A stretch of DNA of 64,000 bases from Candidatus Aenigmatarchaeota archaeon (lineage in GTDB: Archaea > Aenigmatarchaeota > Aenigmatarchaeia > QMZP01 > QMZT01), in contig JAPLVC010000005.1 in assembly GCA_026397315.1 (NCBI GenBank), forward strand, positions 33,737 to 97,736, written 5' to 3'. The stretch's first letter is position 1. Every line of letters begins with the position of its first letter. Positions 1 to 64,000 of the stretch are shown here, piece by piece. Under the pieces are notes generated by a model that searched no databases, was not told where the DNA came from, and was given only the letters and a program-made list of their open reading frames with translations. Made by a program: the position numbers and the translations under genes.

Positions 1-1060
1 CCAGATAAACAATGTCGAAAAGATTTACCTGTATAGGGATTGTGCGGGCCATCTGTTCTATGTCATACTTTCTCTTTATCCGCTGGGATAGCTGCTGGAA
101 AGGCAGTGGGCTGCCGCTCTTCGCGTCTGTGCCCAGCATCTCGCCTTCGATTATGCACTCATGCGCTTTAATCCCCGAGGCGACTAGCTTGACCAGGTCC
201 GGAAACTGCTTCGTCACGTCTTCGAGCCTTCTGGTATAAAACCAGAGCTTGCCGCCTTTTTTATGGATGCACACGCGAGCGCCGTCGTATTTGAATTCTA
301 AAATCGGTCTTTCGAATGTATTCAGCGCCTCTTTAAGATCCTGCGCTTTTTCGGCCAGCAAGACCTGATATGGCTTGCCCACCTCGACCGTCACTTTCTC
401 GAGCCCGCGGAGGCCGTGCTCTTTGGCGATTTTTGCTATCTCGGCATAATCAGGCCGCAAGAACCATGCCCATTCGATGGCGCTTATTGTTTTTTTCTTC
501 TCTTCCTGGTCCTTGAATTCGAAAAATGCCGAGGCTATCGAATCGCGCAGCACTCCTTCCGCGACTCCGACACGCATCTGCTCAAGCACCGTGCGCACTA
601 TGTATTTCGCTTCCTTTGGCTGCGCACTGGAAATAAGTTCTTTTATGAGTGATATCTTGGAATCCTGAGAACCTTTCCCCTCGACGGACGCTAGTTTCTG
701 CAGGTTTTCGAAAACTTTCGTCACGTCAAGCTCGCGGTTCACCAGATTTTTCTGTTTTTTGACCGACAGCATTTTTTCCACGGCGAGGCCGAGATCGCCT
801 GTTTTTCTGAATTCATTCTCCACTTCACTTTGTGAAAACCCAGCGGATGAGGCAATCACCTTTATCATCAGCTTATCGGCGACGCCCATCTCCTTTTCGG
901 AATATGGAGGGAACACTTTTCCCTGCATCAGCAGCACGACTTTGTCAAGTGTTTTGGCGTCCGCTTCCCTGAAGAAAGCCGCGATTTTCTCTATTTTGCT
1001 CAGGCGGGACGGCGTCTGCTCCAGATATTCGTAAAGCCCGACGAGTTCAGAATATTTCAT
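1..1060 (-). CDS. lig: ATP-dependent DNA ligase (5' part; runs off window start)
   Basis: Not in the ORF track; manual translation from ATG at 1060 gives MKYSELVGLYEYLEQTPSRLSK...TGDLG...MRVGVAEG...motif I EFKYDGAR...IIEGEM...QRIKRKYDI...LFDIVYL, typical of archaeal ATP-dependent ligase. Confidence 0.95.
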   Translation of the reverse strand, partial: MKYSELVGLYEYLEQTPSRLSKIEKIAAFFREADAKTLDKVVLLMQGKVFPPYSEKEMGVADKLMIKVIASSAGFSQSEVENEFRKTGDLGLAVEKMLSVKKQKNLVNRELDVTKVFENLQKLASVEGKGSQDSKISLIKELISSAQPKEAKYIVRTVLEQMRVGVAEGVLRDSIASAFFEFKDQEEKKKTISAIEWAWFLRPDYAEIAKIAKEHGLRGLEKVTVEVGKPYQVLLAEKAQDLKEALNTFERPILEFKYDGARVCIHKKGGKLWFYTRRLEDVTKQFPDLVKLVASGIKAHECIIEGEMLGTDAKSGSPLPFQQLSQRIKRKYDIEQMARTIPIQVNLFDIVYL

Positions 1061-1139
1061 AATAGAATATTGTAAGGACTTTATAAAAATCGGTTGGAAC
1101 AATAAACCGTTAAAAATCTAAACGGCAATTGACTCGATA

Positions 1140-1463
1140 ATGAAAATTATAAAATTAGATTTGAGAGAAGAATATTTGGCACCGACAATGAAAGAAATGA
1201 AAGAGAGAATGCAATTTGGTAATCTTAAGCAGGTTCCGCTCGATAAAATCAGAAATGAGACCGAGAGGATAAACTCGCGACATCAAATACGGGTGAAAAG
1301 GCACGGCATACAACTAATAATAGAATATGATGGTTTCACGTCACCCGATCTACCGGTGTGGTTAGACTCTGTCTGCGTCCTGCCTAATGACTACAGGCAT
1401 GCTGAAACGCCAAATGGCAAAGTTTATGCAAAATTGAAGCCGGGTTTCTATCTTTTTCAATAG
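1140..1463 (+). CDS. hypothetical protein
   Basis: 107-aa ORF filling the gap between lig and the next gene; no recognisable motif. Confidence 0.55.
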   Translation: MKIIKLDLREEYLAPTMKEMKERMQFGNLKQVPLDKIRNETERINSRHQIRVKRHGIQLIIEYDGFTSPDLPVWLDSVCVLPNDYRHAETPNGKVYAKLKPGFYLFQ

Positions 1464-1491
1464 TTTTAATTAATTCAATTCATATAAAATT

Positions 1492-2685
1492 ATGAGAGGC
1501 CAGTTTTATTCTGCAATCGCGATACTCATAGCCATACCCATCATCGTGTTCATTTCCCTTTATGTAGCCACCCAGGGCGGCGAAGACGGCATCTACCAAG
1601 CGATAGTCGCGGACCAGATACACCAGGTGGAAAAAGGCATAGAGGACGATTTCGGCAAGGCCGTCGTGACTTCGGGAAAACGCGCCATGATAGCCGGCGA
1701 CGATTACGTGGTCATGAGCGGCAAGGCTTTGACCGATGCCGTGGGGGGTATGAAAGAACTGATGCAGTACGGCACGATAGAAGGCAACGAAATCATACTC
1801 ATGTACAATAATACCATTTCCAACTGGACCAGTAAAATACTGGCCATACCATCAAATTTCGACATCAACATAACTTACTGGGGACTCGACGTCGCCAGCT
1901 CGGGGGCATTCCACATCAAAGCTTCTGCGAAAATAAACGTTTCTGTTGCAGACGAGATCGGCATCGCGCGCATAGACAAAATCGGCGAGTATTATGAAGC
2001 GCTTGTTCCGATTGAGGGGACCGAAGATCCTGTGTTCACCCTGAAAACAGGCGGCCTAATCACTAGAACAATCAAGCTTTCACCTTATTCTTACAGAGCA
2101 AAAAAACTGGTGATTGGCGGTCTTAACTCGAGCGGCAACTGTACGGGCAACTTCACGATGAACAAAAGTGACTGTTCGTCGAAAATACTGGTTGCGGAAA
2201 ACACGAGCGGTGTCGCATTATCATGCTTCTCCGGCTTCATAATAGAAGAATCTATAAATCTCAGCTCTGATTCGGACTGCTATATCACGGGCAACATCAA
2301 TGCGGTTGAAATTATAACACAGGCCCTTGCGGAAACGAATTACAATAAAATGTACATAGACGGTCCGACAAAGGCGGCATGGCATCTGCCCATACGCGAT
2401 GAGATAGACGAGAAGTATTATTTCAGCGGCAGTGGCCCATTGTTTTTGAAGAGATTGGAAGGCAATCTCAACCAGACGACCGAGGGTTTGGAAACTTTCG
2501 TGAACCTGCCGGAACTGGAAAGCAACCAGATTCCGCTAAAGCAGAACGTCATCTCCGTGGATTATATATATTTTGGGGAACAAGACTATATTGGGTATCC
2601 GGTCAGGGGTTTGCAGGGCTGGTTCAGACTTAACAGGACTTTTACGGACAAATATAATCTCACCGAATTGTGCAATGGTTGTTGA
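1492..2685 (+). CDS. large class III signal peptide (pilin-like) protein
   Basis: N-terminus MRG/QFYSAIAILIAIPIIVFISLYV is a prepilin-type cleavage site plus hydrophobic helix; Asn-rich extracellular region with many NxS/T sequons; upstream of an assembly ATPase. Confidence 0.75.
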   Translation: MRGQFYSAIAILIAIPIIVFISLYVATQGGEDGIYQAIVADQIHQVEKGIEDDFGKAVVTSGKRAMIAGDDYVVMSGKALTDAVGGMKELMQYGTIEGNEIILMYNNTISNWTSKILAIPSNFDINITYWGLDVASSGAFHIKASAKINVSVADEIGIARIDKIGEYYEALVPIEGTEDPVFTLKTGGLITRTIKLSPYSYRAKKLVIGGLNSSGNCTGNFTMNKSDCSSKILVAENTSGVALSCFSGFIIEESINLSSDSDCYITGNINAVEIITQALAETNYNKMYIDGPTKAAWHLPIRDEIDEKYYFSGSGPLFLKRLEGNLNQTTEGLETFVNLPELESNQIPLKQNVISVDYIYFGEQDYIGYPVRGLQGWFRLNRTFTDKYNLTELCNGC

Positions 2686-2686
2686 T

Positions 2687-3541
2687 ATGAAAAAAGAGAA
2701 AGCTGAAGTAACCTCCACGGAAACGAAAGATAAAGATGCAGGTGAAAAAACGAAGGGTTCTGGGAAGAACGATATTCTGGAAAAAAAGTGGGAGGTTCTT
2801 GTGAAAGAGTCCACAAAGGATTCTAAACAAACCAAAGACGCGGGCACGAAAGGTGAAGACCGAAAAGGGGATTTGAAGAAAGAGGGGCAAAAACAGGAAA
2901 AACCAGCCAAAAGGTTGCCTGTAAAAAAAGAGACGTCTCCTAAAAAAACAAAGCCAGCAGAAAATGATGAATTGGACGAAGATGAAAAACAAGACACTGT
3001 CAAAAAGAAAAAGGGTGAAATAAAGGATCATCTGGAAACCGATGTAGATAAACTCTATGAACTCACAAGGGACAAGGGAATAATAAAAATAAATGAAGCT
3101 GCAAAACTACTGAAAATAGATATAGATCAGATTGAAGAATGGGGCAGGATACTGGAAGAACACAAGCTCGTCAGATTGCGCTATCCACCTGTCGGGGAAC
3201 CGGTTCTGATACTGAAAAAATTCATGACTGACACCGAAAAAATAAAGGAGATAAAAGAGAAAATAAAACTGAAACCGAGGAAGAGGGTGTTCATGATAAA
3301 CATTATCATACTCGCTTGCTTCATCGTTGCTGTGTCATTCTATACCATAAGATTCGGAGCCATACGCATCACTTACACCCAAGCTTATTTAGCGGCGGCC
3401 GTAATTATTATAATAGCCGGGGTTTTGATTTTCAAGTTCAAAATAAAGAAAAGGATAAAAAAAGATGATAAAAAAAATACCGAGGTTTCCTCAGAAGGGG
3501 AGCAAGGAGACCGGGGAAAGCCAGCCAGAAAACCGTCCTGA
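2687..3541 (+). CDS. membrane protein: charged low-complexity N-terminus, winged-helix-like domain, two C-terminal TM helices
   Basis: Likely start ATG 2687, just after the upstream stop; K/E/D-rich region, then LETDVDKLYEL...INEAAKLLKIDIDQIEEWGRILEEHKLVRLRYP (HTH-like), then two hydrophobic segments. Confidence 0.75.
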   Translation: MKKEKAEVTSTETKDKDAGEKTKGSGKNDILEKKWEVLVKESTKDSKQTKDAGTKGEDRKGDLKKEGQKQEKPAKRLPVKKETSPKKTKPAENDELDEDEKQDTVKKKKGEIKDHLETDVDKLYELTRDKGIIKINEAAKLLKIDIDQIEEWGRILEEHKLVRLRYPPVGEPVLILKKFMTDTEKIKEIKEKIKLKPRKRVFMINIIILACFIVAVSFYTIRFGAIRITYTQAYLAAAVIIIIAGVLIFKFKIKKRIKKDDKKNTEVSSEGEQGDRGKPARKPS

Positions 3542-5024
3542 GGAAAGAAAAATAATAGAGGATTACAGCATAGATTATCAGAATGTATCGGCCTCCGTTA
3601 AAATATATCACGACCCGCAGGAGTACGTTCCTATTTATGATCTCAAATACCCCAAGATAGAGGAAGCTACCTGGGCGATTCTCGACTCCATCAGGGAAAA
3701 AATAGTCACCGAGCTCGCTTTCAGGACGGACGACATTCTGAGCACTGAAGAAACCGGGGACGTCAAGAAAAAATTCGTGCAGAAGGCCACCACCCTTATC
3801 CATGCGGAACTACCAAGCCTGTCGAAAAACGACGTCGACATACTTGTCGGCATTCTTTCACAGGAATCGCTTGGCCTGGGCCCCATAGAATTCATGCTTA
3901 AAGACAATGACCTCGAAGAGATAGTCATAAACAACGCCAAGGAACCTATATGGGTTTACCACAGGACTTACGGCTGGCTGAAGTCGAACGTAATACTGAG
4001 CGACGAAACCAAAATATACAATTATTCCGCCCAGATAGGCAGGAAGGTCGGGACCCAGATAACAAATCTCAATCCCCTCATGGACGCTTATCTGACGACA
4101 GGCGACAGGGCCAACGCGACACTTTTTCCAATATCATCAAAGGGCAACACGCTGACGATAAGAAAATTCGCCAGAAGGCCATGGACCATAACGGATTTCA
4201 TAGAAACGAATACCATAACCCCGGACGTCGCCGCGTTCCTTTGGCTGGCTATACAGTTCGAGATGAACATAGTATGCACCGGCGGCACGGCTTCGGGCAA
4301 GACGTCTTTCCTCAACGTCCTTTGCATGTTCATCCCGCCGAGCCAGCGAATTCTATCCATCGAGGATACGAGAGAAATTCAGCTTCCACCATTCCTTCAC
4401 TGGGTCCCCATGACTACGAGGCCGCCGAACATCGAAGGCAAAGGCGAGGTCACGATGCTTCAACTCATGATAAACGCGTTGAGGATGAGGCCAGACAGGA
4501 TGATAGTCGGCGAGATACGCAGGTCAAAAGAGGCAGAAGTCCTGTTCGAAGCTATAAACACAGGCCACTCTGTTTATTCAACACTTCACGCCAACACCAG
4601 CGAAGAAACGCTCAAGCGTCTCATCAACCCGCCCATAAACATCCCCATATCGCTTCTCACGTCGCTCCAGCTGATAGCGGTCATGCACAGGGACAGGCGC
4701 AGGAGAATAAGAAGGGTCCTGGAAATAACCGAGCTCATACCTTCCGGCGGGCTGGACGAAATGAAAATCGAACTGAACAACGTGTTCAGGTGGATACCAT
4801 CCAAGGATCAGATAGTCGAATGGGGCAAATCGAACCGCGTCCTCAATGACATCAAGCTATTTTCCGGGATGGAAGACAATGAAATAAAGAAAAACCTCGA
4901 GGAAAAAAAGAGCATCCTCGTGTGGCTGGTGAAAAACAAAGTCAACACGATAGACAAAGTCGGCAGGACTATATCCGATTACTACAAGGACCAGGAAAAG
5001 ATTCTCAGGATGATAAAGAAATAG
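3465..5024 (+). CDS. type IV pilus / Tad secretion ATPase (VirB11/TadA/ArlI family)
   Basis: Walker A GGTASGKTS, SIEDTRE, LRMRPDRMIVGEIR, His box TGHSVYSTLHA. Confidence 0.95.
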   Translation: MIKKIPRFPQKGSKETGESQPENRPEERKIIEDYSIDYQNVSASVKIYHDPQEYVPIYDLKYPKIEEATWAILDSIREKIVTELAFRTDDILSTEETGDVKKKFVQKATTLIHAELPSLSKNDVDILVGILSQESLGLGPIEFMLKDNDLEEIVINNAKEPIWVYHRTYGWLKSNVILSDETKIYNYSAQIGRKVGTQITNLNPLMDAYLTTGDRANATLFPISSKGNTLTIRKFARRPWTITDFIETNTITPDVAAFLWLAIQFEMNIVCTGGTASGKTSFLNVLCMFIPPSQRILSIEDTREIQLPPFLHWVPMTTRPPNIEGKGEVTMLQLMINALRMRPDRMIVGEIRRSKEAEVLFEAINTGHSVYSTLHANTSEETLKRLINPPINIPISLLTSLQLIAVMHRDRRRRIRRVLEITELIPSGGLDEMKIELNNVFRWIPSKDQIVEWGKSNRVLNDIKLFSGMEDNEIKKNLEEKKSILVWLVKNKVNTIDKVGRTISDYYKDQEKILRMIKK

Positions 5025-5029
5025 GCCTT

Positions 5030-5611
5030 TTACCTGTACATCGTCTGGATGTTCTCAAATCTGGGCACAAATATTCTGTATTTGTCCTTATCTTCGAGCT
5101 CCTCTAGAATTCTCTTTATAATCATTTTTTCCGGGTCGGGCAGCATGCTGACACGCTTCTTCAGGTCTTCAAAACTCGCGAATATGTTTTCTTTTCTCGC
5201 GGAAAGTATTTCCCATAGATGTTTCTTGCCTATGCCAGGAAGCAGTTCCAGCTGATGGAGCCTGGTCGTTATGGGTCCGGCTTTGTTAAAGAAATCCAGA
5301 AACTTCTGCGGCGTGGATTTGACTAAGCTCTCGACTATGTCCGTCACTTCTTCCTTTGATGCGGTCGTCAGGTCTTTGTAATCTATCCTTCTCTTGATGA
5401 ACTTGACCTCGTCCCTTTTGCCGTCGCCAATATAAACAGAAGTACCGACTTTCAGGTAAACTCCTTCCCTGACTATCACCTCGAGCAGTGAAAAATACAA
5501 CTCCCCTATCACCTGGGCCACGGGTTGCGAAACTTTCATGCCGTAATATCCGTGGGGAAGATAATCTAGCACTATCGCCTTCTCATCCTTCTTGATTTCT
5601 CTCTGAATCAT
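5030..5611 (-). CDS. DUF655 family RNA-binding protein
   Basis: VLDYLPHG, FTLLE-like FSLLE, HhH motif LHQLELLPGIGKK; conserved position after rpo4. Confidence 0.9.
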   Translation of the reverse strand: MIQREIKKDEKAIVLDYLPHGYYGMKVSQPVAQVIGELYFSLLEVIVREGVYLKVGTSVYIGDGKRDEVKFIKRRIDYKDLTTASKEEVTDIVESLVKSTPQKFLDFFNKAGPITTRLHQLELLPGIGKKHLWEILSARKENIFASFEDLKKRVSMLPDPEKMIIKRILEELEDKDKYRIFVPRFENIQTMYR

Positions 5612-5657
5612 CCTTCCGCTCCCTTTTTTATAAAGTTAGAATGCGTCTTTAAAAGCG

Positions 5658-5984
5658 CTACTTGTTGTCTTTTATAATTTTGATTATTTTTTTCTTGTCG
5701 TCCTCTGTCAAAACTAGTCTGTCATTGGCAAACAGAACCCTGATGTCGTTCTGGTTGTCAGGCAGGAAATTTATTATGTTGACTATGTGCCTCTCCTTGA
5801 GCTTTTCTATGCCCCTGAGTTCCTCTATCATCTTTTCGTATTTCTTGTCCGGGAGCTTGCAGAATTTTCTAAGGTGATCGAGAGCATTCTTCTGTTCATA
5901 GACGAGTTCCTTCTTCTTCTCGCTTTCAGAAAGTATTTTCTTGGCATCTGTCCAGCTCGTCACTTTTTCATCTTTAACATTCAT
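5658..5984 (-). CDS. rpo4: RNA polymerase subunit Rpo4 (F)
   Basis: YEQKNALDHLRKF motif and HRDC-like C-terminus; conserved rpl21e-rpo4-DUF655 order. Confidence 0.9.
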   Translation of the reverse strand: MNVKDEKVTSWTDAKKILSESEKKKELVYEQKNALDHLRKFCKLPDKKYEKMIEELRGIEKLKERHIVNIINFLPDNQNDIRVLFANDRLVLTEDDKKKIIKIIKDNK

Positions 5985-5992
5985 GAAACCAC

Positions 5993-6280
5993 CTACTTTT
6001 TCAGGACCAGATGCTCCGGCCTGGATATTACTTCTTTCAGGCTGTTGCCTATCCTTATTTGCACCACGTACGCGTCCCCTCTCCTTGCTTTTATCACTCC
6101 GGTCAAGCCCTTGAATTTGGGGAAGGGCATGCCCTTGTGCGATGAGGGATTGGGCTTCAGCGTCACTCTGTCTTTTATCTTGAATTCCGTAAGATATGGC
6201 GTGACCTTGAACTTGTGCCTGAGGGTTTTCTTCAGCTTCCTTCTCGTGGATCTCCTGAATCCCATTGTCGCTCTTACCAT
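5993..6280 (-). CDS. rpl21e: 50S ribosomal protein eL21
   Basis: GFRRSTRRKL...HKGMPFPKFKGLTG...RPEHL; start at 6280 preferred. Confidence 0.95.
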   Translation of the reverse strand: MVRATMGFRRSTRRKLKKTLRHKFKVTPYLTEFKIKDRVTLKPNPSSHKGMPFPKFKGLTGVIKARRGDAYVVQIRIGNSLKEVISRPEHLVLKK

Positions 6281-6284
6281 ATTA

Positions 6285-7448
6285 TCATCCTTTTTTGATG
6301 CCAATCAGGTCGAATTCCTTCATATGCGCCTGGTTTTCAAGCAGTTGCGATATTGAAGGTTTCGTCCTGCCGCCGTCGCCGGTTATGAGTTCCTGCAGGT
6401 ATAAGCCGGACTCTGCGGTTATATCAAATTGGTATCTTTTAGTATTAATCCTTTTCCATTTTATATTTTTAACCTTTTTATGCTTTGTTTTGTCGGGTTT
6501 TGCCCCCAGAATCCTGTTAGGCGTCCGCTGTTTTATGGCGCCTACTATGCCTTTGAGGCGCTCCGGTTTTTCCACGGGCGTCTCGAAATCCACTACAACT
6601 CTGTAGACTTTGAATGGATTCTGTGCCTTTAGCTCTGCCACTTTTTTTCTGGTGGAAAGGCGGAGTCTGGCAACCCTTACTTTAGCGCTTTTGTTTATGG
6701 CACTTTCCATCTTTTTAAGAGGCAATTTCCTCATAAGCGGCTGCTTCAGCTCAACGATGAACGGTCTCCATGCCAGGCATCTGGCATCCCTGTCCTCCCT
6801 GCCTTGCGCGTGCAGCACGTGTTCCCTTGATTTAGTCACCTTCATGAGCGGTCTGGCTATGATGTCCTCCACGGAGTCTTTGAATTGTCTCGAACTCGTC
6901 TGCGGGAGGCCGCGAACGAGCTTTTTATATTCACCGTAGATAAACAATGGGTTGTAAAAAATCTCGGCACTCATTTTCTGGACGTCGAAAGTTATGATTA
7001 TGTTTGGGTGTTCGGTGTCCTGTTTCTTGCCGGTTTTATGCACTATTAGTTTTCCGAGCTCCCGCGCTATCTCGGTCTTCAGTGGCTCGCAGTATTTTAT
7101 GCCGATTTTCCCCCAGAGCGCCTCCTCCTTCATGACGAGCGAATCGCTCATTCTGACGCCTATCATGAAAGTCGAAAAACCGGCAGGTTTAATCTTTTTA
7201 ACAATATCTGAAGCGGTTGTCCTGATGCCGGCTATTGTGTTTTCGCACAACGGGCACGAAGCATCTTTGTGATCGGCTGGCAGCGCACGCCCGTCTTTAC
7301 CTATCATGGTGCGTATCTTCCTACCCCTTTCGCTATTGTCCGCCGCTCTGATGACCCTAGTGAATTGCCTGCCGAGGCATGAGTCGCACACGTCCCCCGT
7401 CTCAAAAATTTTCAGAGCTAGCGACATTATCTCTTTGGCGTTTTTCAT
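6285..7448 (-). CDS. pus10: tRNA pseudouridine(54/55) synthase Pus10
   Basis: CDSCLGRQF zinc motif, GEYKKLVRGLPQT, catalytic GREDRDAR, QRTPNR, GLYLQELITGDGGRTKPS. Confidence 0.92.
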   Translation of the reverse strand: MKNAKEIMSLALKIFETGDVCDSCLGRQFTRVIRAADNSERGRKIRTMIGKDGRALPADHKDASCPLCENTIAGIRTTASDIVKKIKPAGFSTFMIGVRMSDSLVMKEEALWGKIGIKYCEPLKTEIARELGKLIVHKTGKKQDTEHPNIIITFDVQKMSAEIFYNPLFIYGEYKKLVRGLPQTSSRQFKDSVEDIIARPLMKVTKSREHVLHAQGREDRDARCLAWRPFIVELKQPLMRKLPLKKMESAINKSAKVRVARLRLSTRKKVAELKAQNPFKVYRVVVDFETPVEKPERLKGIVGAIKQRTPNRILGAKPDKTKHKKVKNIKWKRINTKRYQFDITAESGLYLQELITGDGGRTKPSISQLLENQAHMKEFDLIGIKKG

Positions 7449-7472
7449 AATACCATCTTGTCCGCCTTGTTT

Positions 7473-8228
7473 TTAAGTTATTTTAAGGCCGAAAACCCCG
7501 ATCGCGTTTTCCTTGGCGGCGCGCAGGATGTTCTCAACGCTGTCGCCTCTCAGCTCCGCTATTTTGGCTGCGGAAAGCTTTATGTTCCAGGGGTAGTTGC
7601 GCGGGTCCTGCTCTTTGTTTGGCGAAAGGAATGGGGAATCGGTCTCCAGAAGCATCCTGTCGAGCGGTATGTCCTTTGACATCTTGCGTATGTTTTTTGA
7701 GAAAAGCACCATGGTGGAAACTGATATGTAAAACCCGCGCTCCGTTATTTCTTTCGCCAGCTCTCTGGATCCGGAAAAGCAGTGAAAAACCGCTTCGACT
7801 CCCGCGTCCTTAACCATCTGGAAGCACTCATTTTCAGCGTCCCATGAGTGTATGACCAGCGGCTTTCCGATGGTTTTAGCAAGCTCTATGAAACGCGAAA
7901 ATATCTCCTGTTGTTTCGCCTGTTTTGATACATCCTTCTCCCAGTGATGGTCAAGGCCAACCTCGCCCACGCCGACGATCCTGTCCGAGTTTGCCTTTAT
8001 GAGGTTCATTATTTTTTCAGGGTTCTCGCCGCCTTCAGTTGGATGATAACCGAGCGTCGGGAAGACGAAGCCGTGGTTTTTTCTGGACAGTTCCAGTGCT
8101 TTCACACCTTCGTCGTATCTGGCCGTCCCTACTATGACTGCAGACATCTCCCTGCGGCATCTCGCCAGTATTTCATGCATGTCCTTGTCGTAATCACCGA
8201 AACACAAATGGGCGTGAATGTCAATCAT
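7473..8228 (-). CDS. tatD: TatD family DNase
   Basis: DIHAHL, GYHP, VGEVGLD, VIHS, FHCFSG, LETDSPFL. Confidence 0.95.
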   Translation of the reverse strand: MIDIHAHLCFGDYDKDMHEILARCRREMSAVIVGTARYDEGVKALELSRKNHGFVFPTLGYHPTEGGENPEKIMNLIKANSDRIVGVGEVGLDHHWEKDVSKQAKQQEIFSRFIELAKTIGKPLVIHSWDAENECFQMVKDAGVEAVFHCFSGSRELAKEITERGFYISVSTMVLFSKNIRKMSKDIPLDRMLLETDSPFLSPNKEQDPRNYPWNIKLSAAKIAELRGDSVENILRAAKENAIGVFGLKIT

Positions 8229-9051
8229 GTGCCATCCCTCCGAAAAAATAAACCAGCGCCTCTTCTATGTTTTTGACTTCCTTTATTTCAATGCCGGCCT
8301 CTTTGGCTATATCGATACTGACCGGCACTTTCTCCGTGGTGCATACTGGAGCGGGACCTGCCTGCTCGCAATATTTTCTGGTCTCATAAATTATTTCAGT
8401 GCCCTGGCCGCTAGGCACGAGAAGCGTGCTCGCGCCGGTTTCCTTCGCAGCTTTTGCTTTCATTAGCACGTGGCTGACCGGACCTATTGTGCCATCGTGA
8501 TTTATTGACCCGGTTATCATGACACGCGTGCCGACGTCTTTATGTATTAGTGAAGCTATCGTGGCTATCGCTAGCGCAGCGCCTGCCGACGGGCCTTCGA
8601 CGGATGTTGAGTTTGTCTCAATATTGTATATTATATCATATTTTGAAAGGTTCACGCCAGTTATGTTTGAGGCGACTTTGCTTGAAATGCGTATTGAGTT
8701 CTGGATGTCAGTCCAGAAAAGCATTTTGTCTATGTTGGCCAGAACCCTTCCACTGCCTTCCATCGTCTGGACAGTGAGTGTAGTTATCATGCCCATATCA
8801 TCGTCGTCAACTGCAGGAACGAGTATTGACGCGAACGAAGCGTTGGTGCCATAGTCAACCGGTTTGTAAGGGGTGTAATTTATATCTCCGGCGAGCCTTG
8901 TTTCATCGCGGTATATTATCAGCGTCTTGTTTGTGGCGCCGATCATGTAACCGGCCAGGAATATTGCGGCTGCAAAAAATATTACAGCGTATTTTCTGGT
9001 CTTGCTGTCCGGCTTCTTTTTTCTCACGGCGTCCTTCCTGTATTTATACAT
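8221..9051 (-). CDS. membrane-anchored Lon-type (S16) serine protease domain protein
   Basis: N-terminal TM helix; VEGPSAG (catalytic Ser), TGSINHDGTIGPV, catalytic Lys in MKAKAA; no AAA+ domain. Confidence 0.88.
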   Translation of the reverse strand: MYKYRKDAVRKKKPDSKTRKYAVIFFAAAIFLAGYMIGATNKTLIIYRDETRLAGDINYTPYKPVDYGTNASFASILVPAVDDDDMGMITTLTVQTMEGSGRVLANIDKMLFWTDIQNSIRISSKVASNITGVNLSKYDIIYNIETNSTSVEGPSAGAALAIATIASLIHKDVGTRVMITGSINHDGTIGPVSHVLMKAKAAKETGASTLLVPSGQGTEIIYETRKYCEQAGPAPVCTTEKVPVSIDIAKEAGIEIKEVKNIEEALVYFFGGMAHD

Positions 9052-9081
9052 AAAACCACGAGAGCGCTACGGGTCTATATA

Positions 9082-9089
9082 TTTAAATA
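9082..9089 (+). promoter_or_regulatory. TATA box for SRP RNA
   Basis: TTTAAATA about 20-25 nt upstream of the SRP RNA 5' end. Confidence 0.6.
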
Positions 9090-9107
9090 CGGCCTCTCGG
9101 ATTATTA

Positions 9108-9392
9108 ATGCAGGGGCCTCCAACCATGGGGCTAGGCCTACCGTACCTTCGGGTGGCAAACGGTCTTCACGGCCGGTTGTAGTTTGCGGATGGTTTTGCG
9201 TTGAACTGCAAAGCCCTGACTGCCAACGTAGAAGCCTTGTCCTGCAGGATCATCTTCATGACGAACCGGGTCAGGGTCGGAAGACAGCAGCTCTAAGTCA
9301 TGTCGGCGGTGCTTGCAGGGTAGCAGGGTGGAGAAGGCAATCAGGTTAACTTTCGGTTTTGTGCAAAGTCTACCGCAAACATGTCCCTGCAT
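9108..9392 (+). ncRNA. ffs: signal recognition particle (7S) RNA, apparently lacking helix 6
   Basis: Helix 8 motif GUCAGG-GUC-GGAA-GAC-AGCAGC at about 9270-9291; archaeal motifs GGGCUAGGCC, GCCAACGUAGAAGCC and GGGUGGAGAAGGC; terminal helix ATGCAGGGGC/GTCCCTGCAT; helix 5 GTTTGCGG/CCGCAAAC. Confidence 0.92.
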
Positions 9393-9443
9393 CCTGTTTC
9401 GCTAGTGCGGACCGCTTTTTATATGCGAATGCAATATTTTAAT

Positions 9444-10322
9444 ATGTCTTCCATTTACAGAAAAATTTCCCTGCTTTTTTTCGGAGGGATGGTCAACAAA
9501 AACATAGAATCTTTCAGGCCACTCGAGCCGCACATAAGAAACGCCAACATGAAAATCCTGCTGAAGACGTGGGTGAGCATGCTCTTCTTCTCGACGGCAA
9601 TCGCTTTTATTGTGTCTTTCACCGCTATATACATCCTGCTTTCATACGTTTTCCAGGTGGAGTTTTACATATACATATTCAGCGTCATATTCTTTCCCGT
9701 GTTCGTCGCATCGCTAGTATTCATATCGTTTTACCTGTATCCGGTTCAGAAGGAGCGGTCGAGGCAGAAGTCTATTGAGAACAACCTGCCTTTCGCTATA
9801 ACTCACATGGCCGCTATATCATCATCTGGCATACCCACAGAGTTTATGTTCGAGCTGCTGACGGGTTTCAAGGAATACGGAGAGATAACACAAGACGCGA
9901 AGCTCATAATGCGCAACATAAAAACGTTCGGCATGAGCTCCGTTGACGCGATGAAGGAAGTCGCCGATCGTACGCCATCGCAGGCTTTCAGGGAATTACT
10001 GCTCGGCATAGTCAACACCACAGAGACCGGCGGGGATATGATAGAATATCTCCACGGCATGGCGGAGAAGGCACTTTTCGATTACAGAATAAAGAGGGAG
10101 AAATATCTCAAGACGCTTTCTACGTATGCCGACATATACACCGCCCTGCTGGTTGCCGCGCCGCTGATGATGCTGTCAATGTTGGCATCGATGAGTATAA
10201 TAGGTGGCAGTGTAATGGGCCTTACCATAGAAGAACTGATATTGCTCATGACGTGGGTTTTGCTGCCCGCGATGAATACGGGATTCCTGGCATTCATCCA
10301 TGTCACATATCCTGGTGTGTAA
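9444..10322 (+). CDS. type II secretion F-domain platform protein (TadB/TadC/ArlJ-like)
   Basis: TM helices, IENNLPFAITHMAAISSSG, TPS motif, GGDMIEYL; start ATG 9444 chosen because the upstream extension overlaps the SRP RNA. Confidence 0.9.
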   Translation: MSSIYRKISLLFFGGMVNKNIESFRPLEPHIRNANMKILLKTWVSMLFFSTAIAFIVSFTAIYILLSYVFQVEFYIYIFSVIFFPVFVASLVFISFYLYPVQKERSRQKSIENNLPFAITHMAAISSSGIPTEFMFELLTGFKEYGEITQDAKLIMRNIKTFGMSSVDAMKEVADRTPSQAFRELLLGIVNTTETGGDMIEYLHGMAEKALFDYRIKREKYLKTLSTYADIYTALLVAAPLMMLSMLASMSIIGGSVMGLTIEELILLMTWVLLPAMNTGFLAFIHVTYPGV

Positions 10323-10323
10323 A

Positions 10324-11181
10324 ATGGAAATAAGCAAGACGTTCGTATTTGAACTATTGTTCATATGTGCAGGAACAGCAATATTGCTGCTGAATTTTTT
10401 TGTAATCGGAAACATATTTCCTTTCATAATGCCTCTGTTCAATGTCCTTGGGGCGCTGGTGGCGATAGTGCCTCCCTTTCTCATTTTCTACGGCCGCTAC
10501 AGGGTCAGCAAGGAAATAGAGGAGCAGTTCATCATCTTCATAACCGACCTGACTGAATCGATAGATTCAGGTATGACTCTTCCCATAGCCCTCAAGCACA
10601 TAGGCAAGAAGGACTTCAGATCCATGTCCCCCTTTGTCCACGAGATAGCGAGCAAGGTGGAGTGGGGCATACCTTTCGAGAAGGCGCTAAAGATATTTTC
10701 CGAGAAGGTGAAGTCGACTCCCATCAGGAGGTCCGTCAGCACCATAATAGAAACCTATAAGGTTGGTGGCAAGATATCCGACACACTGAGAGCTATAGGC
10801 CAGTCTCTTATCGAAATAAACAAAATACGTCAGGAGCGTTCCGCATCGGTGCAGTCTCAACTCGTGACCTCATACCTGATATTCTTCGTCTTTATCTTCA
10901 TTCTGGTCGTACTGAAAACGTTCCTGATACCCAGTTTCGGCACCATGCAGACGACCCCGTCGCTTCTCGGTGAAGAACAAGCCCCCGTGTCAACGCCGGC
11001 CGAGATGTATAACCAGGCTTTCGTCAACTTCATCATTGTCCAGGGTTTTTTTGCCGGCCTTGCTACCGGCAAGATGGCCGAAGGCTCCATCGTGGCTGGG
11101 TTAAAACACAGCATAGTGCTGATAGTGGTGGGCTATACTATATTCTCCCTTCTCGGCCAGATACAGATATCAATCTTTTAA
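10324..11181 (+). CDS. type II secretion F-domain platform protein (TadC-like)
   Basis: SIDSGMTLPIAL, WGIPFEKAL, GGKISDTL, QGFFAGLATGKMAEGS...GLKHS. Confidence 0.9.
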   Translation: MEISKTFVFELLFICAGTAILLLNFFVIGNIFPFIMPLFNVLGALVAIVPPFLIFYGRYRVSKEIEEQFIIFITDLTESIDSGMTLPIALKHIGKKDFRSMSPFVHEIASKVEWGIPFEKALKIFSEKVKSTPIRRSVSTIIETYKVGGKISDTLRAIGQSLIEINKIRQERSASVQSQLVTSYLIFFVFIFILVVLKTFLIPSFGTMQTTPSLLGEEQAPVSTPAEMYNQAFVNFIIVQGFFAGLATGKMAEGSIVAGLKHSIVLIVVGYTIFSLLGQIQISIF

Positions 11182-11220
11182 ATACTTATAGTGAGGAATA
11201 AGTAATATTGCGGTGAAATT

Positions 11221-11421
11221 ATGGGAAGGATAAAAACGATTCCTATCAAGTCACTTGGAGACCGTCTCCTTGAAGAACATGCTGACAAATTCACGACTGA
11301 TTTTGAAAAGAACAAGAAAGTCATTGACAGCTTGAAGGACATGACATCCAAGAAGATGAGGAACATACTTGCCGGATACATAACCAAAGAAGTACAGAAA
11401 ATGAAAAAGGCCGGTCAGTGA
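11221..11421 (+). CDS. rps17e: 30S ribosomal protein eS17
   Basis: MGRIKT...FTTDFEKNKK...SKKMRNILAGYIT. Confidence 0.97.
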   Translation: MGRIKTIPIKSLGDRLLEEHADKFTTDFEKNKKVIDSLKDMTSKKMRNILAGYITKEVQKMKKAGQ

Positions 11422-11425
11422 TTTT

Positions 11426-12520
11426 ATGAAAATAGAAGAAATACTGGAAAGCGCGTTCGTGGTCAAGCCAGATGACACACTTTCTCACGTGGTTGCCAGA
11501 ATGACCGAAGAGAAACGCTACGAGGCTTTTGTTTTTGACGGTGAGAGCCGCGGCATCGTCACCATGGACGACATAATAAGAAAGAACGTCAGTGAACCGC
11601 AGAAGATGAAAATATCATATTTCATGAAGCCTATAAACGTCTTCTCCATAGAGACGCCGGCCGAGGACATAATAAACTACATGCTCGTGAGCGAATACAG
11701 ATCCCTGCCCGTCGAGAAAGACGGCAAAATATATGCAATAACCAAGCCGAAGCTTCTCGGCTTCATAAAAGACGAGGTCTTCGAGGGCAAGAACGCCGAG
11801 GATATAATGCAAAAGCCTTTCTGCGTGAAAACGGATGACTCGCTTAACACTGTGCTTTCCGTCATAAAGGACGGCGGCAACAACAGGGTCCCCGTAATAG
11901 ATGATAAAGGCAAGTTCGCCGGTCTAGTCGATAGCCTCAGCCTTTCCGGCATAATAATTGGCAGGGAAAGGCTAAGTCTTGGGGCGCGCAGCGACGGTGA
12001 AAAGAGCAGGATAGGCGACTTGAACATAAGCAAGTTCGCCACCACCGATGTAGTGAGTGTCGGACCCGAAGAGAGCGTCAAGAAAATCGTCAAGGAGATG
12101 TCAAGCAAGGAAGTTTACAATGTCGTCGTCGAAGATGACGGCAAGTTCATGGGCATAATAACCATAAAAGACATTCTCAAACTCATAGGCAAGTCACTCG
12201 AAACCGTATACATAAGGGTCAGCGGCCTCGGAGACGAGGATGAATTCGTCAGAAAAAAAGTGGACGAACTCATTGAAAAAAGCATACAGAAGGTTCTCAA
12301 GGTAATAAGGGTCTCATATGTAGTGATACATGTAGAAACGCACAAAAAAAAGGAAAAAAGCGACAGTAAAAAATACTCGGTCCAGGGACGTTTCGTTACG
12401 GACAAGGGCAATTTCTACGCCAATGACTATGAATGGGAACCGATAAGTGCCACCAAAATATTTCTGGAAAGAATGGAAACCGAAATATTCAAACAGGTAA
12501 GCAAAGAACGCGGGCGCTAA
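11426..12520 (+). CDS. 4xCBS protein with C-terminal HPF/RaiA-like domain (candidate ribosome hibernation factor)
   Basis: Four CBS repeats (LPV, VPV, GIIT motifs), then VYIRVSGL...VVIHVE...KYSVQGRFVTDKGNFYA...W...ERMETEI with the HPF beta-alpha-beta-beta-beta-alpha pattern. Confidence 0.8.
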   Translation: MKIEEILESAFVVKPDDTLSHVVARMTEEKRYEAFVFDGESRGIVTMDDIIRKNVSEPQKMKISYFMKPINVFSIETPAEDIINYMLVSEYRSLPVEKDGKIYAITKPKLLGFIKDEVFEGKNAEDIMQKPFCVKTDDSLNTVLSVIKDGGNNRVPVIDDKGKFAGLVDSLSLSGIIIGRERLSLGARSDGEKSRIGDLNISKFATTDVVSVGPEESVKKIVKEMSSKEVYNVVVEDDGKFMGIITIKDILKLIGKSLETVYIRVSGLGDEDEFVRKKVDELIEKSIQKVLKVIRVSYVVIHVETHKKKEKSDSKKYSVQGRFVTDKGNFYANDYEWEPISATKIFLERMETEIFKQVSKERGR

Positions 12521-12523
12521 GGC

Positions 12524-13993
12524 TTAAAATATTTTTTTGCCTGAAAAGAATTCGCCTAATGCATGTTGCAGATCCTTTATTTTGACGCGTATCTGCTTCA
12601 TCGAGTCGCGGTCACGGAGTGTGACGTCGTCATTCTTAAGTGAATCGTAATCCACGGTTATGGCCAGAGGGACGCCAAGCTGGTCGTATATGACGTAGCG
12701 CTTTCCTATCGACTGCTTCTCGTCGTACTTGGTTTCAAAAAGGGTTTTTAACGCTTCATTTATTTCATGTGCCTTTTCGTCTATGCCGTCTTTCCTGACC
12801 AGAGGCAGTATGACTACGTCAAGTGGAGATAGGCTGCGCGGGAACTTGAGCACAGGCTTGCCTTCTCTTTCCGAAACAGAATTCTCGAGTACGGTGTAGA
12901 AAATCCTGTCGAGACCCATGGAGAGTTCAAATACGTGGGGTGTGAGTTTTTCCTCATCCTCTACGACGGACAGGTCGACGCCCGAAACTTTCGCGTGCGA
13001 AGACAGGTCATAATCGGTCCTGTAATTGCACGCTACCAGCTCCAGCCATCCAGTGCTCGTGTTAACCTCAATATCCCAAGTTTCCTTTGAATAGAATGCC
13101 CTCGCGTTTTCCTCCAGCTCGCGGAAGCGTATGTCCTTCGGGTCGAAACCGCATTTCTCCATGAACATCTGTGCCACGGCCAGATAAAAGCCGATAAGCT
13201 TGCCTGACACTATCTTTTTGTCTACGGCTTCCTGGACACTTATCGAATGCGTTTCTTTGCCGACAAGCTTAAGCCTGAGCTTGAAATCTTTATACTTGTT
13301 GAAACCGTGAAAGTCGTTTATTTTTTTAGGGTTGAAGAAGACCTCGGTTTCGAGCTGCGTGAATTCTCTGGTGCGTATGAGCCCCTGGCGCGGCGAGATT
13401 TCATTGCGGAATGAGCGCCCGGCCTGGGATATTCCCAGCGGTAGTGAGACTCTCGCAGTCTTGTATATCTTGAGAAAATCAGCAAATATGTTCTGGCAAG
13501 TTTCAGGCCTCAGGTATGCATTTTTTTCGTCCGTCAGCGGGCCTATTGAAACGCCTATCATCATGTTGAATTTCTGGACTTTCGCTAGCGAACTTTTGCA
13601 CTCAGGGCATTTGACACCGTGCTTATCTATGAGGTTGTTGAACTCTTCGGATGACATGGCTTCAGGAACCGTGCTGCCTGTTGCACCCTCTATAATCTTG
13701 TCGGCTCGGAATATCTTGTGGCATTTCTTGCACTGCACGAGCGGGTCCACGAAATTTTTCAGGTGTCCGGACGCCTCGAAGTTTTTTTTGGGCAGTATGA
13801 GACAGCCGTCGATTTCAAGCGAATCCGTTTTCCTCACGACCTCTGCACGCCAGAGTTCCGTGATTTTTCTCTTCATCACGGTTCCCATATGACCGAAATC
13901 CAGGAATCCCGAAAGCGGGGAGTGAATTTCAGCCGTGGGGAAGAATATGCCGCGCTGGTCTGCAAGTTGCTGTATATGAGTAAATTTGTCCAT
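12524..13993 (-). CDS. glyS: glycyl-tRNA synthetase (alpha2 type)
   Basis: ASGHLKNFVDPL, YLRPETCQNIF, FRNEISPRQGLIRTREFTQ, ELSMGLDR, anticodon domain SIGKRY; start 13993. Confidence 0.95.
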   Translation of the reverse strand: MDKFTHIQQLADQRGIFFPTAEIHSPLSGFLDFGHMGTVMKRKITELWRAEVVRKTDSLEIDGCLILPKKNFEASGHLKNFVDPLVQCKKCHKIFRADKIIEGATGSTVPEAMSSEEFNNLIDKHGVKCPECKSSLAKVQKFNMMIGVSIGPLTDEKNAYLRPETCQNIFADFLKIYKTARVSLPLGISQAGRSFRNEISPRQGLIRTREFTQLETEVFFNPKKINDFHGFNKYKDFKLRLKLVGKETHSISVQEAVDKKIVSGKLIGFYLAVAQMFMEKCGFDPKDIRFRELEENARAFYSKETWDIEVNTSTGWLELVACNYRTDYDLSSHAKVSGVDLSVVEDEEKLTPHVFELSMGLDRIFYTVLENSVSEREGKPVLKFPRSLSPLDVVILPLVRKDGIDEKAHEINEALKTLFETKYDEKQSIGKRYVIYDQLGVPLAITVDYDSLKNDDVTLRDRDSMKQIRVKIKDLQHALGEFFSGKKIF

Positions 13994-14036
13994 TAAATCA
14001 CATATAAATTTATTGCGAGTGCTTTTATAAGATATT

Positions 14037-14696
14037 ATGCCACACAAGAACGGCCTGAAAGTCGATTTTCATGTACATTCACATTTCTCCTCTGACGGCG
14101 ACATGACACCTGAAGAAATAATAAGATACGCCAAGGAAGCCGGTCTGGATGCAATAGCAGTCACTGATCACAATAGCCTGCGCGGGGGTAAGGAAGTGGA
14201 GAAGCTTTCAAAAGACCTTATTGTTCTCGTCGGTTCTGAGATAAAAACCGATGTCGGGGAAATCATAGCTCTCAACATAAAAAAGGATATAGAACGTGAT
14301 CTGGATCTCGAGGAGACGTGCAGGCGGGTCAAAGAGCAGGGCGGTTTCATAATAATTTCCCATCCATTCGACAGGTTCAGAAGCGGTATAGGAAACGAGG
14401 CTGAAAAAATAGTAAAATACATAGACGCGGTCGAGGTTTTCAACGCGAGGACTATGGTCGGAAAATTCAACGACGACGCGCTCGCTTTCGCCAGGAGGCA
14501 TAAATTACCATGTGTCGCCGGCTCCGATTCTCACTTCGCCTCAGAACTGGGTTCTGCCTACACCCTGGTCATGGCTGAAAATAAAAAAGGCATATTCAAG
14601 GCCATACGTCAGGGCAGGACTGAAATAGCAGGCAGGAAAACAGGCATAATGCCACATTGGAAGACGTTTGTCAGGAAAATGAGCAAGAAATTATAA
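14037..14696 (+). CDS. PHP-family metal-dependent phosphoesterase
   Basis: DFHVHSHFSSDG, AVTDHN, SHPF, GSDSH. Confidence 0.92.
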   Translation: MPHKNGLKVDFHVHSHFSSDGDMTPEEIIRYAKEAGLDAIAVTDHNSLRGGKEVEKLSKDLIVLVGSEIKTDVGEIIALNIKKDIERDLDLEETCRRVKEQGGFIIISHPFDRFRSGIGNEAEKIVKYIDAVEVFNARTMVGKFNDDALAFARRHKLPCVAGSDSHFASELGSAYTLVMAENKKGIFKAIRQGRTEIAGRKTGIMPHWKTFVRKMSKKL

Positions 14697-15722
14697 TCAC
14701 TTATTAACTGTCGCATTTGTGATATTCTCTATTCCGGTTTCTATTTCTGACTGTATGTCGTCGATTGTTTTGTATTTGCCAAGGCCATCTGTCAGGTTGG
14801 TCACAGGCTCCATGATGTTTTCAGGTATTTCATTCACCACAATCTCCTTGTAACTATCTATGGTATTGGCAATCTTCTCATTCGCCTGGCCGACGAATGG
14901 CACCATCAGGACGAGGAATGAAATTATCACCACCGGAAGGAGCAGGTATTCTATCACTATCATGTTGTTTATCTTGTGGAACTCGATGTCTATTTTTTTC
15001 ATGAGCAGAAGTATTGAAAGGGGAATGACTATCAGAAGGATCATGCTCAGCGGGAAGCCGTACTGTAGGAAAGAAACCACATATGAAAATGCGCCCAAAA
15101 GGCCGATTGCCGCGAACATCTTTTTGTTGCCTTTTATGATGCTGCCCTTGAATTTGAATTTGTATATCAGGTAACTTGCCATGTAAACCAGGGAAAACGC
15201 CATTATTATCCAGAATGGGAATTTGGATATGTCAGACGTGAGAGCGAACCAGCCGCACGAGTATTTTAGGAACTCTATGGCCGTCATGTTGACCGCTGTC
15301 TTGCGCAGGCTTTTCTTGAAGCGCGCGTGCGGCGACGAGTGCAGCAGATTGAGGAAAAGCATTGCCGCTATCATCAGGAAAAACCACTTGCTTATGAAAA
15401 ATGACAGACCCATGCCGGCCACGATGAAAATGGCCAGTAGTATTTTGGCCCGCTTAAGGTTAATCATGTCACCGGCCACGAGCTTCCACTTCCTCTTTTC
15501 GGAATCATTCCTGTCTTCCTCGTGGTCAACGATGTCATTGTAAACATATACAGCCGAATAGGATATCAGAAAAGCTGTTAAAGAGGCGAGCGTCAGAAAG
15601 ATATCCGGAACTCCCAGTAAAAACCAGAACAGTGTTATACCCAGAAGGAATTGGACCATGTTCTTGGGAAGGCTTATGGTTATGCTGTTGAAAAGGACTT
15701 TCTTTATTGTCATAAGCATCAC
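14697..15722 (-). CDS. UbiA family prenyltransferase
   Basis: Polytopic membrane protein with YVYNDIVDHEED (NDxxDxxxD). Confidence 0.8.
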   Translation of the reverse strand: MMLMTIKKVLFNSITISLPKNMVQFLLGITLFWFLLGVPDIFLTLASLTAFLISYSAVYVYNDIVDHEEDRNDSEKRKWKLVAGDMINLKRAKILLAIFIVAGMGLSFFISKWFFLMIAAMLFLNLLHSSPHARFKKSLRKTAVNMTAIEFLKYSCGWFALTSDISKFPFWIIMAFSLVYMASYLIYKFKFKGSIIKGNKKMFAAIGLLGAFSYVVSFLQYGFPLSMILLIVIPLSILLLMKKIDIEFHKINNMIVIEYLLLPVVIISFLVLMVPFVGQANEKIANTIDSYKEIVVNEIPENIMEPVTNLTDGLGKYKTIDDIQSEIETGIENITNATVNK

Positions 15723-15731
15723 ATATAGATT

Positions 15732-16496
15732 TCAGGCCAACTCCCTTTTATGCATTTCCCTCACCTTTCTTGCCCGGAATATTATGGTGGATGCAAAAGT
15801 CGTTTTCCTGGCGAACGCGGAATCGACAGCGTTCCATAGCTTTTCCTGCCATTTTTTGCGCGAGCCGTCCGCCATCACCGGAGTGCCTTTTACCCTTTCA
15901 ACCGAGAAACCATGCATCTCCAGCAGCTCTTTGAGAGAGCGCTTTGTGAAGGCGTGTATGTGGCCTACGCCCTCCTTTATGAAAGGGTTGCCCGTATACG
16001 TTTTCAGAGACGACTCTATCCAAGTTGGCATGAAGCCCAGAAAAAGGAAGCCACGGTTATACCATGATGCTATGTTCGGCACGGAAATGACCAGGCACCC
16101 ATTCGTCTTAAGCGAATGGTTTATGTTGGCGAGAAGGTTCTCGGTATCGTAAATATGCTCTATCACGTCGCCGCAGAAAACGGCATCGAAGCTGTTTTTT
16201 TCGAACGGGAATTCCTTGTCTATGTTGGCGGCCTTGGCGTCTATCCCTTTTTTCCTGGCCTCAGCCACGGCATCCGCGCTTATGTCTATGCCGTAAACCT
16301 TTGCCCATGTCTCCTTGGCTATGACAGCCGAGATGAAACCGTCACCACAACCCACGTCCAGGATTTTTCCGTTCTTCTGGTCGCTGAAAAACTCCAGGAC
16401 TACTTTTATTTTTTTCTCCTGTATTTTGTAGTATTTTCCGGCTTCCTTGGCGAAAATATTGGAGTAGAAATTCTTGTTGTATTCGTTTGTGTCCAT
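15732..16496 (-). CDS. class I SAM-dependent methyltransferase
   Basis: ILDVGCGDG, GIDIS, FDAVFCGDVIEH, SVPN. Confidence 0.9.
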   Translation of the reverse strand: MDTNEYNKNFYSNIFAKEAGKYYKIQEKKIKVVLEFFSDQKNGKILDVGCGDGFISAVIAKETWAKVYGIDISADAVAEARKKGIDAKAANIDKEFPFEKNSFDAVFCGDVIEHIYDTENLLANINHSLKTNGCLVISVPNIASWYNRGFLFLGFMPTWIESSLKTYTGNPFIKEGVGHIHAFTKRSLKELLEMHGFSVERVKGTPVMADGSRKKWQEKLWNAVDSAFARKTTFASTIIFRARKVREMHKRELA

Positions 16497-16557
16497 GGTA
16501 AAGGATTGTGGCCTCCAGTTATAAAAACGTATAAAAACGGAACGTCATTATATTTGT

Positions 16558-18066
16558 ATGGATTTGGTGAAAGCGCTGGAATCGCTGAGTCCCGTTGAAA
16601 GGAGCGTGCTGCCGTACATCAAAGACGGCATGGAGCTCCGCGCAATAGCAAGGGACGCTAAATTGCAGGAAATAGAAGTCATGCGCGCCATCCAGTGGCT
16701 CGAAAACAAGGGCATGATAAAAGTTTCATCTTCTACAAAAGACGTCATTGTCGCCGGAGTAAATGGCAAACTTTACATGAAAACCGGTCTCCCGGAGAAA
16801 AGGTTTCTGGAAGCGCTTTCAGGGAAAATGAGCATTGACGGCATCAAAAAGGCGACCAAGCTCGACGATAATGAGATAAGGATATGCCTTGGCCTGCTGA
16901 AAGCCAGATACGCGATTTCCATACTTGGTAATGCAATAGAGCCCACGAGCGAACGGGACCGCATACTGAAAGAGGGTTTTGCGGAAGAAGCGTTTCTCCG
17001 AAGCCTGCCGAAAAACTTCGACGAGTTGACTGAGAATGAAAAGATGCTTTTCGCCAGGCTTGCGAAAAGAAGGAACATCGTCATGAAAGAAACGACGAAG
17101 CTGAGATTTGTGGAGCTCACCGAGCTCGGCAAAAAGCTTGCTGCCGGCTCAAAAAAAATAAAGATGGACCTCATAGAAACTCTCACGCCACAGATGTTGA
17201 AGGGTAAAACATGGAGCGGCAAGAAGTTCAGGAGGTATGACATAAAGACCGGTGTGCCGAAAATAAACCCCGGCAAGAGGCAACCGTACAGCGAATTCTT
17301 GCAGGACGTCAGGGAAAGACTGGTGTCGCTTGGATTCGAGGAAATGCACGGACCGGTAATAGAGACTGAATTTTTCAATTTCGACGCACTTTACCAGCCG
17401 CAGAACCACCCCGCAAGGGACTGGAGCGCGACCTACAGGATAAAGGAACCTAAATATGGCGATCTGCCTGAAAAAAGCATAGTTTCGTCAGTCAAAAAAG
17501 CTCATGAAAAAGGCATCGGTGGCTCGAGCGGGTGGGGTTATAAATGGGACAGCAAAACCGCGGCCCGTCTGATGCCGAGAGCGCATGACACCGCCATATC
17601 GCCCAGATTCCTTGCGAAAGGCGTCAAGATACCGGGCAAATATTTCAGCCTAGTCCGCTGCTTCAGGCCGGATGTCATAGACGCAACGCATGGCGTGGAA
17701 TTCAGCCAGCTTGGCGGCTTTGTCATAGACAAAGACCTTACGTTCAGGCATCTGCTCGGTCTGCTGAAACAGTTCGTATTCGAAATAACAGGTATAGAAT
17801 ACGTGCGCTTCTCGCCGGACTATTTCCCTTTCACTGAGCCCTCTGTGCAGATTGCCGCAAAGCATCCGAAGCTTGGCTGGATGGAGCTTGCCGGAGCCGG
17901 TATTTTCAGGCCGGAGCTCACGCTGCCGATGGGTGTCAAAGAGCCGGTAATAGCATGGGGTTTCGGCATAGACAGGCTTGCCATGTTAAAGCTCGGCATA
18001 AAGGACATACGCGACATATTTTCAAATGACATAGAATTTCTGAGAAAAGCTGAAAAGGTGTTTTGA
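16558..18066 (+). CDS. pheS: phenylalanyl-tRNA synthetase alpha subunit
   Basis: FNFDALYQPQNHPARD, DATHGVEF, YFPFTEPS, AWGFGIDRLAM. Confidence 0.97.
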   Translation: MDLVKALESLSPVERSVLPYIKDGMELRAIARDAKLQEIEVMRAIQWLENKGMIKVSSSTKDVIVAGVNGKLYMKTGLPEKRFLEALSGKMSIDGIKKATKLDDNEIRICLGLLKARYAISILGNAIEPTSERDRILKEGFAEEAFLRSLPKNFDELTENEKMLFARLAKRRNIVMKETTKLRFVELTELGKKLAAGSKKIKMDLIETLTPQMLKGKTWSGKKFRRYDIKTGVPKINPGKRQPYSEFLQDVRERLVSLGFEEMHGPVIETEFFNFDALYQPQNHPARDWSATYRIKEPKYGDLPEKSIVSSVKKAHEKGIGGSSGWGYKWDSKTAARLMPRAHDTAISPRFLAKGVKIPGKYFSLVRCFRPDVIDATHGVEFSQLGGFVIDKDLTFRHLLGLLKQFVFEITGIEYVRFSPDYFPFTEPSVQIAAKHPKLGWMELAGAGIFRPELTLPMGVKEPVIAWGFGIDRLAMLKLGIKDIRDIFSNDIEFLRKAEKVF

Positions 18067-19739
18067 TGCCAACGATAGAAATCTCGCTGAAGGATCTGAG
18101 CAGGCTGGTGCGCAAGAAATTGTCAGTGTCGGCGCTAGCGACTGCGTTGCAATATGTAAAAGGTGAGATCGAGTCTTCAGAAGGCGACAGGCTGAAAATA
18201 GAGATAGCTGACAGCAACAGGCCAGACCTGTGGTCTACCGAAGGCATCGCCAGGGAGTTGCGGTCGAGATATGGTAATGAAAAGAGTCTCGCTAAATTCA
18301 AAACCAAAAAGTCAGGCCTAAAGGTAATAGTCGAAAAGAACCTCAGGAACATAAGGCCCAGAACCGTCTGCGCGGTTGTCCGTGGCCTTAAGATAGATGA
18401 TGAGATTTTGTTCCAGATGATCCAGCTGCAGGAAAAAATATGCGAGAACTTCGGCAGGCGAAGAAAGGAAGTTGCGCTAGGAATATACGACTACAACAGG
18501 ATTTCACCGCCAATTTATTTCAGGGCATACGGCCCGGGAGAGATAAAATTCGTGCCGCTCGACTTCAATGTGGAGATGAGCCTCAAGGACATACTTGCGG
18601 AGCATCCAAAAGGCAAGGAATATGCGCATCTCCTTGCAGGCATGAAGAAATATCCTGTTTTCATAGATTCGATGGACCACGTGCTTTCCATGCCGCCGGT
18701 CATAAACTCTGACTTCAGCGGCAAGGTCACGAAAGACACCAGAGACGTATTCATAGAATGCTCTGGTTTCAGCATGAAATTCCTCCTGCCAGCGCTCAAC
18801 ATAATGGTCGCGGCCCTCGCCGACAGGGGCGGCCGCGTGGAAACTGTCGATGTCGTTTTCCCGGATGGCAAAATGCAGACTCCGGATTTCACCCCGGGAA
18901 AAATACTGGTAAATCCTGATAGAGCAAGGAATATTTCAGGTCTGCACGTAACCGATGCTGATATTGCAAAGCTTCTGATGAAAGCGAGATATGATGTGAA
19001 AAACGAGCATGGCAAGCTGGCTGTTCTCATCCCGTCATACAGGCAGGACGTGATGCACGAAGTGGACGTGATAGAAGACATGATTATTTCGCACGGCTAC
19101 AATAACATAGGGCCCATCACGCCCTCCCTGGCCAGCACCGGAAAGCTGACGCCGGTTAATAATTTTGTTAAAAAAATAACCGAGCTTATGATCGGCCTCG
19201 GCAACCAGGAAGTTCTTTCTTACACCCTTACCAACAAGGATAACATGATAAAGAAGATGAATATAGAAAGCATGAAAATCATAGAAATAGACAACCCGGT
19301 TTCGAAAAACTGGAGCGTTTTCAGGACGTGGATAACGCCATCTCTGATCGAATTCATGTCGAACAACACCAACAAGGAATACCCCCAGCGCGTGTTCGAA
19401 ATAGGCGAAGTGGTCATCTACGACGCGAAGGCAGAAACCAGAAGCAAAAACCCCGTAATGCTCGCGCTGGCCTGCGCCGGATCTGACGCAAACTTTACAC
19501 TAGCCAAGCAGCAATTGGATTTCGTACTGAGAACAATAGGCATTGAATACGTTGTAGAGGAAACCGAGCACTGTTCCTTCATAACAGGAAGGGTTGGCAT
19601 CGTTTATGCGAATGGCCGGGAAATCGCATGCCTGGGAGAAATACACCCTAAAGTCCTTTCTAATTTTGGCATAGAACAACCGGTATGCACTTTCGAAATG
19701 AACCTGAGCGAAATTCTCTCACTGATCGAAAAGAAATAA
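18066..19739 (+). CDS. pheT: phenylalanyl-tRNA synthetase beta subunit
   Basis: MPTIEI, NRPDLWSTEGIAR, SMPPVINS, YRQDVMHEVDVIED, GEIHP. Confidence 0.97.
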   Translation: MPTIEISLKDLSRLVRKKLSVSALATALQYVKGEIESSEGDRLKIEIADSNRPDLWSTEGIARELRSRYGNEKSLAKFKTKKSGLKVIVEKNLRNIRPRTVCAVVRGLKIDDEILFQMIQLQEKICENFGRRRKEVALGIYDYNRISPPIYFRAYGPGEIKFVPLDFNVEMSLKDILAEHPKGKEYAHLLAGMKKYPVFIDSMDHVLSMPPVINSDFSGKVTKDTRDVFIECSGFSMKFLLPALNIMVAALADRGGRVETVDVVFPDGKMQTPDFTPGKILVNPDRARNISGLHVTDADIAKLLMKARYDVKNEHGKLAVLIPSYRQDVMHEVDVIEDMIISHGYNNIGPITPSLASTGKLTPVNNFVKKITELMIGLGNQEVLSYTLTNKDNMIKKMNIESMKIIEIDNPVSKNWSVFRTWITPSLIEFMSNNTNKEYPQRVFEIGEVVIYDAKAETRSKNPVMLALACAGSDANFTLAKQQLDFVLRTIGIEYVVEETEHCSFITGRVGIVYANGREIACLGEIHPKVLSNFGIEQPVCTFEMNLSEILSLIEKK

Positions 19740-20504
19740 TTATCTGCCGTAAAGCCAGTTGAAAAGCCTGTAGCTCAACGGTATTCTCGGTGTGTAAGTT
19801 TCTCCTATAAGGCTGGCCGCTATGGCCCTTATGTGCTGCGCCGCTGGGGAACGCGGGTTGTAAACGACCACTGGCTCTTTCATGGCTATCGCCTTTCGTA
19901 CTTCCCTGTCTTCCGGTACTGTACCTATTATAGGAAGGCCTATCATCCTCTCTATATGTTCTGCCGGGAGCTCGTGTGTTTCGTTTTTTACCCTGTTGAG
20001 AATTATGCCAAGGTTGTGTGTTGAATACTTGCTTGCCAACATGACAAGCTTGAATGCGTCCGTGACTGCCGGGAGCTCCGGGTTTGTCACTGTCAATAGC
20101 TCGTCGGCCGCTTCCATGGCTGCCATGGATTCCTTGCCCAACCCGGCTGGAGTATCGATGAGTATGAAATCATGCCCTTCGAGCAGCTTGTAAAGCACGT
20201 CGATATAATGATGGGATTTTATGTTCTTTGTTTTTCTCAAGGATATGTCTGCAGGTATGACCTTGAAGCCGGTTTTATGTGTGTAAAGAACGTCGCTGAC
20301 CTTTGCCCTGCCTTCAAAAACATCATGTATGGTTTTAGGATACAAATGCATGCCGAGATGCAGTGCCAAATTCGATGTTGTCAGGTTGGCATCGACAGCC
20401 ACTACCGATTTGCCATATTGCGCCAAAGCCGCGGCGAGATTCGCGACGAGCGTCGTTTTGCCCACTCCGCCTTTGCCAGAAGAAATTGCTATTATGCGTG
20501 TCAT
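19740..20504 (-). CDS. minD: MinD family ATPase
   Basis: SSGKGGVGKTT deviant Walker A, IDTPAG, VTNPE, LNRV. Confidence 0.9.
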   Translation of the reverse strand: MTRIIAISSGKGGVGKTTLVANLAAALAQYGKSVVAVDANLTTSNLALHLGMHLYPKTIHDVFEGRAKVSDVLYTHKTGFKVIPADISLRKTKNIKSHHYIDVLYKLLEGHDFILIDTPAGLGKESMAAMEAADELLTVTNPELPAVTDAFKLVMLASKYSTHNLGIILNRVKNETHELPAEHIERMIGLPIIGTVPEDREVRKAIAMKEPVVVYNPRSPAAQHIRAIAASLIGETYTPRIPLSYRLFNWLYGR

Positions 20505-20557
20505 GCTATAGTCTTGTCTTCAAAAAGTTATAAAACTATCTTGTCAGAAACGCGGAG

Positions 20558-20664
20558 CGGACCTGGGGGGATTTTCGCTTAAGTCTTTTGGTTAAAAGAC
20601 TCGTTTCGAACCCCCGACCTTTAGCTTAGGAGGCTACTGCTCTATCCAACTGAGCTACAGGCCC
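20558..20664 (-). tRNA. tRNA-Arg(CCT) with 33-nt non-canonical intron at position 59/60 (20572-20604)
   Basis: Acceptor GGGCCTG/CAGGTCC, D-arm GCTC/GAGC, anticodon loop CT-CCT-AA, T-stem GGGGG/CCCCC interrupted by a perfect BHB; CCA not encoded. Confidence 0.92.
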
Positions 20665-20693
20665 GTCGCTTCACCAGCAGCCGGTGTTTAATG

Positions 20694-22241
20694 TTATAGT
20701 TTGAACAGGTTTTTAAAGAAGTTTATCACGCTATCTAGCGCCGAAGAGAACCAGTCGTCGTTTGTTTTTGAGATTATTTTTCCGGTGGGCAGGTTTATCG
20801 CGGCGCCATTTCTAGTATCGTTTTTTGAGCCATTTTTATCCGGAATATCTTTTGTTTTTTCAACATCCTTTGCCTGCTCCGTGTTATTAAGAAAATAATT
20901 TTTCAGCGCGGCGCCGTCACTATTTGAATTTTTCCCAGTAGCCTTTCCGCTAGTTACATTGCATGCCGTCTTGTTTTCGCATTTGCACGCCTGGCATGGC
21001 GGGCAGGAACACGGTTTAGAGGTTTCGATTGTTTTTGTCTTACATAAAGAAGTTGCCTGGCCTTCTATTTTTAGTTCTCCATAGTCTTGCGAATCAAGGC
21101 CTTCAATTCTGATCGCATAGCTTCCGTTCGCATAATTGCCGTCGCAGTTGGGGTTTATTTGCAGCGGGACCGTAACTGTCTGGTTGGAAAATTTTTCATA
21201 AACGTTAAGATTCGCCTTTGCTATTTTTGTTCCGGCTGCATTTTCTATCCAGATATCTATTGAACTCTTTGTCGTGTCGCCCTTGTAAACATTTACGACA
21301 ATATCCACCACGTCTCCGAACTTTGCTTTTTTATCGGAGCCTGCGTCGATTTCCAGTATTTTTATTGATGATTCTTTTGCCAGTGGTTCACCGCCGACCA
21401 CGACGATTTTGTCCGCATGGTTGTTGGAAGCGTCGGTGTCGTTGCATCCGAAAACAGAAAGCTGCGCCATGATGCGATACGCTTCGGTTCCTTTTGTCGC
21501 TGGAGGCGTCCACTCCCTGGAGATGTTTTCATCACATTCCATGACTGTGGTAGAGTTGTGTTTTGCTTTGATGTGCTCGCCGAACAAATCCTCTATCCAG
21601 TATTCTATGACAACGTCTTTTTCCACGCACGACTCGTCTTTTAAAAGAAGAAGATAATTCTGCTTTTCACCCGAATTGAAAAACTGTTCTGATGCTATTG
21701 CAATTGATACGTCGCACGAATCCGCACCGGTCTCATTGGTCTGGTTGGATGGTTCGCTCGCACATATGTTTTCGTGACCGGGGGTCGATACATTCTGCTG
21801 AACTAATGCATCCGCGCAAATACCATAAGAAACATTCACATCAGGCCCTGAATATACGATGCTCTGGATAGCAACTAAATCTTTGTAGAGAGTTATGTTG
21901 TTCCCAGTGTTCGTCAGCCTCATTGACTTGCTCTCCAGCAGTTTAGCGCCTTCTGTATTCCACATCTCGCCAAATACGCTGGCGTTTCTTGTGATTAACA
22001 AATATTCTCCGGCTGAAAGCGAAATGCTAATTATCGTCTGGTATTTGCCAGTCTCCAGCATAAGGCTCTCCGCTTCGACTGGCTCGCTTATAAAAATTTC
22101 CAGCCACTCGGAACAGTCGGAGCAGTTATCGGCCGGGTCTGGCATGAACTCGCTCACGAAAACTGCCTGCGAACTTCCTGCCAAAATCAGGAAAAAGAAA
22201 GGCGTTATGGATAAAATGAGCAGTTCCGAAGCCTGTTTCAT
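20694..22241 (-). CDS. secreted lamin-tail-domain (LTD) and Ig-like surface protein
   Basis: Signal peptide; VFVSEFMPDP...SEWLEIF LTD signature; LTNTG, STPG; Cys-rich linker; TGKII motif and amphipathic C-terminus. Confidence 0.75.
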   Translation of the reverse strand: MKQASELLILSITPFFFLILAGSSQAVFVSEFMPDPADNCSDCSEWLEIFISEPVEAESLMLETGKYQTIISISLSAGEYLLITRNASVFGEMWNTEGAKLLESKSMRLTNTGNNITLYKDLVAIQSIVYSGPDVNVSYGICADALVQQNVSTPGHENICASEPSNQTNETGADSCDVSIAIASEQFFNSGEKQNYLLLLKDESCVEKDVVIEYWIEDLFGEHIKAKHNSTTVMECDENISREWTPPATKGTEAYRIMAQLSVFGCNDTDASNNHADKIVVVGGEPLAKESSIKILEIDAGSDKKAKFGDVVDIVVNVYKGDTTKSSIDIWIENAAGTKIAKANLNVYEKFSNQTVTVPLQINPNCDGNYANGSYAIRIEGLDSQDYGELKIEGQATSLCKTKTIETSKPCSCPPCQACKCENKTACNVTSGKATGKNSNSDGAALKNYFLNNTEQAKDVEKTKDIPDKNGSKNDTRNGAAINLPTGKIISKTNDDWFSSALDSVINFFKNLFKL

Positions 22242-22273
22242 GAAATAATTGTGAAATATATGTTAAAATAGTT

Positions 22274-22297
22274 ATGTTTAAACATATGTTTAAACGT
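22274..22297. promoter_or_regulatory. tandem ATGTTTAAAC(AT) palindromic motif
   Basis: ATGTTTAAACAT-ATGTTTAAACGT, 12-bp period, upstream of the LTD gene; same motif at 30581 and 63848. Confidence 0.5.
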
Positions 22298-22308
22298 TTT
22301 TCAATGTT

Positions 22309-22839
22309 TCATCTGCAGTCTGAACAAATCCATCTGCCGTCCGTGTTCCTTAATTCCTCGGAAAATTCACTACACTTCTCGCAAATGCCGGAAATTACCT
22401 GATTGGGGCGTGCGACTATTTCTGCCCTGGCTTTTAGCCTCTCCGAAAGGATTTCGACAAGCTCCGGCGAGACAGTTATTATTTCCTTTGTCGAGACTAT
22501 GCCTTTCAGCTCGCCGTTCTCCACGACCGGAAATCTTTTATAGCCGGTCTTGAGCATTTTTTTGGCGACCTTCATCATGCTCTCGTCAGAAGAAATGGTG
22601 ATGAAAGGCCTTTTCATGCTGGTCCAGTAATCTCCGGCCTTGACTTTCTTGAGGTCCTTCTCCTTTGCCACTAGCGTGACTATGTCGTTTGTTGTTATGA
22701 GGCCGATGGGCTTGTTTTCGCTGATTATGACCACGCAACCGATCTTGTTATTCGTAAGGATTTTGGCTATGGTGGACATGTTCATTTTAGGGTCAACGGT
22801 GACCACGTGCTTCTTCATTACATCTCTTACTCTTATCAT
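22309..22839 (-). CDS. CBS-pair protein with C-terminal zinc ribbon
   Basis: VRDVM, IGLITTNDI, RFPVV, GIVS; C-terminal GICEKC...WICSDC. Confidence 0.9.
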   Translation of the reverse strand: MIRVRDVMKKHVVTVDPKMNMSTIAKILTNNKIGCVVIISENKPIGLITTNDIVTLVAKEKDLKKVKAGDYWTSMKRPFITISSDESMMKVAKKMLKTGYKRFPVVENGELKGIVSTKEIITVSPELVEILSERLKARAEIVARPNQVISGICEKCSEFSEELRNTDGRWICSDCR

Positions 22840-22914
22840 CGAAAACACCCCGATTATATTCACTGGCCAAACTTTTTAAACATGTTTTATGGCATCATTG
22901 CTAGCGCAATTCCG

Positions 22915-25653
22915 CTACTTTTTGGCTTTTTCCTTTATCTTCGCCTGGGCAGCGGACAACCTTGCTACCGGAATCCTGAAAGGAGAACAGGATACATAGT
23001 CCATGCCTATTCTATGGCAGAATTCTATGGTCCTTGGGTCGCCGCCATGCTCACCGCATATGCCGATTTCCAGGTTCTTTCTGGCTTTTCTGCCGCGTTC
23101 TATGCCTATCTTCATGATGTCGCCTACGCCCTGCTGGTCGATTGTCTGGAACGGATCTTCGGCAAGTATGCCTTTTTTCAGATAGTCCTGCAGGAAGCTG
23201 CCTATGTCGTCGCGCGAGAAGCCGAAGCCCATCTGCGTCATGTCGTTCGTTCCGTAAGAAAAGAACTGCGCGACCTCGGCAAGCTTGTCGGCGACGAACG
23301 CCGCCCTAGGTATTTCTATCATCGTGCCGAACATGTGCCTTATCTGTTTTATTTTGTATTTGGCAAGCACGTCTTTGTAAACCCTCTCCACGATTTCGAG
23401 CTGATTTTTGAGCTCTTTGGCATCTGAAACGACTGCTATCATTATCTCCGGATATGGCTTCTTACCTTCATTTATGAGTTCCGCGGCCGCCTCGAAAATG
23501 GCGCGTATTTGCATCTCGGAAATTTCGGGGTATGTTATGCCCAGGCGCACGCCGCGGTGGCCCATCATGGGATTAGACTCATGAAGGTTCTCTGCTCGTG
23601 CTTCCAGCTCTTCCATGGTTATGCCCAGATTGCTGGCCAACTGCTGCAGCTTTTCTCTGTCTTTTGGCACAAACTCGTGCAGCGGTGGGTCAAGAAGGCG
23701 TATGACGACGGGCAGATTGTCCATCGCCAGAAGCGTTCCCTTTATGTCTTTTTTGACATATGGATAAAGCTCATCCAGCGCCTTTCTCCTCTCACTCTCT
23801 GTCTTTGAAACTATCATTTTGCGGAGCCTGAAAAGCGGCTCTTCAGAATTCTTGCCGTAGAACATATGCTCGGTCCTGAAAAGTCCGATACCTTCAGCAC
23901 CGAATTGTCTCGCCTTTTCCGCGTCTTCAGGCGTATCGGCATTTGTGCGGACGCCGAGCTTTCTTACTGAATCGCAAAGCCTAAGAAAATCGTTGAGCGG
24001 TTTGTTCTCTTTCATAGCATCCATCATGGGCAATCGTCCTTCGTACACGTTGCCTTTCGTGCCGTTGAGCGTCAGCCAGTCGCCTTCCCTGAGGATTGTG
24101 CCTTCCGCATGAAGCTCTTTTTTGGCGGCATCCACGTGCAACGCCCCTGCTCCGACGATGCAGCACTTGCCCCAGCCTCTCGCCACGAGCGCCGCGTGCG
24201 ACGTCATGCCGCCGCGGGCGGTGAGAATCGCCTGTGCTGCGCGCATTCCCTCGACGTCCTCAGGGTTCGTTTCCTCGCGCACAAGTATTACTTTCTTACC
24301 TTGCCTGGCCCATTCCACCGCGTCTTTTGCCGTGAAAACAATCTGGCCATTCGCCCCTCCTGGCCCGGCAGGAAGACCTTTGGCGACGACCTTGCATTTC
24401 GCCTCTGCCTTGGTGTCGACTATGGGATGTAGCAGTTCGTCGAGCTGCGAAGGTGTCACGCGCATAATGGCTTCATCTTTCGTGATGAGTTTCTCTTTTA
24501 GCATGTCCATTGCCATGCGCACAGCGGCCGGACCGTTCCTCTTGCCGATGCGGCACTGCAGCATGTAAAGTTTGTCGCGCTCTATCGTAAATTCTATGTC
24601 CTGCATGTCGCGATAATGACTCTCGAGTTTTTTCTGATACGTGAAAAGCTCCTTGTAAAGATGCGGCATGGTTTTCTCCAGTGTGACCAGCGTTCTGTTG
24701 TGCTCCGATTTAGAATATTCATTTATCGGTGCAGGCGTACGTATGCCAGCAACGACGTCCTCTCCTTGGGCATTTATCAGGTATTCCCCGTAGAAGTCAT
24801 TTTCACCGTTGCCTGGGTTTCGCGTGAAAGCCACACCAGTCGCCGAATCGTTGCCCATGTTGCCGAAAACCATCGTTTGCACGTTGACTGCAGTCCCCCA
24901 TTCGTCAGGTATGTTTTCGATGCGGCGATAGCTGACGGCGCGCTTGCCGTTCCATGACGAGAAGACCGCACTTATCCCGCCCCACAGCTGCTCGTCCGGG
25001 TCGTCCGGGAAGTTCTTGCCGAGAATGTCTTTGACCTTGGTTTTGAAAAGCCAGCAAAGCTTCTTCAGGTCCTCCGCCGTAAGGTCTGTATCGCTTTTGC
25101 ATCCTTTTTCCTTTTTCACCTTGTCCATTATCTTTTCGAGTTGCTTGCGTATGCCGGACTCGTCGTCCTTGGGTTCTATGCCCGCCGCCTTTTCCATGAC
25201 GACGTCCGAGTACATCATAATAAGGCGCCTGTATGCATCGTAAACGAAGCGCTCGTTGCCGCCGCTCTGCTTGATCATGCCATGTATGGTTTTCGTGGTA
25301 AGACCGACGTTAAGGACGGTTTCCATCATGCCGGGCATCGACTTGCGCGCGCCGGAGCGCACCGAAACCAGAAGCGGGTTTGCGGGGTCGCCGAATTTCC
25401 TGTGCATGAGCTCCTCGATTTTTTTCATCGCTTTCCCCACTTCACTCTTAAGCTCCTTGGAATATTTTTTACCATTCTTGTAATAATACGTGCAGACTTC
25501 TGTTGTAATCGTAAAACCCGGAGGGACCGGAAGCCGCAAAGCAGGATGGCCCGCCATCTCTGCGAGATTCGCTCCCTTGCCGCCCAGCAGCTCCTTCATC
25601 TTCTCGTTGCCGTCAGCCTTTCCTCCGCCGAAAAAATAAACATGCTTCTTCAT
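22915..25653 (-). CDS. ppdK: pyruvate, phosphate dikinase
   Basis: LLGGKGANLAEM, SVRSGARKSMPGMM, phospho-His GGMTSHAA, GIGLFRTEHMF, GTNDMTQ, GICGEHGGDP. Confidence 0.97.
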   Translation of the reverse strand: MKKHVYFFGGGKADGNEKMKELLGGKGANLAEMAGHPALRLPVPPGFTITTEVCTYYYKNGKKYSKELKSEVGKAMKKIEELMHRKFGDPANPLLVSVRSGARKSMPGMMETVLNVGLTTKTIHGMIKQSGGNERFVYDAYRRLIMMYSDVVMEKAAGIEPKDDESGIRKQLEKIMDKVKKEKGCKSDTDLTAEDLKKLCWLFKTKVKDILGKNFPDDPDEQLWGGISAVFSSWNGKRAVSYRRIENIPDEWGTAVNVQTMVFGNMGNDSATGVAFTRNPGNGENDFYGEYLINAQGEDVVAGIRTPAPINEYSKSEHNRTLVTLEKTMPHLYKELFTYQKKLESHYRDMQDIEFTIERDKLYMLQCRIGKRNGPAAVRMAMDMLKEKLITKDEAIMRVTPSQLDELLHPIVDTKAEAKCKVVAKGLPAGPGGANGQIVFTAKDAVEWARQGKKVILVREETNPEDVEGMRAAQAILTARGGMTSHAALVARGWGKCCIVGAGALHVDAAKKELHAEGTILREGDWLTLNGTKGNVYEGRLPMMDAMKENKPLNDFLRLCDSVRKLGVRTNADTPEDAEKARQFGAEGIGLFRTEHMFYGKNSEEPLFRLRKMIVSKTESERRKALDELYPYVKKDIKGTLLAMDNLPVVIRLLDPPLHEFVPKDREKLQQLASNLGITMEELEARAENLHESNPMMGHRGVRLGITYPEISEMQIRAIFEAAAELINEGKKPYPEIMIAVVSDAKELKNQLEIVERVYKDVLAKYKIKQIRHMFGTMIEIPRAAFVADKLAEVAQFFSYGTNDMTQMGFGFSRDDIGSFLQDYLKKGILAEDPFQTIDQQGVGDIMKIGIERGRKARKNLEIGICGEHGGDPRTIEFCHRIGMDYVSCSPFRIPVARLSAAQAKIKEKAKK

Positions 25654-25733
25654 ATTATCACCCTCAAATTAGATTAAACCTTTTGGTCTTTTTAATTTAA
25701 AAATATATATTAGACCCGGCCCAACGTATATAT

Positions 25734-26216
25734 ATGGGCAAGAAAGGCATATCGCCAGTTATAGCCAGCGTCCTTCTCATAGGCATAACTGTGGCGGTTG
25801 GTGTGATGCTTTCTTCGTGGATAACGCACTGGATAAGCAACAAGACCCAGGACATAAGCAGCGCCTGTGCCACGAGCACCAACTACAAGATAGATTCCGT
25901 TATATATTCAGCAGCCACCAAGAACATGACTATAATGCTGACTAACATGGGAAGCGTCGAACTTTATGGTTTCAGCGTCCAGATTATGAACGGAACCGAG
26001 GTTATAGTTTATAACTACACTGATACTAAATTTAAAATAAGTCCCAATATAACGCAGGACATGCCGCTCAAGCAGCAGAGATCTGCGATAATAATAGTAT
26101 CCCTTGACAACAGCGGATACGAAGCCGGCCTCGGCGAGACGGCCGATATGGTAAAGGTTCTCAACAGCGCCTGCCCGGCATTTTCGCTTGAAACGAGAAC
26201 CGTGACAAAGGAGTGA
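25734..26216 (+). CDS. archaeal type IV pilin
   Basis: MGKKG/ISPVIASVLLIGITVAVG class III signal peptide. Confidence 0.9.
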   Translation: MGKKGISPVIASVLLIGITVAVGVMLSSWITHWISNKTQDISSACATSTNYKIDSVIYSAATKNMTIMLTNMGSVELYGFSVQIMNGTEVIVYNYTDTKFKISPNITQDMPLKQQRSAIIIVSLDNSGYEAGLGETADMVKVLNSACPAFSLETRTVTKE

Positions 26217-26659
26217 TGTGCATGATGAGGAAAGGTATATCCCCGCTGATAGCGACTATAATGTTAATAGCTTTTACTATGATTGTTGCAGGTATAATCG
26301 CAGGCTGGGCGACGCAGTTTGTGACGCAGAGCCGTTCGGAGCTGCAGTTCTGCTCCAAGGCTCAGATGCTGATACAAAGGGCGTATTACGATAACACGTC
26401 AAAAACGCTCACTCTTGCGCTTTTCAACACGGGTGACGTTCCTCTTGACGGTTTCTCCGTGAGGATTACCTACAACAACGAGACCATAACCTCCGAGAAA
26501 TTCGAGGACCTTAACATATCATATCAGGAGATAAAGACCGCGGTCGTGCTTACTGACGACACGCTCAAACAGATAGCAGTACAATCCCTGCAATGCAGGG
26601 GCGCGCAGGATATGATAAACAGGTATGACGTCCAGGGCATAGGCTTCAAGTCGTTCTAA
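26213..26659 (+). CDS. archaeal type IV pilin
   Basis: MRKG/ISPLIATIMLIAFTMIVAG class III signal peptide; NTG motif. Confidence 0.9.
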   Translation: MMCMMRKGISPLIATIMLIAFTMIVAGIIAGWATQFVTQSRSELQFCSKAQMLIQRAYYDNTSKTLTLALFNTGDVPLDGFSVRITYNNETITSEKFEDLNISYQEIKTAVVLTDDTLKQIAVQSLQCRGAQDMINRYDVQGIGFKSF

Positions 26660-26702
26660 CGCCCTCTACGTTCTTTTTTATTTACCTTTCACAATTCTTT
26701 TT

Positions 26703-27113
26703 ATGAAATTCCGGTTCGTCAAGGACCTGACTTCGGACGTCGTGTTCGAGGCGTTCGGCAAGGACAATAAAGAGCTTTTCGAAAACGCAGGCCTTGCCCT
26801 CATGAGCGTCATATGTCAGGTGGATAAAATAGCACCGCTGCTTTCCAAAGACGTGGAAGTCGAAGGTGAAAACGAAAAAGACCTGCTGTTCAACTGGCTG
26901 CAGAAGCTCATAGAGATGGTTGACATCGAAAACGTTTTCTTCTCCAAATTCGAGATCAAAAAAATCAGCGGCAAACACATGATCGTCAAATGTTTTGGCG
27001 AAGGCTCCGACCCCAGCAGGGGTGGTACGCTTGTCAAAGCAGTGACTTATTACAAGTTCAACATCGAAAAAACAAATGACGGCTTCAAGGCTACTGTGAG
27101 CCTGGATATATGA
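26703..27113 (+). CDS. archease
   Basis: TSDVVFEAFG, LFENAGLAL, VKAVTYY, terminal LDI. Confidence 0.93.
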   Translation: MKFRFVKDLTSDVVFEAFGKDNKELFENAGLALMSVICQVDKIAPLLSKDVEVEGENEKDLLFNWLQKLIEMVDIENVFFSKFEIKKISGKHMIVKCFGEGSDPSRGGTLVKAVTYYKFNIEKTNDGFKATVSLDI

Positions 27114-27114
27114 A

Positions 27115-28527
27115 CTAGCCTTTGCAAACGCCGATCGGCAGCGCCTTTGCGACCTTGAGCGAGATTCCCATGCCATGTACGCTTTCTATCACGTCGTCGA
27201 CGTTCTTGTAAGCGCCTGGCGCTTCCTCTGCGAGGACTTCGGGATGCGTTGATTGGGCGACGATGCCCTTTTTCGCGAGGTCGTCCTTGACCTTCCCGCC
27301 CCAGAACTTCTTTATCGCGTCGTTTCTTGACATTGCCCTACCGGCGCCGTGCACGGTCGAACCGAATGTCTTCTCTAGCGAAATTTCCGTACCTTTCAGG
27401 ATGTAGCTTGACGTTCCCATGGTGCCTGCTATGAGCACCGGGTCTCCCGGGAAGCTACGCGTCGACCCTTTCCTGTGGACGTAAACCTTGCGTTTTTTGC
27501 CGTCTATTTTGTGTTCTTCTATCTTCACGACATTGTGGCAGAGACCGTAAAGCGTGTGCATGCCCATGGATTCCCAATCTCGGCCGAATACTTTTTCGAA
27601 CGTTTCGCGTATCCACTGGGTCATGACCAGGCGGTTCGTGAAGGAATAGTTCACGGCGCATTTCATCGCGGAAAAATAATCCTGGGCTTCCTGTGTTTTC
27701 GCCGGCGCGCATGCCAGCTGCCTGTCAGGAAGCCATATTTTGTATTTATCTACCGCCTTCTCCTGTATTTTCAGGTAGTCAGTCGCCACTTGATGGCCGA
27801 GGCCGCGCGAGCCGCAGTGCAGCATTATGAGGATCTGGTCCGACTTTTCTATACCCCATTTGCTAGCGACTTGTGCATCGTAAATTTCTGAAACCTTCTG
27901 TATTTCCAGAAAATGGTTCCCGGCGCCGAGCGTTCCCAGCTGCTCGAGCCCGCGCTTTTTCGCGAGGTCTGAAACCTTTTTCGGGTCGCCGCCTTCCATG
28001 CATCCTTTTTCTTCCATGTGTTCCCTGTCGCTGGCGACGCCGTAGCCGTTTTCTATCGCCCAATTAACGCCGTGCGTGAGGACTTGCGCAAGCTGGTCAT
28101 GCGTTAGTTTAAGCCTTCCATGAGCACCTACGCCACATGGTATTGCCTTGAAAAGGGCTGATATAAGTTCGTTGAGCTTCGGTTTCACTTCATCATAAGT
28201 GAGGCTGGTGCGTATGGAATTAACGCCACAGTTTATGTCGAAGCCGCACAAGCCTGAAGAAATTACACCTTCGTCAAAATCGAATGCAGATACCGCACCC
28301 ATAGGGAGACCGTAGCCCCAGTGCATGTCTGGAAGGCCGATTACAGGCTCCATCACGCCAGGCAGGCAGGCGACATTGGTGAGCTGTTCGATGGCAGCGT
28401 CTTCGAGGCCGTTTATGATCTGGCTGTTGCCCACGATTTTTGCCTTCACGTTCATCTTGGGTCTGACGTTTTTGTCAAGTTCCCACTCATAACCGGAAAT
28501 CTGTTTCAGTTTGTTTTTCATCGTCAT
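27115..28527 (-). CDS. rtcB: tRNA-splicing ligase RtcB
   Basis: PDMHWGYGLPMG, GFDINCGV, GNHFLE, HCGSRG, HN, HRKG, HGAGR. Confidence 0.97.
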   Translation of the reverse strand: MTMKNKLKQISGYEWELDKNVRPKMNVKAKIVGNSQIINGLEDAAIEQLTNVACLPGVMEPVIGLPDMHWGYGLPMGAVSAFDFDEGVISSGLCGFDINCGVNSIRTSLTYDEVKPKLNELISALFKAIPCGVGAHGRLKLTHDQLAQVLTHGVNWAIENGYGVASDREHMEEKGCMEGGDPKKVSDLAKKRGLEQLGTLGAGNHFLEIQKVSEIYDAQVASKWGIEKSDQILIMLHCGSRGLGHQVATDYLKIQEKAVDKYKIWLPDRQLACAPAKTQEAQDYFSAMKCAVNYSFTNRLVMTQWIRETFEKVFGRDWESMGMHTLYGLCHNVVKIEEHKIDGKKRKVYVHRKGSTRSFPGDPVLIAGTMGTSSYILKGTEISLEKTFGSTVHGAGRAMSRNDAIKKFWGGKVKDDLAKKGIVAQSTHPEVLAEEAPGAYKNVDDVIESVHGMGISLKVAKALPIGVCKG

Positions 28528-28629
28528 GTGCTCCCTCCAGAACTATGATGCGTTATTAATATTTAAAATAGTTTTTCTTATATAGGGTCATCAATTAATA
28601 TATTAATGATATTGAAGGCAGGTGAATAA

Positions 28630-28884
28630 ATGAGCAGTAAACAATTCTACAAAAGAGGGTGGCACCACAACAAAGGCAGAGGAAGGGAAACGTCTGTCAC
28701 ATGCGGTTTCTGCGGAAGGATTGTGCCAAAATACAAGACCTTTGCTGTTTACAGGGGATTTTCCATAACCGACCCTTCTCTCAGAAGTGAGCTTGGTGGA
28801 AGAGGCGGCTCCTTATTTTCAACCAAATTGTATGCGTGCCCTGGTTGTGCGAGGCATAGAAGGATTATAAAGAAAAAGAGATGA
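28630..28884 (+). CDS. rps26e: 30S ribosomal protein eS26
   Basis: KGRGRETSVTCGFCGRIVPKYK...YACPGCARHRRII matches the eS26 CxxC...CxxCAxH zinc-binding pattern. Confidence 0.85.
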   Translation: MSSKQFYKRGWHHNKGRGRETSVTCGFCGRIVPKYKTFAVYRGFSITDPSLRSELGGRGGSLFSTKLYACPGCARHRRIIKKKR

Positions 28885-28891
28885 CGGTGCA

Positions 28892-30580
28892 TTGATGGGC
28901 CTGAGGGGATTGCTCAGAGAAAAATTAGAAAGAAGGAAGGACGCAGGCGAAGATAGATATCCCAAAATTGAAATAAAGGAGCCCAAGAATCTGATAGTGT
29001 TCCCCGCGCTGAAAAAAGCGACGGAAATCGACATACAATACCCGCTTCTGGAGCCTTTCGTATATGCCCACGTGAGATGGGACACAAAAAAGAAAGGCCT
29101 TTTTTATGAAATAATAGAGCCTTCCCTTTCGAATACGGAGAAGGAAATCCTGGAAACCATTAAGAAAGACCTTCTGGAAATAATTGACGTCGAGCTATCG
29201 GCCATAAAGGAAGAGGGGAGGGTTTTCGAATATATACAGGAAAAACTGCAGAAAATCCTCGAAGACGAGAACATGAAACTGCCGAAAGAGTCCTACATAA
29301 AGATAACTTACTTCATATACCGCGATTTCGTTGGCTACAATGAAATCGAGGGACTGCTTCATGACCCTTACATTGAAGATATAGGGTGCCCGGGCCTCAG
29401 TATGCCTGTCTTCGTGGTTCACAGGAAATTCGGCTCCATCGAGACGAACATCACGTTCGAAGACAGCGGCTACCTCAACAATTTTGTCATAAAGCTCGCC
29501 GAGCGCAGCGGAAGATATATATCATACGCGAAACCTCTGCTGGACGGCTCGCTTCCCGATGGCTCGAGGGTCCAGGCGACGCTAGCGAAAGATGTCACGA
29601 CGAAGGGTCCGACATTCTCTATAAGGAAATTCAGGGTCGAGCCATTCACCCCGATAGACGTCATAAACTTCAACACGGCGTCCAGCGAAATCATGGCTTA
29701 TCTATGGTTAATGATTGAATCGCGCGCCTCGGCCCTCGTATGCGGCGGCGTATCAACAGGCAAGACCACGTTCCTGAACGTTATGAGCATGTTCATCCCG
29801 CCCGAAGACAAGATCGTTTCAATAGAGGATACGCGAGAGTTGAATCTGCAGCACCAGAACTGGATACCAAGCGTTTCAAGGATCGGTTTCGGCGTGCCTG
29901 AAATAGGCGGCAGGCGTTATGGAGAGGTTACGCTTTTCGAGCTGCTCAAGGAATCTTTCAGGCAGAACCCGGATTACGTGATAGTCGGAGAAGTAAGGGG
30001 CAAAGAGGCATATGTCATGTTCCAGGGTATGGCAAGCGGCCACGCATCGTTGGGAACTATTCACGCGGGCTCAGTCGATGACGTGATAAAGCGCCTCGAG
30101 ATGCCGCCAATAGAACTTTCGCCGACACTGGTAGAGACGCTGGACATGGTCTTGGTCATGATACACGCGAAAGAGAAAGGCAAGTCCGCCAGACGATTGA
30201 AGGAGATAGACGAGATAGAGTCAATAGACCCGAAAACCGGAACGCCCCATACCATAAAGGCGTTCGCGTGGAGCCCCTCATCCGATACTTATTCTGCAAA
30301 CCTTGAGGAGTCATACCTACTGAAGAAGATGGCATTCGAGAAGGGAATATCATACGACGACATGATAAAGGAACTCAAGAAACGCCAGAAGATACTTGAA
30401 TGGATGAGAAAATTTGGCGTGACGAATTTCGATGATGTTTCAAAATTGATAAACCTGTATTACAAAGAGCCGGGCATAATAATAGACTGGGTGGAAAAAG
30501 ATGTTCCGCCGTTCAAAACAAAAATGAAAGAGGCAAAAAAGGTGCTTGAATCATACACTGGCCTCAAAGTAATCGAATAA
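28892..30580 (+). CDS. second type IV pilus / secretion ATPase
   Basis: DPYIEDI, LPDGSRVQ, GGVSTGKTT, SIEDTRE, RQNPDYVIVGEVRG, GHASLGTIHA. Confidence 0.95.
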   Translation: MMGLRGLLREKLERRKDAGEDRYPKIEIKEPKNLIVFPALKKATEIDIQYPLLEPFVYAHVRWDTKKKGLFYEIIEPSLSNTEKEILETIKKDLLEIIDVELSAIKEEGRVFEYIQEKLQKILEDENMKLPKESYIKITYFIYRDFVGYNEIEGLLHDPYIEDIGCPGLSMPVFVVHRKFGSIETNITFEDSGYLNNFVIKLAERSGRYISYAKPLLDGSLPDGSRVQATLAKDVTTKGPTFSIRKFRVEPFTPIDVINFNTASSEIMAYLWLMIESRASALVCGGVSTGKTTFLNVMSMFIPPEDKIVSIEDTRELNLQHQNWIPSVSRIGFGVPEIGGRRYGEVTLFELLKESFRQNPDYVIVGEVRGKEAYVMFQGMASGHASLGTIHAGSVDDVIKRLEMPPIELSPTLVETLDMVLVMIHAKEKGKSARRLKEIDEIESIDPKTGTPHTIKAFAWSPSSDTYSANLEESYLLKKMAFEKGISYDDMIKELKKRQKILEWMRKFGVTNFDDVSKLINLYYKEPGIIIDWVEKDVPPFKTKMKEAKKVLESYTGLKVIE

Positions 30581-30592
30581 ATGTTTAAACAT
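30581..30592. promoter_or_regulatory. ATGTTTAAACAT palindrome upstream of RPA-radA
   Basis: Perfect 12-bp palindrome immediately upstream of a TATA-like TTTTATA (about 30597). Confidence 0.45.
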
Positions 30593-30634
30593 AATCTTTT
30601 ATAATTTATTCTCAATCTTTATGCAGGGTTTGAT

Positions 30635-31663
30635 ATGTTCTCGCTCAAAGAGATGGTAAAGGAAATTTCGCTCTCTTCCGGTCTCAGCGAAGATGATGTG
30701 GAACTGAGAATCGAAGATAAACAGCTGGAGCTTTCCGGCCTTGTATCGCCTGAGGGGGCTGCATACATAGTCGGAAAGGAGTTGGGCGTCAGCCTGGTAA
30801 AAGAGTCGCCGAAGAGGGGGCTTAAGATAAAAAACGTCGTCCCTGGCATGAGATCGGTCGACGTTATCGGGCGCATAATACGAATTTCCCCCAGAAAGGA
30901 TTTCCAGAAAGACGGCCGGTTAAATGGCGTTATAAACGTCACCATGGGTGATGAAACCGGCATTCTCAGGCTTTCATTGTGGGACAGCGAAACCGAAATT
31001 GTCGAAAAAGCCGACATGAAGGAAAATGATGTAATGAGCATAAGGAATGCTTACGTGAAGGAAAACAACCGTGGTGATATCGAGCTCCGCCTCGGCAGGA
31101 GCGGCAGGATAAACAAGTCCGACGAAAAAATACCGGAGATTAACGATATAAGGAAGGACTTCGAGTCCGTGAATGCCAAGAGTATTGCCGATCTCAAAGA
31201 GGAAGAATTCAGCGAGATAAAAGCCTCGCTTATACAGGTGTTCAAAAGAAACCCATTCTACAGCGTCTGCCCGTTATGTGACTCGCGCTTGGAGAATGAT
31301 GGTAATGCTTCAAGATGCAAGGATCACGGCAAGGTCGAACCTAAATTCAATCTCGTGATTTCAGGCGTCGTTGACGATGGCACAGGAAACGTACGCGTCG
31401 TGTTCTTCAGGGATATGGCTGAGAAGGTTTGCGGTAAAAGCGCAGATGAACTGAGAAAAATCGCATTAAGTCAGGATCCTTCATCTTTATGTGAAGACGT
31501 GAAACTGGGTCATGAATTTGTGATAAGAGGCCGCGTGAAGAAAAATGAATATGCTGACAAGATTGAACTTGTCGCCAGCAGCGTCGAGGACGTCAATCCC
31601 AAGAGAGAATCCGAGAAACTGGTGCAAAAAATAGAGACGTTAAATATTAAAAATATGAAATGA
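30635..31663 (+). CDS. rpa: replication protein A (OB folds plus zinc finger)
   Basis: GDETGILRLSLWD, CPLC...CKDH zinc finger, VDDGTGNVRVVFF. Confidence 0.9.
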   Translation: MFSLKEMVKEISLSSGLSEDDVELRIEDKQLELSGLVSPEGAAYIVGKELGVSLVKESPKRGLKIKNVVPGMRSVDVIGRIIRISPRKDFQKDGRLNGVINVTMGDETGILRLSLWDSETEIVEKADMKENDVMSIRNAYVKENNRGDIELRLGRSGRINKSDEKIPEINDIRKDFESVNAKSIADLKEEEFSEIKASLIQVFKRNPFYSVCPLCDSRLENDGNASRCKDHGKVEPKFNLVISGVVDDGTGNVRVVFFRDMAEKVCGKSADELRKIALSQDPSSLCEDVKLGHEFVIRGRVKKNEYADKIELVASSVEDVNPKRESEKLVQKIETLNIKNMK

Positions 31664-31690
31664 ATATTTAAGCCCTAGTGAGGTGTTGGT

Positions 31691-32674
31691 ATGGCAAAAG
31701 AAGTTGACGTGAACAAAGAGAACAAGGATATTGAAAATCTTCCAGGAGTTGGGGAGAAGACTCTTGAGAAGTTTATAGAGGCTGGTTATGATAATCTCAT
31801 GGCTATAGCCGCGGCTTCTGCCGGAGAGATCGTAGCATCTACGGGTATAGGTGTCGAAACCGCCAATAAAATAATCGCTGGTGCAAGGCAGAAGCTCAAG
31901 ATGGGTTTCGAGACGGCAAAAGAGGTCCTCATCAAAAGAGAAAACCTTGGAAAGATAACCACATGCGCGAAAGAGCTCGACAAACTCTTGGGCGGCGGCG
32001 TGGAAACGCAGGCCATCACTGAGATGCACGGTGCGTATGGCTCCGGTAAATCACAGCTTGCTCACCAGCTTTCCGTTTCTGTGCAGTTGCCAAGGGAGAA
32101 AGGCGGCTTAGATGGGAAAGTGATTTTCATAGACACAGAGCAGACGTTCAGGCCGGAAAGGATAAAGCAGATGGCTGAAGGCCTTGGTCTTGAACCCGAT
32201 AAAATTCTCGAGAACATATTCGTTGGCCGGGCTTACAACTCCGATCATCAGGTGATCTTGATAGAGAAGGCCGAAGAGCTCATAAAGAAAGAAAACGTCA
32301 AGCTTATAGTGGTTGACTCGCTAACATCAGCCTTCAGATCGGATTATACCGGCCGAGGCACGCTTGCTGACCGTCAGCAAAAGCTTAACAGACATATGCA
32401 CAAGCTTCAGAGGCTGGCAGACGTTTACAATTTGGCCGTTTACGTGACCAACCAGGTTATGTCAAGACCCGACGTCATGTTTGGCGATCCAACTGCTCCA
32501 ATCGGCGGGCACATCGTAGGCCATCAGGCGACGTACCGCGTCTATCTGAGAAAGTCAAAAGAAGACAAGAGAATAGCCAAGCTTATAGACTCTCCGAACC
32601 TGCCTGAAGGCGAGACTATCTTCAGAGTGCTGCTCGAGGGTGTGAGGGACGCAGAAGAGGGCTCTAAAAAGTGA
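31691..32674 (+). CDS. radA: DNA repair and recombination protein RadA
   Basis: LPGVG HhH, GF polymerisation motif, [34 protein letters not shown]. Confidence 0.97.
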
Positions 32675-32966
32675 GACTTCTAAGCTTCAAAAACCTCAAT
32701 ACGTGCTCCCTTGTCATGTTTTTGTTTTTCAGGCGCACAAATTTTATTTTCAGCCCCACATCATCGAAGCCTTCAGGAACGGTAATTTCGACATAGGGCG
32801 ACATATAGAGGTCTAAAGTCCTAGAAACCGTCCATTTATGGAGGCCCGTGGCTTTCGATATTTTTGACACCGTAAGCAGCTGCCCATTCTCCCCGGTTTC
32901 TTTCAGCAGATTGAAGATCTGTATAACGTTTTTTACGGTATTCTTGTAGAATTCCCGTTCGGCCAT
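32664..32966 (-). CDS. small winged-helix protein
   Basis: [25 protein letters not shown] pattern. Confidence 0.7.
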
Positions 32967-33038
32967 GATAATATATTTGACCGGGTCAAATTTAAGCCTA
33001 TGGCTAATGTAAAAAATGAAAATAAGAGAGAAAGATAT

Positions 33039-33302
33039 TTAAATTATATCTTTCTCTGAAACGATTACGAAATCGCCTACAGACTTGACCGCCGAGAAAG
33101 GCACAAGAGTTCTGCCCTTGTCGTCTTCCTGGAGATTAAGCTCGCCTGCATGCTTTGTGGGCTGAACCAGAACCAGATTTATTAGCTCTCCAGATTCAAC
33201 GATGTAATCAAGGTCGCCAACGACACCGAATTTCTTGCCACTTTCTTCTGAAATCAGGATCTTACCTATAAGGTCCCTGCTTCTTACTCTTTCCTCTGCC
33301 AT
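33039..33302 (-). CDS. PRC-barrel protein (CdpB-like)
   Basis: LIGKILISEESGKKFGVVGDL...SGELINL...VPFSAVKSVGDFVIV. Confidence 0.88.
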   Translation of the reverse strand: MAEERVRSRDLIGKILISEESGKKFGVVGDLDYIVESGELINLVLVQPTKHAGELNLQEDDKGRTLVPFSAVKSVGDFVIVSEKDII

Positions 33303-33354
33303 AAAAACCCTCCCGCTAGTGATATTTATATTATGAAAAGAATCTATTTAAAAT

Positions 33355-34437
33355 TTATGCGTGGACCATTAGCGTTCTTATTTTGTCAGATAAGACGTAT
33401 TGGAAGCTCTTGCCGCGCCTTTTTCTGATGATTGTGCCGTCTTTCACGAGCCTTTTGAGGATGTTGTTTATCGATCTAATCGCGTTGTCCTTGCTCTTGT
33501 AGTCTTCCATGTCCATTTTTTCAACAATCTCGGTTGGTGTCATCTCGCCATATTTCCATAGTGTTTCGATTATGTGTCTCTGTTTCGATGGTAGATTGTC
33601 AAGCGAACCGAGTGACATTCTTTTTGGTGAATGATGCATCACATGTGAAAACTCGCTTTCCCTCAGGAAGTTGTGATCTATTGTGGATATGTTATTTTCC
33701 ATCGCCTTCTGAACAAGATCGTTGCACAGTCTTATGACTTCCCTGGGGAAGCCGCCGCTTTTTTCGTATATCTCTTCCACAGTTTCCGTTGTGAATGGCT
33801 TTATATCTTCGCCGCCGGCCCATTCTATGCGTCTCTTTATCAGTTCTCTGGTTTCGGTTTTGGTGAGATTTGTGAGCTCAATTTTTGTACTCATTCTACG
33901 AATGAATGTTTCAAGCTTGTCTCTCAGTACGTTCTCGAGGATAGGAAGACCTGCAATGACCACTGTGAGGTTTTCTATCTGGTCTGTAAGCGTCCTGAGC
34001 CATTCCAGTGTCTCTGTGCTGGCTTCGTGACTTTCATCGACAAAAAGCGCTATCTTTCTGTTCTTCGTTTTTTTGTTCACCCATTCACTAAGGTTGTATA
34101 TGTTAACTTCACTTCTGCGTGAAAATAGCCTTTCGAACGTTCCTGTTCCTATGAAGTTGGTGAAGATCTTCACCCAGTCATCCTGATTGCTCGGTGGTTT
34201 TGATAAATAGAAAACCTTTCTCTGTTTTTCAAAAGATTTTGCGAGAAATTTGAGAAGGGTCGTTTTGCCTGAGCCCGTGGGGCCTATAAGAAGGGACATT
34301 TTATCCTCGCTGCTTATGCTCGAAGCGAGTTTTTCCAGTTCCTTGCCATGGCCCACATACAAACCTGGCATTATCTTGAAATTGAAGGGGTTTTCTTTCC
34401 ACTTGAACATCTTCATGTATTTTTCATCCAAGTTCAT
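33355..34437 (-). CDS. ExeA-like AAA+ ATPase with C-terminal winged helix
   Basis: WKENPF, GPTGSGKTT, LFVDESH, SGGFPREV; C-terminal MTPTEIVE...NILKRLVKDGTIIRKRRGKSFQY; start uncertain (34437 chosen). Confidence 0.8.
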   Translation of the reverse strand: MNLDEKYMKMFKWKENPFNFKIMPGLYVGHGKELEKLASSISSEDKMSLLIGPTGSGKTTLLKFLAKSFEKQRKVFYLSKPPSNQDDWVKIFTNFIGTGTFERLFSRRSEVNIYNLSEWVNKKTKNRKIALFVDESHEASTETLEWLRTLTDQIENLTVVIAGLPILENVLRDKLETFIRRMSTKIELTNLTKTETRELIKRRIEWAGGEDIKPFTTETVEEIYEKSGGFPREVIRLCNDLVQKAMENNISTIDHNFLRESEFSHVMHHSPKRMSLGSLDNLPSKQRHIIETLWKYGEMTPTEIVEKMDMEDYKSKDNAIRSINNILKRLVKDGTIIRKRRGKSFQYVLSDKIRTLMVHA

Positions 34438-34570
34438 GCTGAAGTTCATAATTTCATATAATTCGTGAATGAATTTAAAAGCTTTTCGTGAAGATCGTGT
34501 AAATCGTGTGAAAATGATATGATATATGTGAAATGACAAACAATTTATATAATGGCAGCATATTCATCTA

Positions 34571-35119
34571 ATGAGATGCTTTATAGCGATAGATGTTGAT
34601 GACCATCTCAATGAAAGAATTCTGCAGATTCAGAGAAATATTTTAAATTTGGGCACTGATGTGAAAATGGTGGAGTCGCAAAACCTTCATTTTACCGTCA
34701 ATTTTTTGGGTGAACTGGATGAAAATAAAATAAACAACGTGAAGAAGCAACTTGACTATGTGAAGAGTATGTATGAATTTAAAGTGAATGTCGCAGGTCT
34801 GGGATATTTTGGAAGTGAAAATAATATAAGAACGCTTTGGTTAGGTCTGAAAGCTGGTGAACGTGAATTATCTGACTTGATGTCAGATGTAAATGACTGT
34901 GTGAAAATCGGCGAGAAATGCACAAAACCACATCTTACAATAGGAAGAGTTAGAAGTGGTTCCAGCAAAAAGGATCTGCTCGACTTCATAAAAAATCACT
35001 CAGATGTGAACATAGGTGAAATGAACGTGAAGTACGTGAAGTTGAAAAGAAGTGAACTTGGCGCCAGTGGACCGATATACGGTGTTTTGCACACTGTTAA
35101 GTTGGTTTCGAATGAATGA
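34571..35119 (+). CDS. thpR: RNA 2',3'-cyclic phosphodiesterase (2H family)
   Basis: MRCFIAID, HFT and HLT motifs, GPIY. Confidence 0.93.
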   Translation: MRCFIAIDVDDHLNERILQIQRNILNLGTDVKMVESQNLHFTVNFLGELDENKINNVKKQLDYVKSMYEFKVNVAGLGYFGSENNIRTLWLGLKAGERELSDLMSDVNDCVKIGEKCTKPHLTIGRVRSGSSKKDLLDFIKNHSDVNIGEMNVKYVKLKRSELGASGPIYGVLHTVKLVSNE

Positions 35120-35498
35120 AAAGATACTGACAAAAATATCAGTAGTTGGATCTGTGTTAAGTATTATCTTACTGTATTTTATAACTCTGAACATCAGTCC
35201 GGATAGAATGGCTATCGGTAATCTGGATCGATCATTAATTGGCAGAAGCGTTAGCATAACCGGAAAAATAACTTCACTCTACGTGAACAATGGTAACATG
35301 TTCATGAACGTCGCTGATGAAAGCGGTGAAATAAAGGCAGTGTTGTGGAAAGATACTCTAGAGATGGTGCGTGCCAATGGAATTGACTCTGATACATTTG
35401 AAATCGGTAAAAAAATAAACATAACAGGTGAAATCCAGGAATATAAAGGGGAACTGGAAATAGTGCCGGTGAAAGGCGTCGTGAAGCTGGTTGATTGA
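35112..35498 (+). CDS. membrane-anchored OB-fold protein
   Basis: N-terminal TM, DESGEIKAVLW, GEIQEYKGELEIV. Confidence 0.8.
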   Translation: MNEKILTKISVVGSVLSIILLYFITLNISPDRMAIGNLDRSLIGRSVSITGKITSLYVNNGNMFMNVADESGEIKAVLWKDTLEMVRANGIDSDTFEIGKKINITGEIQEYKGELEIVPVKGVVKLVD

Positions 35499-35499
35499 A

Positions 35500-36531
35500 T
35501 CAGATGCTAGTGCTGGCGCTCTTCACGAGCTCCGTCACCAATGTCACGGCATTCTTCACGTCATTCATGTCTGCTACTTCTGTTGGTGTGTGAAGGTAAC
35601 GTGAAGGTGTCAATATTGCGATTGATGGTATGCCTTCCCTTATCATCGGTGTAACAGACGCGTCGGTCGCTCCTCCTGAAAGGATATCGAACTGGATTTT
35701 TATTTTGTTCTTTTTAGCGACATCTTCAACCCATTCCTTCATCTCGCTTTGTATTATGCTGATGGCATCTTTCACTACAAGGACTGGGCCCAAACCCATT
35801 CTGGCAGGGGCTTCATAAGGCTTAAGCTCCGGCGTGTCGCCGCATGTGGTGGTATCGAGTGATATTACTACGTCCGGATTTATGCTGAAAGCAGAACCCC
35901 TCACGCCAACGAGACCTATTTCTTCCTTGACCGTGCCGACGGCGTAAACCGTGCCTTTGAATTTCTTCAGGTTTTTCATGACTTCTATCATGACCAGGCA
36001 TCCAAGTCTGTCGTCGAAACCGTGAGCTGTTATCCTAGAACCATTTAGTTTGTTGAATTCTCCATAAATCGTTATGAAATCCCCCAATCTTATGCCAATT
36101 GCTGCAACTTCTTTTTTGTTTTTGGCGCCTATATCGATGAACATGTCGTTCAACTTCACGACTTTGTTCACATCCTCCCTGTCCTGCAGGTGAATCGGTT
36201 TCGAACCAATGACGCCTATGACCGGGCCTTTCGTGCCATGTATTTTGAACTTCTGCGAAAGTAGAACTTTCGGGTCCCAGCCACCGACGGGCTCGAATTT
36301 TATGAAACCGTCGTCATCTATGTATTTGACCATCAGGCCAACTTCATCCATGTGGGCGGTGAGCATGACTTTTGGCGAACCAGACCCCTTCTTGCAAATC
36401 AGGTTGCCTATTTTGTCAATCTTTATTTCATCAACATAAGGCTTGATTTCTTTCGATATCAAATCCCTTATATTTTTTTCGTAACCCGAAATAGATGCTG
36501 AATCAACAAGTCTTTTTAATAAATCTTCCAT
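35500..36531 (-). CDS. M42 family (TET) aminopeptidase
   Basis: AHMDEVG, FDDRLG, EEIG, GATD, YLHT. Confidence 0.93.
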   Translation of the reverse strand: MEDLLKRLVDSASISGYEKNIRDLISKEIKPYVDEIKIDKIGNLICKKGSGSPKVMLTAHMDEVGLMVKYIDDDGFIKFEPVGGWDPKVLLSQKFKIHGTKGPVIGVIGSKPIHLQDREDVNKVVKLNDMFIDIGAKNKKEVAAIGIRLGDFITIYGEFNKLNGSRITAHGFDDRLGCLVMIEVMKNLKKFKGTVYAVGTVKEEIGLVGVRGSAFSINPDVVISLDTTTCGDTPELKPYEAPARMGLGPVLVVKDAISIIQSEMKEWVEDVAKKNKIKIQFDILSGGATDASVTPMIREGIPSIAILTPSRYLHTPTEVADMNDVKNAVTLVTELVKSASTSI

Positions 36532-36591
36532 TTTCTCACCTACATAAGTCTAATAATAAAATATTGTAAGGCGTCCTATAAATCTGTTGTT

Positions 36592-37854
36592 TTAAACAAT
36601 ATCCTCTTTTGACAGGATACCCACTGGCGTTGACTTTATCATTTCCTTTTCCATGCCTATGAGGAACTTCACGCCTTTCTTTCTGGCTATCATATCCAGT
36701 CTGTAGTCGACTTTTCCGTCGAATATGACCGCATACGGGTTATCGAGCGTCTTCAGCGTGTTCTGCAGCTCCTTGGTAGGAACCTTTCCGAGCAGGTTGA
36801 ATGAGGAATCAAATATGCAAGCCGCCCTAGTACCAATGAGCTCATCGAGTGTTTTTTTGAAATTCTTTTTCTGCTCATCGGTTATCATTACTTTTCTCAC
36901 AAGCGATGACTGCTGCGACCTGAAATCCCTTTCCCGGCCGTCATCGATACTCCTTTCCTGCATGTGTTCCGGTCGCTCTTGCGGTCTGTCGCGCCTTTCA
37001 AAGTTGTTATTGTTTTGCGGCCTGTCACTCTTGCCTTCTACCTTAAACTGCGAAGCGGACACTTTGTCTCTCAGGGCCTTGAAAACCTCTTTCTTCGAAA
37101 GTTCCTCCACTTCTTTACCTTCCGGGGCAATGGCAACAAAGTCGACTTCCGATGTTTCCAGGAGGCTCTTCAGGTTAAGGCTGCCGCCCCTGTCTCCATC
37201 GAAGAACGCTGTCAATGTCTTCTCTCTTGAAAGGTTAACTATCTGAGGCGGTATTGAACTGCCCTCTATTGCTATTACATTTTTTATGCCGAATTTGATG
37301 AGGTTTATGACGTCCGCCCTTCCTTCGACGACTATTATTTCCTCGGACTCCATTATGCCGGGGCCGCAGGGCAATCCCTGCCAGGTCGTTATTTCATAAG
37401 CCTTTATTTCCTGCTTTATCTCTTCCGCCATTCTGCTCGTGTCAGGAATGCCTTTTTCAAGAAGCTCTTTTAGTATCGCCTTCGCCTTTTCGATAACAAA
37501 TTTCCTTTTAAGTTCTCTTGTGTCCTCAACGGATTTAAGTATAATTTTAGCTATGCATGGGCCTACTCTTTCTATCGTTTCAAGTGTTGCTGCTATAAGA
37601 GCGGTCTCGGCCGAATCAAGAGATGAAGGTATTATCACTTCACCATGCGATTTGCCCTTTTCCGAATTTATGTTGACTTCTATCCTGCCTATCCTGCCTG
37701 TTCTCTGCAACTCTCTCAAATCAAGATCTGGACCGAGCAATCCTTCAGTTTGACCAAAAATAGCTCCTATCACATCAGGCTTTTCTATTACTCCCTGAGC
37801 GTCTATCTCTGCTTTTACTACGTATTTTATCGAAGTTGGTGCAAGTTTTGACAT
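36592..37854 (-). CDS. dnaG: archaeal DnaG (exosome-associated)
   Basis: DVIGAIFGQTEGLLG, LRELQRTGRIGRIEV, VVEGRADV, DGDRGG. Confidence 0.95.
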   Translation of the reverse strand: MSKLAPTSIKYVVKAEIDAQGVIEKPDVIGAIFGQTEGLLGPDLDLRELQRTGRIGRIEVNINSEKGKSHGEVIIPSSLDSAETALIAATLETIERVGPCIAKIILKSVEDTRELKRKFVIEKAKAILKELLEKGIPDTSRMAEEIKQEIKAYEITTWQGLPCGPGIMESEEIIVVEGRADVINLIKFGIKNVIAIEGSSIPPQIVNLSREKTLTAFFDGDRGGSLNLKSLLETSEVDFVAIAPEGKEVEELSKKEVFKALRDKVSASQFKVEGKSDRPQNNNNFERRDRPQERPEHMQERSIDDGRERDFRSQQSSLVRKVMITDEQKKNFKKTLDELIGTRAACIFDSSFNLLGKVPTKELQNTLKTLDNPYAVIFDGKVDYRLDMIARKKGVKFLIGMEKEMIKSTPVGILSKEDIV

Positions 37855-38233
37855 GAAAATCATCCTCCACTATTGACATCTTCTCCAAGCTGTTAAAAGC
37901 TCCGAAGTCTTCTATCTTGTTTTTGCCAAATTCCATTAGTTTACACCTTAGCTTTGTGTTTGGTTGTTTGCCAAACCTCTGGAGCAGTGTTTTCAGTTTC
38001 CTTTCCAACATCCTGCCCTTTTTATCGAAATCCGTCAATATTACTATTGGCTTTTGTGAGTTCGACGCGACCTCTGCCACTTCGTAAAGTGGCCTGCCAT
38101 TGATCGCAATAATATCTTTCAGGCCAAGGCTTTTTAAAGCTTTTTCATCCCAGCTACCCTCGACAATCGCTAGCGCGTCTCTCAGATCATCCAGTATATT
38201 TTGCAGTCTCTCTTCATCGATTTTTGTCTTCAT
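37775..38233 (-). CDS. small Toprim domain protein
   Basis: IVEGSWDEKAL, ILTDFDKKG. Confidence 0.85.
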   Translation of the reverse strand: MKTKIDEERLQNILDDLRDALAIVEGSWDEKALKSLGLKDIIAINGRPLYEVAEVASNSQKPIVILTDFDKKGRMLERKLKTLLQRFGKQPNTKLRCKLMEFGKNKIEDFGAFNSLEKMSIVEDDFHVKTCTNFDKIRSKSRDRRSGSNRKA

Positions 38234-39069
38234 ATAAAAGCGTCCACTATGTCTCTTTGAGTTATTATGCCCACAAGCTCTTCGTCATCTATCACCGGCA
38301 GGCCGCCCACGTTCATGCTCGTCATGAGGCTTACTGCATGCGAGACGTCCGAACCACCGTCGATAGTGACTGTTTTTCTCTTCATTATGTCTTCGATTCT
38401 TGTTTTATCCGAAAAGAAGCCTGAATATTTGCCCTTCTGCTTAAGGTATGAAAGTATATCGACAGGTGTGACCACACCCAAAAGGATGTTATTCTCCACG
38501 ACCGGCAGTCTTCTCGTGCCGCCTTTGCACATCATCTTGGCCACGTCATAAACTGTGTAATCTCTCCTGACAAATGTTGGCCTCTCGACCATAACTTCAC
38601 GCACTTTCACGCTTGTATTTTCTTTCACGAGCTTCATGAAATCCCACTCTGAAACGATGGAAACGAGCTTTTTAGAGTCGACTATCGGGAAGAAACCCAT
38701 TTTCTCATGCCTGAAAACATCCAGTGCCTTTCTTATACTGGTCTTGTGATGGATTGTCCTGACGTGTCTGGTCATTATGTCGCTTATCTTCATGTCAATC
38801 CTTTCCCTGTTCATCTTGAAGATGCTGTATTTTTCACCGCCGCCGAAAAGATCAAGTATGTCAATCGAAGAAACAATGCCCTTAAGGTGGCCACTTTCGT
38901 CTATTACCGGCATTTTCCTTATGTTTTTGCTTATCATCGCCCCCAGGACATCGACAAGCTTGGCATTTTCATGAGTAGCCAAGGGTTTGGAGGATATTTC
39001 GGTTACCGGCTTGCCGGAATCTATAATGCTTTCCAAACTTATTCTATTCCCACCCATGCGACCACCCAC
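38230..39069 (-). CDS. 4xCBS domain protein
   Basis: Four CBS repeats (RKMPV, FFPIV, RRLPV, GGLPV...GIITQRDI). Confidence 0.9.
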   Translation of the reverse strand: MGGRMGGNRISLESIIDSGKPVTEISSKPLATHENAKLVDVLGAMISKNIRKMPVIDESGHLKGIVSSIDILDLFGGGEKYSIFKMNRERIDMKISDIMTRHVRTIHHKTSIRKALDVFRHEKMGFFPIVDSKKLVSIVSEWDFMKLVKENTSVKVREVMVERPTFVRRDYTVYDVAKMMCKGGTRRLPVVENNILLGVVTPVDILSYLKQKGKYSGFFSDKTRIEDIMKRKTVTIDGGSDVSHAVSLMTSMNVGGLPVIDDEELVGIITQRDIVDAFI

Positions 39070-39109
39070 CAGACACTTTATTTTAAGCCAGCCTTAATAA
39101 ATAATTTAT

Positions 39110-40495
39110 ATGGCATTCGAAAATGTGATTGCGGCGGTTCTCGCGGAAATAACTCCAAGTCAAAGGGAGCGGGATGAATTTTCAGCTGTCTTGGATTCTA
39201 TAGAAAGCGCAGCCGACGTTGTCATAAAACCACTGAGGCTCGAAAAAACAATAGCCGGCTCTTTCATACGCGATACGTGGCTCGCCGACAAAAAAGAAAT
39301 GGACCTTTTCATTATGTTTCCGGTTTCATATTCAAGAGAGCGACTGGAAAAAACGGGCCTTGAAGTGGGCAAAAAAATAATCAGGAAACTTAAGGGGAAA
39401 TATGCGATTGCATATGCCGAGCATCCTTACGTGAAAGGCGTCGTTAAGGGGTTTTCGGTGGACATAGTACCATGCTACAAAGTGGAGTCGGCGAGCAAGA
39501 TAAAATCCGCGGTTGACCGCACCCCATTCCATAACATGTATATATTGGAAAACCTGAAACCGGCGATGGCGGCGGACGTGCGTCTCCTAAAGCAGTTCTG
39601 CAAGGCGATGGATGTTTACGGTTCGGATATAAGAACGCTGGGTTTTTCCGGATATCTCTGTGAATTGCTTATCATAAATTACAAAAACTTCACTGGTCTT
39701 GCAGCCACGGCCAACAAATGGAAATACGGCACATTCATCGACCTTCAGAAGCACGGTGCTCCGCCGTCGTCTGAGCGCTTTAAAGGGCAACCGTTGGTTG
39801 TCATAGACCCGACGGATCCTAAAAGAAACGTCGCTGCCTCTTTATCCGAGGAAAACTTCCTGAAATTCATTGATGGTTGTAGGAATTTTATGAAAAAGCC
39901 GGTGAAAAGCTTTTTTCATATAAAAAAAATTCCGCTTAAACCATCGGAACTCATAAAAATACTGAAAGGCAGGGGTACTGAAGTCCTGTTTGTAGAGTTC
40001 AAAAGGCCGAACGTAGTGGATGACATACTCTGGTCCCAGATGAGGAAAACTGCATCGCGTCTAAAGAAACTCATGCAAGAGAATGATTTCAACGTCACTG
40101 GCCATGACGTCTGGAGCGATGAAAAAAAATCGTATTTGATGTTCGAGCTGGATAAATGGGAATTGCCGGAACTGACGAAACTGGTTGGACCGCCTGTGAC
40201 GTCGGAACAGCATTCTGCAGAATTCAGGCGAAAATACAAGGCGCTCAATGTCTATGATGAAAACGGCAGATGGGCCGTCAATGTCCGGAGAAAGTACAGG
40301 GTACCGGACGTGCTCATCAAATCTTTCCTGAAAAAAACCAGAAAGATGCTGATTAATGAAGGCGTGAGGTCTTACGTGGCCGGTGGCATTTCAAAAGGCT
40401 TCAGACTGCTTAAAAAAGACGAAGCGGTAAAACTGGCCGGAAAAAACGAGGGCTTCGCGGTTTTTCTAAAGAAATATTTCGAGCGTGAAGCATGA
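39110..40495 (+). CDS. cca: class I CCA-adding enzyme
   Basis: GSFIRDTWL..EMDLF, YAEHPYV, DIVPCY, SAVDRTPFH, GFSGYLCELL, DPTDPKRNVAAS. Confidence 0.95.
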   Translation: MAFENVIAAVLAEITPSQRERDEFSAVLDSIESAADVVIKPLRLEKTIAGSFIRDTWLADKKEMDLFIMFPVSYSRERLEKTGLEVGKKIIRKLKGKYAIAYAEHPYVKGVVKGFSVDIVPCYKVESASKIKSAVDRTPFHNMYILENLKPAMAADVRLLKQFCKAMDVYGSDIRTLGFSGYLCELLIINYKNFTGLAATANKWKYGTFIDLQKHGAPPSSERFKGQPLVVIDPTDPKRNVAASLSEENFLKFIDGCRNFMKKPVKSFFHIKKIPLKPSELIKILKGRGTEVLFVEFKRPNVVDDILWSQMRKTASRLKKLMQENDFNVTGHDVWSDEKKSYLMFELDKWELPELTKLVGPPVTSEQHSAEFRRKYKALNVYDENGRWAVNVRRKYRVPDVLIKSFLKKTRKMLINEGVRSYVAGGISKGFRLLKKDEAVKLAGKNEGFAVFLKKYFEREA

Positions 40496-40959
40496 ACACG
40501 ACCTTTCACTTCCTGTTCAACTACATTTTTCTAAATGCGCTTTTTGGCGGTGCGTGGCAGTATCTGCCGGTCATATTGGTTTTTTCAGTGATTGTAGATT
40601 TCGACCATTTGCCTTATCTTATAAAAACCGGCAGGAGCGTTGTTAAAAAAAGGTTTGGTGCCGCATCCCGGACCAGGCTTCATGAAATATACGGCCTGGC
40701 CATTTTTTCCGCAGCTTCGTGCGCGCTTTACTTTTTTGCGGACGCCAGACTTGTCGCATTTGCAATGGGCTGCCTGGCGCTCCATCTGTGTGTGGATTTT
40801 CTGACCGGCAAATCGATCCCTTTCAGACCATATTCCGCAACACAAGTATTCCTTGGTTTAACTCCTTCCGGATATTGTAATAAAATATTATTCGAATTAA
40901 CAGCTACTGCTATAGTGGGGGTGCTTTTCTGGCTGCAAATAGCAAGCTTGGTTTTGTGA
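40492..40959 (+). CDS. membrane-bound metal-dependent hydrolase (DUF457/YdjM-like)
   Basis: N-terminal His, VDFDH, RTRLHE, HLCVDF; TM helices. Confidence 0.75.
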   Translation: MNTTFHFLFNYIFLNALFGGAWQYLPVILVFSVIVDFDHLPYLIKTGRSVVKKRFGAASRTRLHEIYGLAIFSAASCALYFFADARLVAFAMGCLALHLCVDFLTGKSIPFRPYSATQVFLGLTPSGYCNKILFELTATAIVGVLFWLQIASLVL

Positions 40960-41375
40960 ACAGGATGAGAAACGGCATAGACAAGATAGGCATGGTCATG
41001 CCGTTGCCGAACGTCAGCCCAAATGCTCTCTCAGGCTTGTCCATAGTTTTCTCCCTGTTGTTTGTTTTGACACTTGGCCAGCCGTTCGTAGCGCTAGCGC
41101 TACTGGCATGCGTCCTGCTGCTTGACTGGCTGGACGGCATGGTTGCCAGGAAATACGGGAAAACATCGGATGAGGGTTACATAGTCGACGTCGCCAGCGA
41201 CAGGTTGTCGGAGGCGGTCGTGTTTTTGCCCTTTTTCTTCCCGTGGTTCTTCCTGTTCAGCTTCAATTGCATATTGGTACTATTGGCGGTCAAAAGGAAC
41301 ATCCACATAATACTCCCACTGAGGCACGTTTTCCTGGTTTTTTACGCTTTTTTGGCCTTAACGAGCCAGACCTGA
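40956..41375 (+). CDS. CDP-alcohol phosphatidyltransferase
   Basis: SPNALS; DWLDGMVAR(x8)G(x3)D(x3)DR signature. Confidence 0.88.
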   Translation: MNRMRNGIDKIGMVMPLPNVSPNALSGLSIVFSLLFVLTLGQPFVALALLACVLLLDWLDGMVARKYGKTSDEGYIVDVASDRLSEAVVFLPFFFPWFFLFSFNCILVLLAVKRNIHIILPLRHVFLVFYAFLALTSQT

Positions 41376-41459
41376 CGGACGTGGCTTTGCACCTTTAATC
41401 CCACGCCTACACCTAAAATGGCGGGGAATTAGGTTTTAAGGTGCAAAGCCGACGGACGT
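41374..41459. mobile_element. 68-bp MITE (41383-41450) with 13-bp TIRs and 9-bp target-site duplication
   Basis: GACGGACGT [GGCTTTGCACCTT...AAGGTGCAAAGCC] GACGGACGT. Confidence 0.85.
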
Positions 41460-41533
41460 TATGTATTTAAATACTTCCACGAGTAAGAATAAAGAATCTC
41501 GACCGTTTACTGCGTAAGCAGGAGGTTGTAACA

Positions 41534-42169
41534 ATGGAAGAAGAATTTTTAAAAGAAATCAGGGAAGCCAAGGAAAAATCCAAGAAAAGAAAATTTGCAC
41601 AGTCTTGGGATCTAATTATCAACCTCAAGAACCTTGACCTGAAGAAACCTGAAAACAAGCTCAACCTGGAATTCTCGCTGCCGGAGAGCAGGGGCAAGGA
41701 AACCAAAGTCCTTTTCATAGTTGACACGCTTCTTCCGGAAGCAAAGAAGACTGACGGCATGGTCATAGGAAAAGGTGACCTCGAAAGGCTCGGCAAAGAG
41801 AAGAAAATACTGAAAGGCTACGCCGACACGTATGACTGGTGGTTCTGTGAGGCGCCTCTTATGCCTCTCGTGGGTAAGACGCTTGGCGTCGTGCTCGGTC
41901 CCAGAGGCAAGATGCCGAAGCCCATCCCTCCAAAAGGCAGCGTCATGCCGTTTGTCGAAATGGCCAAGAGAATGGTGAAGATAAGAGTGAAAGATTCGCC
42001 TGTCATACAGGTGCCCGTAGGAACGGAGAACATGAAAGAAGAGCAGATAATGAAGAACGTTATCGCTGTCATGAACTTCGTGAAGGAGAAACTGCCGAAA
42101 GGTAAAATAAACATAAAGGATGCATACATTAAGCTTACGATGGGTCCGCCCGTAAAGCTCAAGGTGTAA
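41534..42169 (+). CDS. rpl1: 50S ribosomal protein uL1
   Basis: RKFAQSWDLIINLK, LGVVLGPRGKMPKP, KLTMGPP. Confidence 0.96.
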   Translation: MEEEFLKEIREAKEKSKKRKFAQSWDLIINLKNLDLKKPENKLNLEFSLPESRGKETKVLFIVDTLLPEAKKTDGMVIGKGDLERLGKEKKILKGYADTYDWWFCEAPLMPLVGKTLGVVLGPRGKMPKPIPPKGSVMPFVEMAKRMVKIRVKDSPVIQVPVGTENMKEEQIMKNVIAVMNFVKEKLPKGKINIKDAYIKLTMGPPVKLKV

Positions 42170-42171
42170 AC

Positions 42172-43023
42172 ATGGTATCAGAAAGAAAGAAACTGGCTGT
42201 GGAGCAACTAAAGGCCGACTTTAAAAAATACCCGATAGTGGGCATAGTAGACATGTATAAGCTGCCGGCAAAACAGCTGCAGGAAATAAAGGACAGCCTT
42301 CGCGGCAAAGCTGTCATAAAAATGGCCAAGAAGAGCGTCATAAAACTCGCCATGGAGGGCGCCGTAAGCGGCCTGGAGAAGCTCGAGGAAAAAATAAGGA
42401 ACCAGCCTGCTATACTGCTCAGCGATGTCGACCCTTTCGAGCTCGCAAGGGTTATTGATGCTTCAAAATCCAGCGCCGCGGCAAAACCGGGCGACATAGC
42501 ACCCAGGGACATTGTAATCAAAGAAGGTCCGACAAGCCTCAAGCCAGGTCCTGTGATAGGAGAGCTGCAAAGGGTCAAGCTGCCTGCAGGAGTCGATGGC
42601 GATAAAATTGTCATAAAGAAAGACGCAGTCATAGTCAAAGAAGGCGAACATATAACAAAGCCCGTCGCCGACGTGCTCATGAAGCTTGGCGTCCAGCCAA
42701 TGGAAATCGCACTCACCCTCATGGCAGTTTATGACAGGGGCACGATATACGGCAGGGACATACTATTCATACCAAGGGAGAAGTATGAAAGCGACCTGAT
42801 AAACGCTTACAGGTGCGCCTTCAACCTCGCCCTGAACATAGGCCTTCCGACAGAGGCAACGCTTCCGATATTGCTGGCAAAAGCCTACAGGGAAGCCATG
42901 AGTCTTGCAGTGGAAGCCAATATTATGACAAAAGACAACGTTGAATTCATGCTGGCAAAAGCCAACGCGCAGATGGTGGCGCTCAAAGATAAGGTCGGCG
43001 ATGTGAGCGCCGTTAATGCTTGA
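42172..43023 (+). CDS. rpl10: 50S ribosomal protein uL10 (P0)
   Basis: AKPGDIAPRDI, GPTSLKPGP, KLGVQPMEI. Confidence 0.95.
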   Translation: MVSERKKLAVEQLKADFKKYPIVGIVDMYKLPAKQLQEIKDSLRGKAVIKMAKKSVIKLAMEGAVSGLEKLEEKIRNQPAILLSDVDPFELARVIDASKSSAAAKPGDIAPRDIVIKEGPTSLKPGPVIGELQRVKLPAGVDGDKIVIKKDAVIVKEGEHITKPVADVLMKLGVQPMEIALTLMAVYDRGTIYGRDILFIPREKYESDLINAYRCAFNLALNIGLPTEATLPILLAKAYREAMSLAVEANIMTKDNVEFMLAKANAQMVALKDKVGDVSAVNA

Positions 43024-43039
43024 AAGAAGGAGGGATAAC

Positions 43040-43339
43040 ATGGAAATGCTATACGCAGCCTTGCTTCTTCATTCACTGGGCAAGGAAATAAACGAGGTAC
43101 ACGTAAAAAGAGTGATGGAAGCCGCAGGCGGCAGCGCAGACGAAGCGCAGGTAAAGGCTCTTGTATCGAACCTGAAGAATGTCAACATAGCAGATGCGAT
43201 AAAAGGCGCTTCATTCGTACAGGCTGCAGCACCGTCATCCGACAAACCCAAGGAAGAGAAGACAGAAAGCAAGAAAGAAGAGAAACAGGAAGACAAAACA
43301 GAAGAAGCAGCAGCAGGGCTTGGCGCGCTTTTCGGTTAA
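43040..43339 (+). CDS. rpl12: 50S ribosomal protein P1/L12
   Basis: YAALLLH...acidic tail EEAAAGLGALFG; SD GGAGG before ATG 43040. Confidence 0.96.
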   Translation: MEMLYAALLLHSLGKEINEVHVKRVMEAAGGSADEAQVKALVSNLKNVNIADAIKGASFVQAAAPSSDKPKEEKTESKKEEKQEDKTEEAAAGLGALFG

Positions 43340-43447
43340 GCCTTTCACTTTTTTTATTTTGTGAAAAGCGCGGCCCTTCCTAATTCTAATTAGGTTTCAA
43401 ACGGCAGACTATCTAATTTAAAGCAACAGACAGAGAAATAATAAATT

Positions 43448-46282
43448 ATGAAACCGGATAAGGAAATCAAAAAGGAGTTCAGACCCAAGTTCTGGGTAGA
43501 CCCGGACAAATATTACGCGACATCCGTCCTGAAGGAAGAGGGGTTCGCGAGGAAAATCTGCCCGAAATGTAAAAAGCCTTTCTGGTCAACCGATTCCGAA
43601 CGTAAGGTGTGCGGCGATCCCGCGTGTAGTGGTGAGGGATTCGCCTTCATAGGCAACACTCCGGCCAAGCGAAAGCTCGGCTATGTTGACGTCTGGCTTG
43701 AATTCTCAAAGATGTTCCGGCGTCTGGGCTATACGCCGATAAAGCGTTATCCGGTCGTCGCCAGGTGGAACCCCACCATGGAATACACGAACTCGTCAAT
43801 CGCCGCATTCCAGCCGTATGTCATTTCCGGCGAGGTCGAGCCACCCGCCAATCCACTGGTCATACCGCAGTTCTGCCTAAGGTTCAACGACATAGACAAC
43901 GTTGGCATCACCCAGTCGCATCACACGGGTTTTGTGATGATTGGCCAGCACATGTTTGTCAAGCCTGAAAAGTGGGACCAGAACAGAATATTCAGGGATA
44001 TATACACCTGGTTGAACAAAGGCCTTGGCCTCGGCAAAGATGACATAATATTTCACGAGGATGCATGGGCGGGCGGCGGCAATTTCGGCCCGTGCATGGA
44101 GTTTTTCTCGCGCGGCTGCGAGCTTGGCAACCAGGTTTACATGCTCTACGAGCAGACGCCTTCCGGCAACAAAGAGCTTGGTATAAAAGTCCTTGACATG
44201 GGCATGGGCCATGAGAGGAACGCGTGGTTCTCGCAAGGATGCGAGACGATTTACGATGCAGCATTTCCTGACGTTGTCAGCAAGTTGATTGCGAAGACGG
44301 GAGTCAAAATAGACAAGCATCTTATGAAAAAATACATACCTCACGCCAGCCTGCTCAACATCGACGAGACGGATGATATAGAAAAGGCGTGGAAGACTGT
44401 GGCGAAAAATGTCGGCATCGATGTCAAAGAGCTGCGCGATTTCATACTACCGCTGTCAGGCGTATATTCGATAGCCGAACACGCCAGAACGCTGCTTTTC
44501 GCCCTGACCGACGGCGGCCTGCCAAGCAACGTTGGTGGAGGCTACAACCTGCGAATGCTAGCGAGAAGGGCCATGTCCTTCGATACAGAATACGGGTGGT
44601 GTGTGGACTTTGCAAAGGTCTGTGAATGGCACGCTTCTTACCTTAAACCCATATTTCCCGAACTTTCTGAAAACATAGATGACGTTGTGAAAATACTGGA
44701 AGTCGAGCGCAGCAAATACGAAAGCACCAGGGTAAATTCAGTCAGGATAGTTGCGGATCTGCTGAAGAAGGGCGTGGACGAGCGCGAATTGCTTAAGCTT
44801 TACGACAGCCAGGGCATACCCCCCGAAATAATAAAGGAGGAGTTCGAAAAACACGGCAAGAAAATAAAGATACCCGATGATTTCTACTCCAAGGTATCTG
44901 GCATGCACGAAAAGCAAAAACAAATTGCCGAAACCGGGGCAGGCGAGAAGCTTCCTTTGAGTGGGACAGAAGACACAAAAATATTATACTATAACGATTA
45001 CAGGATTTCCGATTTTGAAGCTAAAGTTATGAAAGTCGTCGGTGAAAACGTCGTCCTCGACCAGACTGCGTTCTATCCGACATCAGGAGGACAGTTGCAC
45101 GACATAGGAAAAATAAACGACAAAAACGTTATTGAAATTTTCAAACAGGGTAGCATTATTGTTCATAAGATGGAACCGCATCACGGTCTTAAAGAAGGCC
45201 AGACTGTTTCATGTGCGATTGACAAAAGGAGAAGACTGAAACTGTCGCAACAGCACACAGCGACGCATATATTGAATGCAGCCGCGCGCGAAGTGCTTGG
45301 AAGGCATGTCAACCAGGCAGGCGCGAAAAAGACCGAAGACAAATCGCATCTTGATATAACGCACTACCTGCCGATAACCAACGACGAGATAAAGAAGATG
45401 GAGGAGCTTGCGAACAGGATGGCTGCCAAAGGCATCACAATAGAAAAGTTGCTGATACCGCGCAACGAAGCTGAAAAAAGGTTCGGCATGAGAATATACC
45501 AGGGCGGCGCCGTTCCCGGAAAGCTCCTGAGAATCGTGAATGTGCCCGGTATAGATGTCGAAGCGTGCGGCGGAACGCACCTCAACAACACAAAAGAAGT
45601 TGGCAAGATAAAGATACTGAAAGTTACAAAAATACAGGATGGCATAGATCGTATAGAGTTCACTGCTGGTGAAGGGGCAAAAAAAGTCGGTGATATGGAA
45701 GCCGCAATGCTGAATGACGTCGTTAAAGGTCTGCAGCGTTTCGCCAGTTTTAAACACGACAAAAACCCATCCAAAAATCTCAGGGACTGTGCTAACGTTT
45801 TTTCGGTGTCGGTTGACCAGGTTGGCAAAACCATTGAAAAATTTTCGGAAGAAATAAGCACTTACGGCAAAAAGCTCGACAAGAAAATCGCGATCAAGCA
45901 CGTTAAAGATACCAAAGAAGCGTGCGAGCATGTTTTCGCACTGTACAAAACGATGAAAAAGAATTATGAAAACCTGACGAATGAAAAGGCCGGTTCTGAA
46001 ATTGACGCCTTTTTACAGAAAGTCAAGAACAACGAAATATTTGAAAGTGTGGACATGGAGAGGAAAGAAATGATACAGCTTTGCGACTCGCTCGTTTCAA
46101 AGCACCCGGAAATCACTGTTATTCTTGTCAACAGACAAGGCGAAGTGGTCGGCGCAAGCGAGCGCAAGGATATTTCAAAGGAAGTTCGGCGCCTGTGCGA
46201 ACGCTGCTGCGGCTCCGGCGGCGGAAAGGGGCGAATGGCGCAGGGCAAGCTCGATATAGCTAAGTTTGAACGTGAAAAATAA
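43448..46282 (+). CDS. alaS: alanyl-tRNA synthetase
   Basis: N-terminal zinc ribbon, RYPVVARW, CLRFNDIDNVG, WAGGGNFGP, editing motifs HTATH and ACGGTH, GSGGG. Confidence 0.97.
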   Translation: MKPDKEIKKEFRPKFWVDPDKYYATSVLKEEGFARKICPKCKKPFWSTDSERKVCGDPACSGEGFAFIGNTPAKRKLGYVDVWLEFSKMFRRLGYTPIKRYPVVARWNPTMEYTNSSIAAFQPYVISGEVEPPANPLVIPQFCLRFNDIDNVGITQSHHTGFVMIGQHMFVKPEKWDQNRIFRDIYTWLNKGLGLGKDDIIFHEDAWAGGGNFGPCMEFFSRGCELGNQVYMLYEQTPSGNKELGIKVLDMGMGHERNAWFSQGCETIYDAAFPDVVSKLIAKTGVKIDKHLMKKYIPHASLLNIDETDDIEKAWKTVAKNVGIDVKELRDFILPLSGVYSIAEHARTLLFALTDGGLPSNVGGGYNLRMLARRAMSFDTEYGWCVDFAKVCEWHASYLKPIFPELSENIDDVVKILEVERSKYESTRVNSVRIVADLLKKGVDERELLKLYDSQGIPPEIIKEEFEKHGKKIKIPDDFYSKVSGMHEKQKQIAETGAGEKLPLSGTEDTKILYYNDYRISDFEAKVMKVVGENVVLDQTAFYPTSGGQLHDIGKINDKNVIEIFKQGSIIVHKMEPHHGLKEGQTVSCAIDKRRRLKLSQQHTATHILNAAAREVLGRHVNQAGAKKTEDKSHLDITHYLPITNDEIKKMEELANRMAAKGITIEKLLIPRNEAEKRFGMRIYQGGAVPGKLLRIVNVPGIDVEACGGTHLNNTKEVGKIKILKVTKIQDGIDRIEFTAGEGAKKVGDMEAAMLNDVVKGLQRFASFKHDKNPSKNLRDCANVFSVSVDQVGKTIEKFSEEISTYGKKLDKKIAIKHVKDTKEACEHVFALYKTMKKNYENLTNEKAGSEIDAFLQKVKNNEIFESVDMERKEMIQLCDSLVSKHPEITVILVNRQGEVVGASERKDISKEVRRLCERCCGSGGGKGRMAQGKLDIAKFEREK

Positions 46283-46303
46283 GATAAAATAAGCGGAAAA
46301 AAA

Positions 46304-46735
46304 TTAACCCGTGCAATATACGCTCGCGGTTTGTGTTCTGCTGGCCACCACAAAGTCATATGAGCATGTTTTGGCTTGCCCTGAAACTGTAACGCAATTA
46401 TCTATAATTGCTTTTGCAAAACCGCCTGCGTCTGTTGATGTTATGTTGTCATTGCCATTACATAACCCACTCACATTACACCAAGTTACAATAACTGGTA
46501 TTCCATTTGACAATACTGTCACATCGTTTTTCAAGCTAATCTTTTCTGTTCCCATGTTGTGAAGTATCACCATAACATCTCTGCCATTTATGCACTTCTG
46601 CGTTGGAATCTCTATGGTCTTTGCCGTAAGCGATGTGAAGAAGTTGCCCATGTATGTCCATGCCGCGGCTGCCAAACCTACAGTTATCAGTAAAAGTATT
46701 ATGACGGATATTATTGGCGTTATACCCTTTTTCAT
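46304..46735 (-). CDS. archaeal type IV pilin
   Basis: MKKG/ITPIISVIILLLITVGLAAAAW class III signal peptide; SD GAGGT. Confidence 0.9.
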   Translation of the reverse strand: MKKGITPIISVIILLLITVGLAAAAWTYMGNFFTSLTAKTIEIPTQKCINGRDVMVILHNMGTEKISLKNDVTVLSNGIPVIVTWCNVSGLCNGNDNITSTDAGGFAKAIIDNCVTVSGQAKTCSYDFVVASRTQTASVYCTG

Positions 46736-46775
46736 GTTTTACCTCCCTCAATATATTGACGCGGTGAATATCAAT

Positions 46776-47279
46776 TCAAACTCTGTATTCAGAGGATGGC
46801 GCTCTCATCGGCATGCCTGGCGACGGTGCTGGCGCATAGAAGCGCTTGAGTCTCTTCTCTATGATGCCTAGCGTCGTAAGAACTGCCTGGTTGGTTTCGG
46901 AATCTCTTTTGTTTTGGTTTATCAGCTCGCTCAGCTTGTCGACAAGTGGTGTCATTACTTCCTTTGAGACGTTGGATACTTCCTCTTCTTCCGCGGATAT
47001 CTTGAGAAGTTTCATGAACTCCCTCATCTCGAGGATGAGATCATCCATCTTCTTCGGCAGCTTTGAAACTTCTCCTATGAGGTCGTTGTTGGCTTTTATA
47101 GAGCTGTCTATGATCTTCTGGTTTGATTTTATAAGGTCCACTACCTGCTCTATGAGTCTGTTAACCTCGGAAGAATAGGAACCCCCCTCCACCTTTTCAA
47201 TCCTTTTTTCGAGCCTTCTGAGAGGCGATGTTGGTATTATCTCGAATTCGTCGTCCGAACTGGAACTTTCTGGTGTCAT
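46776..47279 (-). CDS. coiled-coil hypothetical protein
   Basis: Heptad-rich helical sequence; acidic N-terminus DDEFEIIP; Pro-rich tail. Confidence 0.7.
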   Translation of the reverse strand: MTPESSSSDDEFEIIPTSPLRRLEKRIEKVEGGSYSSEVNRLIEQVVDLIKSNQKIIDSSIKANNDLIGEVSKLPKKMDDLILEMREFMKLLKISAEEEEVSNVSKEVMTPLVDKLSELINQNKRDSETNQAVLTTLGIIEKRLKRFYAPAPSPGMPMRAPSSEYRV

Positions 47280-47355
47280 AATAAATAGTTGTCAGTCTCC
47301 ATATAAATATTTTCACAGGAAAAAAGGGGGTAGGCCGTTGCCGGCCATTGCTATT

Positions 47356-48993
47356 TTAGTATTCTTCTGGCATGCCGCCTGCGCCGGGCATGGGCGGCAT
47401 TTTGCCGCCACCGGATCCAGATGATATGATGTCGTCTATTCTCAGTATCATTTCCGCGACTTCTCCGGCGCTCTTTATCGCCTGTATCTTTATTTTAAGC
47501 GGCTCTATGACGCCAAGCGCGAGCATGTCGCTGACTTCGCCCGTCATGACGTTAAGGCCCATCGTAAGCTTGTTCTTGTCGTGCTCGGCCCTGAGCATCG
47601 CGAGCTTGTCTATCGGGTCGAGGCCTGCGTTCTCCGCAAGGCTTTTGGGCACGACTTCCATCGCGTTCGCGAAGGCGTTTATGGCCAGTTGTTCACGTCC
47701 CTTGAATGACTCTGCGTATTTCCTGAGCTGCTTGGCCAGCTGGACTTCGATAGCTCCTCCGCCAGGCACTATCTTGCCGAGCTCAAGCGACGCGGCTATG
47801 CCTTTGACGGCGTCTTCCATCGCACGTTCGACTTCGTCAATTACGTGTTCGCTGCCGCCGCGGATGAGTATCGTTACAGCCTTCGGCTCCTTGCATTTTT
47901 CGACGAATATCATTTCCTCGCCGGCGATTTTCTTTTCCTCAACGACGCCTGCAAAGCCGATGTCGTTTTTGCCTATATCCTTGAGGTTTGTGACGATCTT
48001 CGCTCCGGTCGCCCTGGCAAGCTTGTCCATGTCGGATTTTTTGACCCTGCGGGCTGCCATCACTCCCGCTTTCGCTAGATAATGCTGGGCCATGTCGTCT
48101 ATGCCCTTCTGACAGAAAACGACATTCGCCCCTGTTTTTATCACGATGTTTGCCATATCGCGTATAGTGCGCTCTTCTCCGTCAAGGAATGCCTGAAGCT
48201 TTTCGGGCGAGTCAATGCTTATCTTGGCGTCACCTTCCAGCTCCTTAACCTCAAGAGCGGAATCTATGAGCATTATTTTAGCCTTCTCCAGTCTCTTGGG
48301 CATTGATGAATGGGCAACTTCCTTGTCGAGCACGATGCCGTCGATGAGCTCAGTATCCGCCATGGAGCCACCCGATTTTTTCTCAATCTTTATGTTTTCA
48401 GTGTCAACAGTGACCTTGCCATCCTTCGCTTCGGCTATCCTCTTCACGGCTTTGACCGCGAGCTCGGAAAGCTTATCTGAAGCGCGCTCGGCGGACTTGC
48501 CTGTCATGGCCGTGTTCGCGATGTTCTTCAGCGTCTCCTCGTTCTCGATTGTGACGCTCTTTGCGAGTTTCTCAACCAGCTCCAGTGCTTTCGTTTTCGC
48601 AAGCCTGTAACCCTTCGTCACGACTGTTGGATGTATCTGCTGCTCGAGTAGCTTCTCTGCCTCAAAAAGTAATTCACCAGCAAGTATGACTGCTGTCGTC
48701 GTTCCGTCACCGACTGCTTCGTCCTGCGTTTTCGCGACCTCGACCATCATCTTCGCTGCCGGATGCTCTATTTGCATCTCTTTGAGTATGGTGGCACCAT
48801 CGTTGGTTATCGTAATGTCTCCAAGCGAGTCAACCAACATCTTGTCCATACCTTTGGGTCCAAGTGTGGTGCGAACCGCGTCAGCGACCAACTTTGCCGC
48901 TGCTATGTTGTTTTTATGAGCCTCCCTGCCTTTCGTCCTGAGCGTTCCTTCAGGTAATATAAAAATTGGCTGAATCGACTGCGCTCCGTTCAT
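47356..48993 (-). CDS. ths: thermosome (group II chaperonin)
   Basis: [34 protein letters not shown]-like tail. Confidence 0.97.
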
Positions 48994-49202
48994 AAAATCA
49001 CCCCATTCCTTCCCTTCAATTCATCATCAACCTATGCCGGTTTATAATGAGTCAGGAGATATACTCTTTAATATAAGGGTTATTTATAAATTTTTCCCTT
49101 ATACACTGTAACTATAAGTGGCATGCAAGTAATTTAAAAGGCCACCCCAATATACATAAATCGGCGGTTGTTTTGTGCATTTGACTGCAGGCTGCCTGCC
49201 GC

Positions 49203-49332
49203 GGGCTCGTAGCTCAGCTGGTTAGAGCGCCGGTCTTATAAGACCGTCAGGCGTCATGCCTGATAGCTTTGAACCAACACTCATTGGTTATATGAAAGCC
49301 GGAGGTCTGGGGTTCGAAACCCCACGAGCCCA
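49203..49332 (+). tRNA. tRNA-Ile(TAT) with 56-nt intron at 37/38 (49241-49296)
   Basis: Acceptor GGGCTCG/CGAGCCC with discriminator A, D-arm GCTC/GAGC, anticodon stem CCGGT/GCCGG, anticodon TAT at 49237-49239, T-arm TGGGG-TTCGAAA-CCCCA. Confidence 0.88.
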
Positions 49333-49373
49333 TTATTTTTAACACTTTTAACGACAGCGGCGACTGTATTCTT

Positions 49374-50633
49374 ATGAGAATCGTATCCGATCTCCACATA
49401 CATTCGCGCTATTCGAGGGCGACGAGCAGCGAGATAAGCATAAACAACCTCGTCAAATATGCGAGAATCAAAGGCGTTACGCTTCTCGGAACCGGCGACT
49501 TCACTCATCCTTCATGGCTGGAAGAAATAAGAAGCGGGTTGGCCGAAGATGACAGCGGCATACTTAAGACCGGCGACGGCTTCCCCTTCATACTAAGCGG
49601 CGAGATATCGAGCATATACATGCAGGACAAGAAGCTGCGCAGGATTCATAACGTGGTGCTCGCACCAGACTTGGAGACAGCAGAACAGGTGAATTCCGCC
49701 CTCATGCGCAAAAAAGTCAAGATAGAGTCCGACGGCAGGCCGATATGCGGGATACCGGCGATGGAACTGGTCGAGATGCTCAAAGCGATAAACACGAGGA
49801 TTGAAATAATTCCCGCACACATATGGACGCCATGGTTCTCTCTCTTCGGTTCCAAATCCGGCTTCGACCGCATTGAAGATTGTTTTCAGGACCAGACAAA
49901 ACACATCCACGCGCTTGAAACCGGACTGTCCTCGGATCCTGCGATGAACTGGCGGCTTTCCTCTCTCGATAAATTCACCCTAGTATCCTTCTCAGATTCT
50001 CATTCATTCTGGCCGTGGCGCATAGGCAGAGAGGCAACGCTTTTCGAGCTGAAAAACCTGACATACGATAATCTGGTAAAAGCGCTTCACACAAAAGACG
50101 GCCTCGTGGAAACGATAGAAGTCGACCCTTCTTATGGCAAATATCATTTTGATGGTCACCGTGACTGTAACGTATCGCTGGAGCCGAACGAGAGTAAAAG
50201 AATGAAAAATATTTGTCCTATCTGCAGGCGCGAGCTTACGATAGGCGTCCTGCATCGCGTAGATGAGCTGGCCGACAGGGACCATGGCTTCGTCCCGAAA
50301 GGAGCAAAACCCTTTCATTCGCTTCTTCCGCTTTCCGAAATAATATCCTCCGCAGTCGGTGCGAACGTTAGCTCGAACAAAGTCTGGGAAGAATACAACA
50401 AACTCGTTAATGTCTTCGGTTCCGAGTTAAACGTACTGCTGGAGGCTAGCGATGAACAGCTTAAAGCCTCGACATCTGAGAGGATTGTCAATTTGTTGCT
50501 AATGGTAAGGAGCGGAAAAGTTAAAATAAAGCCAGGATACGACGGCGTATACGGCGAGATAGAAAATGCAAAAAAGAGTAAAACTGAAAATGCATCTTTC
50601 AAGAAACCGCAGAAAACCCTGGGCGAGTTCTGA
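49374..50633 (+). CDS. endonuclease Q family (PHP plus zinc finger)
   Basis: DLHIHSRYSRATS, GTGD, PAHIWTPW, SDSHS, GKYH, CPIC, PGYDGVYG, C-terminal PIP-like QKTLGEF. Confidence 0.88.
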   Translation: MRIVSDLHIHSRYSRATSSEISINNLVKYARIKGVTLLGTGDFTHPSWLEEIRSGLAEDDSGILKTGDGFPFILSGEISSIYMQDKKLRRIHNVVLAPDLETAEQVNSALMRKKVKIESDGRPICGIPAMELVEMLKAINTRIEIIPAHIWTPWFSLFGSKSGFDRIEDCFQDQTKHIHALETGLSSDPAMNWRLSSLDKFTLVSFSDSHSFWPWRIGREATLFELKNLTYDNLVKALHTKDGLVETIEVDPSYGKYHFDGHRDCNVSLEPNESKRMKNICPICRRELTIGVLHRVDELADRDHGFVPKGAKPFHSLLPLSEIISSAVGANVSSNKVWEEYNKLVNVFGSELNVLLEASDEQLKASTSERIVNLLLMVRSGKVKIKPGYDGVYGEIENAKKSKTENASFKKPQKTLGEF

Positions 50634-50648
50634 TATACAAATTTTTAT

Positions 50649-51656
50649 TTATTTACCGATAACCTCAACGCTAGCGGCGCTGTCAACGAAATAAGCATAT
50701 TGAATGGAAAACTTCAGGTTTTTTTGCACAAAGCCCGTAGAAGCGGTTGGTACTGGCATCTCGACCGTGCATGTCACTGTCGTTGATTGGCCTTTCCACA
50801 ATTCAACAGCATTGGTTCCCATATCGTTGCATTTGAGGTTTATCGAAGTGTCGTCCGGGGTGAAATATAAGTTTACCTTGTTCCAGTTGCTTGCCTTTTC
50901 ACAGCCAGCGGTCATGGATGCATAATCAAATGCTAGCGGGCCTGTTGTTAGTAATGGCAATCCATTAGGTATTGGCACAATTATGTCGTTTGTTATGCAG
51001 GTTACTCCACCGCCGCTGTTCGCTATGTTTATGTTTATTGGGAATGTCACCTTGCTCTCACCCTCCCAATATCTTATGGGGCCATTTACGACAACATCGA
51101 GGCTCACTGGTCCGCTGCTTGTGCTGACAGTCTCGCTTGGCAGCGATTTGCCCTGCGACTGGATTGACCTCAATTCATTCTGGGAAACCAGGTTGATAGA
51201 CTTTATCGTGTGCGTGGCATACCAGTAGTACAGCCTGACGCTTGGGTTAAAATTTACAGAAAGTCCTTTCGGTATGTTCAGGGGCGCTTTGCAGTTCCAG
51301 ATGCAGATCCTGGATTCGCCGGTTGTGCCTCTTTCTGCGTTTGGTGCCAACAAGTTAAATCCCTGTCCGCATGTTGGATCGCATGTTATCTCCAGATTGT
51401 TGCCTCCGGTATTGCTGGCTATGTTGTATAATTTTGGGTATGCGTTTGCAGCGTCGACAGAACCTAAATTTGTCATCCTCATCTGCAGTTTGAACGTTTC
51501 TCCTGCATAAATTTTTTGGAAATCGGATTCGAAGCTATCTATTGCAACGCCTTGCCCGCTGCCTGTTGCCTGGCCTCCGAAACTGGTGCAACCAGAAGAA
51601 TAAACAACAATAAACAAAGCCAATACCGAAACCAAAGCGCGCGTTTTGCTGACCAT
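50649..51656 (-). CDS. lipoprotein-like Ig-domain protein, paralog 4 of tandem array
   Basis: Signal peptide ending SSGCT; CIWNCKAP, RLYYWY, GPVS, NSGGG, QYAY. Confidence 0.8.
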   Translation of the reverse strand: MVSKTRALVSVLALFIVVYSSGCTSFGGQATGSGQGVAIDSFESDFQKIYAGETFKLQMRMTNLGSVDAANAYPKLYNIASNTGGNNLEITCDPTCGQGFNLLAPNAERGTTGESRICIWNCKAPLNIPKGLSVNFNPSVRLYYWYATHTIKSINLVSQNELRSIQSQGKSLPSETVSTSSGPVSLDVVVNGPIRYWEGESKVTFPININIANSGGGVTCITNDIIVPIPNGLPLLTTGPLAFDYASMTAGCEKASNWNKVNLYFTPDDTSINLKCNDMGTNAVELWKGQSTTVTCTVEMPVPTASTGFVQKNLKFSIQYAYFVDSAASVEVIGK

Positions 51657-51688
51657 GAATATAACATGCCGGCTAATACTTTTATTTG

Positions 51689-52705
51689 TTAGGACGTTGT
51701 TTTTGGTGTCATCGGTTCAGAAGACGGATAAACGATCACTTCGGTTGTCTTATCTATGAAATACCCGTATTCGGCAGTCGCCTCTATTTGTCTTTGCGAA
51801 ATACCAACCTGACCGACAACATTCGCTTTCAACTTGCATGAAAAAGTCTGCGGGTCGTTACCCACAAAAGTTATTGTGTTTACGGCAGCGCATGATTGGT
51901 CGGAAAAGCTGAGTTGGTCATTCAAATATATTTTTACGACGACCTTGTTCCAGTTGTCGTTCTCTCCGAGCCCTGGGGGACTTTTCTTTTTACAGTCTTC
52001 GCTGTTGAGCATGCAAACCGTTCCGCCACCGATGTTTTTGACCGTGAAAACGACCGGGAATTCCACTTCATCTCCATACGTCCTGATGGGAGTTGTTGTT
52101 TCTATGTCCACAGAAATCGGTGATTTTGTCTTGGAATATGATTCCATGGGCAGGGATTTGCCCTGCTGCTCCAGTGCCTTAAGCTCTTCCCTGGGAGCGA
52201 TTGTGACAGTCTTGACCGTGGATGATTTGTATGAATAGTAGAACCTTACCCTTGGGCTCGCGCTTATGCTGAGACCGGATTCGACATCAGGCGCCTTGTA
52301 TTTCCATGTGCACATTGCTTCACCGCCAGTCGTCCCCCGTTCTACGTCTTCTGGTAAGAGCGTGATTTTGTGCGTGTCATGGCGGCAGTTCTGTTCAATA
52401 GGAAAAACCTCGCCGGCATTGGCCTGGGTCCCCTGTCCTCCTGTCCATACCTGATCTATGCCAAGCACTTCTGCAAAGCCGTTTTCCAGCGTGAGCGAAC
52501 CGGTGTTCTTGACCTTCATCCTGAACGTCACTTCCTCGCCCGAATGCACGTTCGCGTAGTCCGGGCTGAACTCTTCAATGATAGCTCCCGTCTGGGCAGG
52601 CGTGTTGGAATTGAAAGGATCCGAACCTAAAAAAGGTATGGTGCAGCCAGATGCTGCTACGACAAGCAGAATTGGCAAAACGGCGATATAGTTTTTGTAG
52701 TGCAT
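51689..52705 (-). CDS. lipoprotein-like Ig-domain protein, paralog 3
   Basis: ASGCT; CTWKYKAP, RFYYSY, SPIS, NIGGG, EYGY. Confidence 0.8.
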   Translation of the reverse strand: MHYKNYIAVLPILLVVAASGCTIPFLGSDPFNSNTPAQTGAIIEEFSPDYANVHSGEEVTFRMKVKNTGSLTLENGFAEVLGIDQVWTGGQGTQANAGEVFPIEQNCRHDTHKITLLPEDVERGTTGGEAMCTWKYKAPDVESGLSISASPRVRFYYSYKSSTVKTVTIAPREELKALEQQGKSLPMESYSKTKSPISVDIETTTPIRTYGDEVEFPVVFTVKNIGGGTVCMLNSEDCKKKSPPGLGENDNWNKVVVKIYLNDQLSFSDQSCAAVNTITFVGNDPQTFSCKLKANVVGQVGISQRQIEATAEYGYFIDKTTEVIVYPSSEPMTPKTTS

Positions 52706-52747
52706 GATATATAATTTGAAAAAACAAATAAAAAAGGATAAAGCTGG

Positions 52748-53722
52748 TTAAAACTCTTCCGTGCCCTTTACTGTCAGCTGCGTAACCCCATCTACGGAGT
52801 ATATGTAGCCGATGTGGACTTTGAATTCTCCGGATGTCCTGCTGGAAGGCGGGTCAAGTATGCTGAACTCGCATGTGACGTCCGTTGATTTGCCATTCCA
52901 AAGCGTCACGAACGTTCCTGCTGGCTGCTGGAGACCCATGGGCACATCGGTGTAAAGAGGTGCTATCCACTGCGTCTGGGACGGGCAGTAACCGCCTACG
53001 GGTATGACCCATTGCGGCCACTCGACCGATATTGCTACCGGATAGTCTTCTCCTCTCACCTGTCCGCCGCCCACGTTGTCGAGCTTTATCTGCAGCTGGA
53101 ATTTCGAGTCCTTGAATTCATTAGCCTTCACGAAATTTCCTGTCGTAACTGTCACTGAGACCGGGCCGTTTGATTGTGTCTGTGCTTCGCTTGAAAGGGC
53201 ATCTCCGGACTGGACTATCCTTCTGAGTTCCTCGGCCGTGACGAACCAAACCGGCTTCCTCACGTTGGTCTCATACGGATAAAAGACTCTCGCCCTGAGC
53301 TCGTATGCTTTGTCATTTCCTCTCTTGAGCATCGGCGCGATGAGCTGCCAGTTCGCCTTGCCAAGCCCGCCCTGTGTCTGGGAATCGGTATCTGGCATGA
53401 GAAGTGTTCCGAGGTCCACGACCATCGATGGCGTCACGCCCCATTCAACGGGGTCTATTGACATGAGCTCAGCAATGACGGGCACTCCGTTGCCCAGCTG
53501 GCCGTTGTAGCCGCCCTGGTTTCTGACTTCTAATTGCAGTCCAACTCTTTCTCCGGAATCTATACTATCAAGCGATGTTTTGAATGTTTCTATTGCTAAT
53601 CCTGGCCCTCCTGTGCTGGTGGTTCCTGTGGTGCAACCGGAAATTGGCACTATTGCTATTACGCATAACAGCAAAAGGAATTTCGCATATCTGAATGTGT
53701 CGGCCATATTTATTTTATACAA
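52748..53722 (-). CDS. lipoprotein-like Ig-domain protein, paralog 2
   Basis: ISGCT; ANWQLIAP, RVFYPY, GPVS, NVGGG, GYIY. Confidence 0.8.
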   Translation of the reverse strand: MYKINMADTFRYAKFLLLLCVIAIVPISGCTTGTTSTGGPGLAIETFKTSLDSIDSGERVGLQLEVRNQGGYNGQLGNGVPVIAELMSIDPVEWGVTPSMVVDLGTLLMPDTDSQTQGGLGKANWQLIAPMLKRGNDKAYELRARVFYPYETNVRKPVWFVTAEELRRIVQSGDALSSEAQTQSNGPVSVTVTTGNFVKANEFKDSKFQLQIKLDNVGGGQVRGEDYPVAISVEWPQWVIPVGGYCPSQTQWIAPLYTDVPMGLQQPAGTFVTLWNGKSTDVTCEFSILDPPSSRTSGEFKVHIGYIYSVDGVTQLTVKGTEEF

Positions 53723-53741
53723 GATTAGGCTTTTATACCTT

Positions 53742-54860
53742 TCAGAGCTTCACGGTCGGCTGAACCGTGATGCTGAGCTCTTTTGTGAACTTGTAGAAAT
53801 AGCCGATTTCAGCCTTTATCTGGTACGTGGTCTCCTGTTTGAGGTCCCCTATATTATCAAGCGTTATGGAGCATGAATACTTGGGTGTTTCCCTGCCTAT
53901 GAAATTGAAGCTGTATTTTGTCGAGCCTGTGGCGGTTTCTATGTGTTTTTGTATGCACTCCTGTATTGTCTTTTTTGTTTCTGTAGCACCATCTTTAACA
54001 ATGGCCTTTACCCTTTCCCCAGTGCTTGTTATGTTAAGGCACATCTGCTGCGGTCCGCCTGATTCCTGGGGCATTGTGTCCGGACATGACAATGCGACAT
54101 TGCCGTCCTTGGATGCTTTCAGGTCCATCACGCCGCCGCCTTTGTTCTCGACCCAGAAGCTCATTATGCCGCTGCCTATTGCTCTCAGATCTCCTGCTTT
54201 CGCGGTGTCGCTGCTGGCATCTATGATTAGCGGCTGGCTCAGAACCTCTATGTATGGTTTCACCGGGCCCTCGCCAACCACGAGCGTTCCCGTCTCGGAA
54301 AAGCTTTTGCCTTCGTTGACCAGGCGCTCGACTTCAGCCTTGTTGACGAACGTCACAGAACCAGACGCATAGGTCTTGTAATAATATCTTGCCATCACGC
54401 CTATTTTGCAGGGCGTTTCGACATTAATTTCTTTCGCCGTCAGTTTCCATTCGACCAGTGTCGTCGATTGTGGGTACATCTTTACCGTGCATGAGCTGTA
54501 GTCATTCGTAACGTCCTTGTCCCAGTTTGTCGTCTTTCCGCTGCATGTCTCTCCCTGGACTTCGAACATGCCGCACGTGTTGTAAAGGCCTATTTCCACT
54601 TTGTCAATTGCGTTGTATTCGGCTGCCTGCAGGTCCTTGGCCACTGCGCGGAGGCGTATGGACTGGCCGGAGCGCACGGTCGCCGATGGTATCGCGTCCA
54701 AGCGCTCTATGGATATGATGTCGTGCCTCTGTTCCTGCACGTTCATGCCTCCGCCGAATATGTCTGGTATGCCTGGTATTTCTATATCGAGCCCCGGCAC
54801 CGTGCAGCCTGAGCTGAAAACTACCAGAAGCAGCGCAGCAATGGCAAAGGCCTTTTTCAT
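53742..54860 (-). CDS. lipoprotein-like Ig-domain protein, paralog 1
   Basis: SSGCT; VEWKLTA, ARYYY, GPVK, NKGGG, GYFY. Confidence 0.8.
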   Translation of the reverse strand: MKKAFAIAALLLVVFSSGCTVPGLDIEIPGIPDIFGGGMNVQEQRHDIISIERLDAIPSATVRSGQSIRLRAVAKDLQAAEYNAIDKVEIGLYNTCGMFEVQGETCSGKTTNWDKDVTNDYSSCTVKMYPQSTTLVEWKLTAKEINVETPCKIGVMARYYYKTYASGSVTFVNKAEVERLVNEGKSFSETGTLVVGEGPVKPYIEVLSQPLIIDASSDTAKAGDLRAIGSGIMSFWVENKGGGVMDLKASKDGNVALSCPDTMPQESGGPQQMCLNITSTGERVKAIVKDGATETKKTIQECIQKHIETATGSTKYSFNFIGRETPKYSCSITLDNIGDLKQETTYQIKAEIGYFYKFTKELSITVQPTVKL

Positions 54861-54918
54861 AATACTATATTTAACGGTCGAGCATTTATTTTTATTGACA
54901 GCGTGAAAAGTATAGATT

Positions 54919-55398
54919 ATGAAGGGTCAGCTGGTTTTCGAGTTCATAATCGCGGGTCTTATATTTTTCATGATATTGCTTTACACAATAAATTACCTAA
55001 ACTTCAACGTATCGGATTACAGGAGCAAATTCTACCAGAGCAGGATGCAAAGCAAAGCGGTCCAGGTATCAGAAATTCTCATGGCAGGCCGGTCAAACCT
55101 CAGTCTCGCCGATGAAAGCGGCTTCAATAAAACGAAGGTCAGTTTTTTCAACTCGACATACTGCGGTTTCTCCAAGTACAAGAAACTCGCCGAGGATTTT
55201 TACATGTATGAGAATCTGAATTATATTTCAGTGCCGAACAACATCAGAATAGAGCTCACGCTCCCGTCTAGCGGCGAGACTATTCTTGACTGCGGCCCTG
55301 CCAATATTCCGCGCACGATTAACGCGACGAAGGCCGAGATTGGAAGGGTTGGCATCTACGAGGGACAAGCCGCAAAACTAAGCATTATTGTATGGTAA
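54919..55398 (+). CDS. class III signal peptide pilin-like protein (Q+1/E+5 type)
   Basis: MKG/QLVFEFIIAGLIFFMILLY; C-terminal IIVW. Confidence 0.8.
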   Translation: MKGQLVFEFIIAGLIFFMILLYTINYLNFNVSDYRSKFYQSRMQSKAVQVSEILMAGRSNLSLADESGFNKTKVSFFNSTYCGFSKYKKLAEDFYMYENLNYISVPNNIRIELTLPSSGETILDCGPANIPRTINATKAEIGRVGIYEGQAAKLSIIVW

Positions 55399-55447
55399 AA
55401 CAAAAGGTAATGGCAGAAGTTTAAATTATAAGAGATAATGTATTATC

Positions 55448-56089
55448 ATGAAAGTCATTGTGGTGGGCGGCGGCAGAATTGGCGAGGCACTTTCCAGGGT
55501 TCTCGCCAAGGAACGGCATGACGTGGTTCTCATAGAAAAAAACGAGCGAGTCGCTGAAGAACTGGCCGATAATCTCGATGCGCTTGTGCTGCATGGCGAC
55601 GGCTCGGATAAAAACCTGCTGAGAGACGCCAACATAAGCTCGACTGATGTTGTCATAGCGGCCACGAACGACGACCGGACAAACGTCGTTGTATGCACCA
55701 CTGCAAAGGATGCCAAAGTCCCGACTGTCGTCGCCAGGATAAACCAGCGCGAAAACGAGAGGGATTTTTCAAAAGTTGGCGTCGAAAGCCTGGTTGACGC
55801 GACATCGACGGCTGTGCTCGCGTTCAAAAAAGCCATTGAGAGGCCCGGCCGACCTATTGTGGGTTTTGTCGCCGGCGGCAGGGCTGAAGTTTTTGAAGTC
55901 GTCGTGAAAAAGGAATCTAAGCTGGCAGGCAAAGCCATTGCCGAAATAACGAAGGATTTTTCAGTTGCCTGCGTCTTCCGCGAGGATAAATTTCATCTTC
56001 CAAAATCAGACATGAAAATCAAGGAAGGCGACATACTGACGATTTGCGCGCCGATTGATGAGGTCAAAAAAATAGAAGGCGTGTTTTAA
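55448..56089 (+). CDS. trkA: TrkA-family potassium uptake regulatory protein (RCK)
   Basis: VIVVGGGRIG, HGDG, IAATNDDRTN, C-terminal TrkA-C. Confidence 0.9.
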   Translation: MKVIVVGGGRIGEALSRVLAKERHDVVLIEKNERVAEELADNLDALVLHGDGSDKNLLRDANISSTDVVIAATNDDRTNVVVCTTAKDAKVPTVVARINQRENERDFSKVGVESLVDATSTAVLAFKKAIERPGRPIVGFVAGGRAEVFEVVVKKESKLAGKAIAEITKDFSVACVFREDKFHLPKSDMKIKEGDILTICAPIDEVKKIEGVF

Positions 56090-57432
56090 GTTTTATTTTT
56101 GAGAAAATTTTTCATAACGTCCGTCAGGTCTGGCCTGCCTTTTTCTTCGAGGCGGTATGTTACGCGGGCCACTGGTTTGTTGACCTTTATCAGTCTCGTG
56201 AGGTCGAATGGCGTCGCGATTATGACTGTGTCGCATGGTATTTTGTTAATCGTTTCTTCAAGTTCCTTTGTCTGGTGTTCGCCATAACCAAGCGCCGGCA
56301 GCACGTCGGAAATCTGTTTGTATTTTTCATAAGCCTCTTTTATTGTGCCGATGGCGTATTGCTTTGGCTTGACAATAGACTTCGCTCCGAATTTCTGGGC
56401 CGCGACCCAGCCCGCTCCATATGCCATTTCCCCGTGCGTGAGCGTCGGGCCATCCTCCACGACGAGTACGTCCTTTCCCTTTATTTTCGCCGGATCGTCC
56501 GCTGAGACTTCAGAGTCCGCGTGCATTATTTTGGCGGCGGGGTTGGCTTTCTTTATGTCTTCGAGCACCTTTTGAATATTTTCAGGCTTTGCCGTGTTTT
56601 CCTTGTTTATGATCACGATGTCCGCCATGCGCAGGTTCGTTTCCCCTGGGTAATATGCAAGTTCATGCCCCGCACGATGCGGGTCCGTGACCACTATATG
56701 CAGGTCCGGTTTGTAGAATGATGTGTCGTTGTTGCCGCCGTCCCATAGGATGATGTCGGCTTCCTTCTCGGCCGCCCGCAATATTTTTTCATAATCCACG
56801 CCGGCATAAACCACGATGCCGTTCGCGATGTGTTGCTCGTATTCCTCCCGCTCTTCAATGGTGCACTCGTTTTTTGCCAAGTCATCATAAGTCGCAAAAC
56901 GCTGGCATGCCTGTTTCCTCAAGTCGCCATAAGGCATTGGGTGACGAATCACGACGACCTTATGTCCCATGCCTTTCAGTATCATGGATATTTTGCGCGT
57001 GGTCTGCGATTTGCCGCATCCTGTCCTTACCGCGCATATAGAAATGACCGGCTTTTTGGACGGCAGCATCGTCTGTGACGCGCCAAGCAGCATGAAATTG
57101 GCACCGGACGCATTCGCAATGCTGGCCTTGTGCATCACTTCAATGAAAGACAGGTCGGAATAAGAAAGGACCACCGTGTCCGCGTTGTATTTTTTTATGA
57201 GATTGGGGAGGTCTTTTTCATCAAATATTTGTATGCCTTTTGGGTAAAGCCTTCCGGCGAGCTCTTTGGGATACATTCTCCCCGATATGTCAGGTATCTG
57301 CGCCGCCGTAAAACAGACCACGTTGTATTTTTTGTTGTCGCGGAAGAAGACGTTGAAGTTATGGAAGTCGCGGCCTGCGGCCCCCATTATTATTACATTA
57401 CTTCTTGCCGTTTTTCTTGCACTTTTTATCAT
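56086..57432 (-). CDS. arginine synthetase ArcE-like / cDPG synthetase-GTPase family (COG2403) protein
   Basis: IMGAAGRDFHNFN, AVRTGCGKSQT, RHPMPYG, TIEEREEYE, WDGGNND, VEDGPTLTHG, LPALGY. Confidence 0.85.
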   Translation of the reverse strand: MIKSARKTARSNVIIMGAAGRDFHNFNVFFRDNKKYNVVCFTAAQIPDISGRMYPKELAGRLYPKGIQIFDEKDLPNLIKKYNADTVVLSYSDLSFIEVMHKASIANASGANFMLLGASQTMLPSKKPVISICAVRTGCGKSQTTRKISMILKGMGHKVVVIRHPMPYGDLRKQACQRFATYDDLAKNECTIEEREEYEQHIANGIVVYAGVDYEKILRAAEKEADIILWDGGNNDTSFYKPDLHIVVTDPHRAGHELAYYPGETNLRMADIVIINKENTAKPENIQKVLEDIKKANPAAKIMHADSEVSADDPAKIKGKDVLVVEDGPTLTHGEMAYGAGWVAAQKFGAKSIVKPKQYAIGTIKEAYEKYKQISDVLPALGYGEHQTKELEETINKIPCDTVIIATPFDLTRLIKVNKPVARVTYRLEEKGRPDLTDVMKNFLKNKT

Positions 57433-58798
57433 TTTTCGTTTCCATGCCGAATTCATAAAGAACCTTCATAGCTTTTGCAGCGCTCTGCGGATATGAAAAT
57501 GTCGGGATACCTATGTCTTCAAGAGTCTTTTTCAGAACCTCAGTGTAGTCGCCTCCTGCTGAAACCACGAATATAGGCTTTTGGCTCGTTTTGAAAGCGT
57601 TTATTATCGTGTCCACGATTTCTCCACCAAGCCTCGGCACCTGAAGAAGGACTATCAGGCCTATCATATCGACATTCGGATCTTCTATCGCCGCGGTGAT
57701 GGCATACTGGTAGCGTTCCGAATCCGCGTCTCCTGTGAGGTCGATTGGATTTTTCAGGACTACATATGCCGGCATTTTTTTGCGCATCTCTTCTACCTTT
57801 TCTTCCGTCATCGTCGCCAGAGAAAGGCCGTCTTTTATAATGTTGTCCGTGAGCAGGACGCCGAAACCGCCGCCATCTGTTATTATCTGCACTCTGTGGC
57901 CTTTGGGTTTCGGCAGCGATGAAAGCGTACGTGCGTAATCGAAAAGCTCTTCCATATCAGTCGCCTGTATGATGCCTGCCTGCCTGAAAGCCGCTGAATA
58001 AACTTCAAACGAGCCGGCAAGCGAGCCAGTGTGCGAAGAAACGGCCTTAGTGCCTGCGGATGTCGTGCCGCCTTTGAGAACTATTATCGGCTTTTTGCCG
58101 GCGAACTTGCGTGTTATTTCGAAGAACTTCCTGCCTTCTTTCACGCCTTCGAAATATGCGCATATGACTTTCGTCTTCTTGTCGTTTATCAGGTATTCTA
58201 TAAGATCCGCTTCGTCCACATCGGAAGCGTTGCCATAAGAGATAAATTTGGACATCTTGTATCCCTTTCTGGCCATCCAGTCGATAACAACAGAGCCAAC
58301 CGCGCCGGACTGTGTGATGAAAGATATATCTCCGCCTTTGGGCCTGGCGAGTTTGTAACGAGGGAGGAAGACTGTATCAACGCCGCTGTCCGGATCGAAA
58401 ACGCCAAGGCAGTTCGGACCGATGACCCTTATCTTGTGTTTTTTGGCGATGTCAATAAGCTTTTTCTCAAGCTCGTTGTTGCCTATTTCCTTGAAGCCGC
58501 CTGTTATTATTATCACGTTTTTTATGCCCTTTCTGCCGCATTCTTCCAGTGCTTTAGGGACGAGTTCGGCCGGGATTGAAATGACGGCCATGTCCACTCG
58601 CTCCCGTATCTTTGTAACGCTCGGATAGCATTTGAGGCCGAGAATCTGGCTCGTGTTGGGGTTTACGGGGAACACTTTGCCCTTATAATCGCCTTCGACC
58701 ATGTTGCGCATGACCACGTGACCTATTTTGCTCTGGTCCCTGGACGCGCCGATAATGGCGATTGATTTTGGAACGAAAAACCCATCAAGACTTCCCAT
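57398..58798 (-). CDS. acdA: acetate--CoA ligase (ADP-forming) alpha subunit
   Basis: PKSIAIIGAS, IGPNCLG, TQSGA, catalytic His in SHTGSLAG, NPIDLTGDA. Confidence 0.92.
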   Translation of the reverse strand: MGSLDGFFVPKSIAIIGASRDQSKIGHVVMRNMVEGDYKGKVFPVNPNTSQILGLKCYPSVTKIRERVDMAVISIPAELVPKALEECGRKGIKNVIIITGGFKEIGNNELEKKLIDIAKKHKIRVIGPNCLGVFDPDSGVDTVFLPRYKLARPKGGDISFITQSGAVGSVVIDWMARKGYKMSKFISYGNASDVDEADLIEYLINDKKTKVICAYFEGVKEGRKFFEITRKFAGKKPIIVLKGGTTSAGTKAVSSHTGSLAGSFEVYSAAFRQAGIIQATDMEELFDYARTLSSLPKPKGHRVQIITDGGGFGVLLTDNIIKDGLSLATMTEEKVEEMRKKMPAYVVLKNPIDLTGDADSERYQYAITAAIEDPNVDMIGLIVLLQVPRLGGEIVDTIINAFKTSQKPIFVVSAGGDYTEVLKKTLEDIGIPTFSYPQSAAKAMKVLYEFGMETKNDKKCKKNGKK

Positions 58799-58841
58799 AT
58801 TTTTCCCTCAGAGATATTATTGACGAAGATAATATATTATT

Positions 58842-60047
58842 ATGCTAAGAAAAGTGATTTCGCGCAGGATAATCGCCGAGCGTGAAGAAGAGCTTCCGCT
58901 TTCAACGATGGGCGAGCTCATAAAAATCGCCGAAGAAAATAAGGGCATAATTTCCCTCGGCCCGGGCGAACCGGATTTCAACACACCCAAGCATATAATC
59001 AATTTCGCCTGCAAAAAACTGCGTGAAGGTTACACCCACTATTCGTCGCCGGCGGGAAGGCATGGTCTGCGCGAGGCAATAGCCAAAAAGCTCAGGAAAA
59101 ACAACAAAATTGACGTTTCTCCTGACCAGGTCATAGTCACGGCCGGCTCTACTGAAGCGATTTTGCTGGCTCTCATGTGCACGACCGACCCCGGTGAGGG
59201 TGTGCTTCTGCCGGATCCCGGATTCCTTGCCTACAGGCCGACCGTCGAGACTCTCAGCGGCATGCCGCTTTGTGTGCCTCATTACGAGGACGCCGGCTTC
59301 CAGTTCGAAGTTGAAGAAGCGAGAAAGGCCATACTGCCGGAAAAGACGAACGTCCTGATAATAAATTCCCCATCGAACCCGACGGGTGTGGTTTACAAAA
59401 AAAAGACGCTCGAGAAGATAGCTGATTTTGCCTGTGAATATGATTTGCTCATCATATCAGATGAAGCGTATGAAAGACTTGTTTATGGCGGCGAGAAGCA
59501 TGTGTCAATCGGCTCCCTCAATGGTATGGAGAATCGTGTTTTAACGCTTCACACATTCTCGAAGACGTATGCCATGCCTGGTTTCAGGGTTGGTTATGCC
59601 GCCGGACCCGAATGCCTGATAAATGCCATGAAGAAACTGCATCTATACACGACGGTCTGCGCGCCAACAATCTCGCAGGAAGCCGCCTTGGCCGCGCTCA
59701 AGGGGCCGCAAGGTTGTGTTTCAAAAATGGTTAAGGAGTATGACCGCCGCAGGAAACTGATAACGGAGCGCTTGAACGATATCCCGGGCATTTCATGCAT
59801 CGAACCAAGGGGCGCGTTCTACGCGTTCCCCAATATAAGCAGTTTTGGTATGAAATCCTTTGATTTTACAATGTGGTTGTTGAAAAACGCGCGCGTCGCT
59901 ACCACACCCGGCACAGAATTTGGTAAGTTGGGTGAGGGTTATGTGCGCTGCTCTTTTGCAACATCTTATGAAAAAATAAACACCGCCATGGACCGGGTTG
60001 AAAAGGCAACCAAGGTATTGAATAAAAGGAAGAAAAAGACTCGGTGA
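58842..60047 (+). CDS. PLP-dependent class I aminotransferase
   Basis: GEPDFNTP, NSPSNPTG, SDEAY, FSKTYAMPGFRVGY. Confidence 0.95.
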   Translation: MLRKVISRRIIAEREEELPLSTMGELIKIAEENKGIISLGPGEPDFNTPKHIINFACKKLREGYTHYSSPAGRHGLREAIAKKLRKNNKIDVSPDQVIVTAGSTEAILLALMCTTDPGEGVLLPDPGFLAYRPTVETLSGMPLCVPHYEDAGFQFEVEEARKAILPEKTNVLIINSPSNPTGVVYKKKTLEKIADFACEYDLLIISDEAYERLVYGGEKHVSIGSLNGMENRVLTLHTFSKTYAMPGFRVGYAAGPECLINAMKKLHLYTTVCAPTISQEAALAALKGPQGCVSKMVKEYDRRRKLITERLNDIPGISCIEPRGAFYAFPNISSFGMKSFDFTMWLLKNARVATTPGTEFGKLGEGYVRCSFATSYEKINTAMDRVEKATKVLNKRKKKTR

Positions 60048-60226
60048 CCTTTGTTTCCTATGGAAGTTTGTTTTTTATTTTAAAGCTAAGTTTTGTTCGT
60101 AACTATTGTTATTATAACAATGTTATATATTTCCATAAGAAATCTAAAGGCCTTTCCATGAGAAATGATGGTGTCATGGTCTTGGAAAAGAAAAGGCATT
60201 TAAACCCCAGTTTCAAATGGAAAAGC
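60048..60226. other. putative chromosomal replication origin (oriC) with ORB-like boxes and AT-rich unwinding element
   Basis: TTCCAnnnGAAA[C/T]...GG boxes at about 60048-60066(-), 60130-60150(+), 60153-60172(+) and 60205-60223(-); AT-rich tract 60067-60130; directly upstream of cdc6. Confidence 0.8.
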
Positions 60227-61435
60227 ATGGCGCAAAAATCATTGGGGGAAATATTCCAAAATTATGTTGAAAAGAAGTCGGTTTTCAAACAAAAAGATAC
60301 ACTCTCCACACATTTCACACCAGATACAATACCCCACAGGGGCGCGCAGATAAACCAAATCGGCCTTATCCTGGCGCCCGTTCTACGCGGCGAAAAACCA
60401 TCCAACATATTCATTTACGGCAAAACAGGCACGGGCAAATCGCTTTGCGTCCAGCACACCACAACAAAACTGCTGGAAGTTGCCAAAAAGAACGCGAGCG
60501 AAAACATCAAAACCATATACGTGAACTGTAAAATGAGCAAGGTTTCGGATACGGAATACCGCATGCTCTCACAACTCATATCCAATTTTGGCGTCGAAGT
60601 TCCTTTCACGGGCCTGCCCACAAACCAGCTTTACAAACAGTTCTACAGGCTGATTGACGAAAAAAAACAAAACATCATACTCGTTTTGGACGAAGTCGAT
60701 GCTCTTGTCAGCAAGATAGGCGACGGCGTTCTGTACAACCTCACAAGGGTCAACCAGGACCTGAAAAATTCGAAACTCACGGTCATAGGCATATCGAACA
60801 ACATATCATTCATAAACGATCTCGATCCACGCGTCAAGTCGTCGCTCTCAGAAGAGGAAATCGTCTTCCCCCCGTACAACGCCAACGAAATAAAGGACAT
60901 ACTAACCGAGCGCGTGGGCATGGCGTTCAACGACGGCGTCATTTCGCCGGCCGTCATAGCCAAGTGCTCGGCACTGGCGGCACAGGAGCACGGTGACGCG
61001 AGAAAAGCGCTTGATTTGTTAAGGGTTTCTGGTGAAATCGCTGAGCGCCTCAACAACAACATTGTTTCTGAAGACCATGTAGACATAGCCGAACGCAAGC
61101 TGGACATAGATAAAACCATAGAAATCGTCCAGAACCAGCCGAAGCAGTCGCAATGCGTCCTCATGGCCATAATCAGGCTTTTCAAAAGCGGCAAAAACGG
61201 CGTGCAAACCGGCGACATATATGATGTTTACGTGGAGATATGCAGAAAGAACAACATGAAACAGCTGACACAGAGGAGAATATCCGACCTCATATCAGAG
61301 CTGGATATGTTCGGCATAGTTAACGCCAAAGTCATATCAAAAGGCCGCTACGGCAGGACGCGTGAAATAAAGGTCGGACTTTCCAGGGAGATAATAGAAA
61401 AGATAGAAAGGCTTTTCGGGACTGATTTTGCCTGA
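60227..61435 (+). CDS. cdc6: Orc1/Cdc6 replication initiator
   Basis: PHR, YGKTGTGKS, YVNC, VLDEVD, LDPRVKSSL, FPPY, HGDARKALDLLR, winged helix SKGRYGRTR; start 60227. Confidence 0.96.
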   Translation: MAQKSLGEIFQNYVEKKSVFKQKDTLSTHFTPDTIPHRGAQINQIGLILAPVLRGEKPSNIFIYGKTGTGKSLCVQHTTTKLLEVAKKNASENIKTIYVNCKMSKVSDTEYRMLSQLISNFGVEVPFTGLPTNQLYKQFYRLIDEKKQNIILVLDEVDALVSKIGDGVLYNLTRVNQDLKNSKLTVIGISNNISFINDLDPRVKSSLSEEEIVFPPYNANEIKDILTERVGMAFNDGVISPAVIAKCSALAAQEHGDARKALDLLRVSGEIAERLNNNIVSEDHVDIAERKLDIDKTIEIVQNQPKQSQCVLMAIIRLFKSGKNGVQTGDIYDVYVEICRKNNMKQLTQRRISDLISELDMFGIVNAKVISKGRYGRTREIKVGLSREIIEKIERLFGTDFA

Positions 61436-61470
61436 CCGCCTGTTATAATTTTATTCATGAAGGAACTACT

Positions 61471-62352
61471 ATGGAAAAAATGGACATACTGGAGCTTTTT
61501 CTGAAGAACGGCGTCATGCTCTCACCGGAAGAGTTTGAAACTATTGATGAAAAAAACTATATGCACATACTCGAGGAAAAGAGGGGCGCTTCCTCCAAAG
61601 ACGACATAATAGTTTCAAAACCCAGAACCGGCAGGATATCATGCGATCAGTTCGTCAGGGCATCGGTCAACAAATTCGAATTTTTGCGAGGCATCATCCT
61701 TAAAAAAACAGAAGCGGTTTCGATAAACAAGGCCAAGAAAGTCTTTTCCGAAGTCACCATAATAGGCCGTGTTAAGGAGACGTCGCAACGCGGCTTCATC
61801 ATCGAGGACGTTACTGGCGAAGCGGAAGTGGTTTACGAAAACATGGACATAAGCGTTGGCGATGTCATCGGCATGAAAGGGTATTTCAAGGAAAACAGCT
61901 TTTTCCCAAGCCAGGTCGTATGGCCTGACATACCATTAGATAACGTTCCGAAACCGCTCGGCATCAGAATGACGCTGACCACGAAGGTAAAGGACGGCCG
62001 CATGCCGGGCCTGATAGTGTGCCCGGATTCAGAAAAGGCATGCAACGTGGTCACTGGTTTCGGCCGGGCAGGCTCGGTTAACATAACAAAGCACGGATCA
62101 AGCCTTCTTCTCACAGCATATTCGAAGGATGCTGAAATCAAGGAGGAAGATGCTGTAAAAATTCTGAAAAAACGCTCGTTGCCTGTGGATGGGCCGGTAG
62201 AAAACGTTATGGAGGAAATACCACACATAATCTGGTTCTTCGACAACAAAAGGAACTGGGTCAAAAACTACAGGGGCGTCATTATAATATCGACAGACAG
62301 CGAAAGCTTTGCCGACTACGACGGACAGGAGGTTGGCTTCGGGAAGCTTTAG
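61471..62352 (+). CDS. shortened, degenerate DNA polymerase D small subunit (DP1-like)
   Basis: N-terminal LFLKNGVMLSP; OB-fold VTIIGRV...IEDVTG...DVIGMKG...VVWPDIP; C-terminal remnant ILKKRSLP...EEIPHII...NYRGVIIIST; phosphoesterase metal ligands absent; directly after cdc6. Confidence 0.75.
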   Translation: MEKMDILELFLKNGVMLSPEEFETIDEKNYMHILEEKRGASSKDDIIVSKPRTGRISCDQFVRASVNKFEFLRGIILKKTEAVSINKAKKVFSEVTIIGRVKETSQRGFIIEDVTGEAEVVYENMDISVGDVIGMKGYFKENSFFPSQVVWPDIPLDNVPKPLGIRMTLTTKVKDGRMPGLIVCPDSEKACNVVTGFGRAGSVNITKHGSSLLLTAYSKDAEIKEEDAVKILKKRSLPVDGPVENVMEEIPHIIWFFDNKRNWVKNYRGVIIISTDSESFADYDGQEVGFGKL

Positions 62353-62390
62353 CACAACCGTATTTAATAAAAAACATACAAAGGATTATT

Positions 62391-63065
62391 ATGCTGAAAA
62401 TACTTGTGGTGGCAGACATACATGGAGAGTTCGAGAAATTTTCCAGGATGATTGACAAAGTGAAGAGGCGTGATTTCGACGTCGTCATCTGCCCAGGCGA
62501 TTTTACGGACATGTACAACATACCTGAGGGCTTCAACCAGACAGACATCGCCGAGCTGATAATACAGAAGCTCCTGTCTTTAGGCAAGCCGGTTCTTTGC
62601 ATACCGGGCAACCATGAACCATATGAAATAATAGACCTGTTCGATGAATATGGAGTTAACGCGCACGACACGGTGAAAAAGATAAAGGATTATGAGTTCA
62701 TAGGATTCGGCGGCGCCATGACACCATTCAACACGAAGTTCGAACCTCCGGAAGAGGAAATAAAAGCGTCGCTGGAAGCGCAGGCAAAAAAAACAAAGGG
62801 CGATTTCATTCTGCTCGTTCACAACCCGCCGTTCAACACAAAAATGGACAAAGTCGAGACAGGTGAACACGTTGGCTCGAAGGTCATAAGAGAATTCATA
62901 GAAAAAACCAAGCCCATTTTAGCGCTATCGGCGCACATACACGAGGCAGTGGGCATGGATAAAATAGGCAGGACGACGCTCTTCTACCCGGGCGTCTCTT
63001 ATGAAGGTTATTATGGTATAGTGGAAATCGGAAATGAAGTTAAATGTGAAATAAAAAAAGCATGA
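62391..63065 (+). CDS. calcineurin-like metallophosphoesterase
   Basis: ADIHG, PGDFT, PGNHE, VHNPP, HVGS, AHIHE. Confidence 0.92.
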   Translation: MLKILVVADIHGEFEKFSRMIDKVKRRDFDVVICPGDFTDMYNIPEGFNQTDIAELIIQKLLSLGKPVLCIPGNHEPYEIIDLFDEYGVNAHDTVKKIKDYEFIGFGGAMTPFNTKFEPPEEEIKASLEAQAKKTKGDFILLVHNPPFNTKMDKVETGEHVGSKVIREFIEKTKPILALSAHIHEAVGMDKIGRTTLFYPGVSYEGYYGIVEIGNEVKCEIKKA

Positions 63066-63087
63066 AAGCGGGTTTCACGCGTTCACA

Positions 63088-63807
63088 TCATTGTATTGTT
63101 TTCAGCCTGCCGAGTATTTCTTCTATCGATTCAATGCGGCAAAGGGCGACTGGTATTGATTCGACCTCAGCTATGTTCATGGCAATTTCATTCACTTTGT
63201 CTATGCCGTGAAGCACGACAAGCCCGGGCTGCATGCCCGTGAGCTTGATAGCGACCAGCGGAGTCTTGCCTGTCGTCACGCCCGTGAACAAAAGCGCCCG
63301 TTGTGTGGTGGCGCCATATAGCTGTATCAGCTGGTTGTGCGAAAGCTCCAGGATCGCTTTCACAGAGTCGACGACCGTGTAGCCGTATATGAACCTGTCT
63401 GAAGGCGAAGATTTGGTAATTATGGGTGCGTTTATTTTCCTGCAGAATTCGTCCACGCGTATGCCAGCGGCGAACTCGCGTATGTCTATGATGGCTTTCG
63501 AGAGCCCGACCGGGCCCGAAGGCTGTGTGAACGTCTTAAGGACAGTACCGCCTCTCTTAATGTCTATCGAAATGAGCGCATTGACATAACGTTTTATGAC
63601 GTTTATACCCGGTGATTTTCTACGGCCGGACTCGTAATCGGATATGACGGATGACGTAATGCCTATATATTCTGCCAGCTTCTTCTGGGAGAAACCGAAA
63701 ATAACCCTCCATTTTTTCAGGACCTGCTCAGGGGTTTCGGAAAGTATAATCTCCCCTATTATGTCCTTGGACAACTTATCCATCGAAAGTCGATTTTCGT
63801 CAATCAT
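63088..63807 (-). CDS. XRE-family HTH transcriptional regulator (archaeal COG1709 type)
   Basis: GEIILS, LKKWR..FGFSQKKLA..GITSSVISDYESGRRKSPG, GYTVVDS, RALLFTGVTTG. Confidence 0.9.
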   Translation of the reverse strand: MIDENRLSMDKLSKDIIGEIILSETPEQVLKKWRVIFGFSQKKLAEYIGITSSVISDYESGRRKSPGINVIKRYVNALISIDIKRGGTVLKTFTQPSGPVGLSKAIIDIREFAAGIRVDEFCRKINAPIITKSSPSDRFIYGYTVVDSVKAILELSHNQLIQLYGATTQRALLFTGVTTGKTPLVAIKLTGMQPGLVVLHGIDKVNEIAMNIAEVESIPVALCRIESIEEILGRLKTIQ

Positions 63808-63847
63808 AGAAACAATTTACGTTGAATTACTTAAAAACGTTTCTTCG

Positions 63848-63871
63848 ATGTTTAAACGGATGTTTAAACAC
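63848..63871. promoter_or_regulatory. tandem ATGTTTAAAC motif upstream of HTH regulator
   Basis: ATGTTTAAACGG-ATGTTTAAACAC, 12-bp period, as at 22274. Confidence 0.5.
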
Positions 63872-64000
63872 GGCTGTAGAAAACCTCCAACATAAAAAGG
63901 GTCATCGCATATCTGTACAGGTTGTATGTTATGCACACGACTTTCAGTTCTTTTTTCTGCTGCATTGTTGACCTCGAATAGACCGTGTCGCCGAACATCC
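63864..64000 (-). mobile_element. 3' end of an IS5-family transposase with candidate right TIR (about 63872-63887)
   Basis: Manual translation MFGDTVYSRSTMQQKKELKVVCITYNLYR...EVFYSRV* resembles the archaeal IS5 C-terminus (FG...SR....Q..E......YN); end GGCTGTAGAAAACCTC resembles IS5-type TIRs. Confidence 0.6.

Follow-up and report, generated by a model that had tools for sequence, protein, structure and literature searches.

A reduced archaeal signal recognition particle in the Aenigmatarchaeota: SRP RNA without helix 6 and no detectable SRP19

Helix 6 of the SRP RNA and the protein SRP19 have been treated as belonging to every archaeal group and as features that tie the archaeal signal recognition particle (SRP) to that of eukaryotes (PMC2905702, PMC6098224). 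According to a 2010 review, SRP19 genes occur in all archaeal subgroups and SRP19 coexists with helix 6; the GNAR tetraloop of helix 6 packs on helix 8, and the adenosine clamp is likely to be found in all archaeal SRP RNAs (PMC2905702). Structures are available for the SRP of Methanocaldococcus jannaschii (1LNG, 2V3C; PMC2905702). Table 2 of the same review (PMC2905702) includes no DPANN group. For nanohaloarchaea, FtsY, Ffh and SRP RNA were listed in 2023 with no SRP19 and no comment (PMC10266531), and a full-text search, covering mainly the text of openly accessible papers, found no literature on a loss of SRP19 or helix 6 in DPANN, Nanoarchaeota or Aenigmatarchaeota.

Two other systems are relevant for comparison. 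The Bacillus-type particle lacks SRP19 and has Ffh/SRP54 as its single S-domain protein; its scRNA (RF01854) combines an Alu domain with helices 5 and 8 and has no helix 6. In Haloferax volcanii an SRP without SRP19 provides a precedent for an archaeal SRP that works in this state: a 2007 study by Yurist and colleagues reportedly found SRP19 to be dispensable in Archaea, to judge by its title. This is a laboratory case, in which the gene and helix 6 are still there, whereas in the case described below both are missing in nature, and this across whole phyla.

The window analysed here is a stretch of 64,000 nucleotides from Candidatus Aenigmatarchaeota archaeon (GCA_026397315.1, JAPLVC010000005.1:33737-97736), and all positions given without a locus name refer to it. 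The source genome, assigned to the Aenigmatarchaeota (DPANN), comprises 1,049,876 bases (about 1.05 Mb) in 7 contigs and is 91% complete. A gene for SRP (7S) RNA of 281 nt was located at 9110-9390 on the plus strand, on which all of its elements described below also lie. In Infernal it matched the Rfam model Archaea_SRP (RF01857) over model positions 1-317 with 106.4 bits (E = 3.8e-23), the gathering score being 96.5. No second match was present in the whole genome, so this is the sole SRP RNA copy. The gene runs colinearly and in full from one arm of helix 1 to the other and contains neither an insertion nor an intron. Reading of the sequence revealed a TATA-like box, TTTAAATA, at 9082-9089 on the plus strand, some 25 nt upstream from the 5' end of the RNA, which would represent a putative promoter given the usual archaeal TATA spacing, and 3' of the RNA a terminator-like element (9407-9420, plus strand) composed of a GCGG-A-CCGC hairpin followed by TTTTT. 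Two ORFs overlie the RNA gene, one at 9002-9349 on the plus strand (115 aa) and one at 9138-9392 on the minus strand (84 aa). Both are probably spurious and could easily be mis-annotated as proteins. On either side, the ORFs at 8221-9051 (minus strand) and 9381-10322 (plus strand) are of ordinary size.

The first-pass annotation of this locus had described four stems in which pairing continues from helix 5 into helix 8, and all four are present in the sequence. Helix 1, which had likewise been proposed to be kept, is formed by 9110-9117 and 9383-9390 with 8 pairs, and in the alignment of 30 relatives described below compensatory changes occur at all 8 of them. Further inwards, CCTGACTGCC (9215-9224) faces GGCAATCAGG (9336-9345) with nine of ten positions paired and one C/A mismatch, GCCTTGT (9234-9240) faces GCAGGGT (9323-9329), a stem read from the sequence, and the 5' arm of helix 5f, CCTGCAGG (9241-9248), pairs with CTTGCAGG (9312-9319). 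The fourth stem, CATGAC (9257-9262) with GTCATG (9297-9302), is the base of helix 8, the SRP54-binding helix (9257-9302). This helix is canonical: above the basal stem follow an asymmetric loop, a symmetric loop formed by GTCAGG and AGCAGC, and a distal GTC/GAC stem, and the motifs GTCAGG, GTC-GGAA-GAC and AGCAGC extend across 9270-9291. The GGAA tetraloop was placed at 9279-9282 by the Infernal alignment and by the sequence itself.

Between helix 5f and helix 8, at the place from which helix 6 emerges in a canonical archaeal SRP RNA, exactly 8 nt are found, as had been noted before: ATCATCTT at 9249-9256. Six of these pair with TCGGCGGT (9303-9310) and the last two lie in a 2x2 internal loop, which is the only break in the continuous pairing. 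The 3' arms of this junction segment and of helix 5f together occupy 9303-9319, as judged from fold, covariation and sequence. In the Infernal alignment the helix 6 block of the Archaea_SRP model, 40 positions long, received 1 nt. The minimum free energy (MFE) fold was identical to the centroid fold and consisted of one rod running from helix 5 into helix 8 (-119.9 kcal/mol, z = -3.96); none of 200 shuffled sequences folded as well. The competing structure that the first-pass annotation had itself named, a fold with a GNAR-capped helix 6, appeared in neither the MFE nor the centroid fold, and no alternative GNAR-capped hairpin was found in the stretch. Thus one continuous stem with a 2x2 internal loop stands in place of the three-way junction of other archaea.

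The RNA had also been called bacterial-like, and this description holds for its architecture but not for its sequence. With the model Bacteria_large_SRP (RF01854) it scored 50.6 bits and did not reach the gathering score of 60, and the match covered only 9174-9375. Since the archaeal model was passed and the bacterial one was not, the layout is due to convergence or shared ancestry and not to a transferred bacterial gene. The RNA is therefore Bacillus-type by architecture and archaeal by sequence. With the Bacillus-type scRNA it shares the combination of Alu domain, helix 5 and helix 8, the lack of helix 6 and SRP19 and, as far as can be judged from the genes of Aenigmatarchaeota, the single S-domain protein; it differs in falling below the RF01854 cut-off and in having archaeal proteins. 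With canonical archaeal SRP RNA (RF01857, for example that of Methanocaldococcus jannaschii) it shares helix 1, Alu helices 2-4, helix 5 with 5e and 5f, the GGAA tip and SRP54 loops of helix 8, and the archaeal partners SRP54 and FtsY. It differs in lacking helix 6 and SRP19, in the 2x2 loop at the junction and, within its clade, in a UUCG-capped hairpin that takes the place of the UGUNR turn.

This hairpin belongs to the Alu (small) domain, which occupies 9118-9182 and whose helices 2-4 could be aligned to the model and covary in relatives. Helix 2 is formed by 9121-9125 and 9175-9179, the loop of helix 3 is CTAGGCC (9132-9138) and the loop of helix 4 lies at 9158-9171. The Alu domain had been described as atypical, and indeed an extra hairpin, CCTTCGGG, at 9146-9153 occupies the place between helices 3 and 4 where a UGUAAC (UGUNR) turn is usual. 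The same replacement by a small UUCG-capped CCUUCGGG hairpin was observed throughout the clade of the window (genera g1, g2, g3, g9 and g10). The UGUNR turn is also missing from several archaeal groups (PMC2905702, Table 2). Compared by eye in the alignment, with no formal test, the loop-loop pairing is GGCC/GGTC in the window and GGCG/CGTC in relatives, so that it appears to have been kept through compensatory change. In two other genomes of the phylum, G148 (L106) and G122 (L107), the region of Alu helix 4 contained insertions of 131 and 142 nt.

The RNA of the window is not peculiar in its structure. Each of the 41 genomes of the order had a match to RF01857. In the phylum, 141 of the 151 genomes sampled had one, and 14 of these 141 RNAs scored below the cut-off of the model. 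About 120 of the 141 were 264-290 nt long, about 40 nt shorter than the 317-position model, and within the order the S domain, from YUGUCC to GCUUGCAGGG, measured 84 nt in the great majority. For covariation analysis 30 insertion-free RNAs were aligned, 27 from Aenigmatarchaeota and 3 from the phylum of the Woesearchaeota and Nanoarchaeia. RNAalifold predicted 79 pairs, 69 of which showed compensatory changes. Of the paired cells 90.0% were complementary, compared with 70.3% after column shuffling and 40-47% when the partners were slid by 1-3 columns; none of 500 shuffles reached the observed value, a count which is not to be read as a probability because the aligned sequences are related to each other. 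The covariation score behaved in the same way, with 0.676 observed, 0.294 in the shuffles and 0.13-0.18 with slid partners. The slid-partner control retains the relatedness of the sequences, and the signal still collapses. The stem crossing the helix 6 site (columns 136-157 with 192-214) comprised 21 pairs, was 92.4% paired and had 17 pairs changed on both sides. The junction itself (columns 144-149 with 200-205) was paired and covarying in the 30-RNA alignment. The absence of helix 6, first proposed from the window alone, is thus borne out by model alignment, fold and covariation.

Twenty RNAs of the phylum were at least 300 nt long and all of these were inspected for remnants of helix 6. In G148, G165, G151, G054, G122 and G106 the helix 6 block held 0-2 nt and in G121 it was deleted. 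The extra nucleotides of the longer RNAs were located in the Alu domain, in helix 5f, or at helix 8, either at its tip or just 3' of it. Two insertions were considered as possible remnants and rejected: one on the helix 6 side in G009 has the geometry of an intron and does not occur in the congeners G014 and G018, and one of 81-86 nt in G055 sits inside the 5' strand of helix 8. A different case is the 306-nt RNA of G069 (L116), which has a divergent 5e/5f region with two extra hairpins (loops CGAAA and CAAG) at about positions 113-160. These are upstream of helix 5f and away from the helix 6 junction, and SRP19 was found in none of the three genomes of this family with PF01922 or NF001973. 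The absence of helix 6 characterises the entire sampled phylum as well as the sampled Nanoarchaeota, and is not peculiar to the gene at 9110-9390.

The first-pass annotation had suggested an SRP that is independent of SRP19, and searches of the source genome and its relatives agree with this in that no SRP19 was detectable. A six-frame search with PF01922 gave no match in the source genome even at E <= 10, none in the order (41 genomes) and no real match in 301 genomes of the phylum, a sample which represents 151 genera and includes 98 genomes of at least 90% completeness. Because the PF01922 six-frame search missed the SRP19 of the Sulfolobus control, a search with NCBIfam NF001973 and one with our own profile were added. 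NF001973 detected SRP19 in all four archaeal control genomes. It gave no match in the source genome and no real match in the 301 genomes of the phylum or in 301 Nanoarchaeota, the phylum with the Woesearchaeota and Nanoarchaeia genomes G304, G305 and G308. As a positive control, it found SRP19 in 81 of 81 genomes of the phylum to which G310 belongs. Our own profile was built from 148 diverse SRP19 representatives, chosen among protein representatives since a homology search from an Asgard SRP19 returned close Asgard relatives only. It was run with hmmsearch --max against every stop-to-stop ORF of the source genome with a length of 30 aa or more, 18,716 in total, and the best match had an E value of 1.1 (9.1 bits). 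As the source genome is 91% complete, the absence of SRP19 from it rests on the pattern across the phylum.

Several weak matches were discarded. A match of NF002993 (E = 0.041) at G000:C1:6799-7071 proved to be the ATP-cone of ribonucleotide reductase. A 16-bit PF01922 match in G214, a member of the phylum, contained six stop codons, and sub-threshold matches in G410 and G143 were partial (16-18 bits) and lay inside ORFs of 411-430 aa; all three were taken as noise.

SRP19 and helix 6 are present or absent together. G310, in which SRP19 was detected with 63.6 bits, has an SRP RNA of 310 nt with a full helix 6 block and a GGAG-capped hairpin, and G304, a member of the Woesearchaeota without SRP19, has 0 nt in this block. 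SRP19 was also present in the Asgard genomes G306 and G307.

The remaining proteins of the particle were readily found. SRP54 is encoded at L043:562-1899 by an ORF of 445 aa that matched PF02978 with 118.3 bits and has an intact RNA-binding motif, SM..ER...RIAKGSG, in its M domain. PF00448 matched twice in the genome, in SRP54 and in an FtsY-type ORF of 412 aa. We therefore consider it highly probable that the window encodes a functional SRP RNA devoid of helix 6, that SRP19 is absent and that the particle consists of SRP54 and RNA only. A two-component SRP is the most likely outcome because the missing protein is the one whose primary binding site is helix 6. In such a particle SRP54 would use its M domain to bind both loops of helix 8, the symmetric and the asymmetric one, in the way Ffh binds bacterial 4.5S RNA or Bacillus scRNA. 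Helix 1 and the Alu domain would be retained for contact with the elongation-factor site of the ribosome, FtsY would serve as the receptor, and the clamp of helix 6 and SRP19 would be replaced by nothing. That SRP54 binds unaided and that the particle is active are expectations which lean on published statements about binding of SRP54 by archaeal SRP RNA and about the dispensability of SRP19; archaeal SRP RNA has been described as binding SRP54 even without SRP19 (PMC2905702).

In addition to the features discussed so far, the SRP RNA genes of sister species contain insertions which have the geometry of tRNA-type introns, with a 4-bp helix and two 3-nt bulges on opposite strands. If each bulge is cut behind its second base, as predicted, the product matches the insertion-free sister species exactly in sequence. 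Insertions of 31-34 nt placed exactly in helix 8's GGAA tetraloop were observed in G001 (L030:1501-1812) and G002 (L040:51-363), which belong to the genus of the window, and in G009 (L007:1501-1847), G012 (L037:51-364), G013 (L023:1501-1815), G017 (L034:51-362) and G021 (L035:51-364, minus strand). Their core reads ...G[UCGG]AA|A ... [CCGA]AA|GAC, with UCGG/CCGA as the helix and AAA and AAG as the bulges, and predicted splicing would yield GUC-GGAA-GAC, identical to 9276-9285 of the window. They turn up sporadically within genera, the pattern to be expected of archaeal introns. G009 has two candidate introns of 43 and 31 nt, and without both its RNA would be 273 nt long, the length found in its congener G014.

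Insertions of the bulge-helix-bulge (BHB) type also occurred elsewhere in the RNA, namely in helix 5f, in the loop of Alu helix 4, at a YUAA^G site 3' of helix 8 and in further helix 8 tips. In RNA positions they lie at 140-182 in G009 (L007), 44-81 and 219-261 in G033 (L038), 137-168 in G031 (L041), 215-256 in G117 (L110), 181-223 in G121 (L113), 171-209 in G054 (L115) and 182-218 in G151 (L111). At the YUAA^G site the 4-bp helix was kept in three genomes with different sequences (CCAU/GUGG, CUCU/GGAG and CCUU/AAGG). An earlier finder for bulge-helix-bulge motifs with a tolerance of +/-8 nt matched 36% of random positions and was replaced by a test of product equivalence. This was passed by 15 of 38 alignment-defined insertions against a random-position background of 4.8%, or by 16 if the doubtful case of G165 is counted, although several insertions are clearly the same intron, so that the passing cases are not independent. 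The intron predicted in G165 would leave a helix 8 tip that is too short and was rejected as probably mis-placed. On the basis of their geometry and predicted products, the insertions of the sister species may be regarded as tRNA-type introns. A tRNA-intron endonuclease domain was detected at G000:C1:34871-35107 (minus strand) in an unusually long ORF of 398 aa. The window also contains a tRNA gene at 49203-49332 on the plus strand (Rfam, 56.8 bits) with an intron of 57 nt after the anticodon loop, for which ARAGORN gave no call.

It is also worth mentioning that public MAG records under the titles Aminicenantes bacterium, Methanosarcinales archaeon and Micrarchaeota archaeon contained SRP54 sequences 43-79% identical to that of the source genome. 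L061 (JAFCCF010000040), L059 (OZ246410) and L071 (JACCLJ010000033) each had an Archaea_SRP match of 260-275 nt and no SRP19, for which reason the record labels appear mistaken. In L065 (G313) no SRP RNA was matched.

It might be argued that another protein still acts on helix 8. If an unrelated factor, such as a small basic RNA-binding protein, stabilised this helix in place of SRP19 and helix 6, one might point to Bacillus, where the non-SRP protein HBsu binds the Alu domain; direct support for such a factor in the present case is nil. Bacterial SRPs whose S domain is built in the same way do not require one, the sequence of helix 8 is canonical and no conserved small gene was seen beside the RNA, the flanking ORFs being of ordinary size, so that we regard this possibility as improbable. 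Still less probable, in our opinion, is an SRP19 that escaped detection through divergence or because it lies in unassembled DNA, and that binds helix 8 alone or some other site. In its favour are the rapid evolution of DPANN proteins, the 91% completeness of the genome and the failure of PF01922 to detect the true SRP19 of one control genome. However, two models gave no real match in 301 plus 301 genomes while all four archaeal controls and the entire control phylum were positive, the exhaustive profile search of ORFs did no better than an E value of 1.1, and helix 6, the primary RNA site of the protein, is gone.

The other doubts concern the RNA. Helix 6 could be supplied in trans by another transcript or appear only upon processing, given that the SRP RNA of Thermoproteus is permuted and requires processing (PMC4731332) and that the SRP RNA genes of relatives carry the candidate tRNA-type introns described above. 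This is very hard to reconcile with a window gene that is colinear, complete and uninterrupted, with a junction stem that covaries as a continuous helix and with a single RF01857 match in the genome; moreover, without SRP19 there is no known reason for keeping helix 6, and we give the idea very little credence. The helix inventory, being that of a Bacillus-type RNA, might finally suggest that the locus is a pseudogene in decay, that it results from misassembly or that a bacterial-type SRP RNA was gained by transfer. The same architecture recurs in 141 genomes with compensatory changes throughout, the genome encodes SRP54 and FtsY and has no other SRP RNA gene, and the archaeal model was preferred to the bacterial one by 106.4 bits to 50.6 (cut-off 60), which makes this explanation scarcely worth considering. 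A particle of SRP54 and RNA only thus remains the preferred reading.

With regard to the direction of change, the state without helix 6 and SRP19 would have arisen by loss in an ancestor of DPANN. It is conceivable, if rather unlikely, that this state is instead the ancestral archaeal one, which DPANN have kept. If DPANN are basal, a single gain of helix 6 and SRP19 in the ancestor of the other archaea and eukaryotes would be a more parsimonious account than gain and subsequent loss. The clean absence of helix 6, with a 2x2 internal loop at the junction, fits excision and later insertion alike. Should the ancestral reading be true, the 'eukaryote-like' S domain of the SRP arose after the DPANN split.

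The reduced archaeal SRP of the Aenigmatarchaeota is real and lineage-wide, and will be moderately surprising to specialists. For annotation pipelines and completeness estimates it means that SRP19 is not to be expected in such lineages, and the score of the window RNA just above the Rfam cut-off (106 compared with 96.5 bits) matters for annotation as well. The combined state of an RNA helix and a protein offers a discrete two-part character for the debates on DPANN monophyly and the archaeal root, and a minimal archaeal SRP is on offer for structural and reconstitution work. Whole phyla with small genomes and neither SRP19 nor helix 6 would be natural knock-outs, and as such they would suggest that the clamp of SRP19 and helix 6 is dispensable for the core of the archaeal SRP formed by SRP54 and helix 8.

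Follow-up and report, generated by a model that had tools for sequence, protein, structure and literature searches.

A shortened, nuclease-dead DP1 homologue as the likely second subunit of a family-B DNA polymerase in Candidatus Aenigmatarchaeota

The 293-aa protein encoded directly after the orc1/cdc6 gene of this archaeon (hereafter mini-DP1) is, as profile and sequence comparisons show, a homologue of DP1 over its whole length that has been shortened and has lost its nuclease activity. This nuclease-dead form is likely to be the structural second subunit (B-subunit) of a PolB of the B6-aenigma1 type. The arrangement of an inactive DP1 with a B6 PolB is already published for Aenigmatarchaeota (2020 and 2025). 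Most Aenigmarchaeota lack DP2 and carry a group of inactive DP1, and their PolB group B6 has a CTD zinc motif whose closest counterpart is found in DP2 (Kazlauskas et al. 2020, PMC7544198). The authors of this study proposed that the exonuclease of PolB itself afforded the inactivation of DP1. Furthermore, AlphaFold3 models and yeast two-hybrid assays show that Aenigmatarchaeota DP1 binds PolB-DP2CTD and does not bind canonical PolBs (Nat Ecol Evol 2025, PMC12680538); the same work attributes the two-finger 'B6-aenigma2' sequences to contamination from Baldrarchaeia. The locus described here is one more example, which adds the most reduced subunit in our sample, a stepwise reduction series and a quantified linkage to an intact metallophosphoesterase.

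The window, i.e. the whole stretch of 64,000 nucleotides that was analysed, corresponds to positions 33737-97736 of contig C2 in an assembly of 1.05 Mb (seven contigs, 91% complete). The contig terminates at the last base of the window (64000), 1.65 kb beyond the mini-DP1 gene. The ORF of mini-DP1 is intact and begins 35 nt past the stop of orc1/cdc6, i.e. in the cdc6-DP1 position to which the original prediction had assigned it (Table 1). The listed ORF of orc1/cdc6 starts at 60044 and includes an N-terminal extension of 61 residues that lies outside the family model NF001625, and the orthologue on a near-identical contig is called at 402 aa without this extension. The true start of orc1/cdc6 is probably Met62, at about position 60227. 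Such a start frees about 180 nt (60044-60226), where origin boxes had been placed in the original prediction.

Table 1. Features of the mini-DP1 locus (positions are those of the window)
Feature	Position	Strand	Evidence
orc1/cdc6 initiator gene, directly upstream of mini-DP1	60227..61435	+	NF001625, E 7e-152 (residues 63-454); Pfam Cdc6 domains
Inactive mini-DP1 gene (B-subunit-like, 293 aa)	61471..62352	+	ORF, DP1 homology, fold, dN/dS 0.20
N-terminal helical domain, residues 1-37, equivalent to DP1N	61471..61581	+	hhalign to true DP1 N-terminus; model helices 3-12, 19-24 and 30-37
Linker helix and OB fold, residues 58-161, with WPDIP end (151-155)	61642..61953	+	NF003118, PDB profile match, structural superposition
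Reduced phosphoesterase-domain remnant, residues 162-293, without metal-binding motif	61954..62349	+	hhalign, reduction series, no conserved His/Asp
Calcineurin-like metallophosphoesterase, intact, 224 aa, 38 nt downstream of mini-DP1, co-oriented	62391..63065	+	PF00149, E 3e-22; PF14582
HTH_3 protein, 239 aa, between the phosphoesterase and the contig end	63088..63807	-	PF01381, E 3e-10

The best-conserved parts of mini-DP1 are its N-terminal DP1N-like domain and its OB fold. The original prediction that the protein retains the N-terminal helices of DP1 and an OB fold ending in WPDIP is borne out by several comparisons. The NCBIfam DP1 model NF003118 matches residues 55-161 (E 3.9e-14, 52.5 bits for a cut-off of 445), and a profile of 25 family members matches P. 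abyssi DP1 (5ihe) over residues 27-163 (E 3e-7). Moreover, a sister family is the only one in the phylum to retain PolD, and hhalign against its true DP1 gives a probability of 99.2 (E 1e-19) over residues 1-168. This alignment begins at residue 1-2 with the N-terminus of true DP1, runs through the helical domain, the linker and then the OB fold, and lines up WPDIP (residues 151-155) with RPDIP of true DP1. A Pfam search with the 293-aa protein returned no match at E ≤ 1, PF04042 included. As judged by this model, mini-DP1 is not a member of PF04042 (DNA_pol_E_B), although it is predicted to be B-subunit-like in fold.

The AlphaFold model of mini-DP1 has a mean pLDDT of 81.7. Its best Foldseek match is Pyrococcus (P. 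abyssi) DP1 (E 2e-12). Next come B-subunits, namely those of Pol epsilon, delta, alpha and zeta, with E-values from 3e-9 to 1e-7 for epsilon, delta and alpha. The OB fold superposes with Z of 10-11.6 and rmsd of 1.6-1.8 Å. The superposition of the whole chain on DP1 is poor (rmsd 10-13 Å) because of the deletions and of a different domain arrangement, and was counted as fold-level support only.

In the C-terminal part, the pattern ILKKRSLP .. EEIPHIIWFFDNK .. NYRGVIIIST aligns to LKRRH .. VPDIFHSGHLH .. NYKxV..INS of DP1. When a narrow family profile of the last 130 residues is compared with true DP1, only local hhalign detects a similarity (probability 75%, E 2.6e-5), global hhalign giving nothing for this part of the protein. 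The segment aligned locally is the one that the original prediction had named as DP1-like (LKKR.. / ..IPHIIWFFDNK.. / NYRGVIIIST). By contrast with the narrow profile, a broader one, for which 105 representatives of the short family were used, can be aligned over the whole length of true DP1 (columns 3-473 of 475; probability 99.9, E 2.5e-37). This implies that the C-terminal domain is the DP1 phosphoesterase domain minus about 160 residues. Motifs I-III were located in the deleted part, which amounts to roughly half of the domain, and the remnant has substitutions in motifs IV and V. In the alignments, all five metal-binding motifs (DxH, GD, GNHD, H, GHxH) are absent or deleted, and the C-terminal domain of the family contains no conserved His or Asp. 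The predicted loss of all metal ligands and of a large part of the phosphoesterase domain is therefore upheld.

A graded, stepwise reduction of DP1 is visible across the families of the phylum. Full-length copies of true DP1 have 472-494 aa and possess all five motifs, while forms of 369-386 aa keep a motif I-like DxH and have lost GNHD. Further forms have 357, 343, 327 and 308 aa. The 293-aa form, which lacks every motif, is the shortest in this sample, the inactive forms of other families having 308-386 aa. Homology, motif loss and Foldseek matches to B-subunits all agree with the dead scaffold, similar to eukaryotic B-subunits, that had been predicted from the sequence and that was already in the literature.

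The mini-DP1 family is no product of chance: it comprises 250 representative clusters at E ≤ 0.001 and is matched in 141 of the 151 genomes sampled from the phylum; the homologues carry the source names Aenigmarchaeota or Aenigmatarchaeota. Against the same-genus orthologue, dN/dS is 0.20 overall, 0.16 for the N-terminal part and 0.27 for the C-terminal part. For remoter orthologues, synonymous sites are saturated and protein identity is still 34-57%. Furthermore, 25 positions are invariant across 25 sequences that reach down to 35% identity. The mini-DP1 gene is thus functional and under purifying selection.

The candidate partner of mini-DP1 is a PolB whose C-terminal Cys4 zinc finger resembles the C-terminus of DP2. 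All 11 sampled relatives from the family, the same-genus genome included, encode a PolB located 3-5.5 kb from the DP1-like gene. A zinc-finger PolB lies on the same contig and within 7 kb of the DP1-like gene in 11 of the 11 other genomes of the family and in 26 of 31 genomes of the order. Among 33 B6 PolBs, the four Cys, the exonuclease residues D169, E171, D249, Y346 and D350, and the polymerase residues D445, D583 and D585 are all invariant. The same-genus genome (G104) shows 91.5% DNA identity with the window over positions 58286-63870. It carries, in this order, genes for an acetyl-CoA synthetase, an aminotransferase, orc1/cdc6, the 293-aa protein, the 224-aa metallophosphoesterase, an HTH protein, a TctA-like protein and a convergent PolB of 881 aa that ends in a CxxC..CxC finger. 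The gene order of a near-identical metagenome contig is the same.

A B6 PolB was not found in the present assembly, either by a genome search or by tblastn with the whole PolB of G104 or with its CTD. The sole PolB found in this assembly is a canonical one of 821 aa that is 31% identical to the G104 PolB (G000:C1:65836-68193; L005 1369-3834, minus strand). It has intact exonuclease and polymerase motifs and a C-terminal PIP-like motif (QRSLNMFM), and has no zinc finger. Both types of PolB, canonical and zinc-finger, are present in most genomes of the order. We infer the partner PolB of this organism from its relatives and from the end of the contig 1.65 kb downstream of mini-DP1; the B6 PolB gene would sit just beyond this end.

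A complex of mini-DP1 with the last 86 residues of the PolB of G104, which is another species of the genus, was modelled using for each protein its own family alignment. The model scored 0.73, the best of three controls reaching 0.24. This mark of 0.73 is attained by 58 of 80 solved complexes and by 2 of 110 mismatched pairs, counts that apply only roughly here, because own alignments were used for the model. The three runs of the complex model share at least 98% of contacts, with a pLDDT of at least 66 for the partner. The contacts involve, on mini-DP1, the linker helix (51-69), the OB fold (100-114 and 129-130) and a loop of the remnant (240-243) and, on PolB, the region around and after the finger (834-881). 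The model supports binding of mini-DP1 to the CTD of PolB as a prediction; since like complexes are among the solved ones (DP1-DP2, B-subunits with CTDs), the pass may reflect this likeness and not binding of this particular copy.

In the arrangement that we favor, the zinc-finger tail of PolB would dock on mini-DP1, at the OB fold, the linker helix and what remains of the phosphoesterase domain. The docking would follow the model of the DP2 C-terminus with DP1 and of the CTDs of eukaryotic catalytic subunits with their B-subunits. Proofreading would be carried out by the exonuclease domain of PolB, and we propose that the nuclease of DP1 became dispensable as a consequence. The N-terminal domain of DP1 binds Gins51 in Thermococcus (Oki et al. 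2021, PMC9023282). By pure extrapolation from this case, a link between the polymerase and GINS/CMG may persist through the retained DP1N domain; the genome does encode GINS (contig C3:93448-93762).

The neighboring metallophosphoesterase gene raises another question, namely whether its product supplies in trans the activity that DP1 has lost, as a third component acting with mini-DP1 and PolB. The active-site residues of this enzyme are invariant, and it is better conserved than mini-DP1 (56-77% vs 35-70% identity) in broadly the same taxa. Its gene directly follows the mini-DP1 gene, in the same orientation, in 12 of 12 genomes of the family. At the level of the phylum, this gene and the DP1-like one could both be placed in 80 genomes, and in 69 of these they share a contig at a distance of at most 4 kb. 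In other families the phosphoesterase gene lies beyond orc1 or a spacer of about 1 kb, the order being phosphoesterase, orc1, DP1-like gene and PolB. At E ≤ 1e-20 the family with true PolD gave no match to this enzyme, which speaks for a supply in trans, but at the same threshold several families with a dead DP1 gave none either. Moreover, its fold is nearest to aq_1956 and TT1561, then to Mre11/SbcD and GpdQ, DP1 being outside the top 50 matches, and its profile similarity to the DP1 phosphoesterase is generic, extending to motifs I-III only. An unrelated TctA-like gene is also a conserved neighbor, even of true DP1. Part of the linkage of the phosphoesterase could therefore be explained by an inherited origin-proximal gene order. 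Since PolB has its own exonuclease in addition, a split of the nuclease function between mini-DP1 and this enzyme is improbable.

A functional link between the metallophosphoesterase and mini-DP1 is possible but unproven. We would give only a small chance to the proposal that this TT1561/aq_1956-type enzyme belongs, as a third functional component, to the replication module of PolB and mini-DP1. As such a component, it might act in trans, as a nuclease or phosphodiesterase that has assumed a task of the lost DP1 nuclease. Its move into the transcription unit of mini-DP1 in this family belongs to the same proposal and is equally doubtful. The observation that a dead DP1 is linked to an intact metallophosphoesterase may itself be new. 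A 'split DP1', in which the neighbor would be the detached nuclease domain of DP1, was also considered and rejected, as mini-DP1 keeps its own remnant, the fold of the neighbor is nearest to other proteins and its profile similarity to DP1 is generic.

A further possibility is that mini-DP1 acts without any B6 PolB, as an adaptor for GINS/CMG, as a single-strand-binding OB protein or as a partner of the canonical 821-aa PolB. The higher conservation of the DP1N-like domain and of the OB fold would fit such roles, as would the binding of DP1N to Gins51 in Thermococcus (PMC9023282) and the absence of a B6 PolB from the assembly. However, the C-terminal remnant is under purifying selection as well (0.27), and the zinc-finger PolB accompanies the family, in synteny with it, across the order. 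In addition, no contact with canonical PolBs was seen in yeast two-hybrid assays (PMC12680538), and the complex model with the CTD passes. Hence, a function of mini-DP1 independent of B6 PolB is very unlikely, and a role as second subunit of this polymerase accounts better for these data.

The position of the gene in the classical oriC-cdc6-DP1 slot, together with an assembly that is just 91% complete, could also be reconciled with a PolD whose small subunit has no proofreading nuclease, replication being then error-prone or proofread in trans. The original prediction had drawn such an inference of a replicase lacking intrinsic proofreading, with a second intact DP1 encoded elsewhere as another option. 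The searches point in a different direction. In the 91%-complete assembly, the DP2 model TIGR00354 has no match at E ≤ 1, PF03833 has one weak match alone (E 0.042, 12 bits, below the cut-off) and PF04042 has none. A second DP1 was not found in the assembly using NF003118 and PF04042. The only other NF003118 match, a weak one on contig C5, falls in a class II Asp/Asn-tRNA synthetase and corresponds to its anticodon-binding OB domain. Within the phylum, true DP2 occurs in 8 of 151 sampled genomes, i.e. in one family (7 of 7 genomes) and in one further genome. With few exceptions, the remaining DP2 matches extend over about 30 residues, correspond to DP2 positions 1013-1046 approximately, and are mostly located in ORFs of about 900 aa. 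Full-length DP2 was not found among the 34 sampled genomes of the order. Their DP2 matches are short zinc-finger ones in ORFs of about 880-960 aa, which proved to be PolBs where checked. A divergent DP2 in the relatives was also rejected, as the two ORFs examined are PolBs, in which the exonuclease and polymerase domains are followed by a CxxC..CxC finger at the C-terminus. Furthermore, the exonuclease motifs are intact in both types of PolB, and the published yeast two-hybrid data point to PolB as the partner (PMC12680538). With no PolD detectable in the assembly and with PolBs that have an exonuclease of their own for proofreading, the inference that proofreading is lost fails, and a PolD devoid of its nuclease is highly improbable.

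Finally, a decaying DP1 relic without function, which the loss of all catalytic motifs and the large deletion might suggest, can be dismissed as most improbable in view of the family match in 141 of 151 genomes, the dN/dS of 0.20, the 25 invariant positions in sequences down to 35% identity and the confident predicted fold (mean pLDDT 81.7).

Among known systems, the closest is the inactive DP1/B6-aenigma1 PolB of Aenigmatarchaeota (PMC7544198), which shares with the present case the phylum, the inactive DP1, the absence of DP2 and the proposed B-subunit role. The PolB of the relatives likewise has a single DP2-like Cys4 motif at its C-terminus. Nothing essential differs, except that the subunit is here in its shortest form, that PolB is three genes away in the relatives, and that PolB is missing from the assembly. 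The assignment of mini-DP1 to this published inactive-DP1 group rests on taxon, architecture and context. Canonical DP1 (P. abyssi, 5ihe, 6t8h; NF003118) has in common with mini-DP1 the N-terminal helical domain, the OB fold, the order of the phosphoesterase strands and the position after orc1/cdc6. In contrast, mini-DP1 lacks the five metal motifs, about 160 phosphoesterase residues and a detectable DP2 partner.

The B-subunits of eukaryotic Pol alpha, delta and epsilon (4y97, 6tny, 5vbn) also combine an OB fold with an inactivated phosphoesterase domain, and they bind a catalytic subunit of family B through its zinc or Fe-S CTD, a role to which that of mini-DP1 can be likened. Their inactive phosphoesterase domain is of full size and matches PF04042, whereas mini-DP1 is about 150 residues shorter and has no PF04042 match; the CTD has two Cys4 motifs in the eukaryotic system and one in B6 PolB. 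In Baldrarchaeia, PolB3-DP2CTD with DP1 (PMC12680538) is another archaeal system in which DP2 is absent, DP1 is kept and PolB is fused to a DP1-binding CTD of the DP2 type. Baldrarchaeia are Asgard archaea, and their CTD is longer and closer to the DP2 and eukaryotic CTDs, whereas that of Aenigmatarchaeota is called degenerate and is shorter (PMC12680538). Among prokaryotes, a PolB that docks on an inactivated DP1 by means of a DP2-derived zinc finger would come closest to the two-subunit core of Pol alpha, delta and epsilon in eukaryotes. The arrangement thus bears on the origin of eukaryotic replicases, a point made in 2020 and tested in 2025.

Several other features of the locus can be mentioned. 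The position of the HTH_3 gene is shared with the same-genus genome and with the near-identical contig. The C-terminal two thirds of its product are uncharacterised, and in a distant family (G019; L022:9352-9999 (+)) an HTH_3 gene is again present, facing orc1. This protein may be a conserved origin-proximal regulator. The TctA-like membrane gene is a recurrent neighbor of DP1 or DP1-like genes and of PolB genes, including in the family with true DP1 (L026:5640-6845; L020:4085-5167; L024:1014-2210; L023:7030-8205). Some gene order around the origin is conserved without an obvious role in replication. The assembly break falls just ahead of the expected TctA and PolB genes, and the final 130 nt of the contig (63871-64000) do not align with the otherwise 91.5%-identical genome G104, which could be due to strain variation or to an assembly problem. 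In G118, a genome of the order (C16:7102-10869), matches to the zinc-finger type of PolB are distributed in three separated pieces of a 1730-aa open frame, which suggests that this PolB gene holds one or more inteins.
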